Of a DNA stretch of 64,000 nt, positions 1 to 64,000 are shown one piece after another. The notes under the pieces are model-generated. The model did no database searches, was not told the origin of the DNA, and saw only the letters and a program-made list of their open reading frames with translations. This DNA is from Octopus vulgaris (taxonomy: Eukaryota). The DNA is taken from positions 49,352,001-49,416,000 of the forward strand of contig OX597826.1 of assembly GCA_951406725.2 (NCBI GenBank), in the 5' to 3' direction. The position numbers and the translations under genes were made by a program. The first letter of the stretch is position 1. Each line of letters opens with the position of its first letter.

Positions 1-1309
1 GAAATTATGCGTCTAAGTTAGCATTTTTGTATGTGTGTGCATGTGTATACATAGATGAATAGATATAAAATGAATATATCTGTGGTGTATGTGTGTGTAT
101 ATATATATCTTTTGTAAACAAAGTTCATGATATTATATGTGTCTTCGTGTGTGTGTGTGTGTGTATTAATCATGGGTCAGCTGGATTGTAGACAACCTAG
201 GGCTAAAAAATAATATATTTAACTCTTTCACTACCCTATTTCTGTAGAGATGCTTTGTGTTTCTTTCTATTAATTTTAAATGTAACAAAGAATTTAGTAA
301 ATTAAATTTATCTATCATTCTGCTAGTGTTAGGAACGTAAATTGTGACTAAGGTTTGGTGGAAGATTTTAATTTCATCTGGGTTGGTATCAAAGCGGTTA
401 GGCAGAGAAAAGTGGTCGAAACTTCCAAAATTCAAATGAAAAGAAACTGGTTAAATCGGTGATATTTTAAAGAAAAGTCAGGAGACCCTATTCAATAATG
501 TAATCCAAGGTACATCGCCTTTTCTCTCTAATGTCCACCCTTCCATGTTTGCAAGGGTCAGATGAAATTTACTGAGGCTGATTTTCCGCAGCCAAATACT
601 TTTCCTGTCCCCAACCCTCGCCTGTTTCCAAGAACGGTTATATTTCCCCATATTCTTCACAGAATACTGAGAAAGAATAACATTCACTCACAACAAGCTT
701 TTTTTCAGTTCCTGTCTACCAAATCTACTCAGCAAGGCCATAAGAATAGAAGGCACTTAGCCAAGGTGCCAAGCAGTGGGGTTGAACCCAAAACCATGTG
801 ATTGGGACACAAACTTCTTAACCACATGGCTATGGCTGTGCCATTCACACTATGTTTGAAAAGTAAGGCAGGGTGATCACAGCTGGAGCGCTTTTGATAA
901 TAAGTTTGCTTTATAACTGTTGCTTGTTAAGTCTTTCTTTCACCAGGCTTCATACAATTCTAATTACGCAAAGAGAGAAAACCCAGCTATCAGGCTTTTG
1001 TCTGCAGATACATGTACAGAGTTATATACATCTACACACATTGTGTACATGTGTATGTAGGTATACATATGCATATGTGTGTGTGTACGTGTGTGTGTGT
1101 ACACATGCATAATGAAAATCTTGTGCCAGTATGTTCATAGTAAAAATGGACATATTATTTTTAGATGAGGTCTACAGTTGAACAATGGGGCTTACATATT
1201 CAGCTGTGAACCAAACATACACAGATACAAACGTGATAACATTTGCTGTTACACACACTCATATGGTAGTGGTAAAGCAAAAATGTATATATGTAATGCA
1301 TAAAAGCTA

Positions 1310-1381
<72 letters not shown>

Positions 1382-1521
1382 TATGCTATATAGTATATAT
1401 GTATATATATATATATATAGCATATATACTATGTTAATATATATGTATATAAGGTAGGTAGTTAGAAAGATATGTATGTATATGGTTCGTATGCTGCCAA
1501 TTAAGACTGGGTTTTTGTCTC

Positions 1522-1584
<63 letters not shown>

Positions 1585-2102
1585 GTCTTTCCATGTTTTC
1601 CTTTCTCCATTGGACATTCAAAAGATGAATTAAACAGCCGAAAATAGCAAGACAGCATTCAGCTGCAGCACTACAGCGGAAATGTTGAAATTCCAAATGA
1701 ATCAAAATCTTTAAATGTCTGTCTCTCCTTCTCTCCCCTCTCTCTCACCCACTTTCTCCCCCCCCCCCAGTTGTTTTATACAACTATATAATATACACTA
1801 TCACATATAATTTCAAGAGTAACATGGCATTGGCAGGAATGGTAAGGTGCCAGACACCAAATGCTTTGCATACAACAGTATGTGCTTTCATTGTATGCTG
1901 TGAGTGGTGGAGGGGTTACAAGGGAAGATATAGTCTTTGTTTTGTCATTGCTTTCCAGTTGGTTGATGTGATGCAATAACTACCATTGACATTTTGGGGA
2001 GGAGAGGGCGGGCGGCGATAGAGATATCTAGTCTTAATTCTTGCCTGCGAGATCAACATCAATAATGTGTGTGTAAGAGAGAAAGAGAGAGTGGGAGAGG
2101 TC

Positions 2103-2528
2103 AGGTACAAGTGGGGCTAAATGGAGAAGAAGCTTGGTGGTTTTGAGTTCAGTCCTACTGTACAGCACCTTGGGCAAGTATCTTCTACTAAAGCCTCTGA
2201 CTGACCAAGCCCTTGTGAGTGTATTTTGGTAGATGGAAACTGAAAGAAGCCTGTCATATATATATACACATACACATATATATAGGTGCAGCTGAAAGAA
2301 GCCTGTCATATATATGTCTGTGTGTGTGTTTGTCCCATCCCCACACATTCGCTTGACAGCCAATGTTGGTGTGTTTACATCCCCATAACTTAGTAGTTCA
2401 GCAAAAAGAGACCAATTGAATAAGTACTAGGCTTACGAAGAATAAGTCTCAGGGTCGATTTGTTTGACTAAAGGCAGTGCTCCAGCATGGCCACAGTCAA
2501 ATGACTGAAACAAGCAAAAGAATAAGAG
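2103..2528 (+). mobile_element. SINE family A, degenerate
   Basis: Colinear with 46315-46719; CpG-decayed. Confidence 0.8.
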
Positions 2529-3130
2529 AATATTTATATATGTGTGTGTGTGTGTATGAGCATCCAGCCATAGAAACCATGTCGAACCAGACTGGAACTT
2601 AGTGTAGCTCTCTGGCTTACTGGTTCCAGTCAAATTATCTAACTCATGCCAGCATGGAAAGCGGCATGGTTGTAAATGAGCATCACTGTCATACAAGTGG
2701 TGGTGTTCTTTTCCAGTCATAAATGAAGAAGCATTTCTGGAAACAGGTGAGGATGGGTGACAGGAAGGGCATCCAGCTTTAGAAAAGCTGCCTCAACAAT
2801 TTCCATCTGACCCATACAAGCATGGAAAAGTGGGTATTAAAGCAATGATGGAAGTTCAATAAAATAGTACTGGGACCAATGCATTCGAATTGCCTTAGAG
2901 AGGGTGGTGCTGCAGCATGGCCATGAATTCTTGATAAACCTTCTGGTTCAGCAAATTAATGGAAATTTATGTGATTATGATTTGTAGTTGACTCTGGTTT
3001 TGAATTATTTTGCAGAGATTAGTGGAAGCTTATGTATGTATGTATGTATGTATATATATATACAGAACACCATGTTGGATCGTTAGCCCCTACATGCAAT
3101 TTTTTTCTCTCCTTGTTTTTTTTCTGTGTA

Positions 3131-3168
3131 TCTTTCTGTCGAAGAGCGTAGGCTCGAAACGTAAAAGA
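3131..3168 (+). ncRNA. Minimal type-I hammerhead-like motif (CUGUCGA core variant) in a (TA)n-flanked repeat (3062-3265)
   Basis: tcttt-CTGTCGA-A-GAGC gtag GCTC-GAA-ACGT-A-aaaga: stem I 5 bp, stem II 4 bp, palindromic stem III. Confidence 0.55.
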
Positions 3169-3511
3169 CTTGTTTTATTTCTATTCCTGAGCGCCATACT
3201 AATACATTATTTGTTTGAACTCCACCTGCCTTCGTCTTTTGTTTATTTTCGTAAACCTTCCGTTATATATATATATATTTATATATATATACAGGGTTGG
3301 GCAAAAGTAAGTGAAAACCATTTAATTCCAAGATTAAAATGAAATTATTTTATTAGAGATTTCGCTAATAAATAGACAAATGTTGAAAAAAAGACGATGA
3401 TTTTGACTCACAGCGTTCAATTATTAAACATTCATAACTAGAATGAATAAATAAAATTGAATATTAAGGGTTTATGGAATTTTGATTTACTGTCGGGTGA
3501 CTATTGACCAA

Positions 3512-3556
<45 letters not shown>

Positions 3557-6220
3557 AATGTTTGTGTGTGCATACATTCATACATACACACAAGTATATT
3601 CAAGTGTGATTTTGTACATATTTTACACATAAGTATATCTTGGTGTATGTGTGTGTGTATTTATATATGATTATTTATGAGAAGGCATTTATTTCTTATG
3701 TACCCAATACACGCGTATATGCACAGAGATGGACACACAAACACACACACATACATAGATGGATAGATAGATAGATATACAGACACATCTTATATAGAGT
3801 AATATATTAAATGCTATTAATAACAGAACAGAATTTTTTTCATTTTCCTTTTTATCATCTCTATTTTTTTTTCCTTCACAAACTTCAATAGGGAAATGAT
3901 CCTATGTGTTACATTTTTGGCACAAGAATTACAGCTTGATATTTGGTTTGAATTTCAACAGGGGTCCTCCCCAGGTGGCCATCCAATTATGTGGAATGTC
4001 ACAAACAGATAGTTCCTTGCACTATAGCAAACTTATGTCCTTGACCCCACGGCTTTTGTTTGCCTGATTAACCAATAGAAATCACAGCAACTTACATTTT
4101 TCCTGTCCTTTTTGTTTTGTTTTGTAGATTTTTTTATTTTTAAGTGGTGTGATTTGATGTGGTTGGGGCAGAAAGATGAAGAAATCAATAGTGAAATATG
4201 TCTTCTGATATTATTTTAAAGAAATATATATAAATTTAAGGAAGAAAAAGAAAAGATTTATTTATTTATTTATTTATTTATCTAATTATTATTATTTACT
4301 TTTTATGTGTTGTTTTAAATTTCTTAATTTTATTTCGTTCCATTATATTTCATCTCATCAACAATTGAAGCATTGCAAAACAGACTGAGGGCTTTGGGCT
4401 TGCACCCACCGACTAAAATTAAATAGTTCTTTATAATTAGCATGTGTGTGTTGTTGACTGTTTAATATGTAAATAGTTTCTGGTTTTAGGTACAGGGTTT
4501 GCAGTTTTGAGGGGAAAGCAGGCTTAGTTGATTCCATCAACCACAGTACTCAACTGCGTTCTTCGTTGTCTCCAAAACGGAACTGAAATAAAGGCAATAT
4601 ATTTCAGAAGGAATATGGCAACAAAAGGGTTAAAGGAAGCTGAAGAATGTAGCTTACCATTTCTGATTAGTATGAAATATATCTTGTTTTAAATTAAAAA
4701 TGCCCTCTGAAATTGCATGTTAATTCATGTTCCAAATACAAGGCTTCATAAAAACAAAATTAATTGAAATAGGAAGTATGGCAACAGAAGGGTTAACAAA
4801 TTCAAGTTTTGGGAATTTTTCTTTGTGTGTGTATGTGTGTTGTTTTTTTTATAGAAAAATATAAAATTTTTCAGGTTACTATATAATTGTAGTAAATTCT
4901 GAGCAGTCAATTATTTCTTCTGTCAAATTACATTGTAAAATAGCCAAGATTTTGTAATTTTCTGATTCGCATTTTCTTTAACTTTTTCTTTTTCTTATAT
5001 ATTTTCTTTCCACAAAACTGGCATTAATATACATTGATATGGTCACATATTTTGTAAAAATGCCACAACTGATTCTGCAAAATTAAAATTATATACCTGG
5101 TCTTAATGTTAATCAAACTATGTGCATAGTTATTCTCAACATGGTTCCTGCAAATGAGCCAAGTGTAAAGAATTGGCGAGGAAGTCTTGAGTGATATCAT
5201 CAACATTTCATGCCTACCTTCCATACTGGAATTGGTAGGACAGTTTGACAAAATTGAATGGGTTGGTGAAGCATGTCTTAAACCAGCCTCACTTCCAATA
5301 TGGTTACCATTTTTGGCTGGATGCCCTTCCTAGCACCATTCACTTCACACACACACACACACAGCCTGAGGTTATTTGCCCAAGGTGCCACGTAGTGTGA
5401 CTGAACCTGGAACCCTGTGGTTGGAAAGCAAGCTTCTTACCACACAACCACACCTGCACCTAAAAGATAAAAATAAAATAAAATAATATACCCTTATTGT
5501 AACAGAGCACTCAATCTTATTTCTTAAATAGGGGCAACACTCAATTATATGTCCCTCTTTCACCCCGTCCCCCACCCCAGTAAACGTTTGTGTTCTTTGT
5601 TGCTGTTCATTTTAAATTACTCCCTCCCTCCACACACATACCTATATCCATCTTCAGATTCCGTAGAAGGTAGTCCTGTCTATATTACATACCAAACATC
5701 TCTGCCATTTAAAATTAAACCAAATCAATATATTTCTAAATCCCTGTAGACAACAACTTATTATTTATGGCTAGCTTCCCCTTTTATTTCGATTTATCTC
5801 CATATTTTATATGTTAATTGTGTTGTTGTTGTTGTTGGCGGTGGTGCTACTGCTGTTGTTGTTGTTGTTGTTGTTTGATATGATTTTGTTAAAAACATGC
5901 TAAATCAAAAAAACATGTTTTGTGTTTTCCTTGTTAATTTTTAGATTTTTTTTTTCTCTTCGTGATTTAAGCGTGCTTCACTAAGTAGAGGAGAAAAACC
6001 ACATCATCATTATCATCATGTCTATGATGGTGATGATGATGATGATGATGATGATTTAATAAATATATAACATAAATAAATAAATATGAGAGCATTTAAC
6101 ACCAGAGAATAAAGACAAACATACTTATACATATACACTCAACTTATATATATATAATGTATATATTTATGTATGTATAATATACATGTGTTTCTAAGCA
6201 TAAATAGAATTGTCTACACA

Positions 6221-6259
<39 letters not shown>

Positions 6260-6758
6260 ACACACACACACATGCATGTATGGACACAATCCTATTTATG
6301 CTTGGGGATATATTATATATATATATATGTACACACACACACACATAGGTATATACATACTCTTTAAAATGTTTATCAAATACATATACTTACACACTCA
6401 GATACTTATAGATAGGTAGATTGGCACACACACACACACATATATGTATATATATATATATATATCATGCATGCACACGCACATACATTTGTATATAAAT
6501 ATATGTATAATAAACTGATACATATATATACCCTCTTATTTATTGATGTGTTTATATAGGCATTTGCTATATATGTACAGATATTGTATTTTATATTCCA
6601 CCTAGTGGCTGAGAAAGGAGTTGAAAGTTTTTTGAAGGGGTTTTTTTTTATCAACCTTCATATCTTTAAGTGATTGAAATATAAAACATGTCTTTAGTGG
6701 TATTTATGTAGATACATACATACATAGTGGAACAAACATATGCATTTGTGTATGTATG

Positions 6759-6809
<51 letters not shown>

Positions 6810-7093
6810 TCCTCTGTGTGTGTGTGTATTCATTACTCTTAAGCAAGTATGCTCATGACAGTGACTCCAAAGCTTTGAGCCAGCTGATCCATCATTGGTC
6901 TGCGATGCATTGGAGTTAACTCGGCAGAGACTATATAAAAGCAAGATTAACTCTAATGTACTGCAGATTAACAATGGCTTAGCTGGCTGGAACTTCGAAA
7001 TCACTATATGATAAATTTGTAATCTGCAAAAGTATTGAGTAATCCATCAGATTGATGTAAAATTGTCTCTATTACAACTGAAAATTATATGTA

Positions 7094-7393
7094 TGTTTCA
7101 GTCATTTGACTGTGGCCATGCTGGAGCACCGCCTTTAGTCGAGCAAATCGACCCCAGGACTTCGTAAGCCTAGTACTTGTTCTATCTGTCTCTTTTGCTG
7201 AACCACTAAGTTACGGAGACGTAAACACACCAGCTTCGGTTGTCAAGCAATGTCTACCATATCCACTCACAAGGCTTTGGTTGGCCCAAGGCTAAAATAA
7301 AAGGCACTTGCCCCAGATACCATGCAGTGGGACTGAACCCAGAACCATGTGGTTGGTAAGCAAGCTACTCACCACACAGCCACTCCTGTGCCT
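7094..7393 (-). mobile_element. SINE family A, internally deleted
   Basis: Reverse-complement match to both head and tail. Confidence 0.85.
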
Positions 7394-10112
7394 GTATATA
7401 TATATATATATATAAATTAAATAATGAGGGTAGAAATTAATATTAAACAATTAATATCAATTTAAACCAGTGGCTTGTAATATGATTTATATATATGGTT
7501 CTACCTTTTTTCAATCTTCTAAATACTTACATATCTGGGTATTTAGAATCCACAGATATATGCAAGTAGATAGGTAGGTAGGTAGATATGCATTCCTTCT
7601 ATGTTTGATTTCATTTCTTTTTTTTTTCTCATTTCACATGTTCCCACACTTCACCACCCACTTAGTGTTTTAATATAATCTGTAAGCAATAAACTTCCTT
7701 CTCTATAATGTTTACAACATTGTGACATTCCATTCATGGCCTCAACTGACCATTTTTTTTCTCCCCCCCCCCCCTCTTGTCATTGATCAGCTCTAATGCT
7801 CTGGAACACCTGAGAGAATACTTTTTTTCCCTTTTTGTCTTTGGGTTTTCTTGTCTAAATGAATCTTCCAATGTGCCATTCCTATCTGACTTTAGTTTCC
7901 ATTTCATGTATTCCTCAGATACTTATTCTTGGAATCATTTTTTTTTTTTTAGAAATTTCAATTTTTTTAATAGTTCAGAGTTTCTTACTTTTTTTAAAGA
8001 AAAACTCATTTAATAACTATATTTTATTACATTAAGATAAGTATGCATGTGAATGTATGTCTATATGTGCATGTGTGTGTGTGTACACATGGAAAGAAAT
8101 TCTGCCTTGATGCTAAATTCCAATTTTTCTATAAAAAATGAAAGATTGAGTCTGATTTATTGAAATTTTTAGAAAAAAATCTTCAAATTCAGCCACTGAA
8201 ATCTTCATTTTATTTATTTATTTTTTTTTTGTATTAGGGGTGGAAGGGTTGGGTAGGGTGGGATTGGTTTACTTTATTTAATTTATTTACTTATTTATTT
8301 CATTTCTATAAAAGTAAAGCATTTATTCCTCTGCAAGTTGCTGGATTTGTAACCAAGTTTCATTCTCACTTGAAGCTATTCCCCCCCACACACACACATA
8401 CCTTCCACACTTTATTTTATTTAATTTATGCCCCTGTGCCATTGAGGAACTTATCCCCTCTCCTCACAGCTCTCGTCTAAAATACATTGACAAGATATGT
8501 GACAGTCTTTGTGCATTAGTCCAGAAAATGCAAATCAATATTTCCTCGTTCACAGTTTTGAACCAAAGAATGGATATTAGAAACAGAATAAAAATTATTA
8601 GGAATTCAGTAAAATAACTTGTTTTGGAACATAAATTAATACGAAATCTTAATGAAGGATTTCAATTCAGATCATTTTTAAAAGAGAAAGTTTGTTTCAA
8701 AGAAGGCAAGAAAGGATTTAAGTGATCTAACCAAAATGGTTAAAATAACTGGGTAGACAAAGTGTACCAGGAATTATTTTGTAGTTCCTTCTGTTTTTGC
8801 AATGTCAAATGATTCCAAGAATCAACTTCTTTGCTATTTTCCTGTGGTGATGGTAAAGATGGGTGGTAGAGTGAATTGGTAGAGGTTTTAGAATTAGTGT
8901 AAAAACAGTAGCTGTTTCAGTTTTCTATAACAAACTTCTCCCTGTTCCATACTTAGATAAAAAAAAAAAAAGAAAGAAAAAAATTGAAATCTTTATTTAT
9001 TAAATATTATCTAGTTTTATCAAAGTTAAACTTCAAATAACAGCTTATCTTTAAATGTAAGCTTTACTCTGATCCCATGCTTTAGATTAAAAGATTACTG
9101 AGAAACGGAAGCCTTCTTTATGGTTATCGCAGCTTTTGGATTCTTGACTATTGCACAATCTTCAACCTTGGAATCATAACCCCTTTTAAAGCATAAGCAC
9201 GTGGCTTAGTGGTTAGGGTGTTGCACTGATGATCATAAGATTGTGGTTTCAATTCCTGGACCGGGTGATGCATTGTATTTTTCCGCAAAACATTTCACTT
9301 CATGTTGCTCTGGTGCACTCAGCTGGAAAAAGCAAGTATCCCTGCGATGGACCAGCATCCCATCCAGGGGGTAGTATATACATGACAAGAACCAGGAAAC
9401 TGGCTCTATAAATTTATATAACTCAGGACTGAACTTTAGCAGCTTTATATATATATATATATATATATTACATATGTGTGTATGTATATGCATGCACACA
9501 TTCACATGCACACAAAATCACCTTGTGTTGTTTCCAATACTAACATCCATAGTTTTACTGGTTCATCTTAAGGACAGCTGAGTTAAATAGTGAGGTGGTG
9601 GTGGGGTGGGGTGGGGATTGGAGGATGGAGGGTAGGAGAGAATTGCCACCCTAATATAACAGGAAGCATAGTTCTTTATAAATTTGCCACCCCACCAACC
9701 ACTTCATCTCAATGCTTTCCCCCTCGTGGCAAAAGTAAAAATGAAAGAGAAAAAGCGGGGGTGGGGGGAAGAGCAGAGTTGTGTGCGAATGGCCAATTTC
9801 ATTTCCTCCCTTTCTTTTACGTTGAAAAACAACAAAAAAAAGAGTAAGAAACGTTTACATCATCACATTGAGGACTAGAAGAATAAGCAGCGAAGAACTT
9901 TTGGAATAACCGGATGTGGTTTATCATACAAAAGACGTTCTGCAAAGCAAAATTGTTTATTCAAAATGAAATTATACTATAAACAGTTATTAAATACTGC
10001 TGCTGTTGCTCTTGCTATTGTCATCATTGTTGTTGCTGTTGTTGTTGTTGCTGCCACTGGTGAGATTTGAGACTTCAAACTCCAGCAGATTTCATCATCA
10101 CAAATTTTACAT

Positions 10113-10149
<37 letters not shown>

Positions 10150-10182
10150 CTTTTTTTATTAAAGTTGCAAAAACATCACAAA

Positions 10183-10224
10183 AACTGTTACTTAGAGTTT
10201 CACGTTCCCATTCCTAAGACAGTT
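10183..10224 (-). ncRNA. Degenerate hammerhead-like motif, same family as 22755-22792
   Basis: Minus strand aactgt-CTTAGGA-ATG GGAA CGT-GAA-ACTCTAAGT-A-acagtt; G5 is mutated. Confidence 0.5.
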
Positions 10225-10726
10225 GTGATCAAGACTTTAATAAAAAAAAGTATATTACTCTACCTTCAGTATTCGAGTACTATTTTTCCACCTTGTTTTG
10301 CATTTATGCACTTACTCACGTCTGTGTGTGTTAGTCTTTACAAGGGAAAGGTTGATAGTAACTCTGAAGTTTCTGATTGCTTGCTTTTATCACTCTGTTT
10401 GAGTAGAACAAACAAGCTGAAATTCCCAAATTACAATCAACCATTTCCTTGTAAAAAGTTAATTAATATGTATTGTAAAAAAGTATATAAGTTCAAATTT
10501 ACAGAAAACAAAAGAAGGAAACAGGTAAAGGAACAACAAACAGGTGTATTAGTTTGATGCTCAGGAAGAATGGAAAAGTCTTTGATGTTTCAAGCCTACA
10601 TTCTTATATAGTTTTATACAACAAACACGTGTTTCAGTAAAATGCCAAAAGAATTGTATAACAAGTAGAGACATTACATAATCATGCATTTCACCTCATC
10701 GGTATCTTGTTACGTGTGTGTGTGCG

Positions 10727-10762
<36 letters not shown>

Positions 10763-12033
10763 ATAAGTGATTATCCAATCAAAACTTGAATTGAAGATAG
10801 CTTGCATCTAACTTAACGAACGACACTACATCATACCAGGTAGAGTAGCTAAATAAAAAAAACTTTAAACAGTTGAATTGAAGGATACTAAAGTAAAGAC
10901 CCTGAAGAAACGGCACCAGTATAATAGGAGGGTTGCAATTGCAACAGTTACTAATCAGTGCAGTTAAAACATGTATACACCTATGTAAAGCTGCATGTAT
11001 GTCTATGTATATATATATATATATACACACACATATTCATTCACATTTCTATATCCTCTTTCTCTCGTATGCCAGCAAGGGCTTTGATCTATGTCCAAGT
11101 CTTCACCTAAAGCCTTGTCTGTCTTTGGTCTCTAATAGGTTATCATTGTAAAGCCAACACCTCCTCTTTTAATTTCTTTAACAGAATCCACAATTATTCA
11201 ACCCAGAACCCCACTTATTTTCCTCCCTTCCATTAATCTCAGAGGTTATGAGATATGCCCTTTACCCTGGTGATGTGATTGATTCTTCAGTAATATAGTA
11301 GATCAGAGGTCGTATTTTAAATGCCAGTTTGAAAGGCTATTTGTGGTAGAACTAGATCAGTATCTTGGCTGGGTTGGTATTGGAAGGATATACCAAGTTG
11401 TGCATGTCTATTATATTTTGGTGGTGCAGTCATTTCTGAGTTCTTCCCAAAGATATTGTTAACTATGCTGGTCTTGTTACTTTTAGGTGTTTTGTTGGAA
11501 TTTGTTTTTTTCCTAAGTTTATTTTTTTACCATTTCTTTAGAATTACATATGCGTGTATGTGTGTATGTAAATATAAGTATATATATATATGTGTGTGTG
11601 TGTGTGTGAGTATATATATAAAAATATATTTATGTGTGTATGAGGTAAGTTTTGCCTTATCCACGTTGATAAAAGGCTGTCTACACAATCTATGACATAA
11701 ACACTTCTCTAACACACACATTCTCTCTCCCTTTGAAGAGTTTTTCTTATACACTGTGTGTGTGTGTTTGTGTGTAACTTTACATTTCCCTTTTGTTTTA
11801 ATGAAGCCAGCTGTTCAACACAAATGGGTTGCAATTTCTGGTAAAAAAATTTTTGTCTAACTTTTTTTTTTCATAATTTATTTAATTCTTTTTTTTAACA
11901 CAACATGAAAATAAAAAGACTTCACTCAGAGGTCTTTTGATGTTATTAAAAATAAACAATTTGATTATGCTTGTCCAGCTGACAGCTTCCAAAGTTCAAA
12001 CCAAGCCTTCTCCTCTGTTAAATGAGAGGATTT

Positions 12034-12423
<390 letters not shown>

Positions 12424-14142
12424 TGTGAATAATGACCAAAGACATAAGATCAAGCAGTCTTTTAACTAACAAAAGGAGGTAGAACAAAGATATCAGATAT
12501 CACGTTTGTTCTGTTTATTATCTTAGCCATCATCAGTAATCTGAATAACGATATCCCCTAATATATCACTGCTATTAACTGCTCACCACATAACCAATGA
12601 GGTTTGATATTACCTCAAATGGAATTTATTCTTATAGAACATCTCAAAGACTGTTGGAGAGCACCACTAAAGACCTCCATCTCTGCCTTTTGGTACTATA
12701 GTTCCAAATTCCAACTTTAAAGAGATCTAAATTGAAACGTTCCATCAAAATTTCATGTTAATCTGTTCCAAATGAAACAATTTCTGGATGTGTTGTTTGG
12801 TGTGTATATATGTGGAGGCGCAATGGCCCAGTGGTTAGGGCGGCGGAAAGTAATTGAAACAAATGTAATATTTTTCAATATAAATTTGGTAACAAAAGTG
12901 TTAAAATCTGGTTTGTGATATTCAACAAATAACAAGGATGGAATACAATGCCAGGTGAATTTTTAAATTTTTTCCAAGGGTTTCCTATTTATTCTTGATC
13001 CCTCAGTGAAGACATGAACCAAAAAAGGGTTTTCTTCCTGATTGTTTAAACTGCTAGAAATAATAGCCAAGTCTCTTCTTCAATTCAAACCATAGCATCT
13101 TTAGAAGTCCACAGTGCATTGCTTGGAAACTAGATGAGATATTGTGGCTGACATGCCTTTCACCATAGGGCTGCTTAATGAGGGTTGGCCTGGGGATAAG
13201 TATGAACTATAATCTCTGCCCATATAGACATCATCCTTGTGGATGATCACAGGCATCGTTTTCAAATGATCTGGTATTTGGTCCTTTTCTGACCAGTAAA
13301 TATTAGAATTTCATTTTACCCCATATGTTCAACATCGGAGCTTTGTATCACTGACCACAGCAATGAGCTGCAGAACTTACTATAAGGAAAACTTCTCTAC
13401 ATGCATGCAAAAGGGACCCTTACAATGGATTAAAATCTAATGTATAGTGTTAATGCACTCAGCCATTAATCCATTAATTCCATCACCATTATTATTCAGT
13501 CTTGAGCAGAAAAATATTCTTCGTAAATATTCTATAATAACAAACAGTGAAATCAGTTAAAACTCAGACTGTAATCTTTATAATAGCAAAGCAGAATGCA
13601 GGGTTCTCTTTCTTTATATTCTGTTTCTTAAAAAACTTTTCTTTTTTTTTTTTTGCTCAGATGTGGGCCTTTAGTGATGTTTTCTTTGGCGCTGGTTCAG
13701 CAACACACAGACATATGCAAGCAAACACACACACACTGATATCCATGCATGCACACAGACTTTCCACACACATCCCCTGCAGTAACACGGAGAGTTAATG
13801 TATTTTTTGTCAACATCATATTTTTACATAAATGACTTTTTTGTGTGTGTTTCAAGAGATAAAAATCAACTCCTGGGCTTCCAGAAACTTCCGGCATTTG
13901 GGAGGGTCGGCGGTTGGGGGAGGCTGGTGGATGGAGGAAGAGTTGAAGAATGAGGGAGGAAGAAAAATAGGGAAGATAGTAGCAAGGGAAGTTGCTTATT
14001 GATAATAAGGAAGGCTAACTGCACATACACACATGTATGTATACATAAGAATATATACACTTAAAGAATGCGTGTACAAGCATGTATATATGTATGTTTA
14101 AGTTTATATATATCAACTCTGAACATTTGTTTGTTGGTTGGT

Positions 14143-14182
<40 letters not shown>

Positions 14183-16690
14183 CATACATATATATATATA
14201 TATGTATGTATGTATATATTTATATGTATGTATATATATATATGTATGTATGTATATATTTATATGTATGTATATATTTATATGTATGTATGTATATATT
14301 TATTTATATATATATATACCCATGTGTGAGTAAATATATATATATATATTCCTATGTATATATAAGTAAATATGTATGTGTATAAACATATATATCCAAA
14401 GATATATATTGACTGACATGCATACATTTGAGTGTGTGTGTCAGAGGCCATATATACATACATGTATGTGTGTGTTTGGGTTTGTACTTTTATATAGTTG
14501 CAAAAAGAGATAATCATATCTGCTCAACAAGCCAAAGTAAATTGCCGTTGCTCAATTTCCCCCCACCCCCACCACCCAGTACACACCACCACCTCTTTAT
14601 CCCCTACACACACACACACACACAGAGTCTCACATACACTCTATACCTCCTTACAGGGGCCCCTACTCTTGCAACCACCATTAATCAAAGTCCTCCTCCT
14701 TGCCCTCTCTTTGCCACAACCCCCCCATTTTTGGCAGCGTAGGGGTGGTGTTTAGTCAGTGAAGATCTGGTTTTTAAGATAGAGTAATTTGGCATATGTT
14801 TTTCTTGTCTCTAATAAGATTTCCCACTGCTCTAGTTAACTTGTTCTTGTTGTTGTTGCTGCTGCTGTTGTTAGTTAATGTTATTGTTGTTATTCTGGAG
14901 GTAAGGAGAGTGAGTTTTGCTCTCAGAACTACCACTACCACCGCTACTGCTATCACCTCCACTGCGGCTATTCTTCATTGTTATCATTCTGCTCACCATC
15001 ATTGTCCTCATCACCATTATTGTGGTCATTTGCATTCCCTTGTTGGCACCTGCCATTATTGGCACTATGATGTGATGTACAGAAAGAAATGAAAGTAAAA
15101 ATAGAGGAAATAAAAAAAAAAAGAAAGGGAGCAGAAATAAGTGCTGTGGTACAAGGAGGGTCAAGTTCTTGACTGGGTGTTTGGTTGGGCAATTAGTTAA
15201 GGAGTTATAGCTCTGTCTGCTAGTGTGTGTGTCAAAGGGCCCAGGTTTCATGGGACAACTTTAAAGATGTCTATGATCTATAGTCCTCCCTTTAAGATCC
15301 CCTTAATATGTTTAACATGTTTGTGGGTGTGTGTATATATATGTATGTATGAATATATATATGGGCTTGGAGCTTTGTTGTGTGATTAAGTAGAGCCATG
15401 TGCGTGCACGTGCACACACATACATATATATATAAATACATATGCGCAGGAGTTGCTGTGTGGTAAAAAGCTTGCTTCCCAACCACATGTTTCTGGGTTC
15501 AGTCCCACTGCATGGCATCTTGGCCAAATGTCTTCTACTACAGCCTCAGGCCAACCAAAGCCTTGTGAATGGATTTGGTAGGCAGAAACTGAAAGAAGCC
15601 AGTCATATATGTGTGTGTGTGTGTGTCCACATGCAGTTACATTACTGAAGTATACACACACACACACACAGATGATAGGTGAGAGCAGGCTATGCTCAGT
15701 GTAGAAACCACATCACTATGTGGTTTCTACACTCAAAACTTAAACTTTGAATTCTTTATCCAGAGCAAGGCCAATAGCATGAAGAGTTACTGTAAGAGAA
15801 ATCCAAATGATATGGATTTGGAGGAAGCAACTGATATATTATATAGAAGTAGGCACAGACATCTATATATATATATATATATATATTATAATATATATTA
15901 TAATCACACAGCATAAGCCTTTTAGTGAATATAAGCATAAAGCCAAATATGAATAAATATATAAGTACATATAACACACACACACACACACATACATCTG
16001 TTCACTCACACATCTATACATTTGTTATCTTCCACTTGCGGCTGTCGTTGTTGTTGTCATTCTTATAGTTTGTTATTCTTATATCCTTTCCTTCCTTGCT
16101 GCCGCTGTTACCCGTTATTATAAATCTTTCTTTGGCTCTGACTTCATGATTCCCCCCACTCCCAAATATCTATGTCCAAACTCCCTGCAAAACATCAACG
16201 CTACCCTACTGAGTCGGCCTTTCATTGTGCCTAAACAAGCAGAAAGGAAAACTTTTATACACACTTTCCTGAACAGGATATCTGCTAGGGAGATCTTTGA
16301 TTCGTCTTAATTATCATGATGACAGTGGTGGTTGTGAAGGTGGTGGTGGTGGCAGTGGTGATCCAGTGATGTTGATTTTTAGGGGTGTCAAAAGAGTTGT
16401 TGTTTTTCTTCTTGTTGCTGTTTAGTCCTTGCTCAGCCCTGATTAAACAAGCTTATCATCAAAGGCATTGCAATCATATAACATCATGTATGTGTGTATG
16501 TGTATTTGTGTGTTTACCTCTGTCTTAATATCACATTATAGTTATAAATAACACACATACACATGAAAGATATATACACATACATACATATATATATATA
16601 GTCTTTGGACTAAATTCTTACACACTTGGCCACTGGAAGTGAAAATTTCTATTATATATGAAAGATATAAATACATCATCATCATCGTTT

Positions 16691-16874
16691 AACGTCCATT
16701 TTCCATGCTAGCATGGGTTGGATGGTTCAACTGGGGTCTGGGAAGCCAGAAGGCTGCGCCAGGCCCAGTCTGATCTGGCAGGGTTTCCAGATCAGACTGG
16801 GCCTGGCGCAGCCTTCTGGCTTCCCAGACCCCAGTTGAACCATCCAACCCATGCTAGCATGGAAAATGGACGTT
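16691..16874. repeat. Perfect inverted repeat, 88-bp arms, 8-nt loop
   Basis: 16691-16778 is the exact reverse complement of 16787-16874. Confidence 0.95.
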
Positions 16875-17626
16875 CATTTTTTATATTTTACTTGTTTCAG
16901 TCATTGAACTGTGGCCATGCTGGGGCACAGTCTTTGAAGGTTTAGTTGAACAAATTGGCCCCACTGCTTTATTTTTAAAACCTTGTACTTATTCTATCAT
17001 TCTGTTTTGTTAAACTGCTAAGTTATGAGGACATAAACAAACCAACACTGGCCGTCAAATGGTGGCAAGCTGGCAAAGAAATGTTTCTTCAGGCTTTACA
17101 TTTTGTGTTCAAATGCCACCAGGGTTGGTTTTGCCTCTCATCCTTCTGGGGTAACGTAATCACAAAAACGAGTACCTGTTGAGCACTAGAGTTGAAGTAA
17201 TTGACTTCTGCCTCTCAGAAATGCTGGCCTTGTGTCAAAATTTTTAAAAGAATTATTTTTTCAATGATGATGATGATGCATGCAATTTGAGGGAAATTCG
17301 ACTGCTATTTCTAAACTGTCAAGTAACTGTTTGATTGTTAGTTCATTGCAGTTGTGGTTGAAAGTGTACTGTTTCATATTTTCAACACATTTTCTCATCC
17401 TTTGTGGGTCCTACCACTATCATCATCATCATCATCACAGTACTCATCTTCATCATCATCATCATCAACAAACAGGATTGGCTTCAATGCACTTTCTAAT
17501 AAAATATCACTTCAAGGCATTGAACAGTTCAAGGTACCATGCTGTGAGATTGAACCGAGAACTGCATGGTTACTGAGTGAACCTCTTAATCACATAGTCA
17601 TACCTTTGCCTATATATATGTGTATA

Positions 17627-17658
<32 letters not shown>

Positions 17659-17742
17659 TGAAATAGAAATAGGTTCAGTAGGAAATTGTATTGTTTTATA
17701 ATGGTAAAAAAATAGAATATGTATTTTAATCCATAAAATGAA

Positions 17743-17789
<47 letters not shown>

Positions 17790-18996
17790 AAATATTTATG
17801 TATGTATGTACATATATGTGTCTTGTCTCACACATGTATACATGCACAATAATAGCAAGAAAGTTAGAGCAAAGGCCAAATAATTCTTTAAAAACAAAAG
17901 CAGCCTATATCATTGTTTAGCAACAATTGGTCTATTGTTTCAGTTTGAACACACACACACACACTTGCCCACCCACCCACACCCACCTTTTTTTTTGTTT
18001 TTAATTTTATTTTTATTTTTTACCCTTCTTCCTCGTCTTCTAGCACAATTCAAAAAGTCGGTTGTGATGAATTTCTTATGTAGAATTTATTCCTAAATAA
18101 AGGAAAAGAGAACAATAAGTGGATATATATATATATATGTATATATATATACATATACAGATTTCCACACATTTATAGATAGATATTTGTGTGCCTGCGT
18201 ATCTTGAATTTTCTGTCACTCAATGTGGGTGCTGATTTACCCTCTCCTTCTACTTCAAAGAATATATAAAGAATCTAGGTTTCTTAACCCAATATAATAA
18301 TTTTTTTGTTTTTTTTGTATTTATTTCAGTTTTATCATTTTCTCTCTCACTGTTTCATGCACTTGTACACACACACACACACACACTGAGATGAAGTGTG
18401 ATGACAATAACAATCCATTCTTGAAGAAAAAAAAAAATAGAGAAATTAAAAAGAAAAATCCATTTCAGATTCTTTTGATCTCTCACTAGAAATAATGGTA
18501 AACATCTCTCTTGGAATCAGAGAACAATTGTATGTCATCACTTTACATTGTCTTCCCATCTCAAAAATGGTTATTCCTGCTGTGTACAGTTTAGTTGGAT
18601 TAAACTGGTGACCAAATGTTGATCTTTTATTTGTTTTTTCTTTATATTTTCCGTATAATATCACTATAGATTTTTCTGCTAACATTTTTCAAAAGAAAAA
18701 AAAAACAATAATTTAGTAAGAATTTTTACAAGTCGCCATTTCCTTTTTAAATTTTTTTTATTAAGTAAGGTAACTTTAGTGGAATGGAGGTTGAGTTATT
18801 TCATTATCATTATCATTACCAAAATGCTTAGATGTGTTTCTTTTATCTTCACATTCTGAGTTCAAATTCTGCTAAGGTCAGTTTTGACTTCATCCTTTCA
18901 GAGTTGATGAAACGAGCACCAGTAAAGTACTGGGGTCGATGTAATTGACTGGTCCACTTCCTTCAAATTTCAAGCCCTGTGCCTTTAGTAGAAAGG

Positions 18997-19029
<33 letters not shown>

Positions 19030-19641
19030 GACTATAAAGTAATGTGGTGAGCTGGCAGAGTTGTTAGCATACTGGGCAAAATGCTCAGCAGTATTTCGTC
19101 TGCCAATACTTTCAGAGTTCAAATTCCACCGAGGTCAATTTTGCTTTTCATCCTCTCAGGGTTGATAAATTAAGTACCAGTTGAGTACTAGGGTCGATAT
19201 AATAGACTATCCCTCTCCAAATTTCAAGCCTTGTGCCTATAGTAGAAAGGATTGTTGGCTATAAATATTTAAACATTTCTCAGATAACACACAGTTTTCA
19301 TTTATAAATAATGTCGTAAAGGATCATTATTTGAACTTCTCTGTATTGTAGTTGACTGTGGTTTTCTTTTTGTGTGTGTGTTGAGGAAAAGTTGTTTTGT
19401 TTTGTGGTTGTTTCATTGTTGTGTGGTTTATTCAGAAGCTGGACTACTGAACCTGAAGGTCGTGAGATCAAATTCTACACTAGTTATTGTATTGTTCCCT
19501 TTTCAGCAAGTTACATTACACTTCAGCATTGTATTTTTAAAATTTTAGTAGGTGTGTGTCTGTGAATGTATGTGCATGGTTATATGTGTGTATATGTATA
19601 AACGTATACATATTTGTCTGTACATGTGTGTATGTATATAT

Positions 19642-19677
<36 letters not shown>

Positions 19678-19765
19678 GTCTGTATATACATATGTGTCTG
19701 TATCATCATCATCATTTAATGTCCATTTTCTATGCTGGCATGGGTTGGATGATTTGAGGTTTCAT

Positions 19766-19804
<39 letters not shown>

Positions 19805-20127
19805 GAGAGTGTATATTATCTGAATTTACATGTATAGAATCATTAGCATGCCAGGTAAAATGCTTTACAGCATTTTGTGTGTCATCACGTTCTGAGTTCA
19901 AATACCGCTGGGGGTTGACTTTGCCTTTTATCTTTCTGGTGTCTGTAACATAAGTACCAGTTGAATACTGGGGTTGAATGTAATCAACCTACCTCCTCCC
20001 CCAAAATTTCAGACCTTATGCCTTTAATAGAAAGGATTATTATTACTATTATTGTTATTATTATTCACTTGTTTTTTTGTTTTATATATAATCTATATAA
20101 TTTTTTTCTTTTTTGTTTTGTTTTCAG

Positions 20128-20813
20128 TTTCAACGCCTGTGATTAGTCAGTCATGTTCTTCATCGAAAATCTCCTCACCAATCAGCGTGGAATCACGCCG
20201 CGTCTCATCTTCTCCTCACATTGCTACCTCACCATACCACTTGACCGCACCATCAATACCCAGAACATTGCCTTCCCCGAGTCTTCAGCACCATAGTCCT
20301 GTGTCATCTCCTCATGCCAATCCTGCAATGGCCACCACCGCTACGGCTGTACAGGCCAACAACATCTGGGCAAACAACTCAACCGGATACAACTCGTCCG
20401 TCGCAGTAGCAGCAGCAGCTGCTGTTGCTGCCGCTGCTGCTGCCGCCGCCAGTGACCAAGACATGCCCTTAAATCTGTCCAAGCCAAGATATGAAATGAA
20501 GCTGGAGAAATCTTCATCCGAAGACTCTGTGAATCTGAGTGCCTCTCAGTCAAAGGTAGAAGCTATTATAACTCCACCCCCCGCTCATAGTAACCATCAA
20601 CAACGTCTGCCATTAACATCTTCCCCTACAGAAATGTCCGCTTTGGTTGGTAGCCGGACACCATTTGGGGTTGCTCCACCGCCTCAGTACGTGAGCAGCC
20701 CGTACCTTGGTCTTCCTAACCATGCTGCAGTTCCTGTTGGACTGTCCCTCAATAATCTTTCACCACATACAACAAGTTTAAATGGGAAACCTTCACCGTC
20801 GGAATCAGAAAAG
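20128..20813 (+). CDS. SoxD: SoxD-family transcription factor, internal exon (Ser/Pro-rich, poly-Ala, PLNLS motif)
   Basis: Acceptor ttttgttttcag|TT (phase 1), open frame STPVISQS...DQDMPLNLSKPRYEMKLEK...SESEK, donor AAG|gtaact (phase 0). Joins in frame to the downstream HMG exons. The upstream exon was not identified in the window. Confidence 0.88.
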
Positions 20814-21750
20814 GTAACTATTTATTCAATATATTTCCATGATTTTTAACATACAAGTCAACATAGTATGTAGTGTAAACATTCAAACATCGTCACCCTA
20901 ATTTTTTTTTTTCCAAATCCTACTGCATTTCATATGGAATTTTTGGTCCTCCGAAGTTGTCTTGGTCCATAAGTTGACTGACCTTTTTTTTTTGTAGTAA
21001 ATTTTGGTCTGAAAAATTCAACTTGTATCTCAAAAACTACAGTACCCACTCTCTTCCCTCATCTAGTTATCCAGTATGCTGTAGTTTATTTCTTGGCACT
21101 ACATGTTATATTTATCTTTATAGCCTCCATACTAAAGCTAAGAGGCTCTGTATGCATATATGTATACATTATTATATATATATATTTATAATCATTTTGT
21201 TGTAGACATTAAAATGATGAGGTTCATTGTAGTATACTTGGAAAGAAATCGAACAGTAAATCCCTATACATTCTGTATATTTAATATAAAGTCCTAAGCT
21301 TAGATAGTTTGTTGTGTAACAACTTTCTTTGTTTATAATTGGCTTCTTATATTTATTTATTATAATAGTTTTTTAAACTGATAAATTTATGCATTCTTTA
21401 AAGAGAATGCATTGTTGACAAACTAAATGACAGGGACTGGATATCAAGGAGATTGGAAATGAGTGAAGGTTGATGACAGGAAGGGCACCTGGCTGTAGAA
21501 AAATCTTACCTCTACAGATTCTATTTAAAGTCGACAAAATATACATCAGTGGCAATACTATGTATATACCATATGGGATAGCAGGGTTATAGTTACCTCC
21601 ACCCTCACCTCAATCTCATCCTCTTCCACCTTCTCCTATAAAAAATTAAGCCATGTGCATAGTCAAAAAAATGTAATAATAATTATAGAAATCATTTCAG
21701 ATATGTACGGTTACTTTATTACAGTCTCTTAGGATTTCTTCTATTCACAG

Positions 21751-21955
21751 GACAGTTTGGTCCAAGAGGTTCTCGTCAGACAGCTCTCTCAGAATGTTAA
21801 CAACCAAGTATTTCCAATGCACTTACCCATGTATGCAGTTCCTTCAACAACAATGCCTCAATTATCGCAGCTGGCTGCATGCAAAGACAACAGGGTTATG
21901 ATGCCTGCGGAGATGTCTCATGAAGAGAATCACACCTATGTCCAACATTTGCAGA
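21751..21955 (+). CDS. SoxD: SoxD internal exon
   Basis: ctattcacag|GAC (phase 0), DSLVQEVLVRQL...TYVQHLQ, donor A|gtaagt (phase 1). An in-frame alternative AG at 21731-21732 would add DFFYSQ. Confidence 0.85.
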
Positions 21956-22531
21956 GTAAGTACCTCCTGTATTAAACACTTTCCTTGGCTATTGTTTCTG
22001 TGATAGGGTCAGCAGAATGGTGGTGCCTGCAGTGTTAAATTGGTAGAAATGGTGAAATAGCAGCAGAGAAAATATCTTTTCATAGTTAATTGCATCTCTT
22101 GGCATTTTGAGTTCAAACTCCCACAGCCAAAGTGGACTTTACTGAATATATTTCCAGCAAGAAAAAAAAATTGTTCCAATTCAGTTTTGATGCCATTTGT
22201 CATCAACCATAGTTGCCCCTAAAATTTGAGGCCTTGTGCTGTGTAAGAACTCATTACATTTTTATTATTATTATTATTATTAAGGCGGCAAGCTGGCAGA
22301 ATCATTAGCATGCAGGATGAAATGCTTTGCAATATTTCACTTGTCGCTTCATTCTGAGTTCAAATTCTGCCAGGGTCAACATATACGATGGGCTTTCAGT
22401 TTCCATCTACCAAATCCACTCACAAAGCTTTGGTTGACCCAAGGCTATAGTAGAAGACACTTGCCCAAGGTGCTCATGCAGTGGGACTAAACCCAGAATC
22501 ATGTGGTAGCAAAGCAAGCTTCTTACCACAC

Positions 22532-22596
<65 letters not shown>

Positions 22597-22666
22597 GGAG
22601 TAAACACATAAATGTGAAACAAGGTGGGGAAAAAGAGTACTCAAATACCAGGGGTAGAGTAATATG

Positions 22667-22826
22667 CTTTATTTAAAAGCAGCAGAAAATTCAACAAAAC
22701 CTGTTACTCTGAGTTTCACGTTCATGTTCGTCGGACAGTTTTTTCTAGCAAAAACTGTCCGACGAACAGGAACGTGAAACTCAGAGTAACAGGTTTTGTT
22801 GAATTTTCTGCTGCTTTTAAATAAAG
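22667..22826. repeat. Inverted repeat, 77-bp arms with one mismatch, 6-nt loop
   Basis: 22667-22743 versus 22750-22826. Confidence 0.95.
22755..22792 (+). ncRNA. Type-I hammerhead-like motif (CCGACGA core) within a 77-bp-arm fold-back
   Basis: ctgt-CCGACGA-ACA GGAA CGT-GAA-ACTC A GAGT-A-acag; a mirror copy lies on the minus strand in the left arm. Confidence 0.6.
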
Positions 22827-22934
22827 TATATATATATAGATAGATAGATATTTATAAAATGCCATTTTGTTGTAACACAGACGTCAAGGAAATCCAGTTG
22901 ACTGCATTTACAATATGAAATATTTAAATTTCAG

Positions 22935-23105
22935 GCAAAATGTTTGGTGCCAAAATCATCCGTGCTCATAAAGAGAAACCTGACCCAAGCAAGCCCCATG
23001 TAAAACGACCAATGAATGCATTCATGGTATGGGCAAGAGAAGAGAGAAGGAAAATTCTGAAAGCATGTCCTGACATGCATAATTCTAACATTAGCAAGAT
23101 TTTGG
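22935..23105 (+). CDS. SoxD: SoxD exon, N-terminal half of the HMG box
   Basis: tttcag|GC, (S)[57 protein letters not shown]|gtaagt. The [20 protein letters not shown] signature is typical of group D Sox proteins. Confidence 0.97.
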
Positions 23106-23716
23106 GTAAGTCATTTATTTCTACGTCATTATTCTGTTATTTATTCATATATGTATAGAAATTTTACTTGGGGAGCTTATAAACCTTTAAAATTTTAAAA
23201 TAGACATTTTTATTTTGGGGTTTTTTTTTTTTTTTGAATGAATATAGAGATAGATAAGTAAGATAAGCAGAAATGGAAATAACATCTTTAATCATTATCA
23301 TCATCAAAATGATGATGATGATTAATGATGGATTGAAATATGTAAACAATTTATAAGCAAGCAAGAGGAGGTTGAGGTGGTATGTAAATCAAGGTATTCA
23401 TTGTACATAAACATGTGCAAAGTTTACAGTTATTGAAACAGAAAGAAATAGATAGAATAATGTTTGTTTCCATTACTGACAGTCAGAGCTTGTGTGTAGG
23501 AAACATTTCAAAATGGCTTCTTGGCTTTTCATAAAGATTCAGTATTTAAACTATAATTATGTTGGGTTAGGGGAATAAATTTTGATAAAATGATAAGAAA
23601 ATTTCATTGAAGGTTCTTAGTTGTGTCTTTGAAATTTACTTTCAATCAGTTTGATAACTTCAGAGATCTTTTTAACCTTTGTATTTATTTATTTTTACAT
23701 GTTATTTCTTTGATAG

Positions 23717-23822
23717 GGGCCAAATGGAAAGCTATGTCTAATGCTGAGAAACAACCGTATTATGAAGAACAATCTCGTCTAAGCAAGTTACATATGGAGA
23801 AACATCCAGATTACCGGTATCG
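23717..23822 (+). CDS. SoxD: SoxD exon, C-terminal half of the HMG box
   Basis: tttgatag|GG, (G)[36 protein letters not shown]|gtaagt (phase 2). Confidence 0.97.
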
Positions 23823-24023
23823 GTAAGTATTATTCATATCTTGGCTATAATTCAGTTATTTGTAACAAAAAATAAGGCCTACGTAGGTTATTTAATGCTT
23901 CTCATATATTTTGGCGAAGTATTCCTTTATCAAATATGTGATAGAAAATAATTCAAAGATGTTTATTATTGGCAGGTCACTTTGACAATGTATTTCAAGT
24001 TTTATTCCACTCACTTTTTGCAG

Positions 24024-24157
24024 ACCAAGGCCAAAAAGAACATGCATAGTAGATGGGAAGAAACTGCGGATATCAGAATATAAAGCTTTGATGAAAAGTC
24101 GAAGACAAGACATCCGACGAGTTTGGTACAATGAAAGTGGAACAACTTATGTGGAAG
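24024..24157 (+). CDS. SoxD: SoxD exon, conserved post-HMG tail
   Basis: tttttgcag|A, (R)[45 protein letters not shown]|gtaaat. [18 protein letters not shown] is SoxD-diagnostic. Not in the ORF track on this strand; translated manually. Confidence 0.96.
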
Positions 24158-24290
24158 GTAAATACTCCTAGATTAAAATAACTGAACCATTAACTTCACT
24201 AAAACATTCATTGTTTGTAATACAATGTCAGAGTTTTTGTCTCATAAAACTCACAAATGCATGCGGCATCTAAAAATGTAACACACTTAT

Positions 24291-24334
24291 TGTCAGTGAT
24301 TAGGACACAATTTTGAGTGACGAAACGTTAGACA
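24291..24334 (+). ncRNA. Degenerate hammerhead-like motif inside imperfect inverted repeat 24190-24370
   Basis: tgtca-GTGATTA-g gacac aattttga gtgac-GAA-ACGT-T-agaca. Confidence 0.35.
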
Positions 24335-25527
24335 CCATATTACAAACAATAAATGTTTAAGTGAAGTTAACAGTCTTTGTGTGTTTTTGAATGGCTAACT
24401 TGTGTCTTACCCTCTACAACTGTCTTAGTTTCAACACAATCTCAGATCAAAAAGTGTTATATCATAACAATAAAGAAAAAGAATTTCTCTTTGCTCTTTG
24501 AGCTATCGTCAGTGGTGGCATATGAATTTCCCTAAATATATTTCAGGTCTCCAGGCTACCAGGTTTCACACCATGTCTGGTTTTCATTCTGAGACCACCC
24601 CACAGTTCAATCATACAAATTCCCTGTTTTAAAACAATTTAAACTAGAATCCTTTATCAAAATTGATGTTACTTTACATTCCAAACATCAGGTTAATTAT
24701 GATGGTTACTTTATTAAATTCTTCATTATAATAAGAATTAATTGAAGCAAATAGTGTATTTGATGTGTTTATTTTTTATGTGTGTGTTTGACTCTATTTT
24801 TAGTTTTTTTTTCTTTTTGCATGTCTTCTTGTTTTATTTTCTGTTTTAGCTGTGTTTGTTTTTCCTTCACCCTCTTTTCCCACTAACTCTGACCATTCGT
24901 AACGTAGGAGGAACAAATCCATCCTTTAGACTTCCTTAAGTTCAATATTCGCAAACAGATCCTTTATCACATCATGTTAACATCCTCATATATACAAACA
25001 TACATACATATATTTATATGTGTGTATGTGTATATACAATAAAATGAAAACCATGTTAGGGAGATGGTTGCTATATTAGGGAAAGGAAGAGGGTTAGAGA
25101 AAAGGCCCATAAATTTAACATTAGGAGATGCATCCATTCATAAAAATCTCCATATTTAATTCTCCTGTTAAAAAAAAAGTAGCTTTGCTGTCTTTTAAGA
25201 GTCCTCCTATAAGCATTGCCACAAAACCTCACTTCTTTTGCGTCTGTTAGTGAAGCACCATTTCCCTTCTGCTAGTGTCCTATGCCTTGCTCATTTTATA
25301 CTGTAGTGTTGTAGTAAAGAACTGGTCTTTCGGCTTATACATGTGTGTATTTGTGTATGTGTGCATATATGTAATTGTATTATTATATGTATGTATAAAC
25401 TACACGTATACAAACCCATGTAAATATATATATATATATCTAAGTGTGCATGACATACACACCCTATGCTTCATAACATATAAGAGCAATATATATATAT
25501 ATTATCCACATTGCTTTTACTTAACAG

Positions 25528-25602
25528 ATGTGGCAATGCTGAACAAATCTCTAGGAAATGAAATTTCGTTAGAAAATAGTAAATATGGCACTCTTTGGCC
25601 AG
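25528..25602 (+). CDS. SoxD: Candidate 75-nt symmetric (phase 1-1) SoxD exon
   Basis: ttgcttttacttaacag|AT ... CCA G|gtaaga. 25 codons with no stop, (D)VAMLNKSLGNEISLENSKYGTLWP. The phases match both flanking exons. Confidence 0.65.
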
Positions 25603-27433
25603 GTAAGATTTTATTTTCTCGCCTGTGTAGTTGTCACTGTTTGAATTTCTTGTCCTGTTACACCCTTCCCTTTTTTTTTTCTTTTCCTAAAATGTTTTTG
25701 ATATCTGTTAATATTATTGAACCTTTCATTGGTTTAGCTTGAAATAAAGGTCAATCTTTACAAGAAATAGGAGCTAACTGGTTGTATACCATTTCAAAAT
25801 CAAGCATACTTGATGTATTTATTATCCTTCTCTTATCAAATATTTTGTGCCATCCATCCCAGACCACATACTAACCCCTCTACCTAGTTCTTTCTCCTCC
25901 ACGTTGTCAAACCTCTGGAACTTAGTTCTTAATGGAGATTCCTGTCTAACATCATACCTATCCAGACATTCATCTCCTGTCTCAGGCCCTACACTAACTC
26001 TTTCCCTTTCTCCCCCAGTATGTCATCCCTACCTATGATTTTTCCTGCCCAATACCATCACAACCCAAATTCCACAGAAGAACCAATTTTTTCCTCTAGT
26101 CACACATCCAGTGTCTCTTGTCTCAGGCCCTGCACTCAATCCTGTCTCTCCAGTATATGAACCCTCTGGAATTTACTCCCTGTGTACGACATTCTTGTCC
26201 CACAAACGTTAATATGAAGCAATTCAAGCTGAGCATCCGTTGTATCTATTTCAATGGGGTACAAGGGCTCAGTTGCTACAGAATAAATTTAGAAAAAGGC
26301 TGGACAAAGAACAGCTGATTAGACACCCAATAAATACACTGATTTAAAAAGGAATTTAAGTAAACAAATGACATAGTTCAGATCGTTCCCAAAAGCAGTT
26401 TGTACAACTGGACCAGTGATCCTCAATTATTTTTTACCTATGGACCCCTTTTGTTCCTATCTCACTCTGCTAGACCCCCATGTTAAAAACATCCTATTTT
26501 TACAAAACTATTTGATCTCTTCGTGGAGTATGGAATATTATAAGAAAGCTGAGAATAATTTGTAGATTCAGTTTTCACTTTGGTTTATGAAAAATTGTCC
26601 CAGTTTTTTATGTTTTGTTTGTAATTTTGTATTGTGTATATGTGAACGTATAATAAATACTTTACTATGATTCATGTTTGTGAATGTATTTGTTGCATGT
26701 GACTTCCATTTAAGAAATAGATATGACTTAAGATTTGCCCAACCCTTTTGTAACAGTATTTCTAATGAGCAAACCCTCCAAATGTTTCAATTGATTTTTT
26801 ATATAATTAAGATTTTGGAAGTCTTTAGTAAAAAAATATCATATATCATGTCCGGTGTTTTGGCTCTGAATTTTCACATTATTGTTTTATGTTGTAATAA
26901 AATTTGATCAAGACTTTAAATTAAATATGATTATATTCATATAGGTGTTCTCAGATTGGTAGCTTTTAGGGGTATTAAACCTTTAGTATATGTTCAAACT
27001 GACCAGATCTGACCTCTCACACATACCCTATAATGTTATTACAAAAATAAATGATTTCATCATTGAAATCTCAAAAGCTATGACATAATGCATCATTAAT
27101 CGAAAACAATGTGACAAAAGAAGCATGACATTTAACAGAATAACCTGAATGCTAGCCCTCTAACATTTAAACTTGCCATATCTGGCTAAAATATTCTACC
27201 TGTTTTGTTCAAGCGGGCTAGATTTGGACTCTCATACCTTACTGTCACTCCAATCACATCATTGAAATTTTGGAGTTATGATATATTGTATGATTAATGC
27301 AAAACAATGTGAATAAACAAGCATTACTTTTGACAGAGTAATCTGGATGCTAAAGAGTTAAATAAATAACTGGAATTGATGTCTGTTTAGTTATTCAGTT
27401 ACTTATTTTCTTATTTGCACAGTATTTTTTCGG

Positions 27434-27685
27434 GTAGACTTATCTGTTATGGATCCTACTAACACCTTCGTCAGGAGACAAATATCTCCTGATGAAGATT
27501 CTGACTAGGATGTGAAACAGATGCTCCTAGCTATAGAATCAATATATTTAATCCTTTGTAGACTTACCTGTTTTTTGGTCCTACAAACACCTTCATCAGG
27601 AGACAAATATTTGTCTCCTGATGAAGATTCTGAGTGAGATATGAAACAGATGCTTCTAACTACAGAGTCAATATATTTAACCCTT
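27434..27685. repeat. Tandem dimer (~125-bp units) with divergent CTGATGA/CTGACGA hammerhead-type cores
   Basis: Units start gtagactta at 27434 and 27558. Perfect 36-bp palindrome at 27591-27626. CTGATGA at 27489 and 27618, each followed by GAAACAG. Confidence 0.7.
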
Positions 27686-27710
27686 TAGCATTCATATTAC
27701 TCTGTCCAAT

Positions 27711-27978
27711 GCGGGGTCGTTCCGAAAAGCTCTATCTGCGACGATTTCATCTCAGTCGAAGGAGAGGGGCTTTCTCCATCTGGGTTGCGGATCCGTGGAA
27801 TAAGCTGCCGGACGAGATGGTGAAGATGCCGACAACCTCTCGGTTCAAAGTCTCCCTTGACCACAAGTGGCCTGAACTCTTTACATGAACACCACCCTGT
27901 ACATAACTCCATGTCCCCCTACATGGCCTTGCTTTTTTGCTTTTTGAGCCAAAAAATTAACTAGCTAACTAACTAACT
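27711..27978 (+). mobile_element. CR1-clade LINE 3' end, nested in a TTAA MITE
   Basis: RGRSEKLYLRRFHLSRRRGAFSIWVADPWNKLPDEMV..., (TAAC)n tail; nearly identical to the 3' end of the 43841-44560 copy. Confidence 0.9.
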
Positions 27979-28483
27979 TATGTATTCCCCTTGTTTTGAA
28001 TTAATCGTGCATTATCTCGTAGTTTTAAGATTTTGATTACTGGATTGTTTCCTTTCAGGGAATGTGTGACAGACTGGATTTAGCCAGTGTGAGATTAAAA
28101 CAAATAGAACATTTTGGCCAGATATGGCCAGTTTTGATGCTAATGGATTAAATTATATATCTTAAATTACTTATGTAACCCTTTAGTATTCATCTTGTTT
28201 TAAATTAATCATGTATTATCTTGTAGCTTTGTGATTTCAATTATTCAATTGTTTACTTTTAACATGATACTGTAGGGTAGGTGTTAAGGACTGGATTTGG
28301 CCAGTTTGAACATAAAGCACATAGGACATTTTGGCTGGATATGGTCGGCTTATATATGCTAAAGGATTAAGCTATATATATTATATTGTATGCATTATTT
28401 TGTTAATTAGTTTTTTTCTTCATTTCATAATTGAGAATACCTCATCAATATTTATTTATTTATCTATTTATTTATTTCTGCAG

Positions 28484-28725
28484 GAAGTGAAAATAGCTCA
28501 CCCTATGACACCAACCAATTACTAGGGTCCAATATGTCTGGTAAAGATGGCAAAGATTCAGAATTCCAGGGTAAACTCAAATCCGATGAAACAAACAGTG
28601 AAGACGGAGATGGCAGCGATATTAACGATATTATGTCCGATGTGAGTCTGGACGCTTCATACAGCACGGCTGGCAGCAATAGTTCACACATGCAGCTCGG
28701 CGAAGTTGCAGCATCTGTATCATAG
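28484..28725 (+). CDS. SoxD: SoxD terminal coding exon (acidic/Ser-rich tail, TAG stop)
   Basis: ttatttctgcag|GA (phase 1), (G)SENSSPYDTNQLLGSNMSGKDGKDSEF...EDGDGSDINDIMSD...AASVS*. Confidence 0.85.
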
Positions 28726-30054
28726 CCAACAACATCAATACACAACAACAGAACCTGAATTTAATAGGACTGACTGTCTGTCTGTCTGTCAGTGTGTGTG
28801 TGTGTGTCTGTCCGTCTGTGCTCTCTGATTTGACAATATGGCCCAAGGTGACTGAGAATCTGAGCAGGCCATGACAAAAAAGTAGGGAAAAACATGACAT
28901 TTTGGAAAGAAAAAAAGATAAAATATTGTATATGTGTGTGTGTATGTAAGTATATATATAAATATACATACATCTATATATATGTATGCATATATACACA
29001 CACATCAACAGATTTGTACATTCACGTGTATGTGCAAGCAGAAATGCCTATATATATATTTACATATATATTGACAGATCATCCATATATATATATATTC
29101 TTCCAGACTATTGGAACTGGTTTCTTCTATTAAACAAACAAATAAATGAAAGAAACTCAAGAAATTAAGTAATGATGATGATAATAATAATTATTATTGG
29201 TATTATTATTATTATTATTATTATTAATATTATTATTATTAATGAACAATTGCAATTATAAACAAAAAAAAGATTTATAAGTGGACAATGAGGTGATTGG
29301 AAATGGAAAAGAATGTCAAACTTTAAAAACAAAATCTAAATAAATAAATAATAATATCAATAAATTATAATAAAAATAATAAAATTAATGATAATAATTA
29401 TTATTATTATTTTATTATTATTCAAAAAAACAAAAAAGAGAAATAGGAATTAATTTTTTTCCAGAAAGACAAAGAAATAAAAAATTTTAAAAATCAGTGA
29501 CAAATGCAAATTAAAAGTTATTAAAAAACTAAAAACAAGAAAAAGACAATTGAAAAAAATTATATTAAGAAAAAGCAAAACAATAACAATGAAATTGAAT
29601 TATGGTTTAAAAAAATAACAGAGAGACAGTGAAAACAAAACTGTTCAACAAGAAAAAAACACATTTTTCTTATTCTCCCCCCACCTCCCATATCATTTTG
29701 TTTTTGTTTTATTTTTGTTTGTTTTTTTTAATTTCTTTTGGCAGAAGTTGAAGAATGCAATTTGGTTCTTGGTTTAACTTTAATGCCATTGCCATCTATG
29801 ACCCCGTTACTTGTCTCTATTTTTTTTTTATTTTGTGTTTTTTCTTGCTTTTTTTTTTCAAGAAAAGAAGAAGAAAAATACAGGACCCTTATTCCATATT
29901 CATGTCTGTGCTTCCAACACTACCCAAATCCTCATTCTTTTATATATTTTTTTTTGTTGTTGTTGTTTTCCTCTGTTGAAACCCCTACTTTCCTCTTCAG
30001 TCACCCATCACAGAAACCAGACGTAAACACACATGCATACATACATAGTCATAA

Positions 30055-30097
<43 letters not shown>

Positions 30098-30336
30098 GAA
30101 CACACATAGACACAGTAAATGCAAGATGATTAGCAATGACAAAGCTGGCTTTTATGTTTGTCAGTGCATCATAAACATTACTACTGCAACTAAATAATAA
30201 TAATAATAATGATAATAATAATAAATATTCGAATAATAAGGATTATGAAAGCATTTTGGTTTCTTTGTTTTAATTATTTGAAAACATTCAACAATACTTA
30301 TTTGAATTCCTCACACACTCAGTTTATTTCATTCAC

Positions 30337-30372
<36 letters not shown>

Positions 30373-33300
30373 AATTATTCATTCATTCATTCATTCAATT
30401 GGTTTCTTGTAATATTTTTAGCTAGATTAGTTCAAATGCAAGGAAACTCATCTCACCAAAAGTCTGCAATACTAACAAACCTTCCAGGAATGTGGTTCTG
30501 TCTGTGGGCAGACACCTTGAACTGTACTCAGGGGGGAGTTAAACAATGATGTTTTTTTTTTTTCCTTTTTCTCCTTTCTTTTCTCTCTCTCTCTTTAGCT
30601 CGTTAATGCTACCCCAGAGTTCCTTCAACATTGCATTTCAGCTCTTACGACAGAAAACCGCATAAATTAGTCAACAGACAGAACAAGACAGAAAACTTCA
30701 TCCATGAGTGCTAGTCAGATTGAGATGGTTTTTGTTTTTTTCATCTGCAACATTGTGTGTGTTTTGTGATAACTAACAATAAGAACTTTAATAGTCACGT
30801 GTTTTGCTGTTCCATTCTTCTGCACAGCATTCTGGACAGAAATAAGCCTTTTTGCTATAGCCTTTGGCTAACAAATACTTTGGGAGTGAAATTGGTGAAT
30901 GGAAACTGGGAACCCTTAGCAGAAGCATTAGAACATTGGGAGTGCCACGGTCAAACTTTGTCCACTCATCCTTTCAGGGTTGATAAAATACCAATCAAGT
31001 ACTGAGATTGATGGTATCAACTAACCCATCCTCCCCATGAAATCGCTGGTCCTGTGCCAAAATGTGAAAGCATAGTGTGGCATGATGAGTATTAACACTA
31101 TTTGGAAACAGGTGCAGGTCAGTAACAAGAAACGTCCACTGGGTGAATACTGGCTCAATAAGTTTTCTCCAACCAACACCAGCATGGAAAAATTATTAAT
31201 GAGGACATTCATATATATATATATACCTTGCGCTTGGAAATAGGTGAGTGTTGGCAACAGGGAAGTGTCCAGCTGTAGAAAATCTGCCTAAGTGAATTCT
31301 CTCTGACCCTGGCAAGCATGGAAAAGTGGACATTAAAACGTATGATGCACTGGACATGGAGTGTTGAAGCACAGAAGGTATGAATTGGCAACATATAGGG
31401 CAGTGATTGGCAGAATTGGTAGAGCAATTGTTAAACAAATACCTTGCTGTATTTAGTTTGCTCTGTGTTCTAACCCTGCTGGACTTTTCTTTTGCCTTTC
31501 ATTCTTTCCAGAGCCAATATAAAATAGTACCAATCAAGCTGTTAGTGTAGTATAATTGATCATATTCCTCCCGGTAAAATGTTATGAGCTTATGTGTTAG
31601 TAGTATTTGCCAGTGGCTATATCAGTAGAGAGCAAACCCTTTGAGGACCTAGGTAAAATCAAGGGTGTCAAAAACTAACTAACAAACAAAACAATAGTGT
31701 TCTCATACATACATAACATGTAATAAAGGTATGAAGTATTGAACAAGACCCTTCCAGAAGTATCTTACTCCTCTTGACTTTCTCCGTACCTGGAATTTTT
31801 TTTTTTTTTTTATGTTATTGGCCCAATTTTTATTCAGTATGTAAATGCCACTTGTTTCCAGTAAAAGAGGTCAAGTAATGAAACCAATTTCTAATTGGCA
31901 TAAAAAGTTCATTATAGTTATCATCATCATTATTATTATTATGAATAATAATAATAAGGCAGCGAGCTGGCAGAATCATTAGCAGACTGGGTGAAATGCT
32001 TAGTGGTATTTCACCCATCGCTATGTTCTGAGTTCAAATTCCACTAAGGTCGACTTTACCTTTCATCCTTTCGGGGGTCAGTGTAATAAGCTAGTCCCTT
32101 TCCTCACAATTTCAGGCCTTGTACCTATAGTAAAAAGGATTACTACTACTACTGCTATTACTACTACTACAAAGTTTTTGCAGATTCAGTTGAATTAAAT
32201 CTGCAAAATCTTTCCTTGTTTCCTCTTGGAACCATTTTTTTAAACTTGAGAATGACATGAACTTTAAATCTTCCAAACTTGCCTGCTGTCCCTATAAGTT
32301 TATTTCAAATACCTTTGTTTCTCTCTATAAGCACTATGAAAATCAAAAAAAAAAATCAATCTTTATTTTATTCAAATAATTTTCTCACATGATTGATATT
32401 ATTATTAACATCACAATCATCATCATCATCATCATCCTCCTCATGAATATATAATATTTACTATTTATTTTGCTAACTTTCATTTCATGACTGTAAACTT
32501 GTCATTGGTTCCCTCTGCCCTCTATATAAGCTAAAAGACATAACATGACCAAACCAATTATAGACTAACACAAAGCAAGATTTAATCTCTCTTATTTGTG
32601 TTCAATTGAAAAGAATTGGTTGTGACCAGATTAAGATGGATTCCACAAATTATAAACAATTGACTTCCTGCTGCACCTATCCCTTCCCCCAACCCACCAC
32701 CTTGTGACATCTCCACTAAGAGAGAAAGAGACACAGGGACAGCTGAAGGTCTGAGAGGATACTGTCTTGGAACAAGCTATCTCTTCGACTAGTAGCTGAA
32801 GTTGTGTAGTTCTTTTGTGTTTTTTTTTTTTTTGGTTTTCAACTTAGTTTTTTTTTTTTTTAAATAAATCTTTAAAAAGTTTTTTTTTTTCTCAAAATTT
32901 TTCTTATAGAATATAAAAAAAGAAATGGTTGATTCTATAAATGTCATTGTGTAGATGTTTCAAATTTTGTCTAAGTGACAGTACAAGAGTTCGGACACCT
33001 TGAGAGAGAAAGAAAGATTTGGAGATATCAAGCACCATCAGTGGTTCATTAGCCATTTATGGAATGGAACTTTCGCAATTCCACTTTAGTGATGTCTTGT
33101 AAACAGTACAACCAAGAAAATGAATTTCTATACCTCAAAAGAAATCTTATGCAAACACTGCAAGGATTTTAGTCTTAAACATTATACCTGGTACCTGTTC
33201 TGTGGCTATCGGCAATGCATTATTGCTTGTACTTCATGCTATTAGTTCCCATTTGTTCATTGTTCTCTGAAGGTTATTAGCCATCAAGGTGCTTGGGCTT

Positions 33301-34190
33301 CTGAATTCTTTCTTTCTTTTATTTCTGTGTTTGTTTATTTGTTTCTTAAGAAAAGGCCCCCTTTCTTTCCATTAAAAAAAAAAATTAAAATAGATTTCAT
33401 TTTTGAAATTCTTAATTGGTTCAACTAATCATTAGACCATTTTTATTTACTGATTTGACATTCTGCAATATTTGCAAATAAATCGATCAACATTAACTGC
33501 TAACAGAAAATAACTTTCCTGACCCCCCCACCACCAAAAACCAAACCACGCCCAACTAATCAATCATAAATACTAGTAATGCAAGAAAACTAATGACATT
33601 CTTGAGGTACCGATATTTTTTTTCTTAACTTTGACAGCTGCAGTTTTGTTGGGGTGAACAAACACTCTCCCCTTTTTTATTACTGTAGAGCTAAATTTGG
33701 GGTTTCAATAAAAAAGAAACAAAAAACTTTTGACCTCAGTCTTGGAAAAAGAAGCTATGCATTTTGTGTGTGCGTGTGTGTATGTTACCTAATTGTGGTG
33801 GCAGGAATCTTGCCCCTTCTCCAAAAGTTAACACAAACTAACAGCATTCTTTGATGATGATGATGATGATGATGATGATATTGATAGTGATGTTGATAAT
33901 ATCTAGTCCATTATTCTACTGGACTCTGTTCTAAGAATCAAAATAAAGGCACCCCCTTACATACAATAGAACTAAAGTTACTACAAGTGCTTAATTAGCC
34001 GAGCAAAAAAACTTCACATTTTCTATAATTATTTCTGAGTTGAAATATGTGAGTAAACGACATGATATCACATGGATCCTCCTCTTCTTGTGTAGTGGTT
34101 CCCTATTAGAGAAGAAATAAGGAATCAGTCACTCTTTAAGATTTAATGTATAGTGATATGTTTGCCTTACAACCTATACACACATGTATG

Positions 34191-34240
<50 letters not shown>

Positions 34241-36690
34241 CATGCATGCATTCATGTACAGATGTGTGTTGGTTGTAATACCTTGGCCAAAGATTGGTCC
34301 AGACCATGTCTAACTTAATAGCACCACCAGAAAAGAGAATCTGTTCAGTCATTTTAAGACAAGCTTTGTAGTATCATGGCCCATTCATATGCCAATTATG
34401 TAGAATTGTCTGAAACTAATGGAAATAATGAATTCATTAAAACCCCCTTCATCATTAAGCTGGTGTTTAGGACATAAATTATCATGAAATTTTGATAAAA
34501 GGCTTAATTTAGTTCACTTAAAACATTAAGTTTATATCACAGAGGGGCAGTGTAAAGTGAATTGGAAGAAAGGGGTTGACTTAATTTGTACATTTAATAA
34601 TAATTATATTTCTGCTGAAAATCTATCATTAACTATTAAAAATATAAATCTTATGCCAATTTTTAGTTAACAGGTTCATCCTTTTTTGTTGAATATTTAC
34701 TCAACAATAAAAATTTTTCCTTAGTTCTGTTTACTTTTTAACTACAAAATATCCCTGGGAAATAATTATTTTTAATTCAAACTGAGTTTTTGGTGGGGTG
34801 GGGGTAAATATATTTTGTCAATTGAATCTTGAATCTCTGCTTTCAAGTTAGGCATGATATTAGAATTAGAGAAATGTCTTGAAGAAATCCTATTTCCATA
34901 TCATCAATCAAAAGAATGGTTTGGAAATACTTTTTATGGTGTTCTAATATTGCTCAAACTAATGTGTTATGTGTACATAGGAGAGGAATGCAATCTGTTC
35001 ATTGATCGTAACTTGAACAGGTCATTTCACTCACTTGTGCTTTTGCTTCAGGTTAGGTGGCTTTGGTAAAAATATTAGAATTATATATACATATATATAT
35101 CTATGATATATATGTGTGTGTGTGCAGGCATGGCTATGTGGTTAAGAAAGCCATGTAGTTTTTATATGCAATTCCACAGCATGGCAGCTTAGGCAAATGT
35201 CTTTTTTTAACCCTGGGCTAATCAAAGCCTTGTGGGTGGATTTGATAGGCAGAAACTAAAAGAAGCCCATTGAATGCGTGTGCATATATATGTATGTGCA
35301 TGTTTGTGTTGACATTGTGTGATGGTTGTAAACGAGCTTCACCTTCATACAAGTGGTGTCATTCATTTCCACTCTTTCAGGCAAACATGTCTGGGCCAGG
35401 GGCAAATATTACCTTACTTGGGAGACAGGTGGGAGTTATCAGCAGGAAGGATATGCAGATGTTGAAAATCTGTTTCAACAAATTCCATCTGAGGAAAGTT
35501 TCAACTGACTATTATTCGCTTTGGTAAAGTTGCATGTAGTAGAACAAAATGGTTAGGTTCCTTCCTAGGAATACTGAAGTGGAAAATAACAGTGGTTCAA
35601 TATAACGCAGCGTAAGTTTCTTTTAAGTTCGCTTAAGTCAAATGTTCTGTTTATTTGGAATGGGTCAAACCACCTGAAAAGGAAAAAAATATGCAGATCT
35701 TGTGGGGTTTTTTTTAATTATTATTATTAACCTTACACCAACAGGTTACTTATGAATGAAAGAATGAATGAAACATAATAGAGTTTTTAGGACAAATTCA
35801 GTCCCAGAAAAATAAAACTATTTATATTTTTATATATACTTGACCTGTCTGTTAAATATTATTTTTTTTTTTTTAAACTAAAGATATCTGACTCTTCTCA
35901 CCCCGATATATTTAATTTCTATGGGGAGAAAAAGAAACCCAACAAAACAAATAATATATTCCATTTAAAAAAAAATCAACAAAAAGAAAACCACTAATTA
36001 GAATGAGAGATTAACTCTTCATTAGTATTCCAATCATAGCGAAAAAAATTTTTTTTTTTCCAAACGTTATTATATATTAAATTTCATTTTATTTAATTAA
36101 AAAATCTTTCTTACAAAAATTTAATTATTTTTTACCTTGTAATATCTGGGTTCCAAGTGAAAAAAAAAAAATAAAATAAACCATTGAAAAAAAAATGTTC
36201 TGAATGTTAAGTTAATTGTTCAGTTGAAGAATTTTTTAATTTTTTTTTCTTTTGGAGATGTTAGAAAAAGATGAAACTAACTCCAATATAAACAAGGGTA
36301 TTCCGTTGTTTTTTTTTTTCATCCCAAAAAAGGCTGGGGGGAGGGGTGTCTGTTGGAGAGTTCATTTTTTTTTTATCAAATTTCAGTTGGATTTATCCCC
36401 CTTTTTTTTTTAAATTTGACTAAGAACTGCACAAAAGCTGGAGTTCAAGCAAAGAATAATAATAATAATAAACACAGTATTTTCTAGTTTTTTCTTTTTT
36501 TTTTTTTTTTTTGACAGTGCACAAAGTAACTCTTTAGCACTAAATTCACCTATAAACTTTTCAAATTTACCAAAAAAAAAAACAACAACAAAGCAAAAAA
36601 AACAAGACAAGAAGAAATAAACAAAAGACTCATCAAAATCTCAAACAAAAACCTTAATAAAGATGTTTCTCTGTTTTTTATTATTACTTT
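28726..36690 (+). other. Probable long 3' UTR of SoxD
   Basis: Follows the stop codon, is A/U-run rich and carries few intact TEs. Ends near AATAAA at 36616 and 36656 followed by a U/GU-rich tract, after which TE density rises sharply. The extent is inferred. Confidence 0.4.
36656..36661 (+). promoter_or_regulatory. Candidate polyadenylation signal
   Basis: AATAAA followed by gatgtttctctgttttttattattactttcttttt. Confidence 0.35.
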
Positions 36691-36735
36691 CTTTTTATTT
36701 TTTATTTGTCTTGCTTTATTTTATCGTGCTTGTGT

Positions 36736-37650
36736 GAGGTATGGCTGTGTGGTCAGTACCTTACTTCCCAACTTCATGGTTCTCAGTTCAGTCCCACTGC
36801 ATGACACCCTGGGCAAATGTCTTGTACTCTAGCCTCGGATCAACAAAAGCCATGCAAGTGGATTTGGTAGATGGAAACTGAAAGAAGCCCATAGGCACAG
36901 GAGTGGCTGTGTGGCAAGTAGCTTACCAACCACATGGTTCTGGGTTCATTCCCACTGCGTGGCACCTTGGGCAAGTTTCTTCTACTATAGCCTCGGGCCG
37001 ACCAAAGCCTTGTGAGTGGATTTGGTAGATGGAAACTGAAAGAAGCCCATCAAGTATAATATATATATATTATATATAGGCACAGGAGTGGCTGTGTGGC
37101 AAGTAGCTTGCTTACCAACCACATGGTTCTGGGTTCATTCCCACTGCGTGGCATCTTGGGCAAGTGTCTTCTACTATAGCCTCGGGCCGACCAAAGCCTT
37201 GTGAGTGGATTTGGTAGATGGAAACTGAAAGAAGCCCGTCGTATATATATATATATACATATATGTGCATGTTTGTCCTCCGCAACATTGCTTGACAACC
37301 GATGCTGGTGTTTACGTCTCCGGCACTTAGCAGTTCGGCAAGAGAGAATGATAGAATAAGTCCTGGGGTCGATTTGCTCGACTAAAGGCGGTGCTTCAGC
37401 ATGGCCACAGTCAAATGACTGAAACAAGTAAAAGATATATGTATGTATATCTATGTGTTTACTCACCCCCACCACTTCACAACTGGTGATGGTGTGTTTA
37501 TGTCCCTGTAACTTAGCAGTTTGGCAAAAGATACTGATAAGGTAAGTACCAGGCTTAACAAAAAGAATAAATATGGGAGTCGATTTGTTCAACTAAAAAT
37601 TCTTCAAAGTGGTACCCCAGCATGGCCGCAGACTAATGACTGAAGCAAGT
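36736..37650 (+). mobile_element. SINE family A cluster (three tandem heads, two tails)
   Basis: Heads at ~36736, 36893 and 37078; tails ending ~37433 and ~37650. Confidence 0.85.
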
Positions 37651-38412
37651 AAATGATAAACATAGATAGTTATCGCTTTGCAATTGTTTGGGATGCAGTT
37701 CCAGTGCATGCTACCTCAGATAAGTGTCTTCTACAATAGTTACAGATAGTGCAATGCGATAAGAGTGAATTTGGTAGCTGGCAGAAACGTTAGCACGCCG
37801 GGCGAAATGCTTAGCGGTATTTCGTCTGCTGCTACGTTCTGAGTTTAAATTCTGCCGAGGTCGACTTTGCCTTTCATCCTTTCGGGGTCGATTAAATAGG
37901 TACCAGTTACGCACTGGGGTAGAAATAATCGACTTAATCCGCTTGTTTGTCCTCTCTGTGTTTAGCCCCTTGTGGGTAGTAAAGAAATTGGTTTATGGCA
38001 AATGAATGAGAATGGGATGCCGAACAGATGTACATGACATGGCTTTTTTTATTGAAAAAGAAATTGTCTCACAACTTGAATCTCATTCCACATCCATGCC
38101 TGAAAATTGCAGTGGCATGAAAACCGATTTGCAAGATGCACTCTCAGTTTCAATTGAAGAATTACATACATATAATATATGCAGGTGTTTACAGCTGCAT
38201 GAAAATGCATGTTATCTACTCAATAAATTATCTGCCAGCTCATCACTTTCAGAATGTGGAATAAAAACTCTTACTTGAGAAACAAATGAAGGTTAGCGAT
38301 AGGATGAGCATGCATCTATAAAACTTTGCCTCAATAATATATAATCATCATAAAATTCATAATATCTTGGAAAAATAGACTGATCATGAACGAATGTATA
38401 TATATATATATG

Positions 38413-38523
<111 letters not shown>

Positions 38524-39699
38524 GTGTGTCTTCTTTTGCTTTCAGTACGTGTGAGGTTATGAAATAATATTTAAAAATTTTGTTGAAAATAAAAGATGGC
38601 GAGTCAAAGTTCAGATTTGAGAATAAGCTACTTATGGAAACGAAAATCTACAAATTGGATTTTGAAATTGGAAGCTTTAAACTTCAGGACTCCACTGTTA
38701 TATTGGACATACTAGTACAATACTCTCTCGTAGGTTCGCGATGCATTTACCAGAAGCAGTCGCAACACTCTATACCACACACTACAAGACAAAAAGCAAG
38801 AGGATAAAATAGATTCATTATGAAAGCCACACTCATATCTCAACACAATGCCAAAATAAACACGCTGCACAAACATTACCAAATTAACACATGGCTTCTG
38901 ATATGGAAACCTAACGGTCAAAACATTTGGCAACAAAACAATAACACATGACTGTTGATGTGGAAACCTAAAGGTAACAAAAGGAAAAGTCTTTGGCATA
39001 AAAGACTACAAAATTTTAACCAGAATATATGGCGCAACGCAGACGCCAAATCTATTTCAATTCTTGGAAATGAGAAAGTGAAGGTCTGGAAACGTTGAAT
39101 ATGGTTTTAGGAAGTTTATTGTTCCAAACAAAGTGCAAGAATCAGGTACGAAAGTATTAGAAAATCTGTAAAAGATAACCGGTATCACAATCGTGTGTTA
39201 ATGAAACATGCATACTTACACACACATACTCAAAAACGCTTATTCTTTTTGCTGTGATCCGGCGGTAGAATGCCTGTCATATTTAGAGATGTGAGTTCGA
39301 GTCCCTCGGGCAGCCTTCTACCTTTTCTATCCAAAAGGTTTTTAACTCAGTATTAAAACGCTGTTACTTAAAGATAGTTTTACTTTCTTCGAGAGTCACC
39401 GTTCCTAAAAAAAAAAAGAGTTATTTCACGAAGTTTCTAAATTCTTACGACGTTTACAACATATATATTAATGTTCGTCTTATGTCGAGTTAAAAACAAA
39501 AACAATTTAACACGAAGCTAAAGAATTACTCAGCAGTTGTTATTATTCATCTGGAAGCCGCTACGTATTCACTCGACCTGCCAGAAATAGCAGCTAAAAT
39601 TTTAATTTCGCTAACTCAAACAAGGAAGGACAAATTGGGTAAAAATCGAGATGTTCAAAGCTCAGTGCTTAACAATAACATTTCGACAGTGGCTAAGAA

Positions 39700-40010
39700 T
39701 GATTATTTTTATTATGGCCAGGTTCCAACCAGGGTCACAGCAACAAAGTTCACCCGCCACACTTCTTGATCCATCATCACCGCTTCGAGGCTCTGGATAC
39801 ATTCCAGGCCAGTGTCTACAATCAAGCTGTCGATGTGTGACGACGTTTTCCTATTCTTGCATCACCATGAAATAGATGCCATACACTCGAAGGATCTTCA
39901 GCATTTTGTAAAGATGGATGCTGTCAAAAGCTTTGCTGAAGTCCACGACGGTTATAATGGCAGGTCTGTCTTCATTTAACTCCTTCTACGAATGATACCT
40001 CTAAGAATGA
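39700..40010 (-). mobile_element. Non-LTR RT fragment (RTE-like)
   Basis: Minus strand VDFSKAFDSIHLYKMLKILRVYGI; degenerate. Confidence 0.7.
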
Positions 40011-40399
40011 TATCTATAACAAATGTTACGCATCCTATCTTTTATCTTTTACTTATTTCAATCTTTAGACTGCGGCCATGCTGGAGCACCGCCTCGAAAT
40101 ATTTCTGGTGGAATGAATCGACCCCAGTACTTACATTTTTTAATCCTAGTACTTATTCTATCGGATTTTTTTGTCGAACGGCTAGGTTAGGGGAACGTAA
40201 ACACACAAACACCGATTGTCAAGTAATGGTGAGTGGGGTCAAGCACAGACACGAAGACACAAACACACACACACATACATTGTGTGTGTGTCTTTGGGTC
40301 TGCATTAGTCCCCCACCATTACTTGACAACCGGTGTTTGTGTGATTACGTCCCCATAACTTAGTGGTTCGGCAAAAGAGATCCGATAGAATAAGTACCA

Positions 40400-40475
<76 letters not shown>

Positions 40476-40692
40476 AATGTGAAAATTACAATACATGACC
40501 AATGGTGGAACTTCGTTGCCGATATGTTTTCGTGATGGGCGAAGGCGTGGCTGGTGGCTGCGTGGTAAAAAGCTTGCTTCTCGACCACATGGTTCTAGGT
40601 TCAGTTCCAGTATATGGAGTCTTGGGCAAGTGTCTCTTGATATAGCCTCGGACCGACCTAAAGCTTGCGAGTGGATTAGATAGAAGCCCACC

Positions 40693-40789
<97 letters not shown>

Positions 40790-40934
40790 AAAGCATACTG
40801 GGAGAAAGGAAAGAAACGACGCGAGGGCGCTCAGTCATACAATAATGTAATAAATAAAATATATGCATACATACATACATATATGTACGTACCTACATCT
40901 ACATGTATATATACATGCATATATAAATATATAT

Positions 40935-41285
40935 ATGTGAGTACAGGACACCACAAATAGACGTAGAACTCAACGAGAAACGAAAACATAAAAACAAGGG
41001 AACGGACTTTTTTTAACAACGAAAAAACAGAACACAGGACAAACAACACAAGGAACATTCCCCTTCATCAGCTGTCCCCGGTTCGACTCCATGCATGTTT
41101 CGAAGGTAAGGACAGGACACGCTCGTCAGACCGGTCCTTCCTGCGAGGGAATTAAATAAAATTCCCTTGCAGAGGGGTAAAAACAGGGAAAGAAAAAAAT
41201 GTGACAAGAACAGGACGTAAAAGCAATACAAATAAAAATACAAATATAAAAAAATACAGTACACATAAAGAATAAAAACAGGACA
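40935..41285 (-). mobile_element. (TA)n-flanked repeat with degenerate hammerhead-like elements
   Basis: Minus strand CTGACGA...GAA-ACATGCAT (CpG-decayed ACGCGCGT) and a second CTGATGA; hairpin at 41141-41174. Confidence 0.4.
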
Positions 41286-41995
41286 TATATATATATATAT
41301 ATATACATGCATACACATACACACACACATATATATATATATACGGTGGGCTTCTATCTAATCCACTCGCAAGACTTAGGTCGGTCCGAGGCTATATCAA
41401 GAGACACTTGCCCAAGGCTCCAAGTACTGGAACTGAACCTAGAACCATGTGGTCGAGAAGCAAGCTTCTTACCACGGAGCCACTAGCCATGCCTTCGCCC
41501 ATCACGAAAACATATCGGCAACGAATTCCACCATTGGTCATCCATTGTAATTTTCACATTTTCCCGAGTTATCATCTTCAATCTACCAATTCTACCTTAC
41601 AAAATCTGTTTAACAGTTCCTTTAAAATCCTCCAACATTACCCATTGTTACCGGAGCATTTGGAATGAAATCAAATAGAGCTAACAAATAGGCAGAACAA
41701 ATTTCTGGCAACACCAAAATAAGTGAATTGCAAAAGATCCGTCTTTATGGGCACCTCATATATTTTGCATAAATTCCTCTCCGTGTAAATCCAGTTTTAC
41801 TCATTCAGTGTTGTAAATTTTATAAAGAGCTTTTATGTTACACTCAGGTATTTTTTAGGGTTTTTTTGGGGGGTTTTTACAATTGTAAGGCACTTCATTT
41901 TTTTATCGTCTTTAGATGCTAAACCTTGTCATCCCTTGACTTCTGTTGGTAGAGATTTGGGAGCAACTCGTAAAAAATTATAACACAGGTAAAAC

Positions 41996-42215
41996 ATGGT
42001 GATGATGATGATAATGATGACGATGATGATGATGATGATGATGATGGTGGGGAAGAAGAGGATAATGATGATGATGATGATGACGACGACAGCGACAACG
42101 ATGATGACGATGACATCCGCGACGACAATGATGATGACGACGACGACGACGGCAGCGACAGCGTCAGTGATGACGAAAGCGATAACGATGATGAGGACGT
42201 TGATGACGATGATGA

Positions 42216-42249
<34 letters not shown>

Positions 42250-42251
42250 GG

Positions 42252-42306
<55 letters not shown>

Positions 42307-42345
42307 AATGAAGGGGATGATGATGATGATGATGACGGTGATGAT
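41996..42345. repeat. Compound (GAT)n/(GAC)n/(GGT)n microsatellite
   Basis: Directly visible. Confidence 0.95.
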
Positions 42346-42729
42346 ATACCAAAAGTGAAAAAAAAAACTGGCTTCTCTCGTCCAAGCTATAAGAATATTT
42401 TGCAAGCTGCTGATAAGCAGTTCGGGGAGAATAAGGGTGCAGTTTTCATTACATATGAAGAGAAATCGAAAGATTAGATCTGATGGTATAAATGATACCA
42501 CCAGATGACGTTACCAAAGAATGTTGCAGGAGATGCTGCGTTTTTGAAACTTTTTTGTCGCGACCTATTTTATTTATCTCTCGACCCCACTTCAAGGGTT
42601 GCGACCCACAGTTCGAAAAACGCTGGATATCCTGCCCCTGCATCCACTTGCATTTTTTTCTTCCCTTCTTTTTTCTGGCGACCAACTGAAGAGTCGGGAC
42701 CTACAGTTTGAAAAACGCTGAGATAGGCT

Positions 42730-43510
42730 AGGGCATTGAAAGGAAAAATGAAAGAGAAAGCCTCCACAGAGCACAAACAAGGAGTTATGAAGGTACACGA
42801 AACATGACTAACTGAAGATAATATCATCAAGGCAATGAATACATTGATTGTGATAATATTGAGATACTCTGCTCTTTTTCTAAAGAGGACAAAGTCAGAG
42901 CTACAAGAATTGGAAAGAAGAACAATGAACATGTTCACAATTCATAACGCGTACCACTCTAAAAGGAACATCGATAGGCTCCACTGACCGAGATGGATGG
43001 AGGAATATGTTAAATGTGCTAGACTGTCAATTCTGAAATATTAGGTCTGAAAAACTACGCTGTGCATAGTGAAGAAACAACATTATCTGAGTTCAAATTC
43101 CGTCGAGGTCGACTTTGCTTTTCATCCTTTCGGGGTGGATTAAATAAGTACCAGTTACGCACTGGGGTAGATGTAATCGACTTAATCCCTTTGTCTGTCC
43201 TTGTTTGTCCCCTCTGTGTTTAGTCCTCCTATGGGTAATAAAGAAATAAACATCATCTGAAGCAGAAATATCCAAAAAGTCGCTGAAACAGAAAATTGAA
43301 GAACGACACGAAAGAGAAGGAATTATTATGGTCATTTCATGTAACAAACCTGCTGGAAGTGAAGAGCGCTAGTTGTGGCTGATTTATGGAAACCTGGAGC
43401 GAAAATCTGAATTGCTGACCATAGCTGCTTCGGAACAAGCCATTAGAAGGAACTTGATGAAAAGAAAGATTGATGAAACTCAGTCAGAGTGCAAATACGA
43501 AATATTAGAG
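42730..43510 (+). mobile_element. Degenerate R4/Dong-like non-LTR retrotransposon fragment, interrupted by a SINE at 43087-43250
   Basis: NIIKAMNT...TKSELQELERRTMNMFTIHNAYHSKRNIDRLH*PR; GNLERKSELLTIAASEQAIRRNLMKRKID. A similar-family C-terminus (VTGAFG...ISELQK..MGTSYILHKFL) lies at 41645-41790. Confidence 0.65.
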
Positions 43511-43840
43511 AAAATGATGGAAGTATTTTTGCTTATAAATTGTCACGCTACTTCTCATCTTCAGCCACTTGAATAACGTGAAACTCAAGTGCTTCACTTA
43601 CTATATACATAAAGGTGGCGAGTTGGCAGAGTCGTTAGCACGCCGGGCGAAATGCTTAGCGGTATTTCGTCTGCCGTTACGTTGTGAGTTCAAATTCCGC
43701 CGATATCGACTTTACCTTTCATCCTTTCGGGGTCGATAAATTAAGTACCAGTTACGCACTGGGGTCGATGTAATCGACTTAATACCTATGTCTGTCCTTG
43801 TTTGTCCCCTCTATGTTTAGCCCCTTGAGGGTAATAAAGA

Positions 43841-44560
43841 AGTTAGTTAGTTAGTTAGTTAATTATTTGGCTCAAAAAGCAAAAAGCAAGGCCATGTAGG
43901 GGGACATGGAGTTATGTACAGGGTGGTGTTCATGTAAAGAGTTCAGGCCACTTGTGGTCAAGGGAGACTTTGAACCGAGCGGTCGTCGGCATCTTCACCA
44001 TCTCGTCCGGCAGCTTATTCCACGGATCCGCAACCCGGACGGAGAAAGCCCCTCTCCTTCGATTGAGATGAAATCGTCGCAGATAGAGCTTTTCGGAATG
44101 ACCCCGCAGCCGACGCTCTGGAGCAGGAGTGAAGAACAGCTCTTTCGAGAGGTTACACTTTCCGCTTATGATGTTGTGAGCAAGAATGAGATCACCACGG
44201 CGTCGTCGTTTTTCTAGAGAATAAAGGTCGAGCGTCTTCAGCCTTTCTTCATAAGACAAATTCTTGAGACCAAGAACCATGCGGCTAGCCAGCTTCTGGA
44301 CTCTTTCGAGATGCTGTATGTCTTTGAGGAGATAAGGAGAAGAAGCTTGAATCCCTTACTCCAATATGGGTTTCACCAACGTGACATAGAGCGGTAGGAA
44401 TATGGCTGCTGTGAGCATTCCGAATGACCGTCGAATCAAGAACAGAACTCCGCGTGCTTTGTTGACAGCATGGACGCACTGGGCCGAAGGCGAAAAGGAT
44501 GAATCCACCAAGATACCCAGGTCCTTTACCTGATCGGTCCTCTCCAGCAGCAGACGACCC
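43841..44560 (-). mobile_element. 5'-truncated CR1-clade LINE
   Basis: VKDLGILVDSS...; GLKNLSYEERLKTLDLYSLEKRRRRGDLI...RGHSEKL...FSVRVADPWNKLP; (TAAC)n tail; inserted between two SINE-B units. Confidence 0.92.
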
Positions 44561-45004
44561 GAAATAGGTATTTCGTCTGTCGTTACGTTCTGAGTTCAAA
44601 TTCCGCCGAGGTCGACTTTGCCTTTCATCCTTTCGGGGTCGATAAATAAAGTACCAGTTTTGCACTGGGATCGACGTAATCGACTTAATCCGTTTGTCTG
44701 TCCTTGTTTGTCCCCGCTATGTTTAGCTCCTTGTGGGCAGTAAAGAAATATATATACACATACATATAACTATCTCTTTATCTCTCTCTCCCTCTCTCAC
44801 TTCCTCTCTTCCTTTCCCTCTCTCTCCCTCTCTCTCTCTCTACACACACACACACTTATACATACTTATACATATACTATATGCATGAAGCTTCTGACTT
44901 CAATGTTATGGTTGTTGCAATTACGTAAATGATAAGGGATTTACGTGTGAGCGCTGAACTGCTTTCTGTTTATGCTGGCTATGGAAGCATACATACAGAC
45001 AGAA

Positions 45005-45240
<236 letters not shown>

Positions 45241-45349
45241 GGGGAGAGAGAGAAGGAGTATCTCCCTTCCTATTCACCATTTATTTATTTAGTCCTCATT
45301 GTATTGGAATGGGTTTAAGCATAGTGACCTCTTAAAAAAAAAAGGTGCG

Positions 45350-45470
45350 GTTTGAGGTCAGCAGGCCTTAGTATTTTTAAGTATTGGTTCTTCTGCTTAT
45401 TTATGGCACTTTGTATTTAGGAGCTTTTGTGGATTTTGGGTAATCCGTAGAAATTGATCTCTTTGATTAC
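45350..45470 (-). mobile_element. Inverted Penelope RT fragment (FYGLPKIHK motif)
   Basis: Minus strand NFYGLPKIHKSS*IQSAINKQKNQYLKILRPADLK; partly an inverted duplicate of 45493-45560. Confidence 0.8.
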
Positions 45471-45492
45471 AGAGTTGCATATATAATCTTTT

Positions 45493-46290
45493 ATACAAAG
45501 TGCCATAAATAAGCAGAAGAACCAGTATGTAAAAATATGACGGCCTGCTAACCTCAAACTAAGACCAATAGTTGCTGGACCTCAAACGCCAACACAACTA
45601 AGTCATTTTTTTAGATATACTCCTAAAACCTTTGCGCCCTTTAATACCAAGTTATGTACGAGATGGCATAGATTTCATCCAACACATCTCTTCCACTTTC
45701 GCAGAAGTTACCAATCTCTATGCTAATATACCTCACACTTTAGACCTAGAAACATCATTCATCATCATTGTTCGACCGTGGTCGAGACAATGGAATTTAC
45801 CATGCTACGCCAGACTTCACGGTCCATCATGGCATTACGGAGGTCCTGTTGCTGGATGCCTGTATCCCTGGAGATTACATCAGGGTAGGAGAGTGTGCGC
45901 CCTCTGGTATTGCGAGTAGATGGCTTCCAGAGGAGAAGAGTAGAAATTACTTCTTTTTCAGCTCTGCAACAATGTCCTGCAAACTGGACTCTCCAACCTT
46001 TCACAAGAGGGGACAAACAAGGACAGACAAACGGATTAAGTCGATTACATCGACCCCACTGCGTAACTGGTACTTAATTTTATCGACCCCGAAAGGATGA
46101 AAGGGAAAGTCGACCTCGGCGGAAAGGTAGACCTAGAAACAATCAAACACTGGGTAGAGAAACAGAGAACGGATAGATGACCGCTTCAAGACTGACTTCA
46201 TCACCAAGGCCACACACGCCTAGTACTAGAAGAAAATACGTTTATATTCGACAATAAAACATTTCGACAGTTAAAGAGCAGTTAAACGTA
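45493..46290 (+). mobile_element. Penelope-like reverse-transcriptase pseudogene fragment, split by a 373-bp insertion
   Basis: LKLRPIVAGPQTPTQLSHF/LDILLKPLRPLIPSYVRDGIDFIQHI...VTNLYANIPHTLDLET | IKHWVEK...LVLEENTFIFDNKTFRQLK, with stops and frameshifts. Confidence 0.82.
45755..46127 (-). mobile_element. SINE/RTE-3'-end chimeric insertion with a 14-bp TSD
   Basis: TSD tagacctagaaaca at 45741-45754 and 46128-46141. RTE-like C-terminus (RVQFAGHCCRA...AMMDREVWRSMV) with a (TGA)n tail, fused to a SINE-B body near 46005. Confidence 0.8.
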
Positions 46291-46314
46291 CACGGGACGA
46301 TCCATAATACCGAA

Positions 46315-46719
46315 GGCGCAGGAGTGGCTGTGTGGTAAGTAGCTTGCTAACCAACCACATGGTTCCGGGTTCAGTCCCACTGCGTGGCATCTTGGGCAAG
46401 TGTCTTCTGCTATAGCCCCGGGCCGACCAATGCCTTGTGAGTGGATTTGGTAGACGGAAACTGAAAGAAGCCTGTCGTATATATGTATATATATATGTGT
46501 GTGTATATGTGTTTGTGTGTGTGTGTGTGTTTGTCCCCCTAGCATTGCTTGACAACCGATGCTGGTGTGTTTACGTCCCCGTCACTTAGCGGTTCGGCAA
46601 AAGACACCGATAGAATAAGTACTGGGCTTACAAAGAATAAGTCCCGGGGTCGATTTGCTCGACTAAAGGCGGTGCTCCAGCATGGCCGCAGTCAAATGAC
46701 TGAAACAAGTAAAAGAGAG
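46315..46719 (+). mobile_element. tRNA-derived SINE family A, representative full copy with an internal (TA)n(TG)n tract
   Basis: A-box-like tggctgtgtggtaag and B-box-like ggttcagtccc; 3' ggtgctccagcatggccgcagtcaaatgactgaaac tail; many copies in the window. Confidence 0.9.
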
Positions 46720-47004
46720 TGTATATATATTCCTGAGCGTTATACTAATACATCTGTTTGTTTTGTACACCACCTGAGCTGGCAGAAACGTTAGCACGCC
46801 GGGTGAAATGCGTAGCCGTATTTCGTATGCCGTTACGTTCTGAGTTCAAATTCCGCCGAGGTCGACTTTCTCTTTCATCCTTTCAGGGTCGATAAAATTA
46901 AGTACCAGTTACGTGCTGGGGTCGATGTAATCGACTTAATCCGTTTGTCTGTCCTTGTTTGTCTCCTCTATGTTTAGCCCCTTGTGGGTAATAAAGAAAT
47001 ATAT

Positions 47005-47472
47005 AGAGCGGAGGCGGGAGAGATATGCGGTGATATACATCTGGAAAATCCTGGAGGGTCTTGTCCTAAACTTTGGCATTCAAAGTTACCCCAACCGCAG
47101 AACGGAGTGCCACTGCATGGTGCCAAAGATTCCAACATCACCATCAAAATACAGGTCCAAATACTGCAACAGCTTGGGTTTCAGAGGACCACAGCTCTTT
47201 AACATCCTCTCTAAATGCCTGAGAGACTTACATGGTGTGGATGTGGGTTTCTTTAAAATTAAACTGGATCTCTTCTTGTCGGGAGTCCCAGATGAACCTA
47301 CCTCACGGCAGGAGACGCAGATGCGGGCAGCAGCATCGAACTTCCTTGTTGATCAAGTGCCACGTATCAGAGGTGGATTCACATATTAGTGTAGCTCATT
47401 CAGCGGTGGTGCCCCAGCATGGCCGCGGCCTTCGGGCTAAAACATTTTTAAGGATTTTAAGGATTTTAAGGA
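47005..47472 (+). mobile_element. CR1-clade LINE 3' end, second family
   Basis: RRRERYAVIYIWKILEGLV...NSLGFRGPQLFNIL...FKIKLDLFLSGVPDEP; (AGGATTTTA)n tail. Confidence 0.85.
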
Positions 47473-47544
47473 TATATATATATTTCATTTTATTTCATTT
47501 TATTTATTTATTTTAAAAATTAATTTGCAAATATAATACTAATG

Positions 47545-47850
47545 TTCTTTCATGCAGAACTACATTTCATCAAAAAATTCCCTCCAAAGTTGAAGGTTTG
47601 GAAGTGGAGACAATACATTTTGTATTCTGAATATAACTCGAAGAGGAGAAAAAGGAAGAAAGAGAAAAAAAAAAGAAAATAGGAAGAGAGAAAGAAAGCA
47701 AAGTGACTTTCAGTGATGACCAAACCGCACCTGTTTGTTTATTCTTTTGCAGAGGCCACCATCCCTTAAACCCATTCCAATACAATGGTAAAGGACTAAA
47801 TAAATAAATGAATGGTGAATACGAAGGGGGATAATCCTTTTCTCTCTCTT
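47545..47850 (+). mobile_element. Possible Penelope 3' end; 47721-47850 is an inverted copy of 45240-45354
   Basis: HAELHFIKKFPPKLKV resembles the E..FI...F.PKLN terminus. A shared block (caaaccgcacc...cccattccaatacaatg...ggactaaataaataaatg) is present in inverted orientation at both loci. Confidence 0.45.
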
Positions 47851-48112
47851 CCTCTACCTCTCAGTCTAACTATCATTTTTTATTTTATTTATTTATTTAT
47901 TTATTTTTTATTCTTTTCTTCTCTTTTACGATCCCTTTTGATCGAAAACCTACGCCACCCCTTTTTTTTTTCTTTTTGTTTCTTTTGTTTTTGGTTTTTT
48001 CATCCCCCAAAAGAAAAGCTCTACCTTGTAACTTGTCCCATCTGTGTGCAGCCCTGTGTGGCCAATAAAGAAACTTATCTATGTATCAGCCTACCTACTA
48101 CCTACCTATATT

Positions 48113-48183
<71 letters not shown>

Positions 48184-48412
48184 CCATTGTCATGGAACCA
48201 CACCGCAAAAAAAAAACAAAAATAATGTTCTCCCCAAGCAACATCTGTTTTATATAAATGAACAAGCTGTTTGTACATTCACAAAATTTTATTTGACGAG
48301 TTCGGGAAAGAGACGAAAGCGTTAATAATAATGAAGAAATAAAAAGAAGTTTTTCCAAAATTCTGACGATTTTTTTTTCTCAATATTCCATTTCTGTACA
48401 TCACACCTAACA

Positions 48413-48487
<75 letters not shown>

Positions 48488-48488
<1 letters not shown>

Positions 48489-48880
48489 GAGTGGCTATGT
48501 GGTAAGAAGCTTGCTTACCAACAACGTGGTCATGGGTTCAGTCCCACTGCGTAGCACCTTGGTGAAGTGTCTTCTACTATAGCCTTGGACCGACCAATGC
48601 CTTCTGAGATGATTTGGTAGACGGAAATCGGAAAAAAACCGTCGCGTCGTGTATATATATATATATATATATTTGACATATTTGTCTGTGTTTATCCCCT
48701 ACCGTCGCTTGACAACCGATGTTGATGTGTTTATGTCCCCGTAACTTAGCAATTCGGCAAAAGTGCCAAATAGAATAAGTACTAGGCTTATAAAGAATAA
48801 GTGCTCGGGTCGATTTGTTCGACTAAAGGCGGTGCTCCAGCATGGCCGCAGTCAAATGACTAAAACAAGTATAAGAATAA
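48488..48880 (+). mobile_element. SINE family A
   Basis: Colinear with 46315-46719. Confidence 0.85.
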
Positions 48881-49261
48881 AAAAATGCATACACACTCAT
48901 AAGTGTATAAATGAGTGTGTATTCGTGTATATATTTATATATATATATATTCTTATATTCTCTTGTTTCAGTCATTTGACTGTGGCCATATGTATATATA
49001 TATATATATATATATGGAGAGAGAGAGAGAGAGAATTTAAAAAAAAAGACATCTCGTTTTGTTATGTTCTGGTTCCATTCACAGCAAGTTTCTTGTCAGT
49101 GCCTCCAGAGTGGAAGTAATATTATCGATAATGGCCGAAATTGCGTTTGGCTGATATCTGATGAAGAATTGGTGACCTTCTGTGTTTCCTATTCGCCTGT
49201 GTGTTTAGTATATGTTCGTTTGTTTATTACTACACGTCTTTTTTTAAATTCTCTCTCTCTC

Positions 49262-49296
<35 letters not shown>

Positions 49297-49327
49297 GTAT
49301 TCCTTCGAATAGCTATATCTCTTTGAC

Positions 49328-49384
<57 letters not shown>

Positions 49385-49499
49385 TATATATTATATATTA
49401 TATAGTCTTTGACTATCGTTTCTTTCTCACTAGACGCTGGTAGCAAGAATTTTTTCTAGAATTTTTCGCTACCCTTATATTTATTAATATATATATATT

Positions 49500-49669
49500 T
49501 TTCTCCATCTCTTGTTGCCCACTTTAGGATCTTTTTTCCTCTTCTTCTTCTTATGTTTCCGACGAAGAGCTCCGTCGAAACGTCATCCTCTCTCCATATT
49601 TCCTGAGCGCCTATTAATAATTACTGTAATTGTTCCACGTGTTGTTGTTTTTTGTTTTCCGTTTGGATT

Positions 49670-49675
<6 letters not shown>
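49500..49675 (+). mobile_element. (TA)n-flanked repeat related to 3062-3265, with degenerate hammerhead motif at 49559-49584
   Basis: CCGACGA-A-GAGC tccgtc-GAA-ACGT-C, followed by the shared ttcctgagcgc block; stem I is not intact. Confidence 0.5.
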
Positions 49676-49717
<42 letters not shown>

Positions 49718-49914
49718 CACACATATATATAGGTTTTTCATATTTTCCGTTTGTTGTATTTTTACTTAATTCTAAAAATATTATTTATATAACACACGCA
49801 CTCATTAATTTTTTTTACCGGATACCTGGCGTGTGTATGTTTATGTATATATAAATATACGTTACGTATTTCATGTTGTTTGCACCGTTGGTGATGTCAT
49901 GTACCTTTATATGC

Positions 49915-49973
<59 letters not shown>

Positions 49974-49989
49974 TATATTATTTACTATT

Positions 49990-50023
<34 letters not shown>

Positions 50024-50155
50024 TCTAAAGCAGAAATTAGAGGTTAACATGACATCCGTTTAATTGTCCAATATCGCCAAGCATTGTCCGATTCTGTGAC
50101 ACTGTAGAAATCTTTGTAAACCATTCATCATCATAAGCATTTGTTTCATGTCCCC

Positions 50156-50207
<52 letters not shown>

Positions 50208-50286
50208 CGAATATCACCTCCTCCTCCGCTGCCACCTCCATCTCGTGCAAGCATTGTGTTGAGACAATGAAGCTATTGTTGGGGAA

Positions 50287-50356
<70 letters not shown>

Positions 50357-51025
50357 ATTGCCCTCCTCCTAACCACTGTTGCTACAGTGGCCCTACTTAT
50401 GATCATCATCATCAGCAGCAGCAGCAGCAGCAACAGCAGCCGCATCATCTTCATAACTGTTGTTGTTGTTGTTATTGTGTATGTATGTATGTATGTATGT
50501 GTTCCCCCACATCCTCCCCGCCTCACCTCGCCTGTAACCCTTTCATCCTAGATTTCTATTGAACTATCCTCCTCCTCCTACTACTACTACTACTCATCTC
50601 CTTCTTTTCCACCTCCGCCCCCTTCTCCGTCTCCTCCTCCTCCTCTTCCTCTTTGTTCTTCTCTGGATGCTATCACTATTGTTCTCCTACAAGTTCAGTG
50701 ACATGTGTAGGTCAGGTCTTTTCTTCACAAGATTCCTTATCATCATCTTTGTCTTTCCCTCTCATTCTGCAGCTCTCTCTCTCCATCCTCATCCTTGTCT
50801 ATCCCCTCTCGTTCTCCCCCCTACCCCTCTCTCTCTATCTCAAGTTATCTTTCTCTATCTCTTCCTCCCTTTTTATCTCTCTGTCTACCTTTGTTTCTTC
50901 CCTTCAGCTTTGTCTATATTTTTCTTTCTTTTGAACTATGTCTCTCTCTATCACTCCCTCTCTATTTATCTCTCTGTTTTTCTTTCCTCCCTTTAGTCTA
51001 GTTTATCTCTCTCTATCTCTCCTTC

Positions 51026-51087
<62 letters not shown>

Positions 51088-51425
51088 CTGTCTCTCCTTC
51101 CTTCAGCGTAACTGTTATTCTAACTCTCTCTTTCTCTCCAACAACCATTCTCTCTCTCCCTCCAAACTATCTTCGTCTCTCTCACTACTCTCCCACTCTC
51201 TCTAACTACTCCTTTCTGTTTATCTCTCTTTTCCCACTCTCTCTTTGTCTCTCTTTATCTCTCTTTCTCTCTCAAATACAATATATTGTAAACAAACTTG
51301 TTTAACTCTGTTGGTCCTTGCTTATAATCATACAATTTGTTCATAGACCGCACGGATTTCATTTTCCTTTCCTTTTCGAGATTATTTTCTTCAGCAGCAG
51401 CAGCAGCAGCAGCAGCAGTAGCAGC

Positions 51426-51461
<36 letters not shown>

Positions 51462-51904
51462 TTGATTGAGGGAGTAGTGGTCGTCACTGCTGCTGTCGCC
51501 CGTCGTCGACATTGTCTTGTTTCATGAATGAATACGAAGACAGAAGCGAGAGATATTGATTACAGATAAGATCTTAATAAATAAATACAGCCATTACATA
51601 ATTCATTGACTTACAGTTCTGAGTTCGAATTCTAGTCCAAAATAAGTCGAATGAGGCCGAGAGAGGAAGCTTTTTCCGATCTGAAGAATCGTTCGTTAGC
51701 AGGTGGCGAATACCTACCATATTTTCCGGCACACAATTTGATGAAGCATATATAGTGTAGACACAGCCATTACATAATTCACTGACTTACAGTTCTGTGT
51801 TCGAATTCTAGTCCCAAATAAGTCGAATGGGGCCGAGAGAGGAAGCTTTTTCTGATCCTACCACATGCCCACGCTTCTGTCGTACCTGGAAACTAAAACA
51901 ATCA

Positions 51905-52930
51905 GAGTATGGAAGACACGTAATAGTTATCCAGAGGGATTATATCCTTACGAGGAAGGAATGGATACTGCAGTTACTGCAAGGCTTTGATTCGATGGTG
52001 GGCTCAAAGAGGTAAAGAGATAGTGCCCCGTGGTCAGTTCAGGTCTTCCACGACTAGGGATCTTTATACCGTTAATATTCCTATTCCATTTGGCGGCGAG
52101 CTGGCAGAATCGTTAGCACGCCAGGTGAAATGCTTAACGGTATTTCGTCTGCCAATACGTTCTGAGTTCAAATTCCGTCGAGGTCGACTTTGCCTTTCAT
52201 CCTTTCGGGGTCGATTAAATAAGTACAGTTACGCACTGGGGTCGATATAATCGACTTAATCCGTGTGTCTGTCCTTGTTTGTCCTCTCTGTGTTAAGCCC
52301 CTTGTGGGTAGTAAAGAAATAGGTATTTCGTCTGCCGTTACGTTCTGAGTTCAAATTCCGCCGAGGTTGACTTTGCCTTTCATCCTTTCGGGGTCGATTA
52401 AATAAGTACCAGTTGCGTACTGGGGTCGATGTAATCGACTTAATCCGTTTGTCTGTCCTTGTTTGTCCCCTCTGTGTTTAGCCCCTTGTGGGTAGTAAAG
52501 AAATAGGTATTTCGTCTATCTTTATGTTCTGAGTTCAAATTCCGCCGAGGTTGACCTTGCCTTACATCGATAAATTAAGTACCACTTGCGTACTGGGGTC
52601 GATCTAACCGACTGCCCCCCCTCCCCCCAAAAAAAAACATTCGGGCCTTGTGCCTAGAGTAGAAAAGAATATTCCTATTCCATTAAAGCGGTTGTAGGAA
52701 AGACAAATGCAAGGAGGAAAAACATTCCAGAAGGATCAGTATTCTGGGGAGGAAGGACTTGGAATAATGGTTAGTGTAGGACTGAAGGCATCCCAACGGG
52801 GATGAGAGGTGAAAGACGAGTGGGTCAGGGGTGTCGGAATGGCACTACCAAGGTAGCAGGAGTATCATTCACGAAACACCTCTCAACTTATTAACTCAAC
52901 AGCAGCAAGGTTATTTCCTACGTTGGACAC
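51905..52930 (-). mobile_element. Degenerate LINE 3' fragment hosting a trimeric SINE
   Basis: Minus strand HSFLVRI*SLW resembles SFF.RT..LWN.LP; interrupted at a 17-bp TSD. Confidence 0.5.
52091..52667 (+). mobile_element. SINE family B, one head plus three tandem bodies, 17-bp TSD
   Basis: ggcggcgagctggcagaatcgttagc head; ggtatttcgtct restarts at 52139, 52322 and 52506; TSD aatattcctattccatt at 52074-52090 and 52668-52684. Other copies near 18820, 19045, 31958, 37777, 43612, 44561, 46776, 54088 and 54317. Confidence 0.9.
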
Positions 52931-53195
52931 GGAAACCAGGAAGCGAAGTAAGAGAGAGAGAGGGAGAGAGAGAGAGAGAGAGGGGGGTGGAGGCAGAGAA
53001 AGGCTGTTTCGGAAACAAATGAATAAATTGCTATAAATGGCCACAAAAAACAAAAAACAAACAAACAAAAACAAACAAAAAAACTAGTCTCTGTCATGCT
53101 GTGATATTCGAGGTAAATCTAATTGTGAACGAAAGGTCACAGTGAATGAGAGGTCACTCTATGTTAGGGACTGGCTTCTGTTCTTTACACACATG

Positions 53196-53229
<34 letters not shown>

Positions 53230-54585
53230 TATCGTCGTCGTCGTCGTCGTCGTCATCATCATCATCATCATCATCATCGGGCTCCCCAATGGAAACAAAC
53301 TAGTTGCCATTTTAATTCCAAATTCTCATGCTGCCATAATGTGTTTGTGTTCTTTCTGTCCTTCTGTCTTTCTTTCTTTCCTTATTTATTTAGTTGTTTC
53401 TTTCTTTCTTCCTGTCCTTCTTTCTTTCTTTCTTTCCTTCTTTCCTTCTTTCTTTCTTCCTTTCTTTCTTTCTCCCTTTCTCTATTCGATACATGCCACG
53501 TGTTTTGCTGTTGTTTATTTTTCTATTCTTTTCCAATGGATATTTAAAGTTTATGTTTACATTGACATCTATTAAATAAAAAACAAAGAAAAACAACAAC
53601 AACAACAACAACAAAAAACAATCACCATTTCTTTCTGTTATTATTATCTTTCATTATTTAGGGTGTATTAATGTGTGGAATGGCAAAAACGGTAGAATTT
53701 AGGGACAAAAGAAATCACACTTTTGGTTATACACCTTGATTGTCATCAATTCAAGCTTAGCCACCTTGGATAAACACCGGCTTTCATTCTTCAGGGAGGA
53801 ATTGTGGGAAGGAGGCCAATAAATTTAGCTCAAGTACTTCTATCAATCTAATCGTACGGCTTGCTAATGATTCTGCCAGCTCGCCGCCTTATGGAAGAGG
53901 AATATTAACGGCATAAGGATCATTAGTCGTGGAAGACCTGAACTGACCACGGGGCACTATCTCTTTACCTCTTTGAGCTCACCATCGAATCAAAGCCTTG
54001 CAGTAACTGCAGAACCCATTCCTTCCTCGTCAGGATATCATCCCTCTGGATAACTATACATTCCTTCAATATTTCTAACCGTGTAAGGCTGTGAGCTGGC
54101 AGAACTGTTAGCACGCAGGGCAAAATGTTTAGTAGCATTTCATACGTCTTTACGTTCTGAGTTCAAATTGCGTCGAGATTGACTTTGTCTTTCATTTTTT
54201 CGGGGTCGATAAAATAAGTCCCAATCGAGCACTGGGGTCGATATAATCGACTAACCCCCTTCCCCGAAATTGCTAGCCTTGTGCCAAAATTTGAAACCAA
54301 TATTTGCGATCTCACAAGGCAGCGAGCTGGCAAAGTCGTTAGCACGCCGAACAAAATGCTTAGTGGTATTTCGTTCATTATTACGTTCTGAGTTCAAATT
54401 CCGCTGAGATCAACTTTGCCTTTCATCCTTTCGAGGTCGATAAAATGAGCACCAGTTAAGAAGCAGTGGAATTTTACCTCACCCACTGAAATTGTTGGTG
54501 TTGTGCTAAAATTTGAAACCAATATTTGTGACCTTCAGCCTAACTTTAAAAATCTGCACGAATCGTATTCATTAATTAAACTTTT

Positions 54586-54844
54586 GAAATTAATTAAACT
54601 TTTGTCCATGTTAATTAATCTTTCGTCTATCAAGTACTCATCAGTGAGAAGAAAAGAGAAAATACAAGCACATATCCATTTCTGGAAGTAGTTTGGGGTA
54701 CAGCAAATTTCGTTGGAATAGAAGAGACAAGGTACCGTTTTTCTAAAGACCGACGGAACGAAACCGTTGAGGAAGGAAAGGATAAACAAGTGGCTCGTGC
54801 AGTGGGTTCTCTCCAAGAACTTACCTGACAAAGATTAGCACTGT
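54586..54844 (-). repeat. Direct repeat copy 1 carrying a canonical-core hammerhead-like motif
   Basis: Similar to 56687-56946 (offset 2101). Minus strand CTGATGA GTACTTGATAGAC GAA AGATTAATTAA..TTAATTAATTT C. Confidence 0.75.
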
Positions 54845-54939
54845 ACCAAAGACTTGCAGAATACCAAGTCCAAATAGTGCAGAAGGTAGACTATGCCTTT
54901 CATTCTTTCAAGGTCCATAAAATAAAGTATCAGCCAAGT

Positions 54940-55280
54940 AGTAAAGGGTAAAGACCCCCTTCGGTCACGACACAGACCATGGGATTGCACCTAGAAAGTT
55001 ACCCTCCTAGACACAAGTCCGGGCAAGGTTGTTTATGGAAGGCCAGCAGTCGCCCATACATACCAGCCTCCCCTCTCCACGCTACCAGTGTTATCCAAGG
55101 GAAAGACAATGGTCGATACAGCTTGGCACCAGTGACGTCGCAACTCATTTCTACAGCTGAGTGAACTGGAGCAACGTGAAATAAAGTGCCTTGCTCGAGA
55201 ACACAACACGCAGCCCGGTCCGGGATTCGAGCTCACAACCTCACGATCGAAAGCTCGACGCTCTATGTATGCCATGCGCC
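54940..55280 (-). mobile_element. tRNA-derived SINE family C (degenerate copy at 9197-9410, +)
   Basis: tRNA-like head ...gagctcgaatcccggaccggg, followed by gagcaaggcactttatttcacgttgctccagttcactcagctg. Confidence 0.75.
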
Positions 55281-55346
55281 AAGTATGTAGGGCTGGTGGT
55301 ATGTATGACCTCCTCTGTCAAAACTATTCACCTACTTATGTATTAG

Positions 55347-55385
55347 ATGTATGTATGTATGTATGTATGTATGTATGTATGTATG

Positions 55386-55416
<31 letters not shown>

Positions 55417-55598
55417 TGTATATATTGTATGTATGTATGTATGTATGTATGTATGTATGTATGTATGTATGTATGTATGTATGTATGTATGTATGTATGT
55501 ATGTATGTATGTATGTATGTATGTATGCATGCATGCATGCATGTATGAATGCATGCATGTATGTATGTATGCGTGCATGCGAGCTTGTATGTATGTAT
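55347..55598. repeat. (TATG)n microsatellite
   Basis: Directly visible. Confidence 0.97.
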
Positions 55599-56135
55599 TT
55601 TTTATTCAAAACTAGAACTGGTAACTGCCATTATCCTTTGCCATTTATCATCATCAAGCATTCTCTTTTGGAATTCTATTTATTCGGTCATGGAACTTCC
55701 TAGCACATATAGTTTTCACTCTGATCCTTCTTTCATTTTTGACAAACTGGAATGGTCTAATATCCTCGACTGAGGATATTACTTCATTTTTACATCTCTC
55801 TGACTTCTCCCTATCTGATGACGGCATACTCATCTTATGGAAGACTTACACAATGCTTGGCTATTCTAGAAACAGCTGTAAGGGATTCTATATGTTCATA
55901 TTCTCTATATGCATTAAATGGGCTTGTTAGTGATGCCAAATGTTTGCTTTTACATTTTTATTTTAATCTATGTGTATGCACATATGTTTATATGTATGTA
56001 TATATTATGAATGTAAGTATGTGTTTAAATGTATGTGTGCATATATGTATGTATTTATGTGTACATATGGATATACACACACACACATACATATATATAC
56101 ACATATATACGTAAACACGCATATTTATATAGTCA

Positions 56136-56190
<55 letters not shown>

Positions 56191-56686
56191 ATGTATATGT
56201 ATGTATGCATATATATATATGTACACATACACATATACATACGTATATACATGTCTATGGGTGTGTGTGCATGTGTTGAGAGAGGGATATGTAAATATAT
56301 ACATATATACACATGTATATTTATAGACGCTTATATATGTATGTCTTTCTGCTCTCTCTCTCTCTCCCTCTCTCTCTCCCCCTCTCTCTCTCTCTCTCTC
56401 GCTCTCTCTCTTTCTCTCAATCTCTTTCTCTGTCTCTCTCTCTACACACATATATATGTATGTATGTATACATGTATGTATATGCTTGTGTGTGTATAAT
56501 ACATAATAACATATGTGTGTGTATGCATGTGAGTGTGTGTATGCATGTGAGTGTGTGTATGCATGTGAGTGTGTGTATGCATGTGAGTGTATGTGTGTAT
56601 AGAAACAATAACACATACCAGCGAGCAACAAAATCTACATTCAGTTGGTATTAATTAAAATACACACCGAGTTAATATTTCACCAG

Positions 56687-56946
56687 GAAATTAATTAAAC
56701 TTTTGTCCATGTTAATTAATCTTTCGTCCATCTAGTACTCATCAGTGAGAAGAAAAGAGAAAATACAGGCACATATCCATTTCTGGAAGTAGTTTTGCAG
56801 TACTGCAAATTTCGTTGGAATAGAAGAGATAAGGTACCGTTTTTCTAAAGACCGACGGAACGAAACCGTTGAGGAAGAAAAGGATAGACAAGGGGCTTGT
56901 GCAGAGGGTTCTCTCCAAGAACTTTCCCGTCAAAGACTAGCAGTGT
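56687..56946 (-). repeat. Direct repeat copy 2 carrying a canonical-core hammerhead-like motif
   Basis: Minus strand ttctca-CTGATGA-GTAC TAGAT GGAC-GAA-11-bp stem III-UUC. Confidence 0.75.
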
Positions 56947-57996
56947 CTGCAAGTAATTCTAATTAGATATATATTTTAATATGTTAAAATGTATATGTTA
57001 AAATGTATATATGTGTATATATATGTATATAATATATATACATAAACACGCATATTTATGCATTCATATATGTATATATATACATGTGTATGTGTGTGTA
57101 TGTATGTATGTATGTATACACACACACATATACATACATAGATATTCTAACATCTCGCTACATGGGCTCAACTCCCCTCCTCTCCTCTCTCGCTCTGTCA
57201 CCTACTTCCTCTCTTCATTCCTACCCACCTTCTCTCTTCATTGATACCCTTCCACCCGCACCCCACATCCACATACTCCACTCCTACAAATGGTAAGGAT
57301 TCTTGGCAGAATCCTTACCATTTTGGACAAAATTGCTTAGCGGCATTTCTCTCGGTTTTACATTCTGAGTTCAAATCTTGCTGAGGTCAACCTATCGTTT
57401 TGGAGTTGATGAAATAGGCATCAGGTCAACACTGGGATGGATGAAATGAACTTATAACTTCTCCTTAAACTGCAGGCCTTGTACTCCTTGTCTGAAGCCA
57501 ATAGCTATTTTTTTTTTCTAATTTTGGCTCGAGGCCACGAATTTACATACATTACATCGACTCAAGTTCTTGACTGATACTTATTTCATAGATCTAGAAA
57601 GGATGAAAAGCAAAACCGACCTTGACGGAATTTGGACGGAAAACCTAAAAAACCATTAAAAATGCCGGTGAGCTATTTGTTCGACGTGCTAACAATTCCA
57701 CCAGTTCGTTGACTCTTTTAATATCTACTGGTATAAACTGTGTTGTTCCTATAGCATATATATTTTTGCGACTTAGTTAGCAGGGGAAGGCATAACCCAT
57801 GGCATTTTTCAGGACCCCGTAGACTAGTAGGAAGAGAGCGGAGATGCCCTCTGACCGGAAGCCTAGCCCGAAATTTTACAACAGTATTGACTCCGCTAAA
57901 ACTACCCAAGGACTATGTGATGGGGTTAGACCGAGCGACACAAAGTCCACCATCTAAGAATTAATAACTATATATATATATATATGTATATATATA

Positions 57997-58370
57997 GTAG
58001 CAGTATCGCCCGGCGTTGCTCGGGTTTGTAAGGGAAATAACTATAAAGCATTTTTAGAGAGTTATAGCCAAAAAATAGCAAAAAAATGGAAAAAAATTTT
58101 TTTTTAAATCGTTGACTCATCGTAGACATTTTTAGAGAGTTACTTCCCTTATATAATAGCGAAAAAATGCATTAAAATGGAAAAAATGATAGTAAATTAT
58201 TTTTTAAATCGTAGACTCATCGTAGACGCGCGCTAATACCCAGAAGAGCTCGATATGAATCACGACTATAAGATACCCGGTTTTGGTTAAACTGCACCGC
58301 AAAATGTGGGAGTAGTTAGGAATCTAAATCGTAGGAGACAGACACACAACCTTACTTTTATATTTAAAGA
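57997..58370 (-). mobile_element. Non-autonomous Helitron-like element
   Basis: Minus strand starts A|TCTTTAAATATAAAAG and ends with hairpin CCCGAGCAACGCCGGG, then ...CTAC|T (CTAG variant). No TSD; internal direct repeats. Confidence 0.75.
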
Positions 58371-58374
58371 TTAA

Positions 58375-58907
58375 ATGAACTGAGGTAGAATTCAGAGGAA
58401 TAAAAGTCATTATTTTGAATTGTTAAAGGAATTGAAAGTCATACTGGTTTCGTCAATTGCTGTTCACTGGCTTTGATTGCGCACCGATTACCAAACATTG
58501 TCAGGTCTACTAGTCCTTGAGTAAAAAGATTATATGCAAGGGAGGTAAGTAATTCTGGGAGTGGTGCAATTAGGGTAGACGTAATACTATAATACGAATG
58601 GTGTATGGAATGTATGGGAATTAGTGGTATTAATGGTAAGGTTAGTAGTGTTCTATATTATGTAATGTGTTCCTGTTGAGTTGTGGATGATATTTATGGA
58701 TGAAAGTTGCTTCTTTATTCATTCTTTGCTGAACTGAGGTGTTCTGTGAACATTGATATAATGGGAAAATTTGGAAGTTAGGATTAAGGCTCCTAGCACA
58801 ACTTTCTATTTGTTCATTGGCCTGTAACTGACTGTGTTGTGGGTAGCGGATTTGCTCTTGTGAAGAGGAGTTCTTCGACGGAGTGACATTCCTGTTTGGC
58901 CATTATA
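58375..58907 (-). mobile_element. Penelope-like element 3' fragment (GIY-YIG endonuclease end plus 3' region)
   Basis: Manual translation of 58907->58642 with one frameshift: YNGQTGMSLRRRTPLH/EQIRYPQH...ESCARSLNPNFQIFPLYQC...QQRMNKEATFIHKYHPQLN, which fits the YIGQT...R..E..FI....P.LN pattern. Confidence 0.8.
58433..58476 (-). ncRNA. Hammerhead-like motif with G3-C8 swapped core, in the Penelope 3' region
   Basis: tcaaagcca-GTGAACA-GCAATTGAC-GAA-ACCAGT-A-tgactttca, about 165 nt downstream of the GIY-YIG stop. Confidence 0.55.
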
Positions 58908-58916
58908 TATACAATC

Positions 58917-58952
<36 letters not shown>

Positions 58953-58953
<1 letters not shown>

Positions 58954-59347
58954 TCTCTTTTACTTGTTTCAGTCATTTAACTGCGGCCATGCTGGAGCAC
59001 CGCCTTTAGTCGAGCAAATCGACCCCGGGACTTATTCTTTGTAAGCCCAGTAATTATTCTATCGGTCTCTTTTGCCGAACCGCTAAGTGACGAGGACATA
59101 AACACACCAGCATCGGTTGTCAAGCAATGCTAGGGGGACAAACACAGACATACACACACACACATATATATATATACATATATACGACAGGCTTCTTTCA
59201 GTTTCCGTCTACCAAATCCACTCACAAGGCATTGGTCGGCCCGAGGCTATAGCAGAAGACACTTGCCCTAGATGCCACGCAGTGGGACTGAACCCGGAAC
59301 TATGTGATTGGTTAGCAAGCTACTTACCACACACCCACTCATGCACC
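58953..59347 (-). mobile_element. SINE family A
   Basis: Near-full reverse-complement copy. Confidence 0.9.
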
Positions 59348-59371
59348 TATATATATATATATATATATATA

Positions 59372-59676
59372 ACCGTGATCACCGTGACCGACCAGGCTAT
59401 CAGATGTTGCTACACATCGCTGGTCACAATACGCTTCGCATTGATTTAGCCTTCAAATGACGCCACCTTGCTGGCTAAGCGAGCAGGCCAACAGAAGAAA
59501 GAATGAGAGAAAGTTGTGACGAAAGAGTACAGCAGGGATTGCCACCACCCCTCCCGGAGCCCCGTGGAGCTTTAGGTGTTTTCGCTCAATAAACACTCAG
59601 AACGCTCGGTCTGGGAATCGAAACCGCGATCCTACAACCGCGAGTCCGCTACCCTAACCACTGGGCCATTGCGCCT

Positions 59677-59679
<3 letters not shown>
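59372..59679 (-). mobile_element. tRNA-derived SINE family D (head-only copy at 12812-12848, +)
   Basis: ggaggcgcaatggcccagtggttaggg...ggtttcgattcccagacc head. Confidence 0.75.
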
Positions 59680-59717
<38 letters not shown>

Positions 59718-59826
59718 ACGCACTAGAGTTGATTTGTTCAACTGACACTACTGGACATATGTCCTAGCATGGCCGCCATCCAGTGAGTTAAAAAGCAAGT
59801 AAAACCAGCGTGTACAGGTATCAGTC

Positions 59827-59857
<31 letters not shown>

Positions 59858-59863
<6 letters not shown>

Positions 59864-59977
59864 ATAGAAGGAGTTTACAGGACTAGTACTGTTTCATTCA
59901 AATGAAATCATCAGGAAGCTGATGATTTCATTTGAATGAAACAGTTCTAGTCCTGTAGAAGCTCCTTCTATAAAATA
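59858..59977. repeat. Fold-back of two back-to-back CTGATGA hammerhead-like motifs, (TA)n-flanked
   Basis: Arms meet at tcatcag-gaag-ctgatga. Plus strand CTGATGA tttcatttgaat GAA ACAG ttctagtc CTGT A gaagct. Confidence 0.7.
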
Positions 59978-60045
59978 AATTAATTTACTCTGCAATGTAT
60001 TGAGTACCTTATTTACTGTGGTTAACCTCGACTCAACCCGGGACC

Positions 60046-60156
<111 letters not shown>

Positions 60157-60267
60157 TTATACATATATAAATATGTGCATACGTATATGCATATACATAT
60201 GTGTATGCTTGCGTGTCAACAGCGACCACGGAAAGGGAGACAGAGAGAGAGGGAGAAAGAGTAACAG

Positions 60268-60344
<77 letters not shown>

Positions 60345-60541
60345 TTGTTGTTATTAAAGACATGCAGACACTGTCTCCATAACTCGGTCATTGCTTCGAG
60401 ATTATTACGACTTTAGACAAGTGAAATAATGAAACGAACGAGAACAATATTTCACTAGCCTCAGGTTGTAAGATTGAAACAAGATACACACTAACATTCT
60501 CACAGTAATTACGCAAGCCTCCATATGTATGTGTGTGTGGT

Positions 60542-60573
<32 letters not shown>

Positions 60574-60830
60574 AGTGTGTGTTCGTTTATTCTAGTTTCA
60601 TATGGTATGTCTATCTTCCTATTCAACGTTTCTTTTAGATTTCACTTTGAACAAAGATTGTCTCCTGTTTAACAATGAACAACAAAACGACAATTGTTGT
60701 TTATTTCCATTGTGTTAAAGCAGTAATACCATGTGTGTGTATGTGTGTGTGTGTGTATGGCAAGACAACAAAAGAATGAAAAAGACCTCGATATTATGTA
60801 AATAGAGGAATTTATCTGTAAATACAATGT

Positions 60831-60918
60831 GACAATTATTTGGTAGCCATGATAAAACTCCGAGTTTCTGCCCCGACATCCGAGACTCGGAGTTTTATCA
60901 TGGCTACCAAATAATTGT

Positions 60919-60919
<1 letters not shown>
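60831..60919. repeat. Inverted repeat, 35-bp perfect arms
   Basis: 60831-60865 versus 60885-60919. Confidence 0.95.
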
Positions 60920-61017
<98 letters not shown>

Positions 61018-61020
61018 ACA

Positions 61021-61345
61021 GCCTCGAGCCGACCATACCCTTGTGAGTGGATTTGGTAGACGGAAACTGAAAGAAGCCAGTCGTATATATATATATGCGT
61101 GTGTGTGTGTTTGTGTGTGTATGTTTGTCCCCCTAGCATTGCTTGACAACCGATGCTGGTGTGTTTATATCCCCGTTACTTAGCGGTTCGGCAAAAGAGA
61201 CCGATAGAATAAGTACTGGGCTTACAAAAGAATAAGTCCCGGGGTCGAGTTGCTCGATTAAAGGCGGTGCTCCAGCATGGTCGCAGTCAAATGACTGAAA
61301 CAAGTAAAAGAGTAAAAGAGTAAAAGAGTAAAAGAGTAAAAGAGT
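61021..61345 (+). mobile_element. SINE family A, 5'-truncated, (GAGTAAAA)n tail
   Basis: Matches the body and tail of the family. Confidence 0.85.
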
Positions 61346-61761
61346 ATATATACACACAAAGGTATTTATGTGTATGTATGTGTATGTGGGGGGCGTGTAT
61401 TTACATATACGTTTATTTTTTGTTTTTGTGACAGTGTGTCCAACCTTACGCAGATGTGTATGTAATGTCCTCCAGTGAGCCATTAACTTATTCTGCCTAT
61501 CCTTATATTAAGTTTACTAATTCAAAAACAGAAATATAGGTACACAAACCTACACATACATGTACAAGATATCACGCACTCACATACACACATGCACATA
61601 TAGTAACAGATATACATTATACCCTTTCATTTTTACGTATGTTACGCTAGTCTCTATGGATTCACCTACTAATCGAGATTTACGAGAAAGCTGAGTCATT
61701 CCGCTGAGTTTTATGTATTTTTGTTGTTTTCAAATCGAACTTCCTGTGTCCTGATGGCCTA

Positions 61762-61983
61762 CTCTCTCTTTTACTCTTTTACTTGTTTCAGTCATTTGAC
61801 TGCGGCCATGCTGGAGCACCGCCTGTAATCGAGCAACTCGACCCCGGGACTTATTCTTTGTAAGCCCAGTACTTATTCTATCGGTCTCTTTTTGCCGAAC
61901 CGCTAAGTAACGGGGACATAAACACACCAGCATCGGTAGTCAAGCAATGCTAGGGGACAAACACAGACACACAAACACACACA

Positions 61984-62039
<56 letters not shown>

Positions 62040-62204
62040 TACGACGGGCTTCTTTCAGTTTCCGTCTACCAAATCCACTCACAAGGTTTTGGTCAGCCCG
62101 AGGCTATAGTAGAAGACACTTGCCCAAGGTGCCACACAGTGGGACTGAACCCGGAACCATGTGGTTGATAGACAAGCTACTTACCACACAGCCACTCCTG
62201 CGCC
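61762..62204 (-). mobile_element. SINE family A
   Basis: Full reverse-complement copy. Confidence 0.9.
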
Positions 62205-62604
62205 TACGTCAATATATTTTATACTCGATATTTCTCATGTTTTGGTTATGAATGGATACCACAAGTAAGTTCTACATTTAGTCGTGGCGGGTGGCTGTGT
62301 GGCAAGAAGTTTGCTTTTCAGTCACACGGTTCCGGGTTCTGTCCTTCTGCGTGGTACCTTAGGCAAATGTCTTCTACTATAACCTCGACCCGACAAATTT
62401 CTTGTGAGTCGATTTAGTTAGCAGAAACTGAAAGAAGCCCGTTGTATGCATGTATGTATGTATGTACGTACGTACACACACACACACACACACTTACATA
62501 TAGAGTACTGTTCGGTGATGGTAAGATTAAAAATAAGTATTCCATCTGGTGATATACATATACATATACATACATATACATATACATACATATACATATA
62601 CATA

Positions 62605-63000
62605 CAGGGACGCCATGATAGATCGTTATCTACTACACACATTTTTTTCTCTCCTTGTTTCTCTCCTTGTTTCTCTCCTTGTTTTTTTCTGTGTATCTTT
62701 CTGTCGAAGAGCGTAGGCTCGAAACATAAAAGACTTTTTCTATTCCTGAGTGCTATACTAATACATTTGTTTGTTTGTACTCCACCTGCCTTCGTCTTTT
62801 GTTTATTTTCGTAAACTTCTCCTTTACACATATATATATATATAATTCAAATTTGCAGAAAACAACAGACGAAGACAGGTAAAGGAACAACAAACAGGTA
62901 TGTTAATTTAACGCTCGGGAAAAATGGAAAAGTCTTTGACGTTCTGTACCTATGCTTCGACAGAAAGGATTAAGAGGAAAAACCCAAAGAGAATGGAATA
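62605..63000. mobile_element. Two tail-to-tail copies of the 3062-3265 repeat family; hammerhead-like motif at 62696-62733
   Basis: tcttt-CTGTCGA-A-GAGC gtag GCTC-GAA-ACAT-A-aaaga, then (TA)n, then a degenerate inverted copy (tcgacagaaag near 62960). Confidence 0.65.
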
Positions 63001-63029
63001 AAAAGGAGAGAGAAATGTATAGGGATTAA

Positions 63030-63360
63030 TAACCCACAACCTCACCCCCAACCCACACCTCACCTCTGCATCCCCCACCCTCACATCCCTCACACCCCAA
63101 CACCATCACACCACGCCACATCATGCCACACCGCACCACACACAACCACACCGCGCCACACACCACCACACCACAACACAACATACCACTCCACAACACC
63201 ACATCACCACACCCAAACCACACCACACCATCACACCACAAAACAACACACAACACACTATACATCACCGACCACACCACACCACCCCGCACATACTAGC
63301 ACTGACCACTTCCCAGCATCCACACCATCATCCACACACCTACACATGCACACCCCCACA
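63030..63360. repeat. C/A-rich low-complexity (CACAC-like) repeat
   Basis: Degenerate cacac/cacca pentamers. Confidence 0.85.
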
Positions 63361-63737
63361 CATCAAGGTCACCAGCTCATATCCACACGCACACACACGC
63401 TCTCACATACACAAGCACTCGCACCTTCGTTTTTCGGATCACCACTCCTTTATTATCTCCCCCTCTTCCTAGCTCTCCTGTCTGACCACGTCTGCCCGGC
63501 CATCGCTCAGTCAAGTTCCAGATCATCTTTGCAGTTTCAGCTGGTTATACTCGAGACTGCTCAATTTTTTGCCAGCCCCAAGGAAAAAAAATGGAGAAAT
63601 GGTGCAGAAATACAAATGCAAACAACAGGACATTAACAACAGGTGTCTTTCGACTAAGGACGAATTAAATAATTAAGCTGGTGTGTGTGAGGGACATAAG
63701 TGATGACAGGCATGGGAAGGAATATAGATGTTACACG

Positions 63738-63807
<70 letters not shown>

Positions 63808-64000
63808 CGTGTGTGTGTCTTTGTGTCTTTGTCCCCCGCCACTGCTTTACAACTGGTGTTGACGTGTTTATGTAACCGTAACTTAGTGGTTCGGCAAAGA
63901 AACCGATAGAATAAGTAACAGGCTTTAAAAGAAATGAAGTACTGGGGTTGATGCACTCTTCAATGCGGTGCCTCAGTATGGTCGCAGTCTAATAAGCTTA

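Follow-up and report, generated by a model that had tools for sequence, protein, structure and literature searches.

In a 64,000-nucleotide window of the Octopus vulgaris genome (the whole stretch of DNA analysed here), two direct repeats of about 260 bp carry hammerhead cores on the minus strand. With moderate confidence, we interpret them as local copies of one type I hammerhead, likely the tail of an old Penelope- or retrozyme-type insertion, predicted to be unable to cut in this genome and to have arisen without self-cleaved RNA being copied back into DNA. The locus is, in our judgement, a real but decayed type I hammerhead, of a kind that is already known.

Organisation of the two hammerhead motifs

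The repeats lie at positions 54586–54844 and 56687–56946 with an offset of 2101/2102 nt, and they differ in 18 of 260 alignment columns (93% identity). Sequence comparison within the window thus bears out an earlier note on this DNA, which had reported two direct repeats of this size with hammerhead cores. Read on the minus strand, each copy contains CTGATGA (beginning at 54644 in copy 1 and 56745 in copy 2), followed by a stem II region of 13 nt and then GAAA. Next come the 11 pairs of stem III with their loop of 13 nt, and lastly TTC, which ends at 54586 and 56687, respectively. The elements of the locus are as follows.

56687–56946, minus strand: copy 2 of the repeat (260 bp), at the locus of ancestral type; spanned, together with its left flank, by contigs of organisms E and F
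56746–56751, minus strand: 5′ strand of stem I, TTCTCA (constrained fold)
56739–56745, minus strand: copy 2 core CTGATGA, C3 to A9 (motif search)
56726–56738, minus strand: copy 2 stem II with pairs G-C and U-A, an A·G mismatch, pair C-G and a 5-nt loop (fold)
56688–56725, minus strand: copy 2 GAAA and 11-pair stem III with 13-nt loop (tandem-repeat search and fold)
56687, minus strand: C17 of the UUC triplet, predicted cleavage position (from its place in the fold)
56686, minus strand: extra base displacing stem I; missing from organisms E and F but found in organism C
56679–56685, minus strand: 3′ strand of stem I, TGGTGAA; three pairs, a bulged U and three pairs, in register only without base 56686
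56605–56678, minus strand: tail on the 3′ side of the ancestral-type locus, reaching to a (TG)n microsatellite (spanned by contigs in runs X5, X13 and X14)
55983–56598, no strand: microsatellite tract in the spacer; a second tract lies at 55347–55571
55605–55965, plus strand: member of an unrelated older repeat family in the spacer, with its own decayed minimal-hammerhead-like motif at about 55808–55885
54884–55300, no strand: pieces of unrelated interspersed repeats in the spacer, ends approximate
54586–54844, minus strand: copy 1 of the repeat, core at 54638–54644 and C17 at 54586; two extra changes in stem II / loop II
54549–54585, minus strand: copy 1 flank, probably what deletions have left of the copy 2 tail, without the 3′ strand of stem I and with a 15-nt echo of stem III at its end

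In both copies the type I core CUGANGA, the GAAA and the NUH triplet stand in register, stem II starts with G10.1-C11.1 and has at least two pairs, and stem III is closed by A15.1-U16.1 and comprises 11 pairs with pairing probabilities of 0.28–0.92. The 11-bp stem III and the UUC triplet described previously are present in both copies. The canonical GTCC/GGAC stem II attributed to them is not, as copy 2 contains an A·G mismatch (3 of 4 pairs) and copy 1 forms 2 of 4 pairs; stems of two pairs occur in natural hammerheads according to the available part of PMC3088659. A stem I in register with C17 is absent from both window copies. The earlier statement that its 3′ strand is missing or poor is correct for copy 1, which has none, whereas copy 2 does possess such a strand at 56679–56685, displaced by one base.

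A 21-nt tandem duplication (56691–56731, 90% match), whose unit carries the palindrome TTAATTAA, underlies the long stem III. Without this duplication, stem III would by our reading of the sequence be a 5-pair stem with an AATT loop, a geometry that recurs in an unrelated hammerhead core at locus L034.

Stem I in related organisms and predicted cutting

Eight of the 16 public DNA runs that share part of the stretch were examined, of which six yielded contigs and two (X15 and X16) none. Runs X13 (organism E) and X14 (organism F) gave one contig each, running through the C into the copy 2 flank. Base 56686 is missing in both of these contigs and present in run X5. Without it, C17 is followed directly by TGGTGAA, which in a constrained fold pairs with TTCTCA through three pairs, a bulged U and three further pairs, so that stem I is in register in the alleles of organisms E and F. 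The ancestral-type locus is therefore a complete type I hammerhead. A stem I partner of this kind is offered by 341 of 63,990 positions in the window (0.5% by chance). From the sequences of these alleles, gain of a single base likely displaced stem I in window copy 2. The earlier note had proposed checking whether full copies continue with tgagaa after the UUC; the partner in the continuing version reads TGGTGAA instead.

Nearest-neighbour folding, which ignores tertiary contacts, gave stems I and II a pairing probability of 0.00 in both window copies, compared with 0.83–0.95 in a young hammerhead family of the same genome that served as control. The hammerhead fold lay 7–8 kcal/mol above the free ensemble in the window copies and 4.1 kcal/mol above it in the control family. 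The alleles of organisms E and F complete the topology, yet they sit 9.0–11.9 kcal/mol above the free ensemble; across all alleles the range was 7.0–11.9 kcal/mol, and none had a favourable three-way fold. Shuffled sequences folded at least as well in 188 and 166 of 200 cases for the two copies. By these models both window copies are predicted to be unable to cut. The alleles of organisms E and F might still cut weakly, because natural hammerheads can have two-pair stems and low activity, as described in the available parts of PMC3088659 and PMC4209133. A displaced partner for stem I, as in a type III or rearranged order, was also considered; no partner of at least five pairs follows an NUH triplet on the minus strand between 53500 and 58000.

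Conservation of the motif in two relatives

Within positions 56687–56753 (67 bases) organism E shows no substitution and organism F a single one, located in loop III, while the flanks of the motif differ by roughly 10–15% in both. Between copy 2 and organism E, one change falls among 73 motif positions (56679–56751) and 19 among 120 positions outside (Fisher p = 0.0006); between organisms E and F the counts are 1 of 72 inside and 6 of 39 outside (p = 0.007). In these comparisons, 7 of the 25 differences of organism E and 4 of the 10 of organism F are unlisted and were taken to fall near the contig ends. As the runs had been discovered via shared 31-mers, this filter was simulated; conditioned on three shared 31-mers, and with a uniform-rate null and the right edge of the simulated span read off the data, p was 0.002–0.006 for organism E, 0.03–0.10 for organism F and 0.0004–0.0016 for both together.

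The less changed motif hints, at the level of sequence, at a retained role, and it counts against a purely neutral relic, as neutrality does not predict it. Selection for a host function, exerted on a ribozyme that works in relatives and has just been broken here or on a DNA element, is an unlikely explanation but one with an appreciable chance. The reduced change in organisms E and F, which persists when the discovery filter is simulated, speaks for it, and a precedent exists in the domesticated hammerheads of amniote introns and the Clec2 3′ UTR, as reported in the available part of PMC6155905. It is weakened by the small sample, since conservation is seen in two relatives with a single contig each (depth 6.75 and 3) against a null of uniform rate. 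Moreover, no compensatory pair change was seen in organism E or F, the alleles of both fold as unfavourably as described above, and no minus-strand host transcript was identified among the frames examined. A minus-strand host gene was likewise not identified in the window and the next 150 kb, with 0 Pfam hits in 100 of 181 candidate frames.

Constraint could act on the ribozyme or on the DNA, for example on the paired TAATTA sites of the motif, 21 bp apart, which are putative homeodomain-type sites. About 30 kb before the locus, the plus strand carries HMG-box exons (window 22928–24171; Pfam PF00505), which presumably belong to a SoxD-like gene; the motif is on the opposite strand.

Copy number, spacer and origin of the repeats

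Three genome searches agree on two copies. A DNA search of the whole genome with the repeat returned two candidates, both of them the copies described here; absence of a match in this kind of search does not prove rarity, and the same search with a piece of the spacer repeat, run as a sensitivity check, returned 286 candidates at 69–84% identity. A 23-mer from the repeat body, allowing up to three mismatches, had two exact and two inexact matches genome-wide (control, 2). For a 20-mer of the duplicated unit ten matches were found, four of them at this locus (control, 9), and none of the other six has a hammerhead core upstream. The earlier note had held that its reading would be refuted if only these two copies existed and no version had a stem I partner; the first half proved true and the second false, as the TGGTGAA partner exists.

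Copy 2 differs from organism E by 25 other letters in 282 bases, compared with the 18 differences in 260 columns between the copies. Since the copies resemble each other more than copy 2 resembles organism E, and organisms E and F gave one contig each, a later local duplication is the simplest account. Half of the differences between the copies (9 of 18) lie within the last 65 nt, identity declining toward the far end. To the right of the two copies the flanks do not match significantly (a score as high is reached by 661 of 1500 shuffles).

Copy 2 and its tail occupy about 364 nt and have microsatellites on either side, and the motif lies about 80 nt before the 3′ end; microsatellites occur everywhere in the window. 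By analogy, this layout would fit the tail of a Penelope-type or retrozyme-type insertion as far as such elements are described in the available parts of PMC4209133, PMC7229834, PMC8557442 and bioRxiv 10.64898/2026.07.22.740005. Penelope-like elements and retrozymes typically carry hammerheads of this type, whose helix III is often palindromic, according to the accessible portions of PMC4209133 and PMC7229834. Neither the genome DNA search nor Pfam revealed a parent family linking the 260 bp to a retroelement. A protein-coding origin was rejected, as all nine frames tested in and between the copies matched no Pfam family; between the repeats, no frame for a reverse transcriptase or GIY-YIG domain was thus found. 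A frame at L052:3961–4293, at a distance of about 70 kb, has no Pfam hit at E 1e-4; by eye we take it to resemble a fragment of a Penelope-type reverse transcriptase.

The repeat family represented in the spacer (window 55605–55965; L078–L084) is old, has a length of about 390 nt and accounts for the 286 candidates mentioned above. It carries a minimal-hammerhead-like motif, which in the spacer lies on the strand opposite to the two repeats, with a palindromic CAGCTG helix III, and some of its loci have inverted partial copies. It was rejected as part of the same unit because the 260 bp are absent at all seven family loci compared. A larger tandem duplication was rejected as well, since apart from interspersed repeats and microsatellites the spacer has no match in either outer flank.

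The earlier suggestion of a retrozyme-like unit expanded by insertions keeps some standing, as most of the spacer consists of unrelated repeats, but is at odds with the closer relationship of the copies to each other than of copy 2 to organism E. In its fuller form, the two copies would have arrived in one insertion, a partial tandem built from a retrozyme or Penelope pseudo-LTR unit of about 390–460 nt, and would have been separated by later insertions and in part re-homogenised by gene conversion that halted at the deletion beside the C. We consider this quite improbable. Rough subtraction of the unrelated repeats does leave about 130–200 nt of spacer, the young family in the same genome makes partial tandems of 460–466 nt, and the drop in identity toward the far end would be accommodated. 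However, besides the closeness of the copies, organism E already has a microsatellite beside 56605, no dispersed family members were found, and the contigs of organisms E and F, one each, carry the copy 2 flank, the last being a weak argument as a missing contig proves nothing.

The boundary at the predicted cleavage position

Similarity between the copies had been described as stopping at the C of the UUC triplet. This holds for ungapped comparison, but gapped similarity runs on past 54586 and 56687. In a shuffle test of four allele combinations, the copy 1 flank aligned with the copy 2 flank across a 13-nt gap; the score was reached by 58 and 43 of 1500 shuffles with the window allele of copy 1, and by 7 and 2 of 1500 with the allele of the other runs. 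A local echo of stem III explains 15–16 nt of the copy 1 flank equally well (1 and 13 of 1500 shuffles) but leaves blocks further out unexplained. Because the copy 1 flank resembles a deleted copy 2 flank, the boundary at the C is, on the sequence comparison, most likely a deletion edge that took away the stem I strand. A small local duplication in copy 1 had been offered as another cause of the boundary; a local event is indeed indicated, the change being apparently a deletion rather than a duplication. The flank match is poorer than the 93% within the repeat, and such degradation fits an older pair with later gene conversion.

Runs X1, X3, X5 and X8 gave contigs with the copy 1 flank, different from the window at one or two positions. 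Compared with the copy-1-type contigs of these four runs, window copy 1 (54556–54880) differs in both flanks and also shows many internal differences, including the two changes in stem II / loop II. The mismatch could reflect collapsed assembly bubbles, gene conversion or a divergent haplotype.

The position of the boundary had led to the proposal that in both repeats the 5′ product of self-cleavage was copied back into DNA, so that they end at C17. Ungapped identity does end exactly at C17, and the copy 1 flank contigs of four runs break at the same base. Nevertheless, copy 2 crosses the cut site into the stem I strand, as do the corresponding sequences of organisms E and F, where this strand is in register; the copy 1 flank aligns with the copy 2 flank across a deletion; and only two copies were found, none of them dispersed. 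In the young control family, moreover, all 23 fetched cores run on past the cut site and none ends there; among the 17 loci that were mapped, most downstream ends fall about 145 or 260 nt beyond the cut. We regard the retro-copy proposal as largely refuted and give it very little probability.

Under the preferred explanation, local duplication and decay of one hammerhead, the following history is likely. An element of about 360 nt, presumably a retroelement, whose hammerhead sat about 80 nt before its 3′ end, would have lodged between microsatellites, which is the layout still visible at copy 2. Its short palindromic stem III would then have grown into the 11-pair stem by the observed 21-nt tandem duplication, which we place tentatively at this stage. 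A duplicate of the locus would subsequently have formed 2.1 kb away, probably in a lineage already separate from organisms E and F. Small deletions ending at the C would have stripped copy 1 of its stem I 3′ strand, producing the sharp shared boundary, and one base gained beside the C in copy 2 would have put stem I out of register. Copying back of self-cleaved RNA would have no part in this history.

Significance of the motif and other hammerhead-like elements

The core pattern has 31 matches in the whole genome and one in the reversed control. Combined with TTAATTAA it has five matches genome-wide and none in the control, and a looser version of the combined pattern has four and two, respectively. 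The other cores with TTAATTAA and the Rfam-matching loci show no similarity to the 260 bp beyond the core itself. An Rfam search of the window yielded nothing at gathering score; at E up to 1, all of the 150 matches listed out of 251 were to microRNA models, and around copy 2 no hammerhead match appeared at E up to 10. The young control family matches Hammerhead_1, weakly (18.6 bits). Taken at the level of sequence, hammerhead ancestry of both repeats is supported. That the core is a chance motif in AT-rich, palindrome-rich DNA is hardly credible: the missing Rfam match, folding no better than shuffles and a stem III made by slippage-type duplication would agree with it, but 31 genome matches against one control, a stem III and UH exactly in register, the in-register stem I partner in organisms E and F (0.5% by chance) and the AATT-loop geometry shared with the unrelated L034 core do not.

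The young control family is non-coding, with a unit of 460–466 nt and an intact type I hammerhead comprising a 7-pair stem I, a 4-pair stem II and an AUA triplet. It contributes 24 of the 31 genome hits of the core pattern, its copies being 92–99% alike (L003–L006, L008–L010, L012–L016, L019, L021–L028, L031 and L032; e.g. G000:C8:28203834-28204322). It forms partial tandems and inverted arms beside (TA)n, with preferred ends away from the cut site, and its sequence makes it a good candidate for a retrozyme that is still active. Further hammerhead relics of low copy number occur at L029:1213–1560, L011, L018/L034, L033 and L042, in some cases together with a partial, inverted partner; L033, L034 and L042 carry the TTAATTAA palindrome in helix III.

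Further elements of the window were noticed. Positions 59829–60060 contain head-to-head minimal-hammerhead-like motifs (cores at 59914 on the minus and 59919 on the plus strand) in an inverted repeat between (TA)n, which looks like a two-armed relic of Penelope type. At 27434–27686 lies a tandem of 129 bp that has CTGATGA...GAAACAG cores on its plus strand and cores of CTGA type on its minus strand; it is probably another decayed hammerhead-bearing element. A near-perfect, GC-rich inverted repeat of 98 nt at 16734–16831 has sub-threshold Rfam matches to microRNAs.

Comparison with known hammerheads and biological meaning

The motif shares the core letters, G10.1-C11.1, A15.1-U16.1 and the NUH triplet with the Rfam model Hammerhead_1 (RF00163; Schistosoma/newt type) but differs by its stem II mismatch and long stem III and is unmatched by the model at E up to 10. 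Compared with the Penelope-like pseudo-LTR hammerheads of Cervera and de la Peña 2014, as far as the available part of that paper (PMC4209133) describes them, it agrees in its type I order, in stems I and II that are short or irregular, in a palindromic helix III (here before the duplication) and in an occurrence mostly as scattered single relics. It departs from them in lacking a reverse transcriptase or GIY-YIG frame between or beside the copies, a dispersed family and the extra base between A9 and G10.1, and in the extension of helix III to 11 pairs by internal duplication. Like metazoan non-LTR retrozymes in the accessible portions of PMC7229834 and Li, Clavereau and Pollet (bioRxiv 10.64898/2026.07.22.740005), the repeats are non-coding and AT-rich with a type I hammerhead, and form two direct copies on one strand. 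Those retrozymes, again in the available part of PMC7229834, consist of contiguous units of 170–400 nt in dispersed families, whereas the octopus repeats are 2.1 kb apart, number two, both lack an in-register stem I and are known from DNA alone. Neither contiguous tandem units with complete hammerheads (2101-nt spacing, spacer of unrelated repeats, incomplete motifs) nor a dispersed multi-copy family (two copies genome-wide) was found.

With the domesticated hammerheads of amniotes (RECK and other introns, Clec2 3′ UTR), as presented in the available part of PMC6155905, the octopus motif has in common the single locus, a probable retroelement origin and a motif less changed than its flanks across relatives. 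It differs in that conservation is seen in two relatives only, at about 10–15% divergence, that stems I and II are weak, and that the motif is broken in the octopus genome and is not known to lie in a host transcript.

There is a slim chance that the locus represents a retroelement-derived hammerhead domesticated at a single site near a Sox-type gene in octopus-like animals, kept by selection and cutting in related species, whereas in this lineage cutting would have been lost or a role at the DNA level alone retained. As part of the same idea, the tandem duplication of half of the motif might have freed the hammerhead from dimer formation, leaving a "frozen dimer" stem III. The papers found in our literature searches describe, in the text covered, no conserved single-copy mollusc hammerhead, and a search on helix III built by tandem duplication found nothing. 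Those on octopus or cephalopod hammerheads and retrozymes do not describe this locus in the text covered.

The locus advises caution: where a repeat stops at a predicted cut site, its edge can be that of a deletion. As a relic it would matter little, because the genome contains many decayed hammerheads and the window three more candidates; it would matter more if the conservation holds up. If domestication proved true, the conserved hammerheads of amniotes would have in the octopus motif a counterpart among invertebrates.
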